A stretch of DNA of 55,981 nucleotides from NCBI GenBank assembly GCA_009781275.1, contig WQYK01000001.1:1-55981 (forward strand), given 5' to 3'. Source of the stretch: Bacteroidales bacterium (GTDB lineage Bacteria; Bacteroidota; Bacteroidia; Bacteroidales; UBA932). The notes beneath the pieces are model-generated. The model was not told where the DNA came from and did not search any database. It saw nothing but the letters and a program-made list of their open reading frames with translations. Of the stretch, positions 1-55,981 are shown in pieces. A program made the position numbers and the translations under genes. Numbering within the stretch: position 1 is the first letter of the stretch; every line of letters starts with the position of its first letter.

Positions 1-6
1 GGGGTG

Positions 7-14
7 CAAAGATA
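7..14 (-). promoter_or_regulatory. Candidate Bacteroidota -7 promoter box (TATCTTTG) reading out of the left window edge
   Basis: The reverse complement of caaagata is an exact match to TAnnTTTG. The gene it would drive lies outside the window. Confidence 0.3.
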
Positions 15-126
15 GGTATATTTTTCAAACCGCAAAACAAATTTAGTTATCAACAGCAAATGTGGCGATTGTTCATAACTTTAAAACGTTTCTTACACCT
101 ATTCATAATATTACCATTTTTTTTAT

Positions 127-134
127 TAACTTTG
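127..134 (+). promoter_or_regulatory. Candidate -7 promoter box (TAACTTTG) for efp
   Basis: Exact TAnnTTTG match, with 29 nt between the box and the efp ATG at 164. Confidence 0.5.
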
Positions 135-163
135 CAGCCAATATTAAACAAGTATCTCAATTT

Positions 164-730
164 ATGGCTACTACAGCTGATTTTAGGAATGGTCTTTGCA
201 TTGATTATAACGGAAAACCCTGTTCTATTGTGTGGTTTCAACATGTAAAACCAGGAAAAGGAGGCGCTTTTGTAAAGGTAAAAATGCGCAACTTAGACAA
301 TGGCCGCATCTTGGAAAACACCTTTACCGCAGGCGAAAAAATCGATATCATTCGTATTGAAAGGCGTCCCTATCAGTTCTTGTATAAAGACGATACCGGA
401 TTTCACTTTATGCACGGAGAGACCTTTGAACAGATTGACCTTCAGGAAGACATGCTGGATAACTCAGACCTTATGAAAGAGGGTCAATATGTGGAGATGA
501 TGTTCCACGCCGATGAAGAGCGTGTGCTTACTTGCGAACTACCCCCATTTGTAGAAATGGAAGTAACCTATACTGAACCGGCGGTAAAAGGCGACACCGC
601 TTCGACCAACGCCCAGAAAAGCGCTACGCTCGAAACCGGCGCCACCATTATGGTACCTCTTTTCATTAACCAAGGAGAACGAATCAAAGTCGATACAAGA
701 GACCGATCGTACGCTGAACGAGTAAAATAA
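164..730 (+). CDS. efp: Translation elongation factor P
   Basis: 188-aa product from ATG 164, in the frame of ORF 62..730. MATTADFRNG...VKPGKGGAFVKVKMRNL carries the conserved KPGKG loop, and the length is typical of EF-P. The 34 upstream in-frame codons look non-coding and contain the promoter box. Confidence 0.95.
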   Translation: MATTADFRNGLCIDYNGKPCSIVWFQHVKPGKGGAFVKVKMRNLDNGRILENTFTAGEKIDIIRIERRPYQFLYKDDTGFHFMHGETFEQIDLQEDMLDNSDLMKEGQYVEMMFHADEERVLTCELPPFVEMEVTYTEPAVKGDTASTNAQKSATLETGATIMVPLFINQGERIKVDTRDRSYAERVK

Positions 731-737
731 ACCTCAC

Positions 738-2660
738 ATGAAACCATTCATCCCTCTATTTCTACTTTTATTGACATGCTCTTGTTCTTTACGAGAGCAC
801 AGGCAAGAGGCAATCACACCGCAACAGATAGAAACGGCTATCGCCAGCGGATCGTTTACCAAAGCCGAGTCCATGATCAATGATTACCTCTACGTAAATA
901 ACGTTTCGATCAAAGAGCGTCAAAAATGGCTCTTTCAAATAGAGAAAATGAATCGGATCCGGATGGATTTCACGATGACGGAGGAGGATGTACTTGGCTA
1001 TCTCAGTAATTATTATGACTCTATCTCACCCATGCAGATTCGCATGTGGGAAGAGGGCAAAGCGCTGGAGTACAAAATAATTGATGGGAAAAAACGCTAT
1101 TTTAACCACGCCGCCAGAAACTTGTTTCGCATCAGCCTTGTCGCCCGCAAACAGTGGGAAAGGGTGCACGGAGCCAGACCGGATAGTTTGCAACGATTTC
1201 TGTCTGCAAACCTCCCGACAGTGGTTAAAAGTGTGCAAACAAAACGTAGCGCTTTGGTAGACCCTGTCAGCATGGAAGTGACTTATACCCTGACTGTCAA
1301 CCCCAATGCCATTCCTCCAGGGGAGTTGGTTCGCGTTTGGATGCCCATGCCCCGTACAGATGTTGCCCGGCAAACCGATGTGAAGCTGATTTCGACCAAT
1401 CAACCTAACTACGTACTATCGTCCGATATGCACGCCCATAAAAGCATCTACATGGAAAAACGGGCAAGAGCAGACGAACCAACCGTCTTCTCCTACACTT
1501 TCTCCTATACCTCTTATGCCGAATGGTACGACTTTAAGCCTTCTGATATCAAATTATATGATGCCCAGTCTTTCATCTATCAGACCTATACCCTTGAGCA
1601 AGCTCCGCACATTATTTTCTCCGATCGGATAAAAAAGATAACCGAAGAAGTGGTGGGAAGCGAACAAAACCCATACCTCAAAGTGAAAAAAATCTACGAC
1701 TGGATTGATAAATCTTTCCCTTGGGCCAGTGCACGAGAGTACTCTACGATTGACAATATTCCGGAATACGTACTGGATAATAACCATGGCGATTGCGGAC
1801 AGGTGTCGCTGCTCTTTATCACCATGGCCCGCTATGCGGGCATCCCCGCCAGATGGCAAAGCGGCTTTATGATGCATCCCGGTAATCATGGTCTGCACGA
1901 CTGGGCCGAAGTATACTACCAAGGTGTTGGTTGGGTCCCGGTTGACCAATCGTTTGGCCGCCTCCGGTCGTCTCAGGATCCCGGCGTTTATTGGTTTTAC
2001 ACCAAAGGTATTGACGCTTTTCGCATGATCGTAAATCAGGATATTAGCAAAGATTTTTACCCTGTTAAAATCTATCCGCGTAGTGAAACTGTTGATTTTC
2101 AACGTGGAGAAGTCGAATGGAGAGGAGGAAACCTCTATTTTAACTATTGGACCTTTAACATGAACGTTACCTATAAGCCCGCTACCGACCCTGTGTCTGC
2201 TCAAAAAACAACAAAAGCTATTCGTGGCGGTGGCCCGGATCAATACATGTTGCCTTTTACAGAGGGTGGGTATCGCAGATCGGAAGAGTATCGATACGGA
2301 GACAATCCCTCTCAAATAAACTCCTCCCCCTCCCCGTATCAACTCCGCGGCAATAGCGGCAATCCTCAAGAAGACGCCATTAGGAATTACAATCAGCGCA
2401 CCTATCTAAGAAATACTGAGGGAACTCGTTTTCAAGATGAACGGTACGATTGGAGTGATTACTATCCCCCAGGATCCTACTATCCCGAAGACAGATATGT
2501 TCCGCCCTCCGAACGCTCTCTCTTCCCGGGAAGTGGTTACAACCCCTCCTATCGCAGAGACCAGCTGGGCGATCCCATCATACTTCCCCCCCTGGACGAC
2601 GCAAGAAGGTTCCAGACCAATCCGGGCAACCCCTATACCGATTACGGATATAGAAGATAG
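738..2660 (+). CDS. Transglutaminase-like cysteine-protease-fold lipoprotein with a long low-complexity C-terminal tail
   Basis: Signal peptide with lipobox (LLLLTCSCS). Transglutaminase core pattern: HGDCGQVSLLF (Cys), HDWAEVY (His), GWVPVD (Asp). The last 145 aa are rich in Tyr, Arg, Pro, Gly and Asn. Confidence 0.8.
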   Translation: MKPFIPLFLLLLTCSCSLREHRQEAITPQQIETAIASGSFTKAESMINDYLYVNNVSIKERQKWLFQIEKMNRIRMDFTMTEEDVLGYLSNYYDSISPMQIRMWEEGKALEYKIIDGKKRYFNHAARNLFRISLVARKQWERVHGARPDSLQRFLSANLPTVVKSVQTKRSALVDPVSMEVTYTLTVNPNAIPPGELVRVWMPMPRTDVARQTDVKLISTNQPNYVLSSDMHAHKSIYMEKRARADEPTVFSYTFSYTSYAEWYDFKPSDIKLYDAQSFIYQTYTLEQAPHIIFSDRIKKITEEVVGSEQNPYLKVKKIYDWIDKSFPWASAREYSTIDNIPEYVLDNNHGDCGQVSLLFITMARYAGIPARWQSGFMMHPGNHGLHDWAEVYYQGVGWVPVDQSFGRLRSSQDPGVYWFYTKGIDAFRMIVNQDISKDFYPVKIYPRSETVDFQRGEVEWRGGNLYFNYWTFNMNVTYKPATDPVSAQKTTKAIRGGGPDQYMLPFTEGGYRRSEEYRYGDNPSQINSSPSPYQLRGNSGNPQEDAIRNYNQRTYLRNTEGTRFQDERYDWSDYYPPGSYYPEDRYVPPSERSLFPGSGYNPSYRRDQLGDPIILPPLDDARRFQTNPGNPYTDYGYRR

Positions 2661-2685
2661 TTTGCAGTTTCATGTAACAAATAGC

Positions 2686-2720
2686 GGCGTCATTCGTTCT
2701 CTTTATGTATGAATAACGCC
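2686..2720 (+). other. Imperfect inverted repeat (GGCGTCATTC / GAATAACGCC) spanning the sigma-factor start codon, followed by a T-rich tract
   Basis: 10-bp arms with one mismatch and a 15-nt loop that contains ATG 2709. GCTTTTTCTGTTTTT follows. It could be the terminator of the upstream gene or a start-site-sequestering hairpin. Confidence 0.35.
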
Positions 2721-3221
2721 GCTTTTTCTGTTTTTATCACCTCAGTCAGGCCAAAGCTCTACCGCTTTAGCCTAAGTCTGCTCAAGCGGAGCGATGCTGC
2801 AGAAGACGTGGTGCAGGAGGTGGGATTGAGACTTTGGAAAGGCGTTCACAAGGGAAACCTCCATCCGCACATGGAGGCTTTGGCCATGTGTACGGCCAAA
2901 AACCTGTGCATCGATATCCTTCGCAAGAACACCAAAATAGGCAAGGACCATACTGAAAAACAGAATCATTACACCGATCCCCATACAGAACGCTCCCCCC
3001 AGCTTGTCTTAGAGGAGAAAGAGATGCATGCCGGTATATGCAAGCTTATAGACCTGCTGCCTTTACAACAGCAAATGTGTATCCGTTTGCGGGATGTAGA
3101 GGGCTATGAACTGGAGGAGATTGCCCAAATTCTTGAATGTGAAGAAGGGAGCGTCCGTACCAACCTTTCGCGCGCCCGCAAAAAAATCAGAGAACAAATC
3201 AACCAACTATGGAACCGATAA
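2709..3221 (+). CDS. ECF-type RNA polymerase sigma-70 family factor
   Basis: 170 aa. Region 2 pattern LYRFSLSLLKRSDAAEDVVQEVGLRLW and region 4 pattern LRDVEGYELEEIAQILECEEGSVRTNLSRARKKI. Confidence 0.9.
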   Translation: MNNAAFSVFITSVRPKLYRFSLSLLKRSDAAEDVVQEVGLRLWKGVHKGNLHPHMEALAMCTAKNLCIDILRKNTKIGKDHTEKQNHYTDPHTERSPQLVLEEKEMHAGICKLIDLLPLQQQMCIRLRDVEGYELEEIAQILECEEGSVRTNLSRARKKIREQINQLWNR

Positions 3222-3679
3222 ACGAAACCACCGCTCGCCAACTCTTAGAGCGTTACCATCAAGGAGAGACCTCTTTAGCAGAAGAGAAGCAACTGTCTGC
3301 CTACTTTTGCCAGGCCCTTCTTCCCGCCGATCTGCTCCCCTACCGCACCCTCTTCCGTTTTTTTCGGGACGAGGCGGCCGTCACGCCTCCTGAATCGGCG
3401 CCCCTCCCCAAGCATCGTATCTACCTGCGGATTTTTGCCCCGATTGCCGCAGCTGCAGCGTGTTTTCTCCTCTTTTTTACACTATACAGTCCGGCCCAAC
3501 ACGATTTTGTATGTTATCAAGACGGTCAACGGATACAAGATCAGGAAGAAGCGCTACAATTAGCTCAACAGCAGTGGGAACAAATGTCTCTTAGGATTCA
3601 AAAAGCAACGGCCCTTGCAGATAAATGGGAACAGATGAAAAACTACACAGAAACAATAAACAAATACATACCGCGATGA
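3209..3679 (+). CDS. Putative anti-sigma factor (single-pass membrane protein)
   Basis: Overlaps the sigma gene by 13 nt. It has one hydrophobic span (IFAPIAAAAACFLLFFTLY) and sits where ECF operons usually carry the anti-sigma factor. I recognised no enzymatic motif. Confidence 0.55.
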   Translation: MEPINETTARQLLERYHQGETSLAEEKQLSAYFCQALLPADLLPYRTLFRFFRDEAAVTPPESAPLPKHRIYLRIFAPIAAAAACFLLFFTLYSPAQHDFVCYQDGQRIQDQEEALQLAQQQWEQMSLRIQKATALADKWEQMKNYTETINKYIPR

Positions 3680-4206
3680 AAAGAAGAATCATAACCCGTA
3701 TCAGCCTTTTATCCATTCTCTGGCTGATTTTTGCCTCCGGAGTCCTCTCTGCCCAAAACAGGCGCATACAAACCATGGAAGACCTCTTTGCCAAATATGA
3801 GCAGACAAAAGGGGTGGGATACATCAGCATCTCCCCAAGTTTGCTAAAGTTGGCAAAAGCAGCCGATTCCAAAGAGTTGGACGAAGTGTTCAATAGCATT
3901 GTCTCCTTAAAAATCCTGAATATGGATATTACGCCCGATTTGGAAAGCCTGGCCAACCGAATCAGACAGGATGTGCAAAATTTGGTAAAACAACAGAGTT
4001 ACGAAGAGATTGTAAAGATGAAGGATGGCGACAGCAACTTTGTTATCTACCTGTCGAGAAACAAGGATAAAAACAGCAAGCAATTAGAGGCGTTACTCAT
4101 GATAGCCAACGATGAGTCCGAATTGGTGCTCATCGGAATATCGGGAAGAATTACCCAAAAAGTGATCGACGCCATCTTAGACGGAAAAATCGGAATTATA
4201 CCTTAA
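3676..4206 (+). CDS. DUF4252-like secreted protein of the ECF-sigma module
   Basis: ATG 3676 overlaps the upstream stop (ATGA). Signal peptide MKRRIITRISLLSILWLIFASGVLSAQ. The size and the sigma/anti-sigma context resemble DUF4252 proteins of Bacteroidota. The family assignment is from memory and was not searched. Confidence 0.65.
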   Translation: MKRRIITRISLLSILWLIFASGVLSAQNRRIQTMEDLFAKYEQTKGVGYISISPSLLKLAKAADSKELDEVFNSIVSLKILNMDITPDLESLANRIRQDVQNLVKQQSYEEIVKMKDGDSNFVIYLSRNKDKNSKQLEALLMIANDESELVLIGISGRITQKVIDAILDGKIGIIP

Positions 4207-4228
4207 TAAAATTAAAACAAACCACCCA

Positions 4229-5008
4229 ATGAACCGACACAAAGCCATACTCCTATTTGCGGCGCTCTCTTTTGGCACCCTTGCCGCCGCTCAAAACCAA
4301 ACAGAGGCCCAACCCACCCGAATCAGGATTGGGGAGACGGTGCTCACCCTTCAGTCCCCTTTACGGGTACAGCCCGTTGAACAAGACAGTTTAGATATTG
4401 ACATTCACTTTTTTGCACCAAAAACGCATCGAACCCGTACCTATCCCCGCTTTAGCGAAGAGGGGTATATCGGGTTTGGATTTGCCGTACCTACTCACAA
4501 TGACGACTATCTTCCCATCCATTCGGGAAACTCCTTTAACTTAGAGATTGGATCGAGGCACCTCTACCATCCCTCCAAACACTACGCTATTGGCGTCCAT
4601 TTTCAATACAGTTGTTACTCCTACCGTATGGTCGACGCCATCCCCATATTTATGGATAAAGTGCCTCCTGGAGAGATCTACCGCGAGTACTTTAGAACCG
4701 ACAATCTTGGCACCGGATTGGTACAGCGTGTGCGCCTCTTTCCCGGGTTTTGGGTTGAGGGCACTGTGTATGGAGACTGGGCCTATAGCAAACGATATAA
4801 AGTAAAAAGCCGTGTCGATGGGAGTAAAGAGAAGACCAAGTACCGGAACGGAGAAAAGTTTAATCCCTTTGGCGCAGGGGCGCAGGCAGGCATCAAATGG
4901 AACGGCACCACATTATATGCCCGATACCGCTTTACCAACTTTTTTAATCCCAACTACATTCCCCAAGAGGTGCCACGTCTCTCTATAGGGTTGTGCTTTT
5001 CAATATAG
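4229..5008 (+). CDS. Hypothetical secreted protein, possibly an outer-membrane beta-barrel
   Basis: Signal peptide (LLFAALSFGTLAAAQ). Alternating aromatic/Gly-rich segments. It is the last gene of the ECF module. Confidence 0.5.
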   Translation: MNRHKAILLFAALSFGTLAAAQNQTEAQPTRIRIGETVLTLQSPLRVQPVEQDSLDIDIHFFAPKTHRTRTYPRFSEEGYIGFGFAVPTHNDDYLPIHSGNSFNLEIGSRHLYHPSKHYAIGVHFQYSCYSYRMVDAIPIFMDKVPPGEIYREYFRTDNLGTGLVQRVRLFPGFWVEGTVYGDWAYSKRYKVKSRVDGSKEKTKYRNGEKFNPFGAGAQAGIKWNGTTLYARYRFTNFFNPNYIPQEVPRLSIGLCFSI

Positions 5009-5632
5009 CTTCCGCACCATCATCAAGCCATCTCTGAGGGGCAGCAACACATTCTCCACCCTTGGGTCTGCCTGCACATGGTCGTTAAAAGCTGCTATGC
5101 CCTGCGTCTGCGCGTCGCGGGGCAGTGGCTCGTTCAGCACTTTTCCATCCCACAATACATTGTCGGCCAAAATAAAGCCGCCGGGGCGCAACTTGTCCAT
5201 AGCCGCCTCGTAGTAGGCTATATACTCCCTCTTGTCTCCGTCAATAAAGACCAAGTCAAAAGTTTCGTTGATTTGAGGGATGACGGCAACAGCATCGCCA
5301 ATATGCAAGACAATCCTCTCTGCAAGCCCTGCCCTGGAAAAGCCTTGCCTGATCAACTCCTCCCATTCGTCATTACACTCAATGGTGTGCAACACCCCGT
5401 CGGGCCCCATCCCTTTGGCCAAACAGAGGGCCGAGTATCCCGTAAAGGTGCCGATTTCGAGAACCCGCCCGGGCGTCAACATCACACCCACCATCGACAA
5501 AAACCGCCCCAGCACCACGCCCGACAGCATACGCGGATGAATGGCGTGCAGATGGGTTTGTCGCTCTATCCAACTTAGGGCTTCATCGGCAGGAGAGGTA
5601 TGGCTCTGCACATATTTATCGATGTCTATCAT
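5000..5632 (-). CDS. Class I SAM-dependent O-methyltransferase (caffeoyl-CoA O-methyltransferase-like family 3)
   Basis: VLEIGTFTGYSALCLA SAM-binding motif, FDLVFIDGDK and ADNVLW pattern, 210 aa. Separated by 2 nt from the M16 gene stop. Confidence 0.85.
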   Translation of the reverse strand: MIDIDKYVQSHTSPADEALSWIERQTHLHAIHPRMLSGVVLGRFLSMVGVMLTPGRVLEIGTFTGYSALCLAKGMGPDGVLHTIECNDEWEELIRQGFSRAGLAERIVLHIGDAVAVIPQINETFDLVFIDGDKREYIAYYEAAMDKLRPGGFILADNVLWDGKVLNEPLPRDAQTQGIAAFNDHVQADPRVENVLLPLRDGLMMVRKLY

Positions 5633-5634
5633 TG

Positions 5635-6864
5635 TTATATGTACAACAGCGTAGACATTGCATCCGGAGTAAAAAGCTCCTGCGCAATCTCCATAATTTG
5701 ACTGGATGTTACGGCGTTAATCTTGTCAGAAGTTTGTTCAAGAGACTCCACTTTTCCAAAGACCAACATACTCTTGAGCTGGTTCAGACACTTTGATTCG
5801 GCGTTATCGGCGGCAATGGTGAGCTGTCCGATGAGTTGCTTTTTGATGCTTTGTAGTTGCTGGGGGGAAAGGGGCGCCTGACATATTTTATCTAACTCTG
5901 TACGAACTAAACTGAGACAACGCTTCCAATCGTACTTGTCGGAGCCAAAGTAGATGCCGGCCACGCCGCTGTCGGAGTAGGGGGTATAGGAGGCCTCCAC
6001 GTTGTAGACAAGTCCATGTTTTTCGCGGAGTAGGAGGTTTAAGCGGGCATTGGGGGAGGTTCCCCCCAAAAAGTTCATGAGGAGCGCCAATGCAATACGC
6101 TTGGGATCGGAGTATGGATAAGCACGAACACCGGTCAGGCAGTGCGCCTGATGGGTGCGTCTGTGTTTTTCTAAAAAGAAGGGGGTGGGCAGATCGCCAT
6201 GATATGACGGTGGCGCCATAAACGAGATGGAGGCGAGGTCAAAATGGCGCTGCATCAGGGTTTGCATCTGCCGTTCGGAAATATTGGCCACCACCGACAG
6301 TACAATGTGAGAAGGGACAAAGAAACGTTGTGCAAAGTCAAACAAGTCGGAGCGTTTGATCAACGCCAATGATTGACGGGAGCCCAAAATAGGCGTTGAC
6401 AGCGGGTGTTCTCCAAAAAGAAGCTGATCAAACTCATCAACAATCAACTCGGAGGGGCTCTCTTTATAGGAGCTGATTTCGTCTGCAATCACCTCTTTTT
6501 CTTTAGCCAGCTCCTGAACCGGAAAGGTGGAGTGAAAGAAAATATCGGACAACAGGTCAAACGCTTTGGCCAAATCTTCCTTTAAAACGGTGGCGTGGAC
6601 CACCAGCTCCTCTTTGGTTGTGTAGGCATTTAATTCCCCGCCCAACCGCTCCAACCGGTTATTGATGTGAAAGGCCGATCGTTTTTGTGTCCCTTTAAAA
6701 AGCATATGCTCTGTTAAATGCGACAGTCCGCTCAGGCGTATCGGATCCATGCGCGAACCTGCGACGATCCCCAAAGCGCAATAGGCCACCGGAGCGTTTA
6801 CAGAAGAAAAAACGCACCTTAACCCTGAGGATAACTGAAAAATATATGCAGATTCAGACTTCAT
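5635..6864 (-). CDS. M16 (pitrilysin/insulinase) family zinc peptidase
   Basis: HLTEHMLFKGT carries the inverted zinc motif HxxEH. ATG 6864 (MKSES...) is preferred over the TTG at 6882, which lies inside the promoter box. Confidence 0.85.
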   Translation of the reverse strand: MKSESAYIFQLSSGLRCVFSSVNAPVAYCALGIVAGSRMDPIRLSGLSHLTEHMLFKGTQKRSAFHINNRLERLGGELNAYTTKEELVVHATVLKEDLAKAFDLLSDIFFHSTFPVQELAKEKEVIADEISSYKESPSELIVDEFDQLLFGEHPLSTPILGSRQSLALIKRSDLFDFAQRFFVPSHIVLSVVANISERQMQTLMQRHFDLASISFMAPPSYHGDLPTPFFLEKHRRTHQAHCLTGVRAYPYSDPKRIALALLMNFLGGTSPNARLNLLLREKHGLVYNVEASYTPYSDSGVAGIYFGSDKYDWKRCLSLVRTELDKICQAPLSPQQLQSIKKQLIGQLTIAADNAESKCLNQLKSMLVFGKVESLEQTSDKINAVTSSQIMEIAQELFTPDAMSTLLYI

Positions 6865-6879
6865 GCAAAAATAGGGCGA

Positions 6880-6887
6880 CAAAATTA
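6880..6887 (-). promoter_or_regulatory. Candidate -7 box (TAATTTTG) for the M16 peptidase / methyltransferase operon
   Basis: Exact TAnnTTTG match on the minus strand, with 15 nt between the box and ATG 6864. Confidence 0.45.
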
Positions 6888-6899
6888 ACGATTATTTCG

Positions 6900-6907
6900 T
6901 ACATTTG
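6900..6907 (+). promoter_or_regulatory. Candidate -7 box (TACATTTG) for dnaX
   Basis: Exact TAnnTTTG match with only 6 nt before ATG 6914. It is back-to-back with the minus-strand box at 6880-6887. Confidence 0.45.
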
Positions 6908-6913
6908 CCGCTT

Positions 6914-8590
6914 ATGGAACATTTTGTTGTATCGGCCCGAAAATATCGGCCACAGCGTTTTGACACCATCCTGGGACAAAACAACATTGCAGCCACGCTC
7001 AAGAACGCAATTTTGCGGAAACAGTTGGCGCATGCCTATCTCTTTTGCGGTCCCAGAGGAGTGGGAAAAACCACATGCGCACGTATCTTTGCCAAAACGA
7101 TTAACTGCCTTACGCCCACATCAGAGATGGAAGCGTGTGGCCAATGCGAATCGTGCCACTCCTTTGCAGAGGGACGTTCTTACTGTATCCATGAATTGGA
7201 CGCCGCTTCCAACAACTCGGTAGAGGACATCCGGCAACTCATAGAAAAGGTACGCATCCCGCCCCAGATCGGCGCCTACAGCGTCTACATCATCGACGAG
7301 GTGCACATGCTTTCGCAAAGCGCTTTTAATGCGTTTCTAAAGACGCTGGAAGAGCCCCCCTCCTACGCCCTTTTTATTTTGGCTACCACAGAGAAACATA
7401 AGATTCTCCCTACGATTCTGTCGCGCTGTCAAACGTTTGACTTTAATCGTATTAGCGTAAAGGACATGGCCGACTCGCTCTCTCAGATAGCCAAAGAGCA
7501 AGAGGTTGAAATTGAACCGGAAGCATTGCATGTTATTGCCGTTAAGGCAGACGGAGCGATGCGGGACGCCCTTACGCTCTATGACCAGACGGTGGCTTTT
7601 TGCGGGAACAACATTACATACCAACAAGTTATTTCTAACCTTAATGTGCTCGATTATGAGTACTATTTTTCTTTGACCGGCCACTTTCTGTCGCACAATT
7701 ACATTGATGCGCTCACTATTTTTGATGAAGTCTTGTCCAAAGGATTTAACGCTCTGCACTTTATAGCAGGACTTAGCAACCATTTCCGCGACTTGCTGGT
7801 GGGAAAAGAGCCGGCTACCGTTCCACTGCTTGAGACAAGCCCGGCGCTGACTGCCCGTTATGTGGAGCAGGCCGGATTGTGCTCTTTCTCTTTTTTGTAC
7901 GATGCGCTGCGTATCTGTGCTGCTTGTGAGGCGGGGTATAAGTTGAGTGGTAATCCGAGGTTGCATATTGAGTTGACTCTTGTTAGGTTGGCGCAAGTGG
8001 GTGTAAGAGAACAAGCAATAGCTGCTGCTCCCGTGCCTGTGCCTGCGACTGCGCCTGCTACTGCGCCTGCTACTGCGCCTGCTACTCCTCTTTTAGCAGA
8101 TCCCTCAGTCGCTCCTAAAGTCGCTCATTCGGGAGGGTCGCTGTCAATTAATGCTATGCTTAAGAAGGAGCAGCAACGGGCGGCGGAGCAGGTGGTTGTT
8201 CCTCAGAAAGAGGAAAAAAGCTTGCCTTTTACACTTGAGCAGCTTTATGGCGTCTGGGCGCATCTGGCTGATCACTTCAAAACGCTTCCGCGCCTTAGTG
8301 CCATCCTGTCTTCGGGTAAACCTCGTATTGAGAACGATACACAAATCCTTTTTGAAGTGGACAACTCTGCACAACGTGAGTGGATTGAACAAAAATGTTT
8401 GAACACTATGTGCGCCTTTCTCAAACAAGAGCTCAATAACAATCTTCTTACCATTGTTTTAGAGACAAAACCTGTGGAACAAAACGATAAAAGCCGGCTC
8501 TACATGCCCGAAGAAAAAGCCAAATTCCTCTTTGAAACCCATCCGGAGGTAAAGGAGTTAAAAAACGATTTACAGTTAGATACTGCATAG
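6914..8590 (+). CDS. dnaX: DNA polymerase III subunit gamma/tau
   Basis: MEHFVVSARKYRPQRFDTILGQ N-terminus, Walker A GPRGVGKTT, zinc module CGQCESC, SRC motif (LSRCQ). Ala/Pro-rich linker with a 12-bp tandem repeat. Confidence 0.93.
   Translation: MEHFVVSARKYRPQRFDTILGQNNIAATLKNAILRKQLAHAYLFCGPRGVGKTTCARIFAKTINCLTPTSEMEACGQCESCHSFAEGRSYCIHELDAASNNSVEDIRQLIEKVRIPPQIGAYSVYIIDEVHMLSQSAFNAFLKTLEEPPSYALFILATTEKHKILPTILSRCQTFDFNRISVKDMADSLSQIAKEQEVEIEPEALHVIAVKADGAMRDALTLYDQTVAFCGNNITYQQVISNLNVLDYEYYFSLTGHFLSHNYIDALTIFDEVLSKGFNALHFIAGLSNHFRDLLVGKEPATVPLLETSPALTARYVEQAGLCSFSFLYDALRICAACEAGYKLSGNPRLHIELTLVRLAQVGVREQAIAAAPVPVPATAPATAPATAPATPLLADPSVAPKVAHSGGSLSINAMLKKEQQRAAEQVVVPQKEEKSLPFTLEQLYGVWAHLADHFKTLPRLSAILSSGKPRIENDTQILFEVDNSAQREWIEQKCLNTMCAFLKQELNNNLLTIVLETKPVEQNDKSRLYMPEEKAKFLFETHPEVKELKNDLQLDTA
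8033..8086 (+). repeat. In-frame tandem repeat in the dnaX linker (3 perfect copies of GCGCCTGCTACT plus degenerate upstream copies)
   Basis: Perfect units at 8051-8062, 8063-8074 and 8075-8086, preceded by GTGCCT GTGCCT GCGACT. Encodes PVPVPATAPATAPATAPATP. Confidence 0.9.
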
Positions 8591-8609
8591 CATCTTAAAT
8601 CTTGACTAT

Positions 8610-9491
8610 ATGCGCTTATATTGCACCAACTTGATAAAAAAATATGGCACCCGGACGGTTGTCAAGGGAGTCTCCATTTACATTGACCAAGGCGAAATCG
8701 TAGGACTCTTGGGGCCTAATGGCGCCGGAAAAACCACCAGCTTTTACATGATCACAGGGCTGATTAAAGCCAATGCCGGAAACATTTATCTTGATAATGA
8801 AGATATTACAAACTATCCCATGTATAGGCGGGCGCAAAAAGGTTTGGGGTATTTAGCGCAGGAAGCCTCCATTTTCAGAAAAATGACCGTCGAAGACAAT
8901 CTATTGTCCGTGATGGAAGTATCGGGACTTTCCAAGAAAGCGCGGTTAGAAAGGATGGAACAACTCATCGAAGAGTTTGGGTTGCAAAAGGTGCGCAAAA
9001 GCTTTGGAATCCAGCTATCCGGAGGTGAGCGTCGCCGTTGCGAAATTGCCCGCGCCTTAGCCATCGACCCCAAGTTTATTTTGCTCGACGAGCCCTTTGC
9101 CGGTGTTGACCCCATTGCAGTAGAAGATATTCAGCACATCATCGCCAAACTCAAAACCAAAAACATTGGAATCGTCATCACCGACCACAACGTACACGAA
9201 ACGTTAGCCATCACCGACCGCGCCTACCTCCTGTACGAAGGAAGCATTTTAGAGAGCGGCAGCGCAGAAGACCTGGCCAACAATCCCGAAGTAAGGCGCA
9301 AATACTTAGGCCAAAACTTTGAACTGCGCAAAGCCATCATCCCACAAGCCGCCAACACCCCTGATGCCTCCACCCCCTCCCCACCCCCTGCCTCCCCGTC
9401 AGCACCTGAGCCAACAACAACCCCTGCCACTGACAAAGACCTCTTTTCCTACAGCCAAGAGGCGCAGGAGAAAGAACGGCTTAGTCCGTAA
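8610..9491 (+). CDS. lptB: LPS export ABC transporter ATP-binding protein LptB, with a 52-aa Pro/Thr/Ser-rich C-terminal extension
   Basis: Walker A GPNGAGKTT, signature LSGGERRR, Walker B ILLDEPFAGVD, and LptB-like end NPEVRRKYLGQNF. The frame stays open for 52 more codons. Confidence 0.9.
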   Translation: MRLYCTNLIKKYGTRTVVKGVSIYIDQGEIVGLLGPNGAGKTTSFYMITGLIKANAGNIYLDNEDITNYPMYRRAQKGLGYLAQEASIFRKMTVEDNLLSVMEVSGLSKKARLERMEQLIEEFGLQKVRKSFGIQLSGGERRRCEIARALAIDPKFILLDEPFAGVDPIAVEDIQHIIAKLKTKNIGIVITDHNVHETLAITDRAYLLYEGSILESGSAEDLANNPEVRRKYLGQNFELRKAIIPQAANTPDASTPSPPPASPSAPEPTTTPATDKDLFSYSQEAQEKERLSP

Positions 9492-9972
9492 TATAACCAT
9501 TGAACGAAATGGGTTGGCGCGTGTTGTCGGATACCGAGATGTTTGCTGACCCGGTAGTGGTGATGTTTAATGTGATCTCATAGTGGTGATTCGCCTCCTT
9601 GAGGGCAATATGGGCACTCCATCCCCCTTTTTTTGCCTCTTTGAGCGTGTATACAAAATCGGCGCTTTTGAACTTGATGCCGCCCTCAGACGGGTTGGCC
9701 GGAGCCACGTATGCCCTGCCAAAATAGGGCAGGTACGCCATAACAGAGTCTTTGGTCACAATCATGTCATAATTGGACGTCAAGTTGATTGACCTGCCTG
9801 TCATTGGTAAGGCGTATTGAGCCACAAATTTATACTCTTGTGCATTGACCAATCTTTGTACTTTTTCTGTACTTTCTTGTCGAAGTTCGCTTTTTGACCT
9901 CTTTTCTTGCGCATAGAGGACGCTACCGGCTGTAATGAACGCACATAATGTCAGTATACCCATTTTATTCAT
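9481..9972 (-). CDS. Small secreted protein (DUF4251-like)
   Basis: ATG 9972 gives MNKMGILTLCAFITAGSVLYAQ, a signal peptide. 163 aa. The family resemblance is from memory only. The longer ORF-track start (10101) lies in the divergent promoter region. Confidence 0.55.
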   Translation of the reverse strand: MNKMGILTLCAFITAGSVLYAQEKRSKSELRQESTEKVQRLVNAQEYKFVAQYALPMTGRSINLTSNYDMIVTKDSVMAYLPYFGRAYVAPANPSEGGIKFKSADFVYTLKEAKKGGWSAHIALKEANHHYEITLNITTTGSANISVSDNTRQPISFNGYITD

Positions 9973-10026
9973 GTTGTAGTGTTTTAATATGCTGTCTGCA
10001 AATATCGTTCCAAAAAAAAAACCTTT

Positions 10027-10064
10027 TTTGTGTAAAAAATTGTAAAAAAGTGGAGCAAAGTGGA
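10027..10064 (+). promoter_or_regulatory. Phased direct repeats upstream of mraZ: candidate MraZ operator
   Basis: AAAGTGGA occurs twice exactly 10 bp apart (10047-10054 and 10057-10064). Two degenerate copies (GTGTA at 10030, TTGTA at 10040) keep the same 10-bp phase, and all sit immediately upstream of the -7 box. Confidence 0.55.
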
Positions 10065-10074
10065 AAACTTTTTC

Positions 10075-10082
10075 TATATTTG
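10075..10082 (+). promoter_or_regulatory. Candidate -7 box (TATATTTG) for the dcw operon (Pmra equivalent)
   Basis: Exact TAnnTTTG match, with 17 nt between the box and the mraZ ATG at 10100. Confidence 0.55.
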
Positions 10083-10099
10083 TAGCCTGGATTATTGTC

Positions 10100-10546
10100 A
10101 TGATTATAGGCGAACATATTGCAAAATTGGATGATAAAGGCCGACTGGTCTTTCCGGCTCCTCTTAAAGTGCTTGCAGAGAGTGAAGTAGGAGGAAGGCT
10201 TCGTTTTGTAGTTAAAAAAAACCTGTTTCGCCTCTGCTTGGAGATGTATGTGGATAAGGAGTGGAAACGACAATCTGAGGGTGTAAGGGCGCGCCTTAAC
10301 CCTTTTAATCGTGATCACGACCTGTTCTGGAGTGCCTACATGAGCGACACCGCCATCGTGGAACCGGATGAAAAGATGGGTCGAATCCAAATCCCCAGGA
10401 GTTTGTTAGATCTGATTGATGTGCGCAAAGAGGTAGTCTTTGCAAGCAAAGACTACAAAATTGAAGTGTGGGCAAAAGAGCATTTCCCAGAAAGCAAAAT
10501 ATCTGGAGAAAAGCAAGTTGAATTGGCTGAAAAGATTTTAGGTTAA
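10100..10546 (+). CDS. mraZ: Transcriptional regulator MraZ
   Basis: MIIGEHIAKLDDKGRLVFPA plus a second SpoVT/AbrB-like half (DEKMGRIQIPRSL). 148 aa. First gene of the dcw cluster. Confidence 0.93.
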   Translation: MIIGEHIAKLDDKGRLVFPAPLKVLAESEVGGRLRFVVKKNLFRLCLEMYVDKEWKRQSEGVRARLNPFNRDHDLFWSAYMSDTAIVEPDEKMGRIQIPRSLLDLIDVRKEVVFASKDYKIEVWAKEHFPESKISGEKQVELAEKILG

Positions 10547-10548
10547 CC

Positions 10549-11463
10549 ATGTCCCAATACCATCAACCCGTCATGTTACGCGAGAGCGTCGCCGCCTTGG
10601 CCATGAGACCAAACGGAACCTACGTGGACGCCACTTTGGGTGGAGGGGGACATTCTCGTGCCATGCTGGAGCAACTGCAGGAAGGGCGTTTATATGCATT
10701 TGATTGTGATACTGATGCAGCAGTAAATGCACCCAAAGACAGTCGGTTTGTTTTTGTACGTTGCAATTTTAAGTATCTGCAAAACTGTTTGCGCTACCTG
10801 GGTTGCATGTCTGTAGATGGGATTTTGGCTGATTTGGGGGTCTCCTCCCATCAGTTTGATGTGGGCGAACGTGGTTTCTCCTTTCGCTTTGACACCGATC
10901 TGGATATGCGGATGAATCGCGACGCATCGATCACCGCCGCCCGGATACTGAACCACTATTCTCAGGAAGAATTGGAGCGCCTTTTTCGTCAATACGGAGA
11001 GATGCCGCAAAGCAGGCGGGTTGCTGCCCTGGTGGTAAAAGCGCGGGAACAAATGGCCATTGGAAGCTCCGTAGCACTTTCTGAAGCCCTTGCATCCATT
11101 GTCCCGCATCAACATCCCCATAAATTTTGGGCGACTTTGTATCAGTCACTAAGAATTGAGGTGAATAGAGAAATGGATGCGTTGGAAGCGCTGCTGGAGC
11201 AATCGTTGCGGCTGCTCAAAAGCGGCGGACGTTTGGTTGTCATCACCTATCACTCTCTGGAAGATCGAATGGTCAAAAACTTTATGCGAAGCGGGAATGT
11301 TAGCGGTCATATTACTAAAGATTTCTATGGCAATGAGGAGAGTCCGTTTAGGGTCGTCTATAAAAAAGCCGTTACGCCATCGGCTGATGAGTTGGCGCAA
11401 AATAACCGCGCCCGTAGCGCAAAACTAAGGGTGGCAGAAAAAAACGACGGTTCAAAAAAATGA
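10549..11463 (+). CDS. rsmH: 16S rRNA (cytosine1402-N4)-methyltransferase
   Basis: YHQPVMLRE, DATLGGGGHS and DLGVSSHQFD motifs. 304 aa. Confidence 0.95.
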   Translation: MSQYHQPVMLRESVAALAMRPNGTYVDATLGGGGHSRAMLEQLQEGRLYAFDCDTDAAVNAPKDSRFVFVRCNFKYLQNCLRYLGCMSVDGILADLGVSSHQFDVGERGFSFRFDTDLDMRMNRDASITAARILNHYSQEELERLFRQYGEMPQSRRVAALVVKAREQMAIGSSVALSEALASIVPHQHPHKFWATLYQSLRIEVNREMDALEALLEQSLRLLKSGGRLVVITYHSLEDRMVKNFMRSGNVSGHITKDFYGNEESPFRVVYKKAVTPSADELAQNNRARSAKLRVAEKNDGSKK

Positions 11464-11798
11464 GTAATCTAAAAAAATATATATCAGGCGTAATCGGGGG
11501 AGGGCCCATTTTAAACAGCTTACTTGAGAGACAGTTGCGTTTTATCTTGTTTGTGTTTGCTTTGGTTATCATATACATTAGCCTTCACTATGCTGTTGGG
11601 CAGACATTTGTTGAGAGACGCAGATTGGAGCGCGAGCTAAAAAATTTGCATGTGGAGTACAGAACCTGCATGGCAGAATTTATGTTCCTGAGTAAACGTG
11701 AAGAGGTGTCCAAACACCTGACAAGATTAGGATCCAAAGTACACGCTCCTATCGTTCCGCCAAAACGAATCATCATGGAGGACTATCCAAATGAATAA
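11460..11798 (+). CDS. ftsL: Cell division protein FtsL-like
   Basis: ATGA overlap with rsmH. One TM span (LRFILFVFALVIIYISLHY) followed by a charged helical segment. Conserved position between rsmH and ftsI. Confidence 0.7.
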   Translation: MSNLKKYISGVIGGGPILNSLLERQLRFILFVFALVIIYISLHYAVGQTFVERRRLERELKNLHVEYRTCMAEFMFLSKREEVSKHLTRLGSKVHAPIVPPKRIIMEDYPNE

Positions 11799-13890
11799 AA
11801 AAATACTTATCCGAGTGCGCATCTTGTATGCCCTGCTTCTTGTAGTCGGGCTTTGTATTACAGCGCAAATTATTCGTTTACAATTCTTTACTGCCTATAA
11901 AAAACAAGCTGGAGAGTTGGTTTTTAAGGAAGAAGAGGTAGAAGCAAACCGCGGAAGTATTCTGGCGCGGGATGGCCGTTTTTTAGCAACCTCTGTCCCC
12001 TACTACCAAATACGCATCGATTGCATGGCGCCTGTTGACTCGATCTTTCAACGTGACGTGGGTGCTCTGTCCAAAGCGTTATCCGCCTTTTTTGGCGACA
12101 AGTCGGCAACAGCATACAAAGATGAACTAATCGCTGCAAGAAAAGCGGAACACAGGTACAAACCGCTTGGAAACAGGGATGTGGACTATAAAGAGTTAAA
12201 CGTCATCAAACAATTTCCACTATTCCGTCTGGGTCCAAACCGCGGTGGAATTATTGCCGTGCAAAAAAACAGGCGCATCAATCCATACGGACGATTGGCT
12301 CAACGTACCATTGGTTTCATCAACAGCGAAGGTGTCGGCCCAGGGGTCGAGAGCTCCTTTGATTTTTACCTAAAAGGACGACCGGGAAAGCAAATCACCA
12401 AGCGCCTCCCGGGTGGAGAGCGTGCTCCTTTGAGTCACACTCCATTAGTCAGGCCACAAGACGGTCATGATGTCCAAACGACGATTGATATAGATATTCA
12501 GGAGGCCACCGAATCGGCTTTGCGTGACCAATTGGCAAAATCAACTGTTTTTGAAGGCGCCACTGCTATTGTGATGGAGGTTAAAACCGGAGCCATCCGG
12601 GCCATCTCCAATTTAAAAAAAGCAGAAGATGGCACTTACGACGAGTCATATAACTACGCTATTGGCGCAGCTACCGAACCCGGATCGACCTTTAAATTGG
12701 CAACCTTGATTGCACTCCTTGAAGGAAATTACGTTACCCTCAACACCATGGTTGACGCAGGCAACGGCAGGTGGAACTACGGCAATCATACTTTTAGCGA
12801 CGTCACAAGTGTCGGATATGGGAAAATTAACGTGCTCAAAGCCTTTGAAAAATCGTCCAATGTGGCTTTTGCTCAATTGGCTGTCAAGCACTTTTCGGGA
12901 AAAGAGAAAGAGTATGTAGAGAGGCTCTACAATATGAAATTACGTGAAAAACTAGACATCGAGTTGTTGGGAGAGGGAACGGCCATGATACGCCAACCAT
13001 CCGACCAGCTGTGGTCCAAGCTCACCCTCCCCATGATGTCCATAGGATATGAAGTGCTGCTCACTCCCATGCATACCCTCACCTTCTACAACGCCATTGC
13101 CAATGGCGGAAGGATGATGAAACCCTATTTTATCGAAAGCCTAAAGCGATACGGCCAGGTTGAAAAAGAGTTTAGACCACAAGTGATCAGCGGTGCCATC
13201 TGCTCAAAATCGACCATCGACAGCGTACAAAAGGCGTTGCGTTATGTGGTGAAAGAGGGAACAGCCAAAGCCATTGACGACAAACGTTACGAAATATCGG
13301 GGAAAACGGGAACCGCACAAATTGCTTTTGACGGCGTGTATAAAGACAAAGAGGGCAACCGCAAACACCAAGCCTCTTTTGCCGGTTTCTTTCCTGCCGA
13401 CAATCCTCAATACACCATGGTCGTGGTGCTCTACACCCGCAAAACCCGTGAAAATTTTTATGGAGGAGCCTGGGCAGCACCTGTATTTAAACAAATTGCT
13501 GACAAAATCTTTAGTACCGGCTACGATTGGAACGACCCTGTCTCTATTGATAAAACCACTCCGATGGCCATGCCCCACATGCTGGCCGGTAACAATGGAT
13601 TTACCCGCGATCTTCTTGGCGCGCTCTCGGGAGATGCCAAAACATCTTCACGCAGGAATGACTATGCTCCCCAACTCTTTTTGGAAGATGATACCGTTCC
13701 GGACGTAAAAGGTATGGGATTGCGAGATGCTCTTTATATTCTTGAGCGTAAAGGACTTAAAGTAAAAACAACAGGCATTGGAGAGGTTACCGTTCAAAAT
13801 CCGCCGGCGGGTACACCGCTTAGCCAAGTCTCCCAAGTTGAAATCAGCCTGCAAAAAATACAAAAGAGACAAATAGCAAACAATCGATGA
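11791..13890 (+). CDS. ftsI: Penicillin-binding protein (class B transpeptidase, FtsI/PBP3-type) with a C-terminal PASTA domain
   Basis: SxxK (GSTFKL), SxN (KSSNVA) and KTG (GKTGTA) motifs, an N-terminal TM anchor, and a PASTA-like end (VPDVKGMGLRDALYILERKGLKV). Confidence 0.9.
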   Translation: MNKKILIRVRILYALLLVVGLCITAQIIRLQFFTAYKKQAGELVFKEEEVEANRGSILARDGRFLATSVPYYQIRIDCMAPVDSIFQRDVGALSKALSAFFGDKSATAYKDELIAARKAEHRYKPLGNRDVDYKELNVIKQFPLFRLGPNRGGIIAVQKNRRINPYGRLAQRTIGFINSEGVGPGVESSFDFYLKGRPGKQITKRLPGGERAPLSHTPLVRPQDGHDVQTTIDIDIQEATESALRDQLAKSTVFEGATAIVMEVKTGAIRAISNLKKAEDGTYDESYNYAIGAATEPGSTFKLATLIALLEGNYVTLNTMVDAGNGRWNYGNHTFSDVTSVGYGKINVLKAFEKSSNVAFAQLAVKHFSGKEKEYVERLYNMKLREKLDIELLGEGTAMIRQPSDQLWSKLTLPMMSIGYEVLLTPMHTLTFYNAIANGGRMMKPYFIESLKRYGQVEKEFRPQVISGAICSKSTIDSVQKALRYVVKEGTAKAIDDKRYEISGKTGTAQIAFDGVYKDKEGNRKHQASFAGFFPADNPQYTMVVVLYTRKTRENFYGGAWAAPVFKQIADKIFSTGYDWNDPVSIDKTTPMAMPHMLAGNNGFTRDLLGALSGDAKTSSRRNDYAPQLFLEDDTVPDVKGMGLRDALYILERKGLKVKTTGIGEVTVQNPPAGTPLSQVSQVEISLQKIQKRQIANNR

Positions 13891-15344
13891 AATTAGAGAT
13901 ACTCATACACCATCTTGAGCCAAAGCAGCGTTTACATCCAAACCTCAATCCGGATGTCTCTGCTATCTGTTTTGATTCCAGGAAAGTGTCTCCGGGAACG
14001 CTCTTTGTGGCTGTATGCGGCACACAGACAGATGGACATCAGTATATTACTCAAGCGATTGAAAAGGGTGCCGTTGCCATTGTGTGTGAAAAATTTGTGG
14101 AACAGCCCGTTCCGCAAGTCCCTTACATTGTTGTAGAAGACAGCAAAGAGGCGTTAGGGTTGCTGGCATCTGCCTTTTGGGGACATCCCTCCCGTGCCCT
14201 CCACCTCATTGGAATCACCGGCACCAACGGAAAAACCACCACAGCAACTTTGCTTTACCGCCTTTTTAAAGATTTGGGGTATGCTTGCGGATTGATTTCC
14301 ACCATAGAAAACTATGTTGACAACACCGTCCTGCCCAGCACCCATACCACTCCCGACGCTTTGGAATTAAATCAGCTGTTGGCAGATATGGTCGCCGGGG
14401 GGTGCGCCTATTGTTTTATGGAAGTGAGTTCCCACGCCATTGACCAGGGACGGATTTCCGGCATCCGTTTTAGCGGATCCGTCTTTACCAACCTCACCCA
14501 TGACCACTTAGATTACCACATCACTTTTGCCGAGTACCTCAGATGCAAAAAAAGGCTCTTTGACCACCTCCCCTCTGATGCTTTTGCCCTTGTCAATATT
14601 GACGACAAAAACGGAAAGGTGATGCTCCAAAATACCATTGCCAATAGGTACAGCTATGCCTGTAAAACGATGGCAGATTTTAGCGGACGTGTGATTGAAC
14701 AGAGTGTCGAAGGGATGTTGGTTAGGATAGACGGCACAGAAATCTCTACCTCCATTATTGGCAGGCATAACGCCTACAATCTATTGGCAGTTTACGCCGT
14801 AGCCAGACTTTTAGGCGTCCCTAAAGAGGAGGTATTGCCCCTCCTGTCTACCCTCCAGTGCGTATCGGGTCGCCTCGAATACGTTAAAGGGGGGAATCAG
14901 ATTACGGCTGTGATCGACTACTCGCACACACCCGATGCCTTAAAAAATGCACTATCCACCCTCAACGATATATTGGCCCCCAATCAATCGCTCTACACCG
15001 TGGTGGGCTGCGGAGGAAACAGAGACAAGACCAAGCGTCCAGAGATGGCGCGAATTGCCGTTGAAAACAGCACTCAAGCCATCTTTACCTCTGACAATCC
15101 ACGCTTTGAAGATCCGCTTGACATTTTAAACGATATGCTTCTGGGCCTCACCGACCAGGAGCGCGCCCGCTGCCTCTCCATTCCCGACCGGCGTGAAGCG
15201 ATCAAAACAGCGATCGTGATGGCTCCCCCAAAAAGCATCATTCTGGTTGCCGGAAAAGGACATGAGGATTATCAGGATATTAAAGGAGTAAAACACCATT
15301 TTGACGATAAAGAGATATGCTATACCACCTTTTTGAATATTTAA
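13887..15344 (+). CDS. murE: UDP-N-acetylmuramoyl-L-alanyl-D-glutamate--2,6-diaminopimelate ligase
   Basis: [12 protein letters not shown]-loop and a DNPR motif ([10 protein letters not shown]) indicative of meso-DAP specificity. ATGA overlap with ftsI. Confidence 0.95.
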
Positions 15345-16594
15345 GAAGCAGTTTTGATTTTCCGGGAGTCGGATTGTTCCAATACATCACCTTCAGGTCT
15401 ATGTTTTCTGTAATCACGGCATTGCTCATTGCCCTATTCTTTGGGCATAAGGTCATACAGCTGTTGCGGCGCAAACAAATTGGTGAGAGCATCAGGGATT
15501 TGGGTTTAGAGGGGCAAATGTCCAAAAAGGGAACCCCTACCATGGGTGGTCTCATCATTATTTTAGCGCTCCTGGTCCCTACGCTCCTCTTTGGCGACCT
15601 ATCCAATATCTACATTCAGCTGATGTTGGTCTCTACCCTCTGGTTAGGCTTTATCGGATTTGCCGACGACTATATTAAAGTGTTCAAAAAGAATAAAGAG
15701 GGACTTCGAGGGCGTTTCAAGGTGATGGGACAAGTGGGTTTGGGGCTGCTCATTGGGCTTGTGCTCTGTCTTAACAACCAAACAGTCATCCGCGAAGTGG
15801 TACCGGGTTCCACTCCCCAAGCCCGTATTGAATCGGTCGAGACGGAACAAGGCGTTCAGCAGTTGCCTGTATTGGACAGTAAAAACACCAAAACCACCAT
15901 TCCTTTTGTAAAAGAGAACGAATTTGACTACACCTGGTTATGGCCGTTTAAAGGATCCGGCAAACAAACAGCGGGCTGGATCATCTACGTGATAGCCATC
16001 ATCTTTATTATTACCGCAGTCTCTAATGGCACCAACCTGACCGACGGGATGGATGGTCTGGCCACAGGCGTTACTATTGTTGTGGCTGTTACCTTGGGTA
16101 TTTTGGCCTATCTGTCGGGAAACATCATCTATTCAAAATATTTGAATATCATGTATATTCCAAATAGTGGAGAGTTGGTGGTCTTTGTGGCGGCTTTGGT
16201 TGGGGCGTTGGTCGGATTTCTTTGGTACAATGCCTATCCCGCTCAAGTATTTATGGGAGACACAGGCAGTCTGGCGTTGGGCGGAATTGTTGCCGTATTT
16301 GCCATCCTGATACGTAAAGAACTGCTAATACCTATTCTATGTGGGATCTATCTTGTAGAGAGTCTGTCGGTCATCTTGCAGCGCTACTACTTTAAATACA
16401 CCAAACACAAGTATGGGGAGGGACGCCGTATCTTTAAAATGGCGCCTCTTCACCACCATTTTCAAAAAGAAGGGGTAGAGGCGTTGATTACCAAACCTGC
16501 GCAACCTCTTCCCGAAGCTAAAATCGTCACCCGTTTTTGGATTATCGCCCTGTTGCTGGCTGCAATCACTGTTATTACGCTAAAAATAAGATAA
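15317..16594 (+). CDS. mraY: Phospho-N-acetylmuramoyl-pentapeptide transferase
   Basis: MLYHLFEYL...FQYITFRS N-terminus, multiple TM spans, DGMDGLA and [11 protein letters not shown] motifs. Overlaps murE by 28 nt. Confidence 0.95.
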
Positions 16595-16596
16595 TC

Positions 16597-17931
16597 ATGG
16601 ATAAAATCGTTATACTTGGAGGCGGAGAGAGCGGCATAGGAGCTGCTGTTCTGGCAAAGAAAAAGGGCTTTGAAGTCTTTCTCTCCGATATGGGGATGCT
16701 TCAGGAGTATGCCAAAGGGGTTCTGGCAGAGCACGCCATTGCCTTTGAAGAGGGGCGCCACACTCCGGAGCATATCCTGGATGCCGTAGAGGTGATCAAA
16801 AGCCCGGGAATTCCCGACACGGCGCCCATGGTAGAGAAGATTATCCACAGGGGGATCCCTGTTATCTCAGAAATCGAGTTTGCGGGCCGTTTTGACAATG
16901 CCAAAAAAATCTGTGTAACAGGGAGCAATGGCAAAACCACCACCACATCGCTCATCTACTTTTTGCTCAAAAATGCAGGGTTGAATGTGGGTTTGGCCGG
17001 AAATATTGGTCAAAGTTACGCCTATCAGGTTGCAACCTGTCAACACGATATATACGTTTTGGAACTCAGTAGTTTTCAGTTGGACAACATGTACGACTTC
17101 AAAGCCGACTTGGCCATCTTACTCAACATCACTCCCGATCATTTAGACCGATATGACCACGACATGCAAAAGTATGTCAACGCTAAATTCAGGATTACCC
17201 AAAACATGAGTCCCGACGACTATTTCATCTTTTGTTCCGATGACGAAGTAACCGTTGAACAACTCAAAAAGATTGTCATCCAAGCACAAAAATTACCCTT
17301 TAGCCAAACGCACCCGATAGAGCAGGGCGCTTGTATTGAGGATGGAGAGATCTCCTCAAGGTATGGCCCCGATGAGTTCAGAATCTTTATCAACGAATTG
17401 GCATTACAAGGCAAGCACAATATATACAACTCCATGGCAGCAGCCAATACAGGGCAGGTGATGAATATACGGCACGAGCTGATACGCCAGTGCCTGATGA
17501 CCTTTAAAGGAGTCGAACACAGATTAGAGCAAGTGGGAACGATTCGGGGTGTGCTCTACATTAACGACTCAAAAGCCACCAACGTAAACTCTGCATGGTA
17601 TGCGCTCGAAAGCATGAAGACGCCCGTAGTATGGATTGCAGGGGGAACCGATAAAGGAAACGATTACAGCATCCTCCATGCATTGGTCAAAGAAAAGGTC
17701 AAAGCGCTGATCTGCTTAGGCGCCGATAATATCAAGCTCTACCAAAACTTTGCAGACAAAGTTCCTGTAATCACAGAAGTACGCTCCGCTGAACAAGCAG
17801 TACAAACGGCGTATCAATGGGCCCAGCCGGGAGATACAGTGTTGCTCTCGCCTGCCTGCGCCAGTTTTGACCTCTTTAAGAATTATGAAGACAGGGGGAT
17901 GCAATTTAAAGAAGCCTTTAGAAAACTGTAA
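16597..17931 (+). CDS. murD: UDP-N-acetylmuramoylalanine--D-glutamate ligase
   Basis: ATG 16597 gives MDKIVILGGGESGIGAA. VTGSNGKTTT P-loop. The ORF-track start at 16537 lies inside mraY. Confidence 0.95.
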   Translation: MDKIVILGGGESGIGAAVLAKKKGFEVFLSDMGMLQEYAKGVLAEHAIAFEEGRHTPEHILDAVEVIKSPGIPDTAPMVEKIIHRGIPVISEIEFAGRFDNAKKICVTGSNGKTTTTSLIYFLLKNAGLNVGLAGNIGQSYAYQVATCQHDIYVLELSSFQLDNMYDFKADLAILLNITPDHLDRYDHDMQKYVNAKFRITQNMSPDDYFIFCSDDEVTVEQLKKIVIQAQKLPFSQTHPIEQGACIEDGEISSRYGPDEFRIFINELALQGKHNIYNSMAAANTGQVMNIRHELIRQCLMTFKGVEHRLEQVGTIRGVLYINDSKATNVNSAWYALESMKTPVVWIAGGTDKGNDYSILHALVKEKVKALICLGADNIKLYQNFADKVPVITEVRSAEQAVQTAYQWAQPGDTVLLSPACASFDLFKNYEDRGMQFKEAFRKL

Positions 17932-17955
17932 TAAAACTATAGAAATACCCTTCCC

Positions 17956-19158
17956 ATGACGCAACCTTTAAGCAATGCCATCGAACTAAATCCGCCGCAA
18001 CAGAGCTACAAGCGCTCTTTTTGGGACTCGCTCCGCGGCGACAGAGGCATCTGGACCATCATTCTGCTGCTCTCTCTCATCTCTTTGGCCGCCGTCTACT
18101 CCTCCAGCAGCTCGCTCGCTTTTAGAGAAGGAAAAACAGCCCTCTTCTTTTTATTAAAGCAGTCCGGATTTGTTGTGATCGGGCTTGCCATCTTATATGT
18201 TTGCCACCGCATCCCCTTGGGATGGTACCGGAAATTAGCTTACGTTGGATTGTTTGTCAGCATTGGCTTGCTTGTGCTTGTTTTTACCCCGCTTGGCAAA
18301 ACCCTCAATGACGGAACCCGGTGGTTGAGCATTTTAGGGTTCTCGTTTCATCCCGCTGAGATTGCCAAAATCGCTTTGATACTATACGTTGCAAAAGTTA
18401 TTGAAGACCGTGCTTTTGACACGTTCGAAGAGTTTGTTGTCTATCTGCTGTTGCCTGTTTCTGTGGTCTGCCTGCTCATTCTATGGGGGAGTATCTCTGC
18501 CGGTATCATGCTTGCAGGCACTGTCTTTATTATTTTGGTTGTGGCCGGTATCTCATCAAAACACCTGATGAAGGCCATTGGAATCTTTATTGTGGGATTG
18601 ACGATCGTTGTTACCTTATCCCAGACCACAAAACTATTTCCACGTGTAGATACTGCGATGAAAAGGATCTTTACCTACGCAAACGTGGAGGAGAAAAAGG
18701 GAGATAGTTTTCAGGCGGATCAGGCTAAAATTGCCATCGCTTCGGCCGGTATCGTGGGAAAAGGCCCTGGAAACAGCACCCAGCGTTACATCCTGCCCCA
18801 CCCCTACTCCGACTTTATCTATGCAACCATTGTAGAGGAGTACGGTTTTTTGGGCGGAGTCGCCGTGTTGTTGCTCTTTTTATGGCTCTTTTACCGAACC
18901 TACCGAATTGCCAAACAATGTACCCGCACTTTTTCGTCGCTGCTCGCTATTGGCCTCGGAATGTTGATTATCTTTCAGGCGATGCTGCATATATGTGTAA
19001 ACGTGGGACTTTTGCCTGTAACAGGCCAAACCCTCCCCATGATCAGTCTGGGCGGGACGTCGTTTGTGATCATGAGCACAGCTTTTGGAATGATTTTGGC
19101 CGTTAGCCGTACCGTTGACAAAAAACAGGCCCAGGAAACCATGGAGGCGACGTCATGA
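17956..19158 (+). CDS. ftsW: FtsW/RodA/SpoVE (SEDS) family peptidoglycan glycosyltransferase
   Basis: About 10 TM spans. SEDS-typical segments (FHPAEIAKIALILY, PHPYSDFIYATIVEEYGFLGG, GLLPVTGQTLPMISLGGTS). Position between murD and murG. Confidence 0.9.
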   Translation: MTQPLSNAIELNPPQQSYKRSFWDSLRGDRGIWTIILLLSLISLAAVYSSSSSLAFREGKTALFFLLKQSGFVVIGLAILYVCHRIPLGWYRKLAYVGLFVSIGLLVLVFTPLGKTLNDGTRWLSILGFSFHPAEIAKIALILYVAKVIEDRAFDTFEEFVVYLLLPVSVVCLLILWGSISAGIMLAGTVFIILVVAGISSKHLMKAIGIFIVGLTIVVTLSQTTKLFPRVDTAMKRIFTYANVEEKKGDSFQADQAKIAIASAGIVGKGPGNSTQRYILPHPYSDFIYATIVEEYGFLGGVAVLLLFLWLFYRTYRIAKQCTRTFSSLLAIGLGMLIIFQAMLHICVNVGLLPVTGQTLPMISLGGTSFVIMSTAFGMILAVSRTVDKKQAQETMEATS

Positions 19159-20267
19159 GTAAAGCGTTTAAAATCATTATCAGCGGAGGCGGTACGGGAG
19201 GACACATCTTTCCGGCCATTGCCATTGCCAATCAAATCAAAGAGCAGTACGCCCAGGCAGAAATCCTCTTTGTGGGCGCGCTCGGAAGGATGGAGATGGA
19301 AAAAGTTCCGGCGGCCGGTTATCCCATTATTGGTTTGCCTGTAGCCGGACTGCAACGTAGGGCTTTTTTCAAAAACCTTACCCTCCCGGGCAAAGTATGG
19401 AAAAGTTTGGGCCATGCCAAAAAAATCATTAAAGATTTTCAACCCCATGTAGTCGTGGGCGTAGGCGGATATGCCAGCGGCCCCATCCTTTGGGTGGCAA
19501 CGCGGAATAAGATTCCCTGTCTGATTCAGGAGCAAAACTCGTACGCAGGCGTAACCAACAAATTGTTGGCAAAGAAAGTCCAAACGGTGTGCGCGGCCTA
19601 TCAGGGCATGGAGCGTTTCTTTCCCAAAGAGAAGATTCGGCTGACGGGGAATCCTGTTCGCAGCTCCATCGTACCTGTTACCGGATCGCTTAAAAATCAA
19701 GGCCGGACTTTCTTTGGCATCGAACCGGAACGTGCAACCATCCTGATCGTTGGCGGCAGCTTGGGGGCGCGTGCACTTAACGATTGCGTTCAAGCGTTTG
19801 TCAAAGAGAATCCGGTCGAAAGTCCCGTGGACATTATATGGCAATGCGGTGGCTATTACAGTGCGCAGAATGAGGCATTCATGGCTGCTCATCCTCGTCC
19901 ATGGATACACCTCCACCCCTTTATTCACCAAATGGAGCTTGCCTTTGCAGCCGCAGATCTGGTCATCTCCCGTGCCGGGGCAGGAACCATTTCTGAGCTG
20001 TGTGTGGCCGGGAAAGCTGTCATTTTTGTCCCATCACCCAACGTTAGCGAAGACCATCAGATGCATAACGCCATGGCGCTGGTTCGTCAAAATGCGGCCC
20101 TGGTTGTTCCCGAAAATCAAGTAAGCGTTTTTCTGATGAACAGGGCCCTCGATTTGATCAACAATAGGGAGCAAAGAGCGTTACTGGAAGCCAACATGTC
20201 CAAATTGGCCCGTCCTCAGGCGACAAAAGATATTGTCTCTGAAATTGTCAAACTTATAGAGAATTAA
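19155..20267 (+). CDS. murG: Undecaprenyldiphospho-muramoylpentapeptide beta-N-acetylglucosaminyltransferase
   Basis: GGGTGGHIFPAIAIA N-terminal motif. 370 aa. ATGA overlap with ftsW. Confidence 0.95.
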   Translation: MSKAFKIIISGGGTGGHIFPAIAIANQIKEQYAQAEILFVGALGRMEMEKVPAAGYPIIGLPVAGLQRRAFFKNLTLPGKVWKSLGHAKKIIKDFQPHVVVGVGGYASGPILWVATRNKIPCLIQEQNSYAGVTNKLLAKKVQTVCAAYQGMERFFPKEKIRLTGNPVRSSIVPVTGSLKNQGRTFFGIEPERATILIVGGSLGARALNDCVQAFVKENPVESPVDIIWQCGGYYSAQNEAFMAAHPRPWIHLHPFIHQMELAFAAADLVISRAGAGTISELCVAGKAVIFVPSPNVSEDHQMHNAMALVRQNAALVVPENQVSVFLMNRALDLINNREQRALLEANMSKLARPQATKDIVSEIVKLIEN

Positions 20268-20270
20268 ACA

Positions 20271-21647
20271 TTGAATCATCCCACTCATATCTACTTTATT
20301 GGCATCGGAGGTATTGGCATGAGCGCATTGGCCCGCTACTATCAATACTCTGGTATGTTTGTGGCAGGTTATGACCGCACCCCCTCTGCCCTGACCGCTG
20401 AATTAGAGCAGGAGGGGATACCGATTCATTATGAGGATGACCCATCAAACATTCCTCTCTCTATTTTGGAGCGCCCGGATCAGACATTGGTCATCTACAC
20501 TCCTGCCATTCCGCAAGATCATAAGGAGTTGAACTATCTAAAAATAAGCGGATTCCAACTCATCAAACGTTCACGCGCCCTGGGGGCCATAGCTGATACC
20601 AAGAGATGCCTTGCCGTTGCCGGTACCCACGGAAAGACCACCACCTCTACCCTTTTGGCCCATATCTTTGCCCACTCCGGAGCGGGGTGTACGGCTTTTC
20701 TGGGGGGAATTTCTAAAAACTACCACACCAACCTCCTTTTAAGCCATGCGCCCTATTTAGTGGCAGAAGCAGATGAGTTTGATCGCTCTTTTTTGCAGCT
20801 GCATCCCGATATGGCCATAGTCACCTCTATAGACGCAGACCATCTCGATATATTTGGAGACTACCCAACGCTGCAAAAGGCATTCACGGACTTTATCTCT
20901 CAAATCAAACCTCATGGAGCGTTGGTGATCAAAGAGGGTGTAAATCCCCCCATCTCCTCTGCAACACCCCATCAATACTATCGCTACGCTTTAGACCAAA
21001 AGACCAATTTTTGGGCCTCCAACCTCGTCATGGAGGGAGATGGCACTTATCGCTTTTCGCTGCACCTTTTGGGGGAGGTCATTCACGATTGCAGGTTGGG
21101 CATTCCCGGTCGCATCAATGTCGAAAATGGCGTGGCTGCCTCTGCGTTGGCCTTTTTGAACGGCATTGAACCTGCCCAAATCAAAGCAGCGCTCGCCTCG
21201 TTTTTAGGGGTCGCCCGCAGGTTTGACATTCAGGTAAATAAACCAAACGCTGTCTATATTGACGACTACGCGCACCACCCTGCAGAGATCTCCGCTGCGT
21301 TAAATTCTATACGCAACATCTATCCGGACAGGAAAATTACCGCCATCTTTCAACCCCACCTCTACACCCGGACCCGCGATTTTGTCGACGACTTTGCAGA
21401 GAGCCTGAGTCTGCCCGACGAATTGATTCTGCTCCCCATCTACCCCGCAAGGGAGGCTCCGATTGAGGGGGTATCGTCAGAGATGTTGTTGCAAAAAGTG
21501 AAGCTCAACAATAAATATCTTGTTGAAAAAGACTCTCTTATTGATTTTTTACACACACATCCCACCGATGTATTGGTCACTTTGGGTGCGGGTGATATTG
21601 ATCGATGGGTACTTCAAATCAAATCTTTTTTGGAGGGAAACAGATGA
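20271..21647 (+). CDS. murC: UDP-N-acetylmuramate--L-alanine ligase
   Basis: IYFIGIGGIGMSALA and VAGTHGKTTT motifs. The only start-like codon between the in-frame murG stop (TAA 20265-20267) and the conserved N-terminus is TTG at 20271. Confidence 0.93.
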   Translation: MNHPTHIYFIGIGGIGMSALARYYQYSGMFVAGYDRTPSALTAELEQEGIPIHYEDDPSNIPLSILERPDQTLVIYTPAIPQDHKELNYLKISGFQLIKRSRALGAIADTKRCLAVAGTHGKTTTSTLLAHIFAHSGAGCTAFLGGISKNYHTNLLLSHAPYLVAEADEFDRSFLQLHPDMAIVTSIDADHLDIFGDYPTLQKAFTDFISQIKPHGALVIKEGVNPPISSATPHQYYRYALDQKTNFWASNLVMEGDGTYRFSLHLLGEVIHDCRLGIPGRINVENGVAASALAFLNGIEPAQIKAALASFLGVARRFDIQVNKPNAVYIDDYAHHPAEISAALNSIRNIYPDRKITAIFQPHLYTRTRDFVDDFAESLSLPDELILLPIYPAREAPIEGVSSEMLLQKVKLNNKYLVEKDSLIDFLHTHPTDVLVTLGAGDIDRWVLQIKSFLEGNR

Positions 21648-22405
21648 AGATCATGATTCATAAGGTTTTTAAATGGGTAGCCGTTCTCTGCCTCTTCTCA
21701 ACGGCCATCGCTTATTTTGCTTTTGGCAATCAACTTGTTCAGCAGCAGGAGCGTCAGGTCATTTGCAAAGAGGTCAAAATAGAGATCGCCGATAGCGCAC
21801 TTACGCGTCTGGTATTGCCTGACGACTTGTTTCTCTTTTTTAATCAAAAGAATATCTTGCTCGCCGGAAACATGATGCATGAGATAGACCTCCATGATTT
21901 AGAACAATTGGTTGCCAACGAGAGTGGCATTAAGCTATGTCAAGTCTATACACGTATTAACGGCGTTGTTACATTTAGTCTTTCTCAGCGTGTTCCCCTC
22001 CTACGATTGGAGACTTCCCGTGGAGCTTTTTATTTAGACGATTCGGGCGTATTGTTCCCTGCCGTCCCCCGCCGCACTGCATACGTGCCCATCGTATCCG
22101 GAAACATTCCCCTTAACGATGAAGAATGGATGGAGAGGCTCTTTCACCTTGGAACCTACGTTCGCAACCATCGCTTTTGGAACGCCCAAATCGAACAACT
22201 TCATGTTCATCAGCCGCATAACATTGAAATCATCCAACGGGCGGGGACACAAACAACTGTGATGATGGGAGACCTCTCCCGATTTGAATATAAACTTCAA
22301 AAACTCTACACATTTTACCGCACTGTCGCAGCCACTCAAGGATGGGACAAGTACAACTATATCGATATTCGTTACGGCAACCAAATAGTGTGTCGCCAAA
22401 CTTAA
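21644..22405 (+). CDS. ftsQ: Cell division protein FtsQ-like (POTRA-containing)
   Basis: ATG 21644 overlaps the murC stop (ATGA). N-terminal TM span (VFKWVAVLCLFSTAIAYFAF). Size and position between murC and ftsA fit FtsQ. Confidence 0.8.
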   Translation: MKIMIHKVFKWVAVLCLFSTAIAYFAFGNQLVQQQERQVICKEVKIEIADSALTRLVLPDDLFLFFNQKNILLAGNMMHEIDLHDLEQLVANESGIKLCQVYTRINGVVTFSLSQRVPLLRLETSRGAFYLDDSGVLFPAVPRRTAYVPIVSGNIPLNDEEWMERLFHLGTYVRNHRFWNAQIEQLHVHQPHNIEIIQRAGTQTTVMMGDLSRFEYKLQKLYTFYRTVAATQGWDKYNYIDIRYGNQIVCRQT

Positions 22406-22437
22406 CCCAAACCTATATGAACAATTGTAAACCCAAT

Positions 22438-23787
22438 ATGAACAGAATTGCCGCTATTGACCTCGGAACCACCAAAGTGGTGGCCATTGTCGGAGAAAAA
22501 ACCCCTCACGGATGTAAAGTCATTGCTTACAGTGAGAGCCCTTCCCAAGGCGTGATGCGCGGGGAAGTGGTCAATATTCAAAACGTACTCGACTCGATGA
22601 TGCCCTGTATTGAAGACATTCAGGAAAAGATCGGAGAGAAAATTTCCAGCGTCTATGTGGGCATTGCCGGACAGCACATTAGGAGCTTAGCTGAATGTAA
22701 TATGGTGAATCGGGAAAACCACAATGTAGAAATTACCCGCGAGGAGATCCAACGGCTGGAACAAAACATGTATTCGTCCCTCGTGGAGCCGGGAGAGGAG
22801 ATTTTGCATGTGATCCCACAATGTTACCACATTGACGACATTTTAGGTCAGCGAGATCCTGTGGGCATGATGGGCAAGCGAATTGAGGCCAATTACCGCC
22901 TCTTTATCGGCCGTACCACGTCGGCAGTGCACACAAAGCGCTGTGTGGAACGAGCTGGGTTAAAGATGGAAAAACTAATATTAGAGCCATTGGCATCGGC
23001 AAAGGCGGTGCTCAAAGAGGACGAAATGGAGCTGGGAGTGGCCATGATCGACATTGGGGGCGGAACCACCGATTTGTTGGTTTATCATGACAACGTGATT
23101 CGTCACACTGCTGTTATTCCATTTGGAGGAAATAGTATTACTGACGACATCATTCACGGGTGCGGCATATCAAAGCGCTATGCAGAGCAGATGAAGATCC
23201 AGTACGGCTCCTGCTACAGCGACTTGGCTCCTGCCAATAAAACGGTCATTGTTCCCGGCATTGGAGGACGCGAGCCGCGGGAGGTCTCTTTTAAGACGCT
23301 GTCAAACATTATTGAAGCGCGAATATCTGAGATCATGGATGCCGTACTCTACAGGATTCAGGACTCCGGCTACGCCGACAAACTACAGGCAGGCATTGTG
23401 CTCACCGGAGGAGGTGCGCTGATGTCTCATCTTGTGCAATATGTGAAATTTAAAACGGGTTATGAAGCCCGCATTGCCAAGCCATCTTCATTGGTAGATG
23501 GTTCTTGTCCGGAAGTATACCGCCCCGCATATTCCTGCGCAGTGGGTTTGTTGCTTAAAGGAATCGAATACCAGAAAGCGATAAAAGAGTCGCCGTCTGT
23601 GGAGGGAGCAAGCATACTTGATTGGCTGCATATCTTTAAACGGGAAACGGTTAAGTCGGATGCCCCGCCAAAAGTACCCAAAAAGCAGGTACCCAAAGTC
23701 AAAGCTCCTCCTGTACCCAAAGAGCCGTCCGAAACCCTGTTTGGTAGAATTGATAAATTTTTAACCAACCTTGATAATGACGTATAA
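22438..23787 (+). CDS. ftsA: Cell division protein FtsA
   Basis: Actin-fold motifs IAAIDLGTTKVVAIVGE and DIGGGTTD. C-terminal amphipathic helix LFGRIDKFLTNL after a Pro/Lys-rich linker. An alternative start is ATG 22417. Confidence 0.9.
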   Translation: MNRIAAIDLGTTKVVAIVGEKTPHGCKVIAYSESPSQGVMRGEVVNIQNVLDSMMPCIEDIQEKIGEKISSVYVGIAGQHIRSLAECNMVNRENHNVEITREEIQRLEQNMYSSLVEPGEEILHVIPQCYHIDDILGQRDPVGMMGKRIEANYRLFIGRTTSAVHTKRCVERAGLKMEKLILEPLASAKAVLKEDEMELGVAMIDIGGGTTDLLVYHDNVIRHTAVIPFGGNSITDDIIHGCGISKRYAEQMKIQYGSCYSDLAPANKTVIVPGIGGREPREVSFKTLSNIIEARISEIMDAVLYRIQDSGYADKLQAGIVLTGGGALMSHLVQYVKFKTGYEARIAKPSSLVDGSCPEVYRPAYSCAVGLLLKGIEYQKAIKESPSVEGASILDWLHIFKRETVKSDAPPKVPKKQVPKVKAPPVPKEPSETLFGRIDKFLTNLDNDV

Positions 23788-25166
23788 TGGAAGACATCAT
23801 ACCTATAACATGGGAAGAAAACCGTTCGATTATTAAGGTAATCGGCGTGGGCGGTGGTGGAAGCAATGCTGTGAACCACATGTTTAGGACTGAGATTAAG
23901 GATGTTTGCTTTATGGTATGCAACACCGATGCTCAGTCGCTTGCACACAGCCCGGTTTCCGAAAAGTTACAACTTGGCGAAATGCTCACCAGGGGACGTG
24001 GCGCCGGTTGCGACCCCGAATTGGCACGTAAAGCCGCCGTTGAATCGAAAGAAAAGATCGCTCAACTTTTGAGCGGTACCACAGAGATGGTCTTTATAAT
24101 TGCCGGAATGGGCGGAGGCACCGGAACCGGGGCCGCGCCCGTCATTGCAGAAGTGGCCAGAAAGATGGGGATGCTCACAGTAGGCGTTGTCACCCTCCCG
24201 TTTAGAGACGAAGGGATCGACTTTTTAAAGCGCGCTATTGATGGCATCCACGAAATGCAGAAACATGCAGATTCTCTACTGATTATCGACAACGAAAAAC
24301 TCTACAAAGTCTTTGGGGACCTCTCCATTTTTGACGCTTTTCCCAAGGCTGACGACGTGTTGGGCACCGCCGTAAAGGGGATTGCAGAGATCATTACCCG
24401 TCACGGTTTTATAAACGTAGACTTTGCCGATGTAAAAAAGGTAATGAAGGACAGTGGCATGGCCCTCATGGGATCGGGCAGCGCCTCCGGAGAAGGACGC
24501 GCCATTAGGGCGGTAGAGGAGGCCTTCTCATCGCCGTTGTTGAACGACGTGGACCTTGGATCTGCAAGCAGTGTACTGGTCAACATCACATCCGGAAAAG
24601 AGAAAGGGCTCTCCATGGCAGAGCTTGCCCAAATCATGGATTGCATCAAGGAGTACACAGGAGGCGTATCGAGCTTTAAACGCGGCGTTGTGTGCGATCC
24701 CGCTATGGGAGACGCCATTAGCGTGACCATTGTGGCGACCGGGCTAAATATGTCAAGTCTACCGCACATCTACACGCTTTCTAAGGAGGAGCCTATGGAG
24801 TTTGTTGAGTTGAGAGAGACGCCTTTTCCCACTTTGGATACAGATGAGACGCCGGGTTTACAAGTGTCGTCCGGACCCTTTCAGACAGGGAATGGCGACT
24901 GTCTCTTTCGTGTACAAAGCCCCGTTCAACCTTCAGTTGGCGTTTTAAAACCAATCACCGTAAAAAAGGGCAAGCCCTCGCTCATCCTGGAGCCGGGAGA
25001 GAAGATTGCTGATTTTGAAAATGTCCCTGCTTATATCCGGCAACGTATCAAAATACAAGATGATAGTGTTTCTGAGGTCAAAGTCAGTTCCATAAAGATG
25101 GAGGAGCGGGACGGGAGGCAACATTTGAGTTCGAACAACTCTTACATTCACCAAACGCAAGATTAG
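23787..25166 (+). CDS. ftsZ: Cell division GTPase FtsZ
   Basis: IKVIGVGGGGSNAVN and the tubulin signature GGGTGTGAAP. A conserved C-terminal peptide-like DFENVPAYIRQR is followed by about 40 extra residues. The start overlaps the ftsA stop (TAATG). Confidence 0.97.
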   Translation: MEDIIPITWEENRSIIKVIGVGGGGSNAVNHMFRTEIKDVCFMVCNTDAQSLAHSPVSEKLQLGEMLTRGRGAGCDPELARKAAVESKEKIAQLLSGTTEMVFIIAGMGGGTGTGAAPVIAEVARKMGMLTVGVVTLPFRDEGIDFLKRAIDGIHEMQKHADSLLIIDNEKLYKVFGDLSIFDAFPKADDVLGTAVKGIAEIITRHGFINVDFADVKKVMKDSGMALMGSGSASGEGRAIRAVEEAFSSPLLNDVDLGSASSVLVNITSGKEKGLSMAELAQIMDCIKEYTGGVSSFKRGVVCDPAMGDAISVTIVATGLNMSSLPHIYTLSKEEPMEFVELRETPFPTLDTDETPGLQVSSGPFQTGNGDCLFRVQSPVQPSVGVLKPITVKKGKPSLILEPGEKIADFENVPAYIRQRIKIQDDSVSEVKVSSIKMEERDGRQHLSSNNSYIHQTQD

Positions 25167-25176
25167 GAGGATTTGT

Positions 25177-25206
25177 GTCCTGAGGGGAAACCACACCCCC
25201 CAGGAC
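25177..25206 (+). terminator. Candidate terminator hairpin after ftsZ
   Basis: GTCCTGAGGGG-AAACCACA-CCCCCCAGGAC, a GC-rich stem with one bulge, 11 nt after the ftsZ stop. The downstream T tract is weak and interrupted (TTCTTAACTAAAATTTTTT). Confidence 0.45.
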
Positions 25207-25357
25207 TTCTTAACTAAAATTTTTTGCAAAGCAACAGTCACCCGTCTGTTATTCCAAAGGAAATCCATAATGTTTTTTTATAGTGCCATCACTATTATTT
25301 ATAGCTATTTATATCCAGCTAATTGGCATACTTTACATGATAAAAAAAAAATCGTGC

Positions 25358-25365
25358 TACCTTTG
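25358..25365 (+). promoter_or_regulatory. Candidate -7 box (TACCTTTG) for gltX
   Basis: Exact TAnnTTTG match, with 19 nt between the box and ATG 25385. Confidence 0.5.
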
Positions 25366-25384
25366 CCCCAAAGATAAAAACATC

Positions 25385-26917
25385 ATGAAAAGAGTACGCG
25401 TACGTTTTGCACCCAGTCCCACCGGCCCGCTCCACATGGGCGGCGTCCGGACTGCCCTGTATAATTATCTATTTGCCAAGCAGCATCACGGTGACTTTAT
25501 CCTGAGGATTGAAGACACCGACTCACAACGCTATGTTGCAGGCGCAGAAGAGTACATCATTGAATCGCTCCGCTGGTGCGGCATTTTTCCCAATGAAGGG
25601 GTGCTTGAGAACGGAGAGATGGCTGTCGAACCCTCTCCCAACCACCCCCACGCCCCTTACCGACAGTCGCAACGCAAGTCGCTTTACCGTGCATACGCCC
25701 AACAGTTGGTTGCACAGGGAGACGCCTACTACGCCTTTGACAGCGCCGAATCGCTTGAAGCGCTCCGTCAATCTGCAGAGTCAAAAGGCGAAGCCTTCGT
25801 CTACGGTCCCACTTCTCGCGCCACTTTAGACAACTCTTTAGCCATGGAACCCCACGAGGTGGCTAAACGTCTTGAGGAGGAGCGTTGGGTCATCCGATTC
25901 AAAATCCCCCAAGACCATGAAGTCGTTTTTCAAGACCTTATCCGCGGAGAGATTAAAGTGCAAAGCAACACCTTAGACGATAAAGTTTTATGGAAATCAA
26001 TAGATGGATTGCCCACCTACCACTTAGCCAATGTGGTGGACGACCACCTCATGGAGATTAGCCACGTAATCAGAGGCGAAGAGTGGCTCCCCTCTCTCCC
26101 GCTCCACATTTTGCTCTACCGCGCCTTTCAATGGCAGGACACACAACCCCTCTTTGCCCATTTGTCGCTGTTACTCAAACCCGATGGCAAAGGCAAGTTG
26201 AGCAAACGCGACGGCGATCGTTTGGGATTTCCTGTCTTTCCGTTGGAGTGGAAAAGCCCCGAAGGAGTCTCTAAAGGCTATCGGGAAGAGGGCTACTTCC
26301 CGGACGCCTTTGTCAACATGTTGGCTCTCATGGGCTGGAACCCCGGCACCGAGCAAGAGCTCATCTCTTTAGACGAACTCACCCACCTCTTCTCTTTGGA
26401 GCGGGTGGTCAAGTCCGGCGCCCGTTTTAACCTCGAAAAAGCGCACTGGTTTAACCAACAATACTTAAGGACCAAAGAGAATACCCAATTGGCGCAAGAG
26501 TTTGCACAACTCCTTACAGAAGCAGGAATCACCTTTGACCCTTCCAAGCTGCTCCCCATCGTTGAGTTGATCAAAGAGCGCGCCCTCTTTGTGAAAGATT
26601 TTATCGATCTGTCGGACTACTTTTTTACCGCGCCCACCCAATATGACGAAAAACTCCTGGCCAAACACTGGAAAGAGGATATGCCTCAAAAAATGGTGGC
26701 CGTCAAAAACTTTTTGTTCAATATTGAACCATTTACCGCTGAGATGATTGAGCATCCGTTGGCCCAGTTTATCCAAGCCAGCGAATGGGGCATGGGCGGG
26801 GTGATGAATGCCCTGCGTCTTTGCATCGTGGGCGCTGCCAAAGGGCCCGGCATGGCGGCGATTATGTCGGTGATTGGAAAAGAGGAGACGCTCCGTCGGA
26901 TCGAACGGATGCTTTGA
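25385..26917 (+). CDS. gltX: Glutamate--tRNA ligase
   Basis: MKRVRVRFAPSPTGPLHMGGVRTAL (HIGH-type motif) and GKLSKRDG (KMSKS-type motif). 510 aa. The ORF-track start at 25283 covers the promoter region. Confidence 0.95.
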   Translation: MKRVRVRFAPSPTGPLHMGGVRTALYNYLFAKQHHGDFILRIEDTDSQRYVAGAEEYIIESLRWCGIFPNEGVLENGEMAVEPSPNHPHAPYRQSQRKSLYRAYAQQLVAQGDAYYAFDSAESLEALRQSAESKGEAFVYGPTSRATLDNSLAMEPHEVAKRLEEERWVIRFKIPQDHEVVFQDLIRGEIKVQSNTLDDKVLWKSIDGLPTYHLANVVDDHLMEISHVIRGEEWLPSLPLHILLYRAFQWQDTQPLFAHLSLLLKPDGKGKLSKRDGDRLGFPVFPLEWKSPEGVSKGYREEGYFPDAFVNMLALMGWNPGTEQELISLDELTHLFSLERVVKSGARFNLEKAHWFNQQYLRTKENTQLAQEFAQLLTEAGITFDPSKLLPIVELIKERALFVKDFIDLSDYFFTAPTQYDEKLLAKHWKEDMPQKMVAVKNFLFNIEPFTAEMIEHPLAQFIQASEWGMGGVMNALRLCIVGAAKGPGMAAIMSVIGKEETLRRIERML

Positions 26918-27004
26918 GATAAAAAATACCAAGCCATGCAGCGTTTTGAATAGTTTTTGCATCTACATTTAAGTGGACATTAATATTTAATCAATACAAA
27001 CACC

Positions 27005-27835
27005 ATGAAGACGACAATGGAAACAAAAAAACTAAGAACAACAGCCATTCTATTGATAACGACAGCATTAATTTGCTTTTGTACAACAGACGATAACTTA
27101 ATTGAAACAAACGATGACCAAAATGTAACAATGCAAGGGAGGAAAAAACTAAACCCTAATGACGACCCTCTAATCGCGCTGGCTTACGATGACACATATT
27201 TCTACCCAAAGGATTTTTATGTAGACCCAAAACAGGAGGGTTCGCTTTATTATCTTAATTCATTCTACTTAAAGCCAAAAGACCCGCCTATAGAGCTGTC
27301 TACAAATAATAGGATAGAGGCTTTTGAGTGGAAAGAGCAGTTCATATTGAATATGAATAATGCAGGTATTTCTTCTCAAGTAGCTGGAGAAGAAAGAGAG
27401 ACGGAAAGATATTTTGAATTTCCTCAAATATACACGACAAATCATAATATTACGTATGTCATACTTTATAGAGCTCACAAAGCAAGTTATTTTAAACCAT
27501 ATACATACATATATGAAATTGCACGTTCTCGAGAAAATGGCGAAGTAGCCAAAATTGGTTATTATTATGGTTCTCTTGACGAGCAAAAAGTTAAGGAATT
27601 CATTGAGTACTCATGGCTTACAAACACTGGCGTTGGAGGTTTTTTTCATAAAGTAGTTAGTGCTCAATTTAAGGATAAGGGAGATTATTTCGAAGAACAC
27701 ATTTATTCATTCATACTAATCGGAGGCGACTGGGGGATGACAGATATGATAATGGTGTATGATACCTATGTTCGCGTTGACAAGAGCAGCCGACTTGTTT
27801 CTTTGCAACAATCACTTCAAAGACAGATAATTTAG
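27005..27835 (+). CDS. Hypothetical lipoprotein (candidate surface-exposed)
   Basis: Signal peptide ending ALICFC, followed by an acidic TTDDNLIE stretch that resembles the Bacteroidota lipoprotein export signal. I recognised no catalytic motif. An alternative start is ATG 27017. Confidence 0.5.
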   Translation: MKTTMETKKLRTTAILLITTALICFCTTDDNLIETNDDQNVTMQGRKKLNPNDDPLIALAYDDTYFYPKDFYVDPKQEGSLYYLNSFYLKPKDPPIELSTNNRIEAFEWKEQFILNMNNAGISSQVAGEERETERYFEFPQIYTTNHNITYVILYRAHKASYFKPYTYIYEIARSRENGEVAKIGYYYGSLDEQKVKEFIEYSWLTNTGVGGFFHKVVSAQFKDKGDYFEEHIYSFILIGGDWGMTDMIMVYDTYVRVDKSSRLVSLQQSLQRQII

Positions 27836-27947
27836 CCATAGCCTGAGTACGAGCCTTTGTTTTCTAAAAAATGCCGTGAGAACGGTCGAATCGAAAGTAT
27901 TGTTATTTTTGTCGGTCAGTAATGTAAACAAATAAAACAATTCGAAC

Positions 27948-29270
27948 ATGAAAAGAGTACTCATTTTGTCATTAACAGTAAGTTTAATAAGTTTTGCGGG
28001 ATTTTCCCAGGGCATTGACAAAGCTAAATTAGACGCTTATTTTGACGCGCTTGCGAGCAATCATAGATTTATGGGAAGTGTTGCTATTGCGCAGGGCGAC
28101 AGGTTGGTTTATTCAAAATCGGTTGGATTTTCCGATGTTGAACAGGGTATGAAAGCGAGTGAAAATTCAAAGTATAGAATCGGTTCAATTACAAAAACTT
28201 TTACGGCCGTACTTACCCTCCAAGCAGTGGAAGAAGGCAAGTTAAGTTTAAGCGAAACCATTGATAAATTCTTCCCAACCATTGGAAATGCCGACAAAAT
28301 TACCATCGAACATCTGCTTCGCCATCGAAGCGGACTGCACAACCATGTAGACGAGTTGGTAAATTCAAATCGGCACACACAGTCGATAACAGAAAAAGAG
28401 ATGATTGAAGTAATCATAAAAGGTGGAAGTGAATTTGAACCCGATACAAAAATGGCTTACAGCAATCCGAATTTTATATTGCTTACCTACATACTCGAAA
28501 AAATTTACGAAAAACCATTTTCAAAGATACTGGAAGACAAAATCACCAATCCCCTCGGACTGAAAAATACCTACATGAATGGAAAAATAGACACCCAAAA
28601 CGGCGAGTGTAATTCATACATTTTTCTCAATGATCGTTGGGTATTAGCGCCTGAATTAGATGTGTCGCAAGCCGTTGGTGCAGGCGCGATGACTTCAGAT
28701 CCAACCGATTTGCTTAAATTCAGCCACGCGCTTTTTAACGGAAAACTGATTTCTGAAAACAGTTTAACGAAAATGATGACCATTAAAGACCGTTTTGGAA
28801 TGGGACTGGCCCTAATACCGTTTTATGACAAAACAGGTTTTGGGCATTCAGGCGGAATAGACGGTTTTCGTTCGTTATTTGCTTATCTTCCCACAGGGGA
28901 AATTTCATTTGCCTATACCTCAAATGGAATGAACTTTAATGGAAACGACATTGCCATTGCCGTACTGAGTGCATCATACAATATGGCGTTTGAAATTCCC
29001 GAATTCCTGACATACGAACTGACTGAAGAGGATTTGGATATGTATTTGGGAGTTTATTCAAGCAAGCAAATCCCTTTGATGATAACCATAACGAAAGCCA
29101 ATGGCAAATTATTTGGACAAGGGACAGGACAACCTTCTTTTCCTTTGGAAGCGACTGCAAAAGACAAATTTGAGTTTAAGCAGGCAGGGCTAATTTTGGA
29201 ATTTAATCCGTCAAATAAAACAATGATATTGAAACAGGGAGGAGGAGTATTTAATTTTGAGAGAGAATGA
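27948..29270 (+). CDS. Beta-lactamase-family serine hydrolase (class C / peptidase S12-like)
   Basis: Signal peptide. SxxK (GSITKTF), YxN (AYSNPNF) and an HSG variant of KTG (GFGHSGGIDGF). A C-terminal extra domain of about 90 aa. Confidence 0.85.
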   Translation: MKRVLILSLTVSLISFAGFSQGIDKAKLDAYFDALASNHRFMGSVAIAQGDRLVYSKSVGFSDVEQGMKASENSKYRIGSITKTFTAVLTLQAVEEGKLSLSETIDKFFPTIGNADKITIEHLLRHRSGLHNHVDELVNSNRHTQSITEKEMIEVIIKGGSEFEPDTKMAYSNPNFILLTYILEKIYEKPFSKILEDKITNPLGLKNTYMNGKIDTQNGECNSYIFLNDRWVLAPELDVSQAVGAGAMTSDPTDLLKFSHALFNGKLISENSLTKMMTIKDRFGMGLALIPFYDKTGFGHSGGIDGFRSLFAYLPTGEISFAYTSNGMNFNGNDIAIAVLSASYNMAFEIPEFLTYELTEEDLDMYLGVYSSKQIPLMITITKANGKLFGQGTGQPSFPLEATAKDKFEFKQAGLILEFNPSNKTMILKQGGGVFNFERE

Positions 29271-29324
29271 TCAAATGTTTTATGGGGTTTTTTGATTTGA
29301 AATGAAATTTAATTCAATGTAAAC

Positions 29325-29942
29325 ATGAAACAGAAGTTTTCAATAAGCAAAATCGGAAAATATTTGCGTGAAATTTCCGTAATCGTAATTGGCGTTGCAA
29401 TAACGCTATCTGCAAGTTATGGGATAAGCATCCGAGGCGAAAAAAGGGATATGGCTCTCTATTTGAACGCCATTAAGTTGGAGTTAGAAGAAAATATAGA
29501 AACGATCGAACGAGCAATCGAAGACTTGAAGCCTTCGGTCAAATACTCCAACTATTTACAATCGCTTGATATAAAATCGCTCAACAATGACTCAATCAGA
29601 AGTTATGAAGATGCTTTTTTGGTTAGTATGTATTCGTTTCAAACAAATGCTTTTGAAATGTTTAAAAATTCCGGCGTCATGCGTCTTATCGACGACAAAG
29701 AGTTCTTGCAGTCGCTATGGAATATGCATGAAGGAATGATTGGTTTAAGAGCAATATCCGACTGGTATTTTCATGAAAAGTGGAGCGCTTTAAAACAGGA
29801 AATTCCGTTACTGATTGATGGACAGAAATTAAAAACACCACCCATGTATTACTTCCACCTTTCTATGCCCAACCTTATGTTGAGACATTATCAAAAAGCT
29901 TTACGGGACTCAAAAGAAATGGTTTTGAAGTTGGAAAAATAA
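29325..29942 (+). CDS. Hypothetical N-terminally membrane-anchored protein (DUF6090-like)
   Basis: KYLREISVIVIGVAITLSASYGI TM anchor followed by a helical domain. The resemblance to Flavobacteriia-type DUF6090 proteins is from memory only. Confidence 0.45.
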   Translation: MKQKFSISKIGKYLREISVIVIGVAITLSASYGISIRGEKRDMALYLNAIKLELEENIETIERAIEDLKPSVKYSNYLQSLDIKSLNNDSIRSYEDAFLVSMYSFQTNAFEMFKNSGVMRLIDDKEFLQSLWNMHEGMIGLRAISDWYFHEKWSALKQEIPLLIDGQKLKTPPMYYFHLSMPNLMLRHYQKALRDSKEMVLKLEK

Positions 29943-30003
29943 AAAAGTAATAGGGTTTTTTGTTTCTGAACGGTCATAGTATAGAAGCAAAAAATATTCA
30001 CAA

Positions 30004-30975
30004 ATGAAAAAAGTAAAATTTATATTTACCGGCATTTTTCTGATTGCAGTCTTGACCGTTGCATCGGCCCAGGTACATTTGTCGTTCAACCTCGAAAAGG
30101 GAGAAAAGTATGAGTATCTAATGGATATCAAAACGACCTCACAGCAAAGCTTTGGGGATCAGACAAGCATCGGGGAGATGGAAATTGTTTTCAAATACCT
30201 GATAGAGGTCACAGAAAAAACGCCCCAGGAAATCACGGCGCAGTTTACTTTCACACAAATCATCTACGTCGTATCAAATCCCAGGATGAAAATGGGGTAT
30301 CATTCAAAAAATCAGGTCGAGAATCCAACGGATATTGATAAAATGCTCGGCAATATGATAGACAAAGTGATTGGTCAATCGTTTGTGGCGGTCATTGCTC
30401 CCGACGGTTCGATCAAATCGGTTACGGGAATGGATGCCGTTTACGAAAACATGGTCAGTGAAATAGAAGGTGACGAGCAGATGGCGGCACAGTTGAGCGC
30501 ACAGATGAGGTCAATGTTCACAGACAGATCCAGGAAAAATTCGCTCGATATGTTGTTGACCATATACCCTGCAAAGGAGGTAGTGGTGGGAGACAGCTGG
30601 AATTTTGAAATAGAGATACCTACAAACAATGGGAGCTTTGCCTACAATCCAAAATTCACCTTAAAGGAGATCAGTAACGACGTGGCCATTGTTGACGTTA
30701 TAGTTGTTATAGAGGCAAATCCGGACGCCGAAAGCATTTTTTCCGCAATACAAACCGGAACGATACTCATCGACGTCAAAACCGGATTACCTATTTCGGG
30801 CGATATCACGTTTGACTCAAAAAGCTCTTTTAAGAACCAGGGAATGGATGTGCAAATCGACTCTTCAGAAAAATGGAAAACAACAGGATCTACCCTATCA
30901 GCAAACCACATTCACAATTTTACCGGGCACAACGATCACTTTTTTGACCAAAGCGCCACCCAAGAACTTCTCTAA
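30004..30975 (+). CDS. Hypothetical secreted protein (DUF6263-like). Its 3' end runs 78 nt antisense into leuS
   Basis: Signal peptide [23 protein letters not shown]. No recognised motif. The last 26 codons are encoded on the opposite strand of the leuS C-terminal codons. Confidence 0.5.
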
Positions 30976-33660
30976 TTGCGGATCGGCCAAGATGGCTTGT
31001 TGCACCTGCTCTTGAGACATTTCTAACGGAAGCTCCTTTTTAAAGCGCAATTTACCGTTCACCGACACAGGATACTCAAAAGTATGCTCCAGGGTGAAGG
31101 ATCCATTATACTGTGGATATTGTGCCTGTGAAATGGTTTGGGAATAACCCAATTGTTTCCACAACTCCTCTGTAATGTGGGGCGCAAAGGGAGAGAGCAC
31201 AATCAGAAATGGCTCCAAAATGGCCTGTTTGCGGCACTTGAGCTCCATCAGCTCATTTACAAAGATCATAAAGGCGCTGACCGAAGTGTTGAAAGAGAAC
31301 TGCTCAATGTCGCTCTCCACCTTACCGATCAGTTTATGCAACGCCTTTAACTCCCGGGCAGAGGGAGCCTCCTGTGTAACAGCGTACTGTTCTTTATCAT
31401 AGAAGAGACGCCACACCTTTTTGAGAAAACGGTGAACACCGTCAATCCCGTTGGTGTCCCACGGCTTGGCCTGCTCCAGAGGGCCTAAAAACATCTCGTA
31501 CATCCGCAACGTATCGGCGCCATAGTCGGCGCAAATCCGGTCTGGGTTAACCACGTTGTGCATCGATTTGCTCATCTTCTCCACGGCCCAGCCGCAAATG
31601 TACACCCCCTCTTCAAAAATAAATTGGGCGGCAGCAAATTCGGGACGCCACGCTTTGAACGCCTCAACGTCCAACCTGTCGTTTTGTACCAAACTGACGT
31701 CTACGTGCAACTCTGTGGTGTCGTACTGCTCTTTTAGCCCAAGGGAGACAAAGGTGTTGGTGTTGACAACACGATAGACAAAGTTGGAGCGTCCCTGAAT
31801 CATACCCTGATTCACAAGTTTTTTAAAAGGCTCATCTTGACAAATATATCCCCTGTCATACAAAAATTTGTTCCAGAATCGGGAGTAGATCAGGTGTCCG
31901 GTGGCGTGTTCGGTACCGCCAATATAGAGGTCTACGTCTCGCCAGTAGTCGTTGGCCTCACGGCTCACTAAGGCGTCGTGGTTACGGGGATCCATGTAGC
32001 GCAGGTAGTAGGCGCTGCTGCCGGCAAATCCGGGCATGGTGCTCTTTTCTATGGGGCATCCCTGATAGTTCCAATCTTTGGCGCGCCCCAGCGGCGGCTC
32101 GCCTGTCTCTGTGGGCAAAAAGGCGTCCACATCGGGCAGCTCCAAAGGCAACGCCTCAATGGGCATGGGCATAGCTACGCCGTCTTTATTGTAGATGGGA
32201 AACGGCTCTCCCCAGTAGCGTTGACGGCTAAAGATGGCGTCACGCAGACGGTAATTCACCTGACGTTTGCCTATTCCCAGACGCTCCACCTCGTGGATGG
32301 CAGCTGGAATCGCCTCCTTTACACTCATTCCGTTTAAGAAACCCGAATTACACATGACTCCCTCTTTGGCGTCAAAGCTTTCCAGGCTAACGTCGCACCC
32401 TTGGATCAGGGGAACAATGGGCAGGTCAAACTGTTTGGCAAATACATAGTCCCGGCTGTCGTGCGCAGGAACCGCCATAATGGCGCCGGTGCCGTAACCC
32501 GCCAACACATATTCGCTGATCCAAACAGGCAATTTCTCTCCGGTAAAGGGATTTACGGCATAACTCCCGCTAAACACCCCCGACACTTTGTGGGTCTCGG
32601 TCATGCGCTCCCGTTCGGTCTTCTTTTTGGCTTCCAACAGGTAAGCCGCTACCGCCTCCTTTTGTCCAGGCGTGGTTAGCTTCTCTACCCAATCGCTCTC
32701 GGGCGCCAACACCATAAAGGTGACGCCAAACACCGTGTCTGCACGGGTGGTAAAGACACACATGTCGTACTCTTCACTGTCATTGCCCACTTTAAACACC
32801 ATCTCGGCCCCCTCCGACTTTCCGATCCAGTTGCGTTGCATCTCTTTGAGCGAATCGCTCCATGCCAAAGTCTCCAAACTGTTTAACAGCCGCTCTGCAT
32901 ACGCCGACACCCTCAGTTGCCACTGTTTCATCTTTTTTTGTTCTACGGGATGGCCGCCCCTTACCGAAAAACCATCTTTTACCTCATCATTCGCCAACAC
33001 CGTTCCCAATGCGGAGCACCAATTGACAGCCGTCTCCCCAATGTAGGCGATCCGGTAGTTCATCAATACATCCTGTTTCTCCTGTTCCGACATGGCGTTC
33101 CATTGGGCGGCGCTAAAATCGAGCTTTTCTGTACACGCTGCATTCAGCCCCCCTACTCCCTGCAAGGCAAACGCCTCCTCCAGCTCGGAGATGGGCCGCG
33201 CCTGCTGCTCGTCGCAGCAATAGTAACTGTGAAACATCTCGATAAATGCCCACTGCGTCCACTTATAGTAGTCCGGATCACACGTCTGCACCTCACGGTC
33301 CCAATCGTAAGAAAAACCGATCTTATCCATCTGCTCGCGGTAGCGGGCAATGTTCTTTTGAGTCGTGACGGCAGGGTGCTGTCCCGTTTGAATGGCGTAC
33401 TGTTCCGCAGGCAGGCCAAAGGCGTCGTAGCCCATGGGATGCAACACGTTATACCCTTTTAGCCTTTTGTACCGGCTATAAATATCGCTGGCAATATATC
33501 CAAGTGGATGACCCACGTGCAACCCGGCCCCGGATGGGTAGGGAAACATGTCTAAGACGTAAAACTTGGGGCGCAGCGGGTCAATCTCTACTTTAAAAGT
33601 TTTATTTTTAGCCCAATACTGCTGCCAACATTGTTCGATTTCTGTAAAATTGTATTCCAT
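30898..33660 (-). CDS. leuS: Leucine--tRNA ligase
   Basis: ATG 33660 gives [20 protein letters not shown]-type motif ([10 protein letters not shown]) and KMSKS ([11 protein letters not shown]). 920 aa. The ORF-track start at 33777 overlaps the upstream gene. Confidence 0.96.
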
Positions 33661-33695
33661 GACGGCGACTTTTGAGGGGGCAAAGGTATGCAATT

Positions 33696-34988
33696 TTACC
33701 GCCTCTTCAACACAAAATAGACCGGTACTACGCATTGTGCACGTACCGCTTTTCCTTTTTTTCGTCCGGGTGTCCATTTGGGGGAAGCGGATACCACCCT
33801 GATCGCTTCGTCATCCAGCAATGGGTCAATCGATTCAACAACCTCTACATGGGTAATCGATCCGTCTGCTTCTATGACAAAACGAACCAAAACACGTCCC
33901 TGTATGCCTTGGGCGATGGCGTTGTTTGGATACTTGAGGTATTTGTTGACCCACTGCCTCACAAATTGCGCCTCATCCCCTTTTTGAAACCTGGGAAGCC
34001 TGTCCAACTCGCCAAAGCTATAAATCCGCATATTGTCATCAGGCCGACCAGATGAAGAGGGAAGCTCGTCTGAGTTTGCAATTTGAATCAGCAACGCTTT
34101 TATGTAGGCCATTCGTTGCTCCGCCTGACCATAATCCAATAGATTGGGATTATCTCCGGGCCTGTGGTAATCGGTGTGGAGTCCGCTTGTGAGGAGTACC
34201 ACAGGGATGTTGTTAGCGAAAAAAATTTGATGATCCGACGGAAAGTATTCTGTTTCGATCACCCTGGGTGCCATATAGGGGGGTACATCCACTTCTTGCA
34301 ACAAATCGGCCAACTCTTTATTGGGCGCCACTGTATAGGCACTAAAGGGATTCCTTGCCCCGCTACGTCCGATCATATCTATATTGATCATAAAAACGGT
34401 CTGATCAATGGGCGAAAAGGCGCGGTGAACAAAATACCACGATCCGATCATTCCCATCTCCTCCGCTCCAAAGGCGACAAAAACCAAGGAACGCTTGTAA
34501 AGGTAGGGCTGTTGCGCGGCCACTTTGGCCAACTCCAAAAGCAGCGCCACGCCCAAAGCGTTGTCGTCTGCGCCCGGGTAGATGATCAACGAATCTCTGC
34601 CGTCAATTGTAATAATTTGACTTCCGAGATGGTCATAGTGTGCTCCAATCACAATGTACTCCTCCCTGAGTTTGGGGTCGTTCCCCACCACAATACCCAC
34701 AATGTTTTGAGAATGGAGGGTGTCGCCATGTTGATTGATCACAGAGAAGTCTTGAATTCCGTTTGGGTAGATAAATTCTAAGCTACAGGATTCAAAATGG
34801 CGGCTTATGTAGGCGGCAGCGGCTTTTTCCCCTTCTGTTCCCACGGCCCGGCCCGCCAGAGAGTCGGAGGCAAGTATATGGACGTGCTCTTTAAGGGAGG
34901 CTTCTAAAGAGCGCTGAGCCCACGTCGTCTGGGTAATAAAGAGCGACGTAACCAAAAAAAGGATGCGTAAAATGGTGGGTCTATTCAT
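33696..34988 (-). CDS. M28-family aminopeptidase fused to a C-terminal TonB_C domain
   Basis: Signal peptide ([25 protein letters not shown]). M28 metal-ligand pattern ([36 protein letters not shown]). The last ~100 aa match the TonB C-terminal pattern ([47 protein letters not shown]...[11 protein letters not shown]). Confidence 0.8.
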
Positions 34989-35021
34989 CCCGGAAATGTG
35001 TATCAAAAAACGTGCCGCGGG

Positions 35022-36131
35022 TTATGCGCCCTTGTAAAAGGGAGTCTTTACCACTTTGGCTTTTAAAAGTTTCCCGCGGATGTTCAAAAATAGTTCGGTA
35101 TCGATTTTACTGAGCGCTGTTTGTACGTAACCCAACCCTACACCCACTTTAAGGCAGGGGCTCATGGTGCCGGAGGTGATCGTGCCAATAACGCTTCCGT
35201 CGGCATTACAAATATCGTATCCGTGGCGGGGAATGCCGCGGTCTATCATTTCAAAGCCAACGAGTTTACGTTTAATTCCCTCGGCCTTTTGGGCGGTCAA
35301 AAATCCTTTGTCGACAAAGTCGCCTTTGGCTTCGGAAAATTTGGTGATCCAGCCTAAGCCTGCCTCTAACGGGGAGGTGGCGTCGTCAATATCGTTTCCG
35401 TAGAGGCAAAAACCCATCTCCAACCTAAGGGTATCGCGGGCGCCCAAGCCAACGGGGCAAATTCCAAACCCGGCTCCGGCTTCAAAAACGGCTTGCCACA
35501 GTTTGGCGCCGTCCTGATTGGCCACATAGACTTCGCATCCTCCCGAACCGGTATAACCAGTGGTAGAGAAGATGGCATTGGGAATACCGGCTACCGTAAG
35601 TTTTTTAAAAGTGTAGTACTCCATATCCTCTATGGACTGATCACAAATCTTTTGCATCACTTTGAGCGCCAGAGGCCCCTGAATGGCCAGCTGGCAGATC
35701 TCGTCGGAGGCATTGTAGAGCTCTTTCCCGGGGGTGATCTGAAACTGAGGGGCGATGGCAGCAAGGTGGTCCCAATCTTTTTGAATATTGGCGGCGTTCA
35801 CCACCAAAAGATAGGTTTGTTTGTCTATACAGTAGACAAGCAAATCGTCTACAATCCCCCCCTTTCCGTTGGGAAAACAGGAGTATTGCACCTTACCGGG
35901 CGCCAACAGAGATGCATCGTTGGAGGTGGTATATTGGATAAACGCCAAAGCATTAGGCCCCTTTACCCAAAATTCGCCCATGTGGCTGACGTCAAAAACG
36001 CCTGCTTTTTGGCGCACACAAAGGTGCTCGTCATTGATACCCGAAAATTCCACCGGCATGTTGTATCCGGCAAAAGGGACCATTTTGGCCCCCAAATCAA
36101 TATGAAATTGAGTAAATGGAGTGTTCTTCAT
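35022..36131 (-). CDS. gcvT: Glycine cleavage system aminomethyltransferase T
   Basis: [30 protein letters not shown]-terminus and full-length GcvT pattern. ATG 36131. Confidence 0.95.
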
Positions 36132-36139
36132 AAATATCA

Positions 36140-36667
36140 TCATTTTTTTAATTCGAACACGTATGGATCCGGCGGACACAAAGATGGGTCGGTGGACTGC
36201 ATACGTTGCATGGCTGTCCTGGCTTCGGGGTAAGATGCGTAGGAACCGGCAGAAACAACCACGTAACCATCCAAACGCAACTCTACAGGCTGATATCCCC
36301 GATCAGAGAGCCTCCTGATCATTCTGGCGGCATTCTCGGGCACACGAAAACTTCCTACCACAACGTGAAAACGATCACCCGTATTTGTGGATACACTTGT
36401 AGTTGTGCTGAGCCAATTTTGAGTGGTAGAGAGAGAGGGCTCATCCTGGCCCATGACGTCAAAACCTTCGGACTCTTCTATTAGCTTGGCGAACGCTTCC
36501 TCTTCGAAATATTTGTTAATCGCCTCTATGCTGTCTCTTTGAGCTTTTGCCTTCCGCTCTGCTACTTCGTAATCAGTTGGCAAATTTAAAATCCGTTTGA
36601 TCTGATCGCATGAACTAAGGCTTAATACCATAAAGAACAAAAATATAAAAAAGACTTTTTGATGCAT
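36140..36667 (-). CDS. SPOR domain-containing lipoprotein
   Basis: Lipobox LSLSSCDQ. C-terminal SPOR pattern [44 protein letters not shown]. It ends 8 nt before gcvT. Confidence 0.8.
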
Positions 36668-36699
36668 GGAGTATCGCTTTTTTGATTTAAATAATGGTG

Positions 36700-36707
36700 C
36701 AAATATA
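36700..36707 (-). promoter_or_regulatory. Candidate -7 box (TATATTTG) for the SPOR-gcvT-M28 transcription unit
   Basis: Exact TAnnTTTG match on the minus strand, with 32 nt between the box and ATG 36667. Confidence 0.45.
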
Positions 36708-36769
36708 CAAATATCCTCATAATTATTGTATCTTCGTCAAAACTTTTAGTTTCAAAACACTCTTTTCTC

Positions 36770-37909
36770 ATGAAAAAAAGCCATTGCTTGTTCCTGATAC
36801 CCACTATTATTCTGCTGCTTTTTTCCCATTCTGCCCCTTTGCATGCCCAGGATGCGGCGTCATGGATACGCAAGCTGTATGCACCTAAAACAGATACCAT
36901 ATCCCTTATCTTTCTGGGAGACATTATGATGCATGGATCCCAGCTCATCTCTGCCAAAACAGAAAACGGATACAACTACCTTCACTGCTTTGAACCCATA
37001 GCCCCCCGCCTCAAAGGAGCCAGCCTAAGTATGGCCAACATTGAGACCACCTTTGCCGGCCCGCCCTACACCGGTTATCCCATCTTCTCTTCGCCTGACA
37101 TACTTGTGGATCATCTTAAAGAATCAGGCTTTGGACTGCTCTTTACGGCAAACAACCATATATGCGACCTGGGTAAAAAGGGATTGGAGAGAAGTTTGAA
37201 CCTGTTTGACTCAATTGGTGTGCTGCACACGGGAACGTTTAGATCTCTTGAAGAGCGCAACCAACGATACCCCCTGCTTGTCAACTTAAACGGCATTCGA
37301 ATCGCCATCCTTAATTACAGTTATGGCACTAACGGATTTACCGTTCCAAGCCCTTTTATCGTCAATCTTATAGACACCACCCTTATAGCAGCTGACATAC
37401 TTAGGGCCCAAAGGAGGGTGCCCGATTTTATTATTGCCTATATGCACTGGGGCCAAGAGTACCAACTACGTCCAAACGCCCGTCAAGAAATATTGACTAA
37501 TTTTATGATTGACAAAGGAGTTGACATCGTAATCGGAGCACATCCACATGTGCCCCAAGGGATGGAGGTGAGGCACCATGCACACGGCGAGATCAAAAAC
37601 GTCATCGTCTACTCTTTGGGTAACGTGATCTCCAACCAGCCCTTTCCCCATACCCAGATCGGTCTGCTCGCAGAGATCAAATTGATCAAGAACGGACTTT
37701 ATAAAGCGATCACCTCTTTTGACTGGGAGTGGATTGTCACCGAACCCAGACGCGAACCGGGAGGACGAAAATTTTATGTTCTTCCCCTTGACCAAAGCAC
37801 CCAATCGTCTGCATCTATTACCATTCAACCGGACGGGACACCACTTCCCAGCGTTCGGGTCCGTACCGACACCCTCTCCGGTAAAACCATCCGGTATACA
37901 CTCTACTAA
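36770..37909 (+). CDS. CapA-family metallophosphatase-fold protein (poly-gamma-glutamate capsule synthesis-like)
   Basis: Signal peptide. FLGDIMMHG, TANNHICDLG, YMHWGQEY and GAHPHV motifs typical of the PGA_cap/CapA family. Confidence 0.85.
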   Translation: MKKSHCLFLIPTIILLLFSHSAPLHAQDAASWIRKLYAPKTDTISLIFLGDIMMHGSQLISAKTENGYNYLHCFEPIAPRLKGASLSMANIETTFAGPPYTGYPIFSSPDILVDHLKESGFGLLFTANNHICDLGKKGLERSLNLFDSIGVLHTGTFRSLEERNQRYPLLVNLNGIRIAILNYSYGTNGFTVPSPFIVNLIDTTLIAADILRAQRRVPDFIIAYMHWGQEYQLRPNARQEILTNFMIDKGVDIVIGAHPHVPQGMEVRHHAHGEIKNVIVYSLGNVISNQPFPHTQIGLLAEIKLIKNGLYKAITSFDWEWIVTEPRREPGGRKFYVLPLDQSTQSSASITIQPDGTPLPSVRVRTDTLSGKTIRYTLY

Positions 37910-37930
37910 CCACCCAATCCATACACATAC

Positions 37931-38863
37931 ATGGAGAGAACCATTTATATCGAACATATTGACCCAAGAGCTCTTTTTGGAACCGGAAACAATCTTTTTC
38001 AACGATTCTGCCACCATTTTCCAAAATTAAAGGTCGTTGCAAGGGGCGAAGAGATCAAGATTCAGGGGCCGGAAGACGAAATCGCCATCTTTGAAGAGCG
38101 CTTTACACTTCTGATGGCCTTAGCCCAAAGAAAAAACACACTGGCAGAGGCCGACATCACCACGTTGCTTCAGGGCGAATGTGCGGGTGACGACCCTCAA
38201 GCCCTGGTCTACGGAAACGACGGCAAAACAATTCGTGCCCGTACCCCCAACCAACAAGCGCTTGCCGCTGCTTACACCCACAACGATCTGATCTTTGCCC
38301 TGGGCCCTGCCGGTACCGGCAAAACCTATACCGCCATTGCGTTAGCTGTTCGTGCGCTTAAAAATAAGGAGGTTAAGCGCATCATCCTTACCCGTCCCGC
38401 TGTAGAAGCGGGAGAGCGCCTCGGCTTTTTACCCGGCGACATGAAGGAAAAATTAGACCCCTACCTCCAACCGCTCTACGACGCCCTCCACGACATGATT
38501 CCCGGGAAAAAATTGCAACAGTACATGGAAGAGGGGACGATTCAGATCGCCCCCTTAGCCTATATGCGCGGACGCACCTTAGACAATGCATGCGTGATTT
38601 TAGACGAAGCGCAAAACACCAACATGGGCCAACTCAAGATGTTTTTGACCCGAATGGGTTGCAATGCAAAATTTATCGTCACCGGCGACGCCACACAAAT
38701 CGACCTGCCCAAAAAGTCGGATTCAGGGCTGCTCAAAGCAGCCAAACTGCTCAAACAGACCACGGGAATCGCCTTTATCCATTTTGACGAGCGCGACATG
38801 GTGCGCCACCCCTTGGTAAAGACGATTGTAAAAGCATTTGAACGTGGGACTGAGGGCGATTAA
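37931..38863 (+). CDS. phoH: PhoH-family ATPase
   Basis: Walker A GPAGTGKTY. ILDEAQN Walker B and TGDATQIDLP motifs. 310 aa. Confidence 0.92.
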   Translation: MERTIYIEHIDPRALFGTGNNLFQRFCHHFPKLKVVARGEEIKIQGPEDEIAIFEERFTLLMALAQRKNTLAEADITTLLQGECAGDDPQALVYGNDGKTIRARTPNQQALAAAYTHNDLIFALGPAGTGKTYTAIALAVRALKNKEVKRIILTRPAVEAGERLGFLPGDMKEKLDPYLQPLYDALHDMIPGKKLQQYMEEGTIQIAPLAYMRGRTLDNACVILDEAQNTNMGQLKMFLTRMGCNAKFIVTGDATQIDLPKKSDSGLLKAAKLLKQTTGIAFIHFDERDMVRHPLVKTIVKAFERGTEGD

Positions 38864-40629
38864 CCGGAATCCTCGTTTATGATTTTGATGGCCATCTCCA
38901 GCAACTCATCACGCCCCTCCCTGATCCCCTCTATGGTTGGCTCAATCCAGATATCAGGGACAATACCGATGCGTTGTGTTTGCCTTCCATCCGGATAATA
39001 GACGCCAATGCCGGAAATTACTGTTCGTAATCCTCCGGGAAGCCATATTTCCGACACATTTCCATCTGCACCTGCGGTAGTGCTTCCAATCACGATGGTG
39101 TTCATCCCCGCCCTAAAAGCCATAGCTTGAAACTCGGCATTACTTTGGGAAACTTCATTAACAATCACAATCAATTTACCATGAAAAGTATTTCCTGTCC
39201 CCGGAATTGTATAGGGAGTAGAAAATGAAAACTCTCCCGGATGATGGGCATTACCAACGGTAAATTTTACAAACGGGACAACATTTGAAACAAAAAAAGA
39301 ACCTAACGTGTAAGGAACATGTGCTGACGGGTAGTTTCGAATATCGATAATGATTCCCTTTGTTTGTTCAAATAGTTCCCTGATTACAGGGACATCTCCA
39401 TCTTGAATGGTCGCCATTGTGATATAACCGATACCCCATTCTAAAAATTTATAACACTTCTCGTTAGGATTCACTTTGTATGTTCCATACCAGTCATTTA
39501 GCTGATATCTTGTGTACATCTGGATATCTCTTCGTCCCGACGAACCTGACGAATAGTAGTCAACGCTTATGGTACTGTTGTTGGAGCGCAGCAAGTCAAA
39601 AGAGATGTTCCGTAACCTGGAGGCCTCATTGGACGCAGGATAATACTTTCTAAGGCTGTCAACAATAAAGTCAACTGACTCCCCGTTAATATGTGTGATG
39701 ACATCGCCGATCTCAATTCCCACAGCCTCTTTTAACCTCCAATCATAATAATCGGTTACGACTAACTTCCCCTCAATAAACCAGACCCTTATTGGCGCAT
39801 ATCGGCTTCCTTTTAATTCTGCGATGGCAGTACCTCCTCCCAAACCGGAGGCATGGGTATCGTTTATTTCACCAATCACCTGTATAGTAGCTAATTCATA
39901 CTCAAGTTTATTTGTTGCCGAAAGAAATATGGGAATATACTCTTCGAGAACATCCTCCCAATTTTTATCGGTGAGGTATGTACTCGGGAAAAAATAGTGA
40001 ACCATGTTCCAATACCGGAAAAGCGCCAACAGGCGAAAACCGGCATCGGGATAGGGCATATTTGAGTACGGGTTTTCTCTTATAAATTGAGGGTTCCCTA
40101 CAGACGGATTTATTCGGATATAGTAATGATTCACTTGATACCTGTTATTGTAGACCTCCTTGATTTTCTCTATCAAAGCGTCACTCATATCACTCTCTTC
40201 CGCCCATAATAAATTGGGTTTGATATAAGCGTCAAAAGGTGATTCTCTACATGTTGTACAGATGGTGATTCCACCGTACTTATTGATCCAGTTAAGGAGC
40301 GTTTGGTCTCTTTCCTGATTATTCTCTACCGTTAAATATTGAGGTAATATGCGAAAAAGTTCATAATCCCAATTACGAAGTCCGTGCTGAACGTATGGGT
40401 GATGATACTTTAGAAGGCCCCATACTTTGCCCAACAGGTCCAAATTGGCGACAAGCTGTTGGGTAAGTTCCGGGAATACGATCCGGGAGCCATAGTCAAA
40501 TTCCGTATCGCTGTCAGCAGATAACGTTACACCACCATTGCCACCGCCTTTGTCAATAATAACATCTCCCTTGCAACTTGAAAATAGTGCTAAAATGAAG
40601 ATGAAGAGTACAAAAGAAACCTTCTTCAT
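38860..40629 (-). CDS. S41-family peptidase lipoprotein (with a PDZ-like insert)
   Basis: Lipobox LFSSCKG. C-terminal S41 pattern (LIVIVNEVSQSNAEFQAMAFRA...VIGSTTAGADGNV). GC is visibly lower than in the neighbours: about 38-42% on two sampled lines. Confidence 0.8.
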   Translation of the reverse strand: MKKVSFVLFIFILALFSSCKGDVIIDKGGGNGGVTLSADSDTEFDYGSRIVFPELTQQLVANLDLLGKVWGLLKYHHPYVQHGLRNWDYELFRILPQYLTVENNQERDQTLLNWINKYGGITICTTCRESPFDAYIKPNLLWAEESDMSDALIEKIKEVYNNRYQVNHYYIRINPSVGNPQFIRENPYSNMPYPDAGFRLLALFRYWNMVHYFFPSTYLTDKNWEDVLEEYIPIFLSATNKLEYELATIQVIGEINDTHASGLGGGTAIAELKGSRYAPIRVWFIEGKLVVTDYYDWRLKEAVGIEIGDVITHINGESVDFIVDSLRKYYPASNEASRLRNISFDLLRSNNSTISVDYYSSGSSGRRDIQMYTRYQLNDWYGTYKVNPNEKCYKFLEWGIGYITMATIQDGDVPVIRELFEQTKGIIIDIRNYPSAHVPYTLGSFFVSNVVPFVKFTVGNAHHPGEFSFSTPYTIPGTGNTFHGKLIVIVNEVSQSNAEFQAMAFRAGMNTIVIGSTTAGADGNVSEIWLPGGLRTVISGIGVYYPDGRQTQRIGIVPDIWIEPTIEGIREGRDELLEMAIKIINEDSG

Positions 40630-40637
40630 AGTAGTGC

Positions 40638-42317
40638 CTATCCCAACCGCACCACCGAGCCGGCCAACGCACCCGTGTGCAATTCATTCTTTACCGTCCA
40701 CACGCCGTTTACAAAGACATGTTCAATCCCTTTGTTAAACTGATGTGGTTGGGCGTAGGTGGATAGTTCGCAAACGGTTTGAGGATCAAAGACCACCACG
40801 TCGGCACGGTAGCCCGGAATCAGCAGGCCCCTGTCTTTAATACCTAAGCGTGAAGCGGGTAGTGCCGTTATTTTAGACACGGCTGTTTGCAGGTCTACCA
40901 CCTTTTGCTCCCTTACGTAGGTGCCCAAGAAACGGGGAAAAGAGCCGTAGGAACGGGGATGGGGCATGCTGTTAGAGAGCGGACCTTGCGGGGAGTAGAC
41001 GCTACCATCGGAGGCGGGCATGCCCAGACGGTGGGCAAAGAGCAGCCGGAGGTTCTCTTCTGCCATGGCAAATCCGATGATGCTCACCCCCATGTTTTCG
41101 GAGATTAACAAATAGTGTACAAACTCCTGTACCTCCATTCCCGCTATTTGGGCACACTCCTTAAGGTTCTTGCCTATATATTTCAAGTTTTCGGGCTGAC
41201 GACTCGAAGCAATAAGTACGTTTTGAGGGCCACCCAATCTTTCGATCCTGGAAGCGCCGTAAATGGCGATCTGTTTTCCCTTTTGGGGGTCCCGGAGCCG
41301 GTCGATCACCTCCGCCCTACTGCCCTGACGATCTGCCAACGGAATAAAACTTGTGAGGCCGGTGGAGAAAGCGGTGTAAGGATAACGGTCAAAGGCTACG
41401 TCAATCCCGGAGGCAACAGCGTCGTCTATCATTTTGAGCAAGATCGGCGCCTTGTGCCAGTTTGCGGCATTTTGCGCTTTCAGGTGGGAAATCTGAAGAC
41501 GAACGCCTGAGCGGCGGGCAATCTCAATAGACTCCCCTACCGACTCCTCCACAAAGTCGTCCTCATTACGCATGTGTATGCAAAATAGACCATTATATTC
41601 GGCAACCACCTTGCAAAGCTCCACCAGTTCTTCGTTAGAGGCATACGATCCCGGCGTATACTCCAAACCGCACGACAATCCTATACTGCCCAACTCCAAC
41701 TGCTTGGCCAAAATATCTTTCATCTGCCTGATTTGGGCGGGAGTCGCCTCTACAGCGTTCTCTCCCACCACAATAGAGCGCAACTGTCCCTGTCCTGTAA
41801 AAGAGGCATAATTGATTCCGATTTTATTCTTTTCTAAGGCCTCATAAAATCCGTCTACATGCTGCCAATAGGAATGGCCAAAGCGTAGCTGATCTCTGTT
41901 TTTTTCAAAATCTGCATCTGAATAGGGGAAAGGAGATCCTCCGCAAGTTCCTCCCACGTCGGTAGTTACACCCTGATAGAGCTTGCTGTCGCCTGCGGGA
42001 CATTGAAAAAGATTGGTGTCTGTATGGGAGTGAATGTCAATAAATCCCGGAGAAACAGCACGTCCGGTTGCGTCTAACACCTGATCCGCCGTATCGCCCA
42101 AGTTTCCAACGGCTGCGATCTTTCCCTCTTTGATTCCCAAGTCACCCGGAATAGGGGTACGTCCGTCTCCCGTATAGATCAATCCGTTCTTAATGATCAC
42201 ATCAAAGGATGAAGCGCCTTTAGCCCTTGCCTGTACCCGCAAGGGATTTGTAATGCCAAGTCCCAGAGCAGCTCCGGCTATGGCAGAAGTTTGGAGAAAT
42301 TTACGTCTTGATAACAT
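40638..42317 (-). CDS. N-acyl-D-amino-acid deacylase (D-aminoacylase) family amidohydrolase with a Tat signal
   Basis: ATG 42317 gives MLSRRKFLQTSAIAGAALGLG, a twin-arginine motif. FDVIIKNGLIYTG...SPGFIDIHSHTD metal-binding HxH motif. About 559 aa. Confidence 0.85.
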   Translation of the reverse strand: MLSRRKFLQTSAIAGAALGLGITNPLRVQARAKGASSFDVIIKNGLIYTGDGRTPIPGDLGIKEGKIAAVGNLGDTADQVLDATGRAVSPGFIDIHSHTDTNLFQCPAGDSKLYQGVTTDVGGTCGGSPFPYSDADFEKNRDQLRFGHSYWQHVDGFYEALEKNKIGINYASFTGQGQLRSIVVGENAVEATPAQIRQMKDILAKQLELGSIGLSCGLEYTPGSYASNEELVELCKVVAEYNGLFCIHMRNEDDFVEESVGESIEIARRSGVRLQISHLKAQNAANWHKAPILLKMIDDAVASGIDVAFDRYPYTAFSTGLTSFIPLADRQGSRAEVIDRLRDPQKGKQIAIYGASRIERLGGPQNVLIASSRQPENLKYIGKNLKECAQIAGMEVQEFVHYLLISENMGVSIIGFAMAEENLRLLFAHRLGMPASDGSVYSPQGPLSNSMPHPRSYGSFPRFLGTYVREQKVVDLQTAVSKITALPASRLGIKDRGLLIPGYRADVVVFDPQTVCELSTYAQPHQFNKGIEHVFVNGVWTVKNELHTGALAGSVVRLG

Positions 42318-42319
42318 AG

Positions 42320-43312
42320 TCAACGATTTTTATAAAATTTAACATTTTGTGTTGCAAAAGATTGATAGGCGCCCGTGACATCGGTGTAGATGAGGTAGGC
42401 ATCAAACTGAGGATGCGTTTCCAGAAAGATTTTGGTTTTTTCTAACCCCATCACCATAAAGGCGGTAGCCATGGCGTCTGCGGTCATGCAGTCATGAGTA
42501 ATCACAGTGGCGCTTAACAGGCTGTGTTGCACAGGCGAGCCGGTGGCGGGGTCAATGGTGTGTCCAAATTTTTGTCCGTTTGATTCGTAGTAGTTGCGGT
42601 AGTTCCCCGACGTGGCAAGACCTCGTCCGCTGATCTTAAGGATCGCCTGCATGCTCATACCGGGGATCAGGTTCCCGTACTCCGGCCTGTCGACGCCAAT
42701 GCTCCACGGTTTTCGTTGTGCGTTCACCCCTTCGCAATAGATCTCCCCCCCCACTTCAATCAAAAAATTTTTTACTCCCACAGCGCGCAGTCGAGAGGCA
42801 ATCACATCGGGACAATACCCTTTGGCAATGGCGTTGGCGTTTAAGGATACTCTGGGGTCGGCCTTCTCAATTTTCCCATCCGACAACCAGATTTTGTCCA
42901 TGCCCGCAAAGATCGAAATGGAGTCAAGCTTCTCTCGGGAGACCAACTCGCGGTGCTTAAATCCAAAGCCCCAGAGGTCAAAATAGGGGGCGGCAGCCAT
43001 GTCAAACGCGCCATTGGTCAATGTGTAGATCTCCTTGCCCCGCTTAAAAACATTCACAAAAAGGGTATCCAGTTCAACCGGTTCGTTTCTGTTAACCTTG
43101 GAGATAATCGACTCTTTGTTGTATACCGATAACGATGCGTCCACATCCCTAAAGGCTTGTGTCACTATATGAGAAATGTCAGAATTCGATTGTTGGTACA
43201 CAATGTGGTAGGTTGTTCCCAGCGCAAATCCGTCCAATGTTTTATAATCGGCACGATAATTGCAGGAGAAGAGAGGCATAATAAAGAGAATGATAAAGAT
43301 AACGCGTTGCAT
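42320..43312 (-). CDS. apbE: FAD:protein FMN transferase (ApbE family) lipoprotein
   Basis: ATG 43312 gives MQRVIFIILFIMPLFSCNY (lipobox). ApbE-like segments (AIAKGY, GGEIY, ATSGNYRNY, GHTIDPATG, ADAMATAF). The stop is 2 nt from the next ATG. Confidence 0.88.
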   Translation of the reverse strand: MQRVIFIILFIMPLFSCNYRADYKTLDGFALGTTYHIVYQQSNSDISHIVTQAFRDVDASLSVYNKESIISKVNRNEPVELDTLFVNVFKRGKEIYTLTNGAFDMAAAPYFDLWGFGFKHRELVSREKLDSISIFAGMDKIWLSDGKIEKADPRVSLNANAIAKGYCPDVIASRLRAVGVKNFLIEVGGEIYCEGVNAQRKPWSIGVDRPEYGNLIPGMSMQAILKISGRGLATSGNYRNYYESNGQKFGHTIDPATGSPVQHSLLSATVITHDCMTADAMATAFMVMGLEKTKIFLETHPQFDAYLIYTDVTGAYQSFATQNVKFYKNR

Positions 43313-43411
43313 CGATTTTTCAAAAACATCCAAATATACGATTTTATTCTTCAATGTTGTCTGTACATAGAAATATTTGCATCTTTGCACGTCATTAAAT
43401 ACCGCTAGCCA

Positions 43412-44473
43412 ATGAGTATCTGTTACCGTAAAATCATCATGTTCTGTTTGTGTGTGAGCATATTGCTCTTTAGCGCATGCAAAGAGAAAGATCCCGAGCC
43501 GGAGGGAAAAAATTATATGTCAGGAACTCTTGTTCACAATGTTCCGCAATATGTGTATAGACTAACAACATACACCTTTAACGCCTCCGGCATTACCACG
43601 CCGGAAGATGGGCTTTCCTATCACTGGGTCGGCCCCGGATTCGAACCTGACTCCTGTTTTACACAGACATATACGTGTATGTCTCCGGAGAAAATGGGAT
43701 CCTATACCATCTCAATTGCCGTTTCCCACGAAGGTTACTACGACGCAGGTATGCCTCAATATATTACCGTCATCGACAGCCTATTCTTTGTCTCTGTTAC
43801 CGGCATCATACCGGGCACCGATTCAATTGTAGATCCACGAGACGGAACCAAGTACCACACTCGCATATTTGGCGCCTTAGAGTGGTTTGTACAAAACCTC
43901 AATTGGGCAGGAGCAGGAAATCCCTACGCAAAGGTAGAAGCGCTAAGCACGCCATATGGCAGGCTCTATTCGTGGAACGAAGCTACTTCCGGTGTAGCGG
44001 CTCCCAGCCAAGAGGCTTCCAGCTTAGGATTAGGCCCTCAAGGAGCATGTCCCCCCGGGTGGAGCGTTCCCACAAATGACGACTGGGCACACCTCGCCTC
44101 TGTCGTAAACGGAGGTACCCCCATCTCCTTTTTTGATGACTGGGATGGTGTAGCCAGCCCGCTTTGTGCCTACGCCAAATTGGTTGATGTTCTCGTATGG
44201 CCGTACAGTCCACGCAACACCAAAAGCAACCTTGCTGCATGGAACGGACTACCCGGAGGAAACAGCACCAACAACGGCAACAACTACGGCAATATAGGCA
44301 ACTACGGCTTCTGGCTAAGCTCCTCAGAAGCAGATGCCCATAACGGCTACTACCGTTACATCCATTACGACCTCAATCAATTCCCATACCACGCAACAGA
44401 CAAGAATTCATTTGGCGCTTCTGTCCGTTGTGTACGCCTCATTGCCACCGAACCGGAACTACCTGAGGAGTAG
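43412..44473 (+). CDS. FISUMP (Fibrobacter succinogenes major paralogous) domain lipoprotein
   Basis: Lipobox LLFSACKE. N-terminal Ig-like region. DPRDGTKYHT..EWFVQNLN..YGRLYSWNEA..CPPGWSVPTNDDWAHL..FWLSSSE..SVRCVR pattern. Confidence 0.8.
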   Translation: MSICYRKIIMFCLCVSILLFSACKEKDPEPEGKNYMSGTLVHNVPQYVYRLTTYTFNASGITTPEDGLSYHWVGPGFEPDSCFTQTYTCMSPEKMGSYTISIAVSHEGYYDAGMPQYITVIDSLFFVSVTGIIPGTDSIVDPRDGTKYHTRIFGALEWFVQNLNWAGAGNPYAKVEALSTPYGRLYSWNEATSGVAAPSQEASSLGLGPQGACPPGWSVPTNDDWAHLASVVNGGTPISFFDDWDGVASPLCAYAKLVDVLVWPYSPRNTKSNLAAWNGLPGGNSTNNGNNYGNIGNYGFWLSSSEADAHNGYYRYIHYDLNQFPYHATDKNSFGASVRCVRLIATEPELPEE

Positions 44474-44474
44474 T

Positions 44475-45236
44475 CTACAGTACCTTCACCCTCTGCTTAT
44501 ACTCAGCAAGCGCAGCATCCAAACGCTCACGGGCGGTAGTGTCGCCGGGAACGTTGTGCGATGGGTGGATGTAGAGGTGTACGCCGCGGTCGGCAAGGAT
44601 TTCGGCTACGGTGGTGACGGTCATCCAAACTAAGGTGACAAAACCTAAAGTCGAAACGGGGCCAACTTTGTCAAAGTGGTTTTTTAGGGGCACAGAGGCG
44701 TCGACCAGCGGAACGCAGGAGTCGACCACCACGTCGCCCAACTGAAAGAGCGTTTTGCCGCAGGAGTGGCGGGTTTGCTTGTCGGCCGATTCGGCGGCAG
44801 AGCCGTACACGATGACTTTCATCCCTTTCTTCTTGGCTTCGAGCGCTACGTCAATGTTGACGTTGTTGATGCCGGTGTGGGAGAAGAGCCATACGGTGTC
44901 GCGGGTATCAAAGTCGTACCCTTTCATAATCTCTACGCCGTAACCTTCTGCACGCTCCAAAAAGAGAAACTGGTGCACCCCCATCTCTCCGGTAATACGG
45001 GTAAAGAAGGTGAGGGGCAACTCGACCATGGGGTGAAAACCCACAAAGCCTCCGATTCTGGGATACATCTCTTCTACAGGTATGGTGGCGTGGCCGCAAC
45101 CAAAGGTGTGTACCCAGCGACCTGCTTCAATCGAGTCGGCCATAAGGGTGGCGGCTTTTTTAATGTTGTCCAATTGGGTGGCCTCAATCTTGTCCATGAC
45201 GCCTCTGGCGTTCATCATCCATTCTAATGCTAACAT
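44475..45236 (-). CDS. SIS (sugar isomerase) domain protein of the UPF0309 type
   Basis: 253 aa. HTFGCGHA and LFSHTGINNVNIDVALEAKKKGMKVI segments typical of SIS phosphosugar-binding folds. Last gene of the ROK-MFS-SIS unit. Confidence 0.75.
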   Translation of the reverse strand: MLALEWMMNARGVMDKIEATQLDNIKKAATLMADSIEAGRWVHTFGCGHATIPVEEMYPRIGGFVGFHPMVELPLTFFTRITGEMGVHQFLFLERAEGYGVEIMKGYDFDTRDTVWLFSHTGINNVNIDVALEAKKKGMKVIVYGSAAESADKQTRHSCGKTLFQLGDVVVDSCVPLVDASVPLKNHFDKVGPVSTLGFVTLVWMTVTTVAEILADRGVHLYIHPSHNVPGDTTARERLDAALAEYKQRVKVL

Positions 45237-45266
45237 GTTCTTAATATTTAGTTATTTATAAAAGTT

Positions 45267-46424
45267 TTATCTATTCTTTTTTCCGGCGCGCAAAGATAGT
45301 GTAAAAAGGAGTATCATGGCGCATAAAGATATCATCATAAGCACTGGATAGAGTCCAATTCCCCATTGCTCAGCCACTATGCCCATCAGGTAGTTGACGG
45401 AGGTATTTCCCAAAAGGGCAATTACCAATGCAATGCTGAATACTGTGCCGGAGAGAGAGGCGTACGCACTCCCCAGCATGCCAAAAACAACAGGGAAAGT
45501 GGCTGCCAAGCCAAATCCGATTAGGGTCATGGCTATTGAAGCTCCTAAATAGGTGGGTACAAACATCAGAACGGCGCATCCGGTCAAGGCAATGAGGATA
45601 CTGCCAAAGAGGAGGCGACGCTCCCCGATTTTGCGAAAGAGCACCGACAGTAGAAGTCGGGCCGCCGTGAGTCCAATCATCAAGAAGGTAAAAGCAAAGA
45701 GCGCCTGCTCGCCACTTAAATTGCCCACACGGCCCAAATAGGTGGTAGTCCAATTATTACCCAATCCCTCTACCGCAGCCTGAAAAAAGAGGACAAAACT
45801 CAAAATCAACAATAACGGTTGTTTAAGCAACTTTGCACCGGCAATCAACGGAAAACCTTGAGATTGCTTGGCCTTGGGAAAACCAATCACAAAGAAATAG
45901 ACCACGCACAACAAAATAAAGAAACCAATATATTGCATCACCGTTTGGTAGGGATAGTGCTTGGATAAAAACGCCAGCAATACCGGAATCCCCAAAGCCC
46001 CCAATCCATAGAAAGCGCCCAAAAGACTGAGCTTAGCTCCCCTGTCTTTATCATCAGTGATATCGGAGACCAAAGCGTTGGTCAATCCGTTGAGAATCCC
46101 CCCGCCAAAGCCAATGGAGAGAATGGCAATACGCATCCATGCCAGATTTTGCAGCATGGCCATGCCTTCCAACCCCAGCACCACAAACAAAGAGCTAATA
46201 ATCAGCAAATATTTGTACCCCCACCTATCCACGATGGGACCAAAAAAGAGCGACCCAAACAAGATTCCAATGGGCAAAAACACAATCAGTTCAGACATTT
46301 CTATCTGATTTAATCCAAAAGTTTGGGAAATTTGGGGCATCACAGAGCCTAACGAGGTCATGGTAATGCCAAAAAACGCCATACCCATGCAGGCAGCGAT
46401 AAAGACGGAAAGTTTTTTATACAT
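45267..46424 (-). CDS. MFS transporter
   Basis: 385 aa with about 12 hydrophobic spans. GPIVDRWGYK loop motif between TM2 and TM3. Confidence 0.85.
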   Translation of the reverse strand: MYKKLSVFIAACMGMAFFGITMTSLGSVMPQISQTFGLNQIEMSELIVFLPIGILFGSLFFGPIVDRWGYKYLLIISSLFVVLGLEGMAMLQNLAWMRIAILSIGFGGGILNGLTNALVSDITDDKDRGAKLSLLGAFYGLGALGIPVLLAFLSKHYPYQTVMQYIGFFILLCVVYFFVIGFPKAKQSQGFPLIAGAKLLKQPLLLILSFVLFFQAAVEGLGNNWTTTYLGRVGNLSGEQALFAFTFLMIGLTAARLLLSVLFRKIGERRLLFGSILIALTGCAVLMFVPTYLGASIAMTLIGFGLAATFPVVFGMLGSAYASLSGTVFSIALVIALLGNTSVNYLMGIVAEQWGIGLYPVLMMISLCAMILLFTLSLRAGKKNR

Positions 46425-46444
46425 GTTGTTTTACGTTTATGTAG

Positions 46445-46465
46445 GGGCGGGCTTCACGCCCGCCC
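46445..46465 (-). other. GC-only intercistronic hairpin between the ROK kinase and MFS genes
   Basis: Minus-strand RNA GGGCGGGC-GUGAA-GCCCGCCC: an 8-bp all-GC stem and a 5-nt loop. No U tract follows, so it is not a canonical terminator. Confidence 0.6.
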
Positions 46466-46481
46466 ACATTGTTACAAATTG

Positions 46482-47432
46482 TTACGAATTATTTCGAACC
46501 ACAAGATAAGCCGCCCCCAGCAACCCCGCCCCCTCCACCTCAGAAGCCACAAATTGAGCCTGGCGAATGCTGATAGGCTGCGCCCAACGGAGCGCCTCAC
46601 GATAAATATCATCGATAAACGGCACAGCCGGCCCAAAAATGCCCCCTCCCCAAATCACTTTTTGAGGATTCAACAAACTGACAAGATTGGCCGACGCCAT
46701 GCCCCAAAACTCAACAGCTTTGTGCAGTACCGCCACCGCAATGGGGTCGCCCGCCGCATAGTGGGCAAATACATCGTAGGCCGTTACCTCCTCTATCTTT
46801 TTGTGCCGCATCGGTCCATTGTATGCGGCATCTTTCTGCAATAATTTGCGCGCCTGCACCCCGATTCCGCTCCCCGACGCATACAATTCAAAGCATCCGC
46901 ATGCATCGTATTCCGCCAGATAGGGCGGTTGAAGCGCCATCCACCCAGCAGCGCCAATAATATCACTCTGACCGTGTAGCAGTTTTCCGTCTATCAAAAT
47001 ACCCACGCCAATCCCCGTACCAACAGCAATAAAAACAGCATTATCGCACCCTTGTGCAGCTCCTTTCCACACCTCTCCCAAAATGTGACAACTGCGGTCG
47101 CTCTCTATGAAAACGGGTGCAGAAAGCTCCGGTAGCCCCTTGCGAATATGGTTGGCAAGAGGAAAGTTGTCCCATCCGGGAATATTGGGCGCCCATACCG
47201 TTTCTGTTTTGGAATAGACAATGCCAGGAATACAGATACCGATTCCGTCAATCTTTGTTTTTGCCCCACAGGCCGATACCACTTCAAGAATCACCTCAAC
47301 GGCCAAATCTCCTACTTCATTTGCAGAACGATGCTCCAAAAGGCGTTTGTGGGGGTGCAACATAGCGCCGGCAGGCTCAAAAAGAGCGCCGGCAATCTTG
47401 GTTCCTCCAATGTCAAGGGCTATAACAGACAT
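46482..47432 (-). CDS. ROK-family sugar kinase
   Basis: MSVIALDIGGTKIAGALF ATP-binding motif, Cys-containing ROK signature region (DACGCFELYASGSG). 316 aa. Confidence 0.9.
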   Translation of the reverse strand: MSVIALDIGGTKIAGALFEPAGAMLHPHKRLLEHRSANEVGDLAVEVILEVVSACGAKTKIDGIGICIPGIVYSKTETVWAPNIPGWDNFPLANHIRKGLPELSAPVFIESDRSCHILGEVWKGAAQGCDNAVFIAVGTGIGVGILIDGKLLHGQSDIIGAAGWMALQPPYLAEYDACGCFELYASGSGIGVQARKLLQKDAAYNGPMRHKKIEEVTAYDVFAHYAAGDPIAVAVLHKAVEFWGMASANLVSLLNPQKVIWGGGIFGPAVPFIDDIYREALRWAQPISIRQAQFVASEVEGAGLLGAAYLVVRNNS

Positions 47433-47450
47433 ACTATCGATTTTGTTTTT

Positions 47451-50400
47451 TCAGACCACGAAGATAGGGATATTTTGGATATACCACACAAACCCCTCCA
47501 CCTCTTTGTATCCCATTTGTTGTAAGGCTTGTACATATTTATCCATCTGATGCTGATGAGCGGGATGAGGCTGTCCGAATTTATAGTCGATCACCACAAC
47601 GCGCCCCTCTTTCTCCATGACGCGGTCAGGACGGATGTGATGGCTGTCGCAGGCGGGCAGCAAAATAGAGGCTTCGTTGCGGACTGTCCAGCTACCGTCA
47701 AACCATTCCAATGCTTGCGGTTGGGCCAAAGCGTTTCTAATCACCTGCTCATAATGACACTGTTCCTCCCTGTCGGGCGCCAGCACCCCCTCCTTTACCA
47801 ACGTTTCTATGGCTGTGCCGATCTCATCAAGCGTGTTGATGCGCGACAGCAAACTATGAAGGATCACGCCTCGCTTACGGGGTGATATCTCTTCTGACAC
47901 AAGCGATTCGTCGGCAAGGCGGGTGTGCAGGCGGAGGTCGGAAACAGATGATACATATTGAGAGAGCGGAGTGGCAGACTCAGCAGTTTCGTGCGATTTT
48001 TGCTTGGGACTGACAAAAGCGCCAAAGGTAAGGCGATCAGTAGTCGCTCCTTGTGGAAAAAGCACCTCTTTGAGTGTAGACGCTAAGTTTGGGGTGGTGC
48101 TTGCTGTTTGGGGCAAAAAGAGGTAGAGTTCATCCTTAGCACGGGTAGCCGCCACATAAAAAACGTTCAGTTGATCCACAAGATACTGCATCTTCTCGTA
48201 GTAGTAATCATGCGCAAAAAGACTCTGCTTCATGTCGGAACTCCAACGCTGCGGCACAAACGGCAGTTGATTGAGCGGCGCCTCCTGGGGCTGTGCCCAC
48301 ACAATGGGCAACTGCCTGGACATATACTCCAATCCCCAATCGCAAAAAGGAATCACAACCACCGGATACTCCAATCCCTTTGCTTTGTGAATCGTCAACA
48401 GGTTGATGGCTATCTCTGAACACTCTAACTGGAGCGTGACTTTATGTCCATTTTGATTCCACCACCGGACAAAAGAGAAGACATCGCCTCCATGGTTTTT
48501 GGAGAAAGTGAGGATTTGGTTGTGCAGCTCCTGAATATAGGCAAAACAGCTGTGCCGCTCCGTCCACTTAAGTACTCTGATCAGCTCTTCAAAGGCTTGG
48601 GGAAGGGCGTGGAATTGCAACGCTCCGCTCCACAGCGCATCGGGACATGAGGTACCTAACTGTTTGCTGAGGTGCTCAATCAGCCGGTTGTTTAATGCAT
48701 CATGCGGACGCAGGAACCGCTTAAAGATCGCTACAATCAACTGCACTTCGGGCGAGTGGCTCAAAAAGAGGGTGTCGGGAGATAACACTTCAAAACAGTA
48801 GCCATGAGCCTCGGGGCGCTCTTTAAACGACATCAGGGCTGTAGCGATTTGTTGGCCCTGTTCTTTGGTCCGCACCAAAATGGCAATGTCCGAGGCACAG
48901 AAACCACGCTTCTGCAGCTCTATCATTAAATGAGGCAGACGCTCTAAAATTTGCGCTTTGGCGCTCTGCTCCCGTGTCGGTTCCACAGAAGAGATGGCAA
49001 CAAACCCTCCGCTCTCTTTTTGAGGAGGGGCGACTTGTTGACGTACATCGTCGTATGCCTTTACGATCTCCCGGGGGATGGCTTGAAGTTCCGGAGAAGC
49101 TTCGGATGGCAAATCGGAAACAAAGTCTTGATGCACTGTTTGGATCAGTCGCTCAAAAAGAGTTCCCACTGTCTCTGTCAGCACCTCCCTGCTCCGCCAG
49201 TTTACGTTGAGCGTTTTGTCGATAAACTTATGGGGAGATAGATCTCCATAAATCCCACCTCCCAAAATACGCCAATCGCTGTTGCGCCACCGGTAGATCG
49301 ACTGTTTGACGTCTCCCACCACCATCGAGACGCCTCCTTGAGACAATCCATTAAATATGAGCGGCAACATCACATTCCATTGCATCACGGAAGTGTCCTG
49401 AAACTCGTCCAATAAAAAATCGGAGTAGCGGCAACCCATTCGCTCCAGTATAAAAGGGGCATCGCTTTGTGAGGTTAAGGCGCTCAGGAGCAAGAGCGTT
49501 TGACTTAGGTGCACTGCGTTTTCTTTAGAAAGGAGGGCACGAACGTGGCGTTGAATATCTGCGGCCAGCCCCATTTGCGGGAGCCATTTTAACGCCGACC
49601 TGACGGCAAACCAGGCAGGCGCATGGTTATTGTAATACTCTATGCACTGACGCATCAGACTGTGAAGCGGATGGTATATGGCCTCAATTTGCTCTGCCTT
49701 TGGGTCATTTTTGGTCATCCACTCGGCCGGATCGTCCAGCGCTTTGAGTACTGAATCCGTAGGCTTATAAGCGCCCTCCATAACCTTATCAAAGTAGCGC
49801 ATGAATGAGCTTGCCTTTCTTCTAAAATCGGTAGTACTTAAACCGTTTTTTGATAAAAAAGTCAATACCTCAGTAGCGTGATCCTCCATCTGTTGCCTAA
49901 ATTGCTTCTCCAACGTGCACAGCTCCTGCATGTAGGACAACAAAAACGCCTTGTCGCAAAGCTGATTGGCAAATGCGACGCCAAAGGAGCTAAAGCGCTC
50001 GTTAAACACCTGCTTGCCAACCTCTTCTAACGCCTTCTGCACATTCCAGGGCTTTCCCTCCCCAATCCGTTCCGACAAAATGTCCCCAATCCATTTTCTG
50101 TTTTGGGGATGGGTCGACACTTCATCCACCACTTGGTCAATGGCTTCCTGTAGCAAACGCTGACTGTTCAGCTCCACCGTATAGGCAGACGGTAGTCCCG
50201 CCTCCCAAATAAAAGAGCGCACAATGCGTTGAAAAAAAGCATCAATGGTGTAGACCGAGAACCGTCCATAGTCGTGCAGGATGGCACTGCGCAACGCACA
50301 GGCGCGCCTCCTCAACTCCTCCTCCCCCATCCCCGCACACTCCTTTTCCAGACAAAACTCCCGCCTCAACCGCACACCCTGCTCATCGTCCGGCGGAAGG

Positions 50401-50588
50401 CTCAAGTCGTTCAAAAGACTGATTATACGCACCTTCATCTCCTCGGTCGCCTTGCGTGTAAAGGTCAGCGCCATTTGATGCAGGTACGCCGTGGGGGATT
50501 CCCTCCCCAACAGACGCCGCACAAACGCGCGGGTAAGCGTATGGGTTTTACCCGAACCGGCAGAGGCCCGGCAGACGGTGATGCTCAT
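47451..50588 (-). CDS. UvrD/Rep-type helicase fused to a PD-(D/E)XK nuclease (AddA/RecB-like)
   Basis: Walker A ASAGSGKTHTLT. DEFQDTS (Walker B / motif II). C-terminal nuclease motif RPDRVMEKEGRVVVIDYKFG. ATG 50588 is preferred because the TTG at 50597 lies inside a -7 box. Confidence 0.85.
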   Translation of the reverse strand: MSITVCRASAGSGKTHTLTRAFVRRLLGRESPTAYLHQMALTFTRKATEEMKVRIISLLNDLSLPPDDEQGVRLRREFCLEKECAGMGEEELRRRACALRSAILHDYGRFSVYTIDAFFQRIVRSFIWEAGLPSAYTVELNSQRLLQEAIDQVVDEVSTHPQNRKWIGDILSERIGEGKPWNVQKALEEVGKQVFNERFSSFGVAFANQLCDKAFLLSYMQELCTLEKQFRQQMEDHATEVLTFLSKNGLSTTDFRRKASSFMRYFDKVMEGAYKPTDSVLKALDDPAEWMTKNDPKAEQIEAIYHPLHSLMRQCIEYYNNHAPAWFAVRSALKWLPQMGLAADIQRHVRALLSKENAVHLSQTLLLLSALTSQSDAPFILERMGCRYSDFLLDEFQDTSVMQWNVMLPLIFNGLSQGGVSMVVGDVKQSIYRWRNSDWRILGGGIYGDLSPHKFIDKTLNVNWRSREVLTETVGTLFERLIQTVHQDFVSDLPSEASPELQAIPREIVKAYDDVRQQVAPPQKESGGFVAISSVEPTREQSAKAQILERLPHLMIELQKRGFCASDIAILVRTKEQGQQIATALMSFKERPEAHGYCFEVLSPDTLFLSHSPEVQLIVAIFKRFLRPHDALNNRLIEHLSKQLGTSCPDALWSGALQFHALPQAFEELIRVLKWTERHSCFAYIQELHNQILTFSKNHGGDVFSFVRWWNQNGHKVTLQLECSEIAINLLTIHKAKGLEYPVVVIPFCDWGLEYMSRQLPIVWAQPQEAPLNQLPFVPQRWSSDMKQSLFAHDYYYEKMQYLVDQLNVFYVAATRAKDELYLFLPQTASTTPNLASTLKEVLFPQGATTDRLTFGAFVSPKQKSHETAESATPLSQYVSSVSDLRLHTRLADESLVSEEISPRKRGVILHSLLSRINTLDEIGTAIETLVKEGVLAPDREEQCHYEQVIRNALAQPQALEWFDGSWTVRNEASILLPACDSHHIRPDRVMEKEGRVVVIDYKFGQPHPAHQHQMDKYVQALQQMGYKEVEGFVWYIQNIPIFVV

Positions 50589-50594
50589 GATGGA

Positions 50595-50602
50595 CAAAGT
50601 TA
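50595..50602 (-). promoter_or_regulatory. Candidate -7 box (TAACTTTG) 6 nt upstream of the helicase-nuclease ATG
   Basis: Exact TAnnTTTG match on the minus strand, in the 34-nt gap between the trpB2 stop (50623) and ATG 50588. Confidence 0.4.
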
Positions 50603-50622
50603 CACTTTATGTGCGTCTTTTG

Positions 50623-51984
50623 CTACGCCAATCGCTCCAATTTGCCTACATTTTCTTTGATTACCTCATCACTAAGTTCATAATTATACAGGTCGCCGGA
50701 CAGATAGGCGTCATAAGCGGTCATGTCAATCAATCCGTGTCCCGACAGGTTAAACAAAATGGTCTTTTGCTTTCCCTCCTCCTTAGCCTTAATCGCCTCC
50801 TGAATGGTGGCGGCAATAGCGTGGCACGACTCTGGCGCAGGAATGATGCCCTCGGTTTGTGAAAACAGAATGCCTGCCTTAAATGAATCGAGCTGTTTGA
50901 TGTCGACCGCCTCAATCAAGTTGTCTTTAAGCAACTGACTTGCAATCGTCCCTGCCCCGTGGTAACGCAACCCTCCCGCATGAATATGGGCGGGCGAAAA
51001 GTTGTGCCCCAGAGTAAACATGGGCAATAGCGGCGTATACCCCGCTTCATCTCCAAAGTCATACTCAAAGACGCCACGCGTCAGCTTGGGACAGGAGGCG
51101 GGTTCTGCCGCTACAAAGCGGGTATTTTTTTGCCCAGACAGCTTGTGGCGCAAAAAGGGAAATGAGATGCCGCCGAAATTGGAGCCTCCGCCAAAGCATG
51201 CCACCACCACATCGGGATAGTCGTCTGCCATCTCCATTTGTTTCTCTGCCTCTAAGCCTATCACCGTCTGGTGCATCATCACATGGTTGAGCACGCTGCC
51301 CAGCGTGTATTTGCAATTGGGCGTTTGCATCGCCAGCTCCACCGCTTCCGAAATGGCTGTGCCTAAGCTGCCCTGATAGTTGGGGTAGTCGGTCAGGATT
51401 TTCCGGCCCGCTTTGGTGGACATCGACGGCGACGGAATAACCAATGCGCCAAATGTTTGCATAATAGAGCGGCGATAGGGCTTTTGCTCGTAACTCACCT
51501 TTACCATGTACACCGCCAGCTCCAGGCCAAACGCTTTGGCAGCGTAAGACAAAGCTGCACCCCACTGTCCGGCGCCCGTTTCTGTGGTGATGTTGGTCAC
51601 CCCCTCCTTTTTGCAGTAGTAGGCTTGAGGAAGGGCAGAGTTGAGTTTGTGCGACCCCACAGGGCTTACACTCTCATTTTTAAAGTAGATGTGCGCAGGC
51701 GTATCCAACGCCTTTTCTAAGCCTGTGGCACGGACCAATGGTGTGGAGCGATAGTTTTTATAAAGCTCGCGCACCTCTTGCGGAATTTCGATAAACCGGT
51801 CGGTTTGGTTTAGCTCCTGATGACAGAGCTCTTGGGCAAAAAGCGGGTAGAGGTCTTGGGGTTGCAACGGTTGTTTGGTATCCGGGTGAAGCATGGGCAG
51901 CGGTTTGTTTTTCATGTCCGCCACAATGTTGTACCATGCGGTGGGGATTTGGGTTTCCGGGAGGAAGAGTCGTTTTGTGGTCAT
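50623..51984 (-). CDS. trpB: TrpB-like PLP-dependent enzyme (tryptophan synthase beta chain 2 type, TrpB2)
   Basis: ETQIPTAWYNIVADM N-terminus characteristic of TrpB2. PLP-lysine motif GSHKLNSA. TETGAGQWG, GGGSNFGG and HAGGLRYHG motifs. 453 aa. No trpA or other trp genes lie nearby. Confidence 0.93.
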   Translation of the reverse strand: MTTKRLFLPETQIPTAWYNIVADMKNKPLPMLHPDTKQPLQPQDLYPLFAQELCHQELNQTDRFIEIPQEVRELYKNYRSTPLVRATGLEKALDTPAHIYFKNESVSPVGSHKLNSALPQAYYCKKEGVTNITTETGAGQWGAALSYAAKAFGLELAVYMVKVSYEQKPYRRSIMQTFGALVIPSPSMSTKAGRKILTDYPNYQGSLGTAISEAVELAMQTPNCKYTLGSVLNHVMMHQTVIGLEAEKQMEMADDYPDVVVACFGGGSNFGGISFPFLRHKLSGQKNTRFVAAEPASCPKLTRGVFEYDFGDEAGYTPLLPMFTLGHNFSPAHIHAGGLRYHGAGTIASQLLKDNLIEAVDIKQLDSFKAGILFSQTEGIIPAPESCHAIAATIQEAIKAKEEGKQKTILFNLSGHGLIDMTAYDAYLSGDLYNYELSDEVIKENVGKLERLA

Positions 51985-52011
51985 GTTGTTTTGATTGATG
52001 ATTTATAAAAT

Positions 52012-52043
52012 AAAAAAACCGATGCTCTGGGGGTGAGCATCGG
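52012..52043 (-). terminator. Intrinsic terminator (candidate attenuator terminator, also able to stop prfB read-through)
   Basis: Minus-strand RNA CCGAUGCUC-ACCCCCA-GAGCAUCGG, a perfect 9-bp stem, followed directly by UUUUUUU. It ends 27 nt before the trpB2 ATG. Confidence 0.75.
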
Positions 52044-52085
52044 GGAATGGTTTGATGAAATATTTGGAGGGTTACTCCATAAGGG

Positions 52086-52160
52086 CTACATAAACAGGGC
52101 CGAAGTCACAACAGATTCTCTGCTGCGCCACCACCATTGTTGTATGTTTTGGTTCTTCAT
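52086..52160 (-). CDS. Candidate Trp leader peptide MKNQNIQQWWWRSRESVVTSALFM
   Basis: 24-codon ORF with three consecutive TGG codons (52136-52128). Its ATG is 18 nt downstream of an exact -7 box, and the ORF lies upstream of the terminator and trpB2. It is too short to appear in the ORF track. Confidence 0.6.
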   Translation of the reverse strand: MKNQNIQQWWWRSRESVVTSALFM

Positions 52161-52178
52161 GTGTGATCTTATCGAGGG

Positions 52179-52186
52179 CAAAGGTA
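52179..52186 (-). promoter_or_regulatory. Candidate -7 box (TACCTTTG) for the trp leader / trpB2
   Basis: Exact TAnnTTTG match on the minus strand, 10 nt after the prfB stop codon. A TTTG lies about 22 nt further upstream, inside the prfB 3' end. Confidence 0.5.
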
Positions 52187-52196
52187 ATATTTTTTT

Positions 52197-53277
52197 TTAA
52201 TTGTCCATCAAAAACCGTTTCATAAATTCGTTCAAATCGCCATCGAGTACCCCTTGCGTATCGGAAGTTTCATAACCCGTCCGCAAATCTTTGACCATTT
52301 TATAGGGATGCAGCACATAGCTTCTAATTTGGGAGCCCCACTCTATCTTCTTTTTAGAGCCCTCCAGCTCTGCCTGCTTTTCCCGTTTTTTCTGTAGCTC
52401 GATTTCATACAGATGCGACTTTAAAATCCGCAAAGCGTTTTGTCGGTTGTCCAACTGCGACCGCGTCTCGGTATTCTCTACCGTAATGCCGGTGGGAATG
52501 TGGCGCACGCGCACCCCCGTCTCCACCTTGTTTACATTTTGTCCGCCCGCGCCGCTCGACCTAAAGGTGTCCCACTCCAGGTCAGAAGGATTTACTTCAA
52601 TCTGAATCGTTTCGTCCACAGCGGGATAGACAAATACCGACGAGAAGGTCGTCTGGCGCTTCCCCTGAGCATTAAAGGGAGAGATGCGCACCAATCGATG
52701 CACGCCGTTCTCTGCCTTGAGAAATCCGTAAGCATAATCGCCTTCAAACTCAACGGTGCACGATTTGATGCCCGCCTCGTCTCCGTCCGTAATCTCGTAG
52801 GTGTGCACCTTGTATCCATTGCGCTCGCCCCAGCGGATATACATCCGCATCAACATCTGCGACCAGTCGTTGCTCTCGGTACCGCCCGCTCCGGAGTTGA
52901 TTTTAAGAATAGCGCCCAACTTGTCGGCCTCCTCGCCCAACATGTTGCGCATCTCCAAATCCTCAATCAACTGCAACGCCGTTTGGTACTGACGCTCCAA
53001 ATCAACATCAGCGCCCTCGTCCTCTTTGGAAAACTCGTAGAGCACCTCCAAATCGTCTAAAGCTCCAATAATAGTTTGATACGCTTCTACCCAATACTTT
53101 AGACTGGACGTTTGCTTCAAAAAGAGCTCTGCTGCTTTGGGGTCGTCCCAAAAGTCAGGCATCTGAGAGCGCTCGGTGGCGGCTTCTATTTCAACTACTT
53201 TGCCTTCGATGTCAAAGGCACCTCCTCAACGTGGACTCACGTTGTCGGAGCTCTTTTATTTGGTCAAGAGAGATCAT
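52197..53277 (-). CDS. prfB: Peptide chain release factor 2, requiring a programmed +1 ribosomal frameshift
   Basis: Frame 0: ATG 53277, MISLDQIKELRQRESTLRRCL, then in-frame TGA. Shifting +1 at CTT TGA C continues as DIEGKVVEIEAATERSQMPDFWDDP... into ORF 52197..53162. SPF (RISPFNAQ) and GGQ (SGAGGQNVN) motifs are present. Confidence 0.93.
53211..53226 (-). promoter_or_regulatory. RF2 autoregulatory +1 frameshift cassette AGGAGG-TGC-CTT-TGA-C
   Basis: Minus-strand AGGAGG (53226-53221), a 3-nt spacer, the slippery CTT (53217-53215), an in-frame TGA (53214-53212), then C (53211). Confidence 0.9.
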
Positions 53278-53301
53278 CCGGGATGTGGTTTAATACAAAA
53301 A

Positions 53302-53309
53302 CAAAGGTA
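53302..53309 (-). promoter_or_regulatory. Candidate -7 box (TACCTTTG) for prfB
   Basis: Exact TAnnTTTG match on the minus strand, with 24 nt between the box and ATG 53277. Confidence 0.5.
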
Positions 53310-53335
53310 AGAGAAATTTTTGAATAACAATTTCC

Positions 53336-53343
53336 TATTTTTG
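53336..53343 (+). promoter_or_regulatory. Candidate -7 box (TATTTTTG) for the CoADR-rhodanese gene
   Basis: Exact TAnnTTTG match, with 41 nt between the box and ATG 53385. Divergent from the prfB promoter. Confidence 0.45.
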
Positions 53344-53384
53344 CAAAATAAAAAGGAGCAAAAACCACCTTATTGTAAACAATC

Positions 53385-55046
53385 ATGAAACACCTCATCA
53401 TTGGCGGAGTGGCAGGAGGAGCCACCGCAGCGGCAAGAATCCGTAGAATGGACGAATTTGCAGAAATTATCATTTTTGAGAAAGGTAAATACATCTCGTT
53501 CGCCAATTGCGGATTGCCCTATTACATCGGGGGAATCATCGACGACAGGGCACGTCTTTTCCTGCAAACCCCCACCTCGTTTGCAAACCGGTATCAGGTT
53601 GATGTCCGGGTCGAAAACACGGTTCTGGGCATAGACACCACCCAAAAAACGGTCACTGTCCGCCGCAATGACGGCAGCGAATATGTAGAAACTTACGATA
53701 AGTTATTGCTCTCACCCGGAGCCTCACCTCTAAAACCGCCGTTAGAAGGAGTCGATCTGGAGGGCATATTCACCCTGCGTGACATACCGGACGCCGACCG
53801 CATCAAGAGATTCATCCAAACACGCAACGTTAAAAAAGCTGTCGTAGTGGGCGCCGGATTTATCGGCCTGGAAATGGCAGAAAACCTGCATCATACTGGA
53901 GCAGAAGTCTCCATTGTAGAGATGGCCGATCAGGTGATGGCGCCCGTCGATTTTTCGATCGCTTCACACGTACATCAACATCTGCTGCAAAAAGGAGTCA
54001 ATCTCTATTTAGAACAAACCGTCGAACGTTTTGAGCAAAGAGAGGGCAAAATCGACGTTTGCCTTAAAAGCGGCCTCACCATTCCTGCCGACATGGTGAT
54101 CCTCTCTATAGGCGTTCGTCCCCAAACCGCATTGGCCCAGACCGCTGACTTAAAAATCGGAGAAACCGGCGGTATATGGGTCAATGAATATTTAGAAACA
54201 TCTGCAAAAGATGTGTATGCCGTTGGCGACGCTATCCAATTTCCCCATCCCATCACGGGTAAACCATGGATGAACTATTTAGCCAACCCTGCCAACCGCC
54301 AGGGACGTCTGGTGGCCGACAATATGGTGCATGGCAATACCCAAGTATATGAAGGCTCCATAGGAACGGCCATTGCCAAAGTATTTGATTTGACAGTTGC
54401 CACAACGGGATTAGCCGCCAAAAAACTGAAACAGTTAAACATCCCCTATCAAAGCTCCCATACCCATTCGGGCAGCCACGCAGGATACTACCCTGGAAGT
54501 ACACAAATGAGCATCAAGTTGACATTTGACCCTCACAGCGGAAAGATCTACGGAGCGCAAGGCGTTGGATACGACGGCGTGGACAAGCGCATCGACCAGA
54601 TCGCCCTATTGATTAAACTGGGAGGAAGTGTGTACGACCTGACCAAAGTGGAACACTGTTATGCGCCCCCCTTCTCATCGGCAAAAGACCCCATTGCCAT
54701 AGCAGGATACGTGGCGCTCCAAATTGTAAACGGACGAATGCCTGTTGTCCATTGGAGGGAGATGCAGAGTACAAATCCCAATGAGGTAACCATTTTAGAT
54801 GTACGTACCGCCAAAGAGACGGCAGACGGAAAAGTGATTAATGGATCACTAAACATCCCATTAGAAGAGCTGCGCAAACATTTGGATGAAATCCCCAAAG
54901 ACAAACCTGTCTACATCTATTGCGCCATAGGATTGCGGGGTTATCTGGCACAACAAATAGTGACCCAACAGGGATTCTCCCGTGTGAAGAACCTCTCGGG
55001 CGGATATAGAACCTATTCCATAGCAACCGCTACATCACTTATTTAG
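53385..55046 (+). CDS. CoA-disulfide reductase / NADH-oxidase-family flavoprotein fused to a C-terminal rhodanese domain
   Basis: FAD motif IIGGVAGGATAAARIRR. Redox Cys in SFANCGLPYY. NAD motif VVGAGFIGLEMAE. C-terminal rhodanese active-site loop YCAIGLRGY. Confidence 0.88.
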   Translation: MKHLIIGGVAGGATAAARIRRMDEFAEIIIFEKGKYISFANCGLPYYIGGIIDDRARLFLQTPTSFANRYQVDVRVENTVLGIDTTQKTVTVRRNDGSEYVETYDKLLLSPGASPLKPPLEGVDLEGIFTLRDIPDADRIKRFIQTRNVKKAVVVGAGFIGLEMAENLHHTGAEVSIVEMADQVMAPVDFSIASHVHQHLLQKGVNLYLEQTVERFEQREGKIDVCLKSGLTIPADMVILSIGVRPQTALAQTADLKIGETGGIWVNEYLETSAKDVYAVGDAIQFPHPITGKPWMNYLANPANRQGRLVADNMVHGNTQVYEGSIGTAIAKVFDLTVATTGLAAKKLKQLNIPYQSSHTHSGSHAGYYPGSTQMSIKLTFDPHSGKIYGAQGVGYDGVDKRIDQIALLIKLGGSVYDLTKVEHCYAPPFSSAKDPIAIAGYVALQIVNGRMPVVHWREMQSTNPNEVTILDVRTAKETADGKVINGSLNIPLEELRKHLDEIPKDKPVYIYCAIGLRGYLAQQIVTQQGFSRVKNLSGGYRTYSIATATSLI

Positions 55047-55060
55047 GCTTACGTAAATGA

Positions 55061-55831
55061 TCAAAGACTGTGGTAGGTAAAAGTTGTTATGATTGTTGAC
55101 ACATAACCTTCTTCGTTATCATACATCGTTCTTTCTGTCTTTGTTAGCTTGGTCGGAAATCCGTCCCGGTCGTATTTATACTCGTTCTCATATTCGTATT
55201 GATGATCGGTGGAGCCTTCTACAATTTTCCAACCAGTTATATTATTCTCGAATGCAAAATCAAAAAACCTGTACTGCATAAACCACTTGGGAGTATTGCA
55301 GTGATAAAACGGCGACTTTTTATTGTCGTATTTGATCTCTCTGACCCTGCCCTCTTCCACAACTTTAGTCAGCCTGCCGTCCGCATATTGATAACGATTC
55401 ACCGAAACACCTGCCATAGGGTGTTCTGATTTGTACTCAACAATATATCCCTCATCGTTCAAGATGATTGTATATTCGCTGCCTCCATCGTTTACATATA
55501 TCGTATTCCCGAATCTCTCGGCATGCATATCGGGCACCTCACCCCAATAATCCCATAAAGATTCATCAAAGGAGAACACATAAGAGACCAAATTGTTACC
55601 CTTGTAAGTAATCGTTTGCGTCCCCATAAGCTCTCCATCATCGTAAACCAACATCTTTACGATTCGGTTTTGATCGTCATATTCAAACTTAGTGATGCTG
55701 CCGTCTTCGCTTACAATGGTTTCGAGCAACTTTACATCACCGTCTCCCTTGCTCTTGCAAGAGGTACACACAGCCGCTATCACTACAATGGCGGCGATAA
55801 TTGTCAAATTGATTGATGCTATTCTTTTCAT
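55061..55831 (-). CDS. Hypothetical lipoprotein with YD-repeat-like motifs
   Basis: Lipobox AAVCTSCKSKG. Repeated FEYDDQNRIVKM / YQYADGRLTKV / YKYDRDGFPTKL segments. Low GC (about 37% on a sampled line). Confidence 0.5.
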   Translation of the reverse strand: MKRIASINLTIIAAIVVIAAVCTSCKSKGDGDVKLLETIVSEDGSITKFEYDDQNRIVKMLVYDDGELMGTQTITYKGNNLVSYVFSFDESLWDYWGEVPDMHAERFGNTIYVNDGGSEYTIILNDEGYIVEYKSEHPMAGVSVNRYQYADGRLTKVVEEGRVREIKYDNKKSPFYHCNTPKWFMQYRFFDFAFENNITGWKIVEGSTDHQYEYENEYKYDRDGFPTKLTKTERTMYDNEEGYVSTIITTFTYHSL

Positions 55832-55870
55832 TTTATGCTTTTTTAAAATTTTAAAATAAACTTTGTAAAG

Positions 55871-55981
55871 TTAGTCATTTTTTGATTCTTCCAACAACCA
55901 GTCAATTACATTGATTTTTTGGATTCCTTTGTAAGATGTAGCAGGCTCAACATCAGTCGTAAGCAAAATTCTACGATTGAA
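55871..55981 (-). CDS. Possible 3' end of a gene that continues beyond the right window edge
   Basis: The minus-strand frame is open from the window edge for 36 codons (FNRRILLTTDVEPATSYKGIQKINVIDWLLEESKND) and ends at TAA 55873-55871. It is too short to classify. Confidence 0.3.
   Translation of the reverse strand, partial: FNRRILLTTDVEPATSYKGIQKINVIDWLLEESKND

Follow-up and report, generated by a model that had tools for sequence, protein, structure and literature searches.

The window analyzed here, the whole 55,981-nt stretch of contig WQYK01000001.1 from a Bacteroidales bacterium, carries a gene for a full-length TrpB-like PLP enzyme (NF009057 profile match). The gene is the TrpB2 paralogue and stands alone; the scanned neighbours of trpB2 contained no other trp gene. 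Its upstream neighbour is prfB, and the gap from the prfB stop codon (52199–52197) to the trpB2 ATG (51984) was 212 nt on the minus strand. Among the best 80 genomic matches, nearly all of the TrpB2 relatives were labelled as Bacteroidales or other Bacteroidota and a few as other phyla; the nearest of these 80 belonged to termite-gut MAGs, with 90–92% identity. The trpB2 loci of relatives are designated by numbers (L001, L002, L081, etc.). The adjacency of prfB and trpB2 in the same arrangement was found only in the window and in L081.

The gap, together with the last codons of prfB, comprises a putative promoter, a short leader ORF with three consecutive Trp codons, a series of hairpins and an intrinsic terminator (Table 1). 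The positions given by an earlier, sequence-only reading for the -7 box, the WWW ORF, the small hairpin, the 9-bp terminator with its U7 tract and the trpB2 ATG were all confirmed.

Table 1. Features of the trpB2 locus and its leader, with positions in the window.
Feature	Position	Strand	Description and basis
prfB	52197..53162	-	release factor 2, post-frameshift part; upstream neighbour, context only; TIGR00020, 470 bits
-33-like TTTG element	52209..52212	-	within last prfB codons; read from sequence, putative assignment
-7 promoter box TACCTTTG	52179..52186	-	Bacteroidetes type (TAnnTTTG); read from sequence, conserved in relatives
Leader ORF MKNQNIQQWWWRSRESVVTSALFM	52086..52160	-	24 codons + UAG; ATG at 52160, 18 nt past the -7 box; UAG at 52088-52086
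TGG x3	52128..52136	-	regulatory codons 9-11; invariant in close relatives
Small hairpin CAGCAGA-GAA-UCUGUUG	52125-52109	-	directly 3′ of the Trp codons; read from sequence
P1 (1:2) hairpin	52088..52147	-	anti-antiterminator; Trp codons in 5′ arm, antiterminator strand in 3′ arm; folding
Region 2, antiterminator 5′ strands	52089..52109	-	GUGACUUCGG (52109-52100) and GUUUAUG (52095-52089); stalled-ribosome folds
Small conserved hairpin UGGAG-UAACC-CUCCA	52065..52079	-	inside the antiterminator; folding
CAUCAAAC	52050..52057	-	partner of GUUUAUG, middle helix of the antiterminator fold; folding
Intrinsic terminator CCGATGCTC/GAGCATCGG	52012..52043	-	9-bp GC-rich stem (52043-52019), 7-nt loop, then U7 (52018-52012)
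trpB2	50623..51984	-	stand-alone TrpB-like PLP enzyme, 453 aa; regulated gene; NF009057, 697 bits; TIGR01415, 601 bits

In the alignment, TTACCTTTGC was invariant across the window locus, L001, L002, and L081, and 15 of the 19 leader loci had a strict TAnnTTTG box 18–29 nt 5′ of the leader start. The TTTG that may serve as the -33 element was aligned in all four close relatives; its spacer to the -7 box was 22 nt in the window, slightly long against the 18–19 nt of L001, L002, and L081. Transcription is predicted to start at about 52173, a few bases past the -7 box. The leader ORF kept its length and frame without indels in L001 (where it has a GTG start), L002, and L081, and indels were found elsewhere in the leader. 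The sequence TGGTGGTGG was present in four copies in the window vs. 0.48 expected, and the only intergenic copy was that of the leader. The copies at 16937, 49316, and 51201 lie within coding regions and were rejected as leaders. No family was found when the leader peptides were compared with NCBIfam and Pfam.

Alignment of related trpB2 upstream regions, which the sequence-only reading had suggested, revealed that the Trp-codon run and the terminator recur. A unit of the TAnnTTTG box, a short ORF with WWW, WW, or WRW, and a strong terminator was located 5′ of trpB2 in ~24 of 161 Bacteroidales loci (the window locus, L001, L002, L081 and ~20 more distant ones), and the Trp run held the same relative place in them. 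Nearly all of the leader loci examined had an equivalent terminator, with energies of -15 to -30 kcal/mol. The leader peptides differed between loci and had in common WWW(R/H), WW, or WRW; outside the Trp codons and pairing regions, the leader sequence diverged freely. Short ORFs with WWW were found in 15 of 158 segments upstream of trpB2 and in 4 of 7334 control segments from the same loci, which represented a ~175-fold enrichment. The unit stayed with trpB2 in L001, where prfB is located 3′ of trpB2, and also in loci with a divergently oriented upstream gene (L011, L013, L041, L085, and L132). About 85% of the trpB2 loci had no leader, including those of the near relatives L004 and L019. Leader-bearing loci from human-gut metagenomes were also observed (L121, L128–L132, and L145).

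The leader RNA was strongly structured, with a folding z of -3.7 vs. shuffles. The sequence-only reading had proposed folding the minus strand in search of mutually exclusive structures, and such structures were predicted: P1, an antiterminator and the terminator, which switched with the position of the ribosome. P1 had a folding energy of -24.5 kcal/mol and, without a ribosome, sequestered the antiterminator strand. Over four sequences, 94.8% of its cells were paired vs. 32–54% when the partners were slid, and RNAalifold independently predicted both P1 and the terminator. In all stalled-ribosome folds, region 2 paired with 52043–52033 and 52057–52050; the former positions are the terminator 5′ arm CCGAUGCUCAC, which pairs with GUGACUUCGG, and within the latter strand TCATAAAACCA was kept in relatives. 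Across the four relatives, 87.5% of the antiterminator cells were paired, and the stem of the hairpin inside it was kept in 4 of 4, with a variable loop. The terminator (-14.7 kcal/mol) was the strongest terminator-like site in the scanned 4 kb, and the trpB2 ATG follows 27 nt past its U tract; 95.5% of its cells were paired in the four relatives, with two compensatory pairs. Alignment column 188 covaried with both alternative partners in these relatives, and covariation across P1, antiterminator and terminator was not above the shuffle control in the four related sequences. The sequence-only reading had named another antiterminator candidate, GAGAAUCUG (52120–52112), which by hand pairs with the terminator arm at seven of nine positions, yet it was chosen by no fold. 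It is partly under the stalled ribosome and less well kept in L001, L002, and L081, and it was displaced by GUGACUUCGG, which is fold-predicted and kept in relatives.

When a stalled ribosome was masked at any of the Trp codons, seven of the nine terminator-arm bases were sequestered with all footprint sizes tried. In the stop-codon and no-ribosome states in silico, the terminator 5′ arm was left free or region 2 was held in P1. The sequestration energy was -7.3 kcal/mol in the stalled state and -0.9 kcal/mol at the stop codon, compared with -1.9 ± 1.8 kcal/mol for shuffles (z = -2.95). In the same test on 19 loci, the logic held in most (mean z = -2.4); the Stouffer statistic counts related loci as if they were independent. 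The Paludibacter-type group has an antiterminator strand, AAACAAUGAGG, that shares bases with the leader stop codon (z = -2.4 to -4.3). The antiterminator of the window is modest, with nine pairs and two interruptions. For the window by itself, a simple duplex test between region 2 and the terminator arm did not reach significance (z = -0.48), whereas the fold-based sequestration test did. For the full-length leader at equilibrium, the terminator probability was 0.93–0.99 in every ribosome state. Since it is alike in all states, thermodynamics alone cannot demonstrate a switch, and antitermination must be kinetic.

Here, we propose that the leader attenuates transcription in a ribosome-mediated manner and makes trpB2 expression depend on how much charged tRNA-Trp is available, as the sequence-only reading had suggested; from the sequence and the modelled folds, we put the probability of this at roughly 0.85. 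The conserved unit, its independence of prfB and the conserved mutually exclusive structures back this proposal. The RNA would start a few bases past TACCTTTG, and a ribosome would enter the leader ORF of 24 codons. With ample Trp-tRNA, this ribosome would clear the three UGG codons and arrive at the UAG codon, where it would cover part of region 2, and on its release P1 would re-form. In both of these Trp-replete states, the terminator 5′ arm would be free, the 9-bp hairpin and U7 would form, and transcription would stop 27 nt short of trpB2. Under a shortage of Trp-tRNA, the ribosome would stall at UGG-UGG-UGG and prevent the P1 5′ arm from pairing; region 2 (GUGACUUCGG plus GUUUAUG) would then pair with CAUCAAAC and CCGAUGCUCAC. 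The terminator 5′ arm would thus be sequestered before the 3′ arm is made, so that RNA polymerase could read into trpB2. Without any ribosome, P1 is expected to form, with termination as the default.

The earlier comparison with classical trp attenuators was also upheld in silico, since the tandem-codon ORF, the terminator and the 1:2, 2:3, and 3:4 pairings were all present. The trpL leader of E. coli and other Proteobacteria (RF00513) shares with the window leader a promoter, a tandem-Trp leader ORF, the 1:2/2:3/3:4 hairpins and termination as the default without translation. In both, the terminator exceeds the antiterminator in thermodynamic stability, and thus the choice would be kinetic. 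However, the promoter of the window is of the Bacteroidetes -33/-7 type and its leader has no Shine-Dalgarno sequence; it has three Trp codons in an ORF of 24 codons instead of two in 14, a stretch of ~85 nt between the Trp codons and the terminator, which is longer than in trpL, and a single salvage-type gene under its control instead of a seven-function operon. The RF00513 (Trp_leader) model gave no match to the window leader at E ≤ 10 in the 4-kb scan, which indicated no sequence homology; the sole sub-threshold matches among related leaders were L072 and L031, at 22–23 bits, below the gathering score of 41. TRAP (mtrB) and T-box systems of Bacillota respond to the same signal (Trp or uncharged tRNA-Trp) with the same terminator/antiterminator output, but their sensor is a protein or a tRNA, respectively, whereas the proposed sensor here is the translating ribosome. 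TRAP sites comprise 9–11 regularly spaced triplets, while the window leader has four scattered GAG/UAG, and the T-box model had no match at E ≤ 10 in 50000–54000.

Closest to the window leader is the Bacteroid-trp leader, found 5′ of trpB and trpE (Rfam RF01692; Weinberg et al., 2010, Genome Biol 11:R31, PMC2864571). The sequence-only reading had been aware of no curated model for this lineage; RF01692 is such a model, and the novelty which that reading implied was therefore overstated. Both leaders occur in the same phylum and precede a gene for Trp synthesis. The published leader has a short ORF with at least two consecutive UGG codons at about codons 9–12 (e.g., MRTMLVNTYWWWRPLQLRQS in Bacteroides), where the window has three, and its UGG run forms part of the 5′ arm of a hairpin that is loosely conserved and has a terminator after it. 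P1 and the terminator match this layout of the seed SS_cons. The window leader has these traits of RF01692: a Bacteroidota host, a trpB-type gene downstream, consecutive UGG codons, a UGG-bearing hairpin and a terminator.

The RF01692 model itself, run without a positive-control locus, found no match at the gathering score in the whole window and none at E ≤ 10 in the 4-kb scan. Nor did any other Rfam family match the leader in these two scans. At E ≤ 10, the RF01692 model likewise matched none of 10 related trpB2 leader loci, and there was no match at the gathering score in these 10 plus 10 other trpB2 loci. An nhmmer search with an HMM built from the 30 seed sequences gave a weak hit at 52163–52088 on the minus strand (12.5 bits, E = 0.11), and its alignment began at the leader ATG, took in the Trp run and ended at the base of P1. 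In ~1 Mb searched with this HMM, all 14 hits fell exactly on trpB2 leaders (best E 0.003); this weak signal may stem from the ATG, the A-rich stretch and the UGG run that the sequences have in common. Differences were found in the regulated gene, which is a stand-alone trpB2 paralogue in the window and not a trp operon, and in sequence, the terminator and antiterminator of the window group (CCGAUGCUC) being unlike the GGCYUGUC arm of the published seeds. In one documented case, that of F. psychrophilum, the published element is located 5′ of the trp operon (PMC6414381). A search of the literature on trpB2 in Bacteroidetes and on experimental trp attenuation in Bacteroides returned only Weinberg et al. 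(2010) and one passing mention.

Three other explanations were considered, all of them improbable. The one that survives best, although we regard it as unlikely, is a different type of regulation by the leader ORF: either TnaC-like arrest by the nascent peptide in response to free Trp or indole, or Rho-dependent or translational control with a constitutive partial terminator. The leader peptides have WWW and a subsequent R or H in common, the terminator is always favoured in the equilibrium fold, and translation initiation in Bacteroidetes is unusual, with a transcription-translation coupling that is, to our knowledge, largely unexplored there. TnaC of the tryptophanase operon also is a short Trp-containing leader peptide that acts on downstream transcription via ribosome stalling. 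It senses free Trp via a specific peptide (conserved W12, D16, and the C-terminal P24) and blocks Rho at a catabolic operon. The window leader is unlike TnaC in that its peptide is not conserved outside the Trp run, which argues against a specific arrest peptide, and in that it has an intrinsic terminator and a biosynthetic gene, which would hardly be expected to be induced by a surplus of Trp. Furthermore, an antiterminator dependent on ribosome position was predicted in most loci, and with an intrinsic terminator and U tract in nearly every leader locus examined, Rho is not needed.

A still less probable explanation is that the terminated leader of ~160 nt acts mainly as a trans-acting sRNA or encodes a functional small peptide, with cis control of trpB2 being secondary, as in rnTrpL/peTrpL of Sinorhizobium. 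Trans functions of attenuator-derived sRNAs and leader peptides are documented in Sinorhizobium (PMC6614838, PMC7298713), and the strong structure of the leader RNA noted above would fit such a role. However, the element is always located directly 5′ of trpB2 and the rest of its sequence is free to diverge, and a function in trans would be compatible with the cis mechanism.

The least probable explanation, that the hairpin is a plain prfB terminator and the WWW ORF a chance frame in the spacer, draws on the end of prfB lying 154 nt 5′ of the hairpin on the same strand and is largely refuted by the comparative data, because leader and terminator precede trpB2 even with prfB downstream, many leader loci have unrelated or divergent upstream genes, a conserved -7 box lies between prfB and the leader ORF, and the WWW ORF is far commoner 5′ of trpB2 than in the control segments. 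The suggestion of the sequence-only reading that the hairpin also ends prfB read-through is plausible in the genome of the window, where no other terminator lies between prfB and trpB2 and the hairpin would thus stop prfB transcripts as well; this cannot be its main role.

Taken together, ribosome-mediated attenuation of trpB2 is the most likely reading of the predicted elements, and the attenuator appears to be real and mechanistically coherent: a well-supported new example of a mechanism that itself has been known in Bacteroidetes since 2010. We lean, with some reserve, toward the view that the leaders of trpB2 are a separate sub-family among the Trp attenuators of Bacteroidota. This sub-family would be missed by the Rfam model, be dedicated to stand-alone TrpB2, and have been repeatedly gained, remodelled and lost in Bacteroidales, with intact leaders in the lineage of the window, degenerate ones in some Paludibacter, and none in Bacteroides and Parabacteroides. 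If this is true, annotation pipelines would under-call such regulation, since RF01692 misses a set of related leaders that includes human-gut ones. The general understanding of attenuation would be unchanged by the trpB2 leaders. They would, however, provide a clean case in which leader-peptide attenuation can be tested, in a phylum for which the mechanism has so far only been predicted and where, as far as we know, translation is initiated without Shine-Dalgarno pairing. The role of the TrpB2 paralogue has long been debated. Under the sub-family reading, TrpB2 would be under the direct control of Trp-tRNA starvation, and this would be regulatory evidence that its role in vivo is to make tryptophan in gut anaerobes, probably by indole salvage.

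The minus-strand gap between prfB and trpB2 was read from the sequence alone as a ribosome-mediated Trp attenuator for trpB2, and this interpretation is supported by the sequence and comparative evidence. We put the probability at roughly 0.85 that the trpB2 leader, as its sequence predicts, works by ribosome-mediated attenuation. A check of the minus-strand sequence bore out all element positions (see table). The trpB2 product is a full-length TrpB-like PLP enzyme, TrpB2 (NF009057, 697 bits). The leader RNA folded far better than shuffled versions (z = -3.7), and TGGTGGTGG occurred in four copies in the window vs. 0.48 expected, the other three copies lying within coding regions.

Features of the trpB2 leader and its flanking genes in the window, and leader peptides of collected TrpB2 loci (L handles)
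Feature	Position or locus	Strand	Basis or remark
prfB (release factor 2) stop	52199-52197	(-)	upstream neighbour
-7 box TACCTTTG	52186-52179	(-)	sequence
Leader ORF start ATG	52160	(-)	18 nt past -7 box
UGG-UGG-UGG in leader ORF	52136-52128	(-)	sequence
Small hairpin	52125-52109	(-)	sequence
UAG stop of leader ORF, product MKNQNIQQWWWRSRESVVTSALFM	52088-52086	(-)	sequence
Terminator, 9-bp stem CCGAUGCUC/GAGCAUCGG, 7-nt loop	52043-52019	(-)	sequence
Terminator U7	52018-52012	(-)	trpB2 ATG 27 nt beyond
trpB2 start	51984	(-)	downstream gene; gap to prfB 212 nt
Leader peptide MKAQSIQQWWWRSRDSVVGAALFM	L001		GTG start
Leader peptide MKIQYIQQWWWHSRKSVVRSTLLV	L002
Leader peptide MKIQNIQQWWWRNGYSVVSTVLFM	L081
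Leader peptide MTHSAINKFWWWRSLLDKS	human-gut contigs L121, L128-L132, L145
Leader peptide MYVSTNIHSNFWWWHALLSEQ	L035
Leader peptide MNFTNSFFYWRWLSCYSKQ	L011
Leader peptide MVNNLNSKQWWWRQSEIKVED	L072

A genome collection and metagenomes supplied 160 loci that encode close relatives of TrpB2. The closest proteins came from the termite-gut Bacteroidales MAGs L001 (92%) and L002 (90%) and the metagenome contig L081 (88%). Alignment of the trpB2 upstream regions, a check named in the sequence-only reading, showed that the Trp-codon ORF and the terminator recur in Bacteroidales. A short ORF with WWW, WW or WRW, starting 146-195 nt 5' of trpB2, was present in ~24 of 161 loci, and WWW short ORFs occurred in 15/158 trpB2 upstream windows vs. 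4/7334 control windows from the same loci. All 19 distinct leader loci examined carried a hairpin (-15 to -30 kcal/mol) and, after it, a T-rich stretch, 28-65 nt 5' of trpB2; a strict TAnnTTTG lay 18-29 nt 5' of the leader start in 15 of them and a relaxed match in three more. The four closest sequences had an invariant -7 box, invariant Trp codons and a leader ORF of identical length and frame, with indels outside the ORF only. The human-gut leaders, ~124-181 nt 5' of trpB2, were identical in several assemblies, which indicated that the trpB2 attenuator also exists in human-gut Bacteroidales. In the one such locus examined, L132, the terminator was very strong (-29.6 kcal/mol).

The hairpin had also been expected to end prfB read-through, and in this genome it may do so as an incidental role. 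That it is merely a prfB terminator is contradicted by the other loci: prfB precedes the leader in just the window and L081, whereas in L001 it lies 3' of trpB2 with the leader and terminator still 5' of trpB2, and at L011, L013, L041, L085 and L132 the gene next upstream runs on the other strand. In these loci the leader and terminator were kept at trpB2 whatever the upstream gene, which argues that the unit belongs to trpB2.

The neighbouring genes had features of their own. prfB has a separate TACCTTTG box (53309-53302) and a classical programmed +1 frameshift site (53211-53227 (-)), in which an SD-like GAGGAGG (53227-53221) precedes UGC CUU UGA C (53220-53211); a 21-codon frame-0 ORF, MISLDQIKELRQRESTLRRCL (53277-53212 (-)), stops at the frameshift UGA, and the +1 frame runs into a 321-codon ORF. 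Bacteroidota otherwise make little use of Shine-Dalgarno pairing, which makes this site notable. Rfam also gave a match to V_AS7 (Vibrio antisense RNA AS7; 53404-53572 (-)) that stayed below threshold (70.4 bits, gathering score 90; E = 2e-12). This match runs antisense to a CoA-disulfide-reductase-like gene (53385-55046 (+)) at the gene's 5' end and most likely reflects coding-sequence conservation and not an RNA gene. Downstream, the trpB2 stop lies only ~35 nt (50586-50625 (-)) from the start codon (ATG, 50588-50586) of a RecB/AddA-like helicase gene (1048 aa), also found 3' of trpB2 in L002 and L081. A terminator scan found none in this interval, and 6 nt lie between the end of a TAACTTTG box (50602-50595) and the helicase ATG. 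The helicase gene would be either co-transcribed with trpB2, hence also under the attenuator, or expressed from its own near-leaderless transcript.

Each leader was folded through to the last base of the terminator loop, with the ribosome-covered RNA masked. Mutually exclusive structures were predicted, including the antiterminator that the sequence-only reading had lacked. Without a ribosome, P1, a 1:2 hairpin with the Trp codons in its 5' arm (52147-52088, -24.5 kcal/mol), would pair the Trp-codon region with 52109-52089 and leave the terminator arm essentially free. A ribosome whose A site holds any one of the three UGG codons would block P1 at all footprint sizes tried; GUGACUUCGG (52109-52100) would then pair with CCGAUGCUCAC (52043-52033), and GUUUAUG (52095-52089) with CAUCAAAC (52057-52050), the two antiterminator helices together surrounding a small conserved hairpin (52079-52065). 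In these folds the stalled state sequestered 7/9 bases of the terminator 5' arm, with a sequestration energy of -7.3 kcal/mol vs. -0.9 at the stop codon and -1.9 ± 1.8 for dinucleotide shuffles of the upstream segment (z = -2.95). With the ribosome at the stop codon the arm was nearly free when all RNA up to the leading edge was masked; with an explicit footprint and the RNA behind it free, 6/9 arm bases paired with the Trp-codon region. In that fold the Trp-codon run GGUGGUGG (52136-52128) paired with CUCACCCCCA (52036-52028 (-)), a segment made up of the last part of the terminator 5' arm and the C-rich loop; the loop is also C-rich in L081 and L001, not in L002.

In the four-sequence alignment, 94.8% (P1), 87.5% (antiterminator) and 95.5% (terminator) of cells were paired, vs. 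25-54% when partners were slid as a control, and RNAalifold independently predicted P1, the small hairpin and the terminator. At terminator column 188, U changed to G in L002 and the antiterminator and terminator partners both changed from A to C; covariation in the four related sequences was not above the shuffle control. The switch logic was present in most other leader loci, although statistics summed over loci ignore their relatedness. In a group of Paludibacter-type leaders, the strand acting as antiterminator, AAACAAUGAGG, shares bases with the leader stop codon and would pair with GCCUGUUGUUU of the terminator (duplex z = -2.4 to -4.3), and these leaders share the classical 1:2 / 2:3 / 3:4 design. 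At equilibrium, the full leader gave a terminator probability of 0.93-0.99 in every ribosome state, so read-through must rely on the antiterminator forming first. The E. coli attenuator likewise depends on this order.

The leader was absent from the close relatives L004 (Symbiothrix) and L019 and from Bacteroides and Parabacteroides trpB2 loci, where a -7 box lies directly 5' of trpB2. Three loci from Paludibacter MAGs carried decayed versions: MQLQWPVV, its one Trp codon overlapping the terminator arm (L005, ~2842-2940); an ORF that starts with GTG and has just one Trp codon (L016, ~2790-2945); and M-I-stop with a hairpin lacking a U tract (L017, ~2870-2950). This patchiness and decay suggest repeated loss or remodelling, the attenuator being lost in some lineages.

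No curated model had been thought to cover this lineage; this was wrong, since RF01692 covers the "Bacteroid-trp leader", which Weinberg et al. (2010; PMC2864571) placed 5' of trpB and trpE and whose structure they called "a loosely conserved hairpin". This kind of attenuator was thus already described in 2010, and its novelty is low. In the RF01692 seed alignment, as in the Bacteroides leader MRTMLVNTYWWWRPLQLRQS, the UGG run lies in the hairpin 5' arm, the same layout as P1. The Rfam covariance model gave no match at E <= 10 in the window leader and 10 related leader loci, all from outside the human-gut set L121, L128-L132 and L145. An HMM trained on 30 published seed sequences matched 14 sites in ~1 Mb, all exactly on trpB2 leaders and all weak (E = 0.003 to 7; window 52163-52088, 12.5 bits, E = 0.11). 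The window leader thus has all the descriptive features of the family but is missed by its formal model. The sequence supports an element that functions as Bacteroid-trp or trpL attenuators do, and we class it as a divergent new Bacteroid-trp member that belongs to a stand-alone trpB2. In one published case, F. psychrophilum, a Bacteroid-trp element lies 5' of the trp operon (PMC6414381). A literature search found no paper tying Bacteroidetes trpB2 to a Bacteroid-trp-type leader.

The trpB2 leaders scanned document a blind spot of RF01692 and would make attenuation in Bacteroidota well accessible to experiment. Indole salvage is the role that Hettwer and Sterner in 2002 and Busch et al. in 2014 reportedly proposed for TrpB2. 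The predicted attenuator would add a regulatory argument for TrpB2 as a Trp-starvation enzyme.
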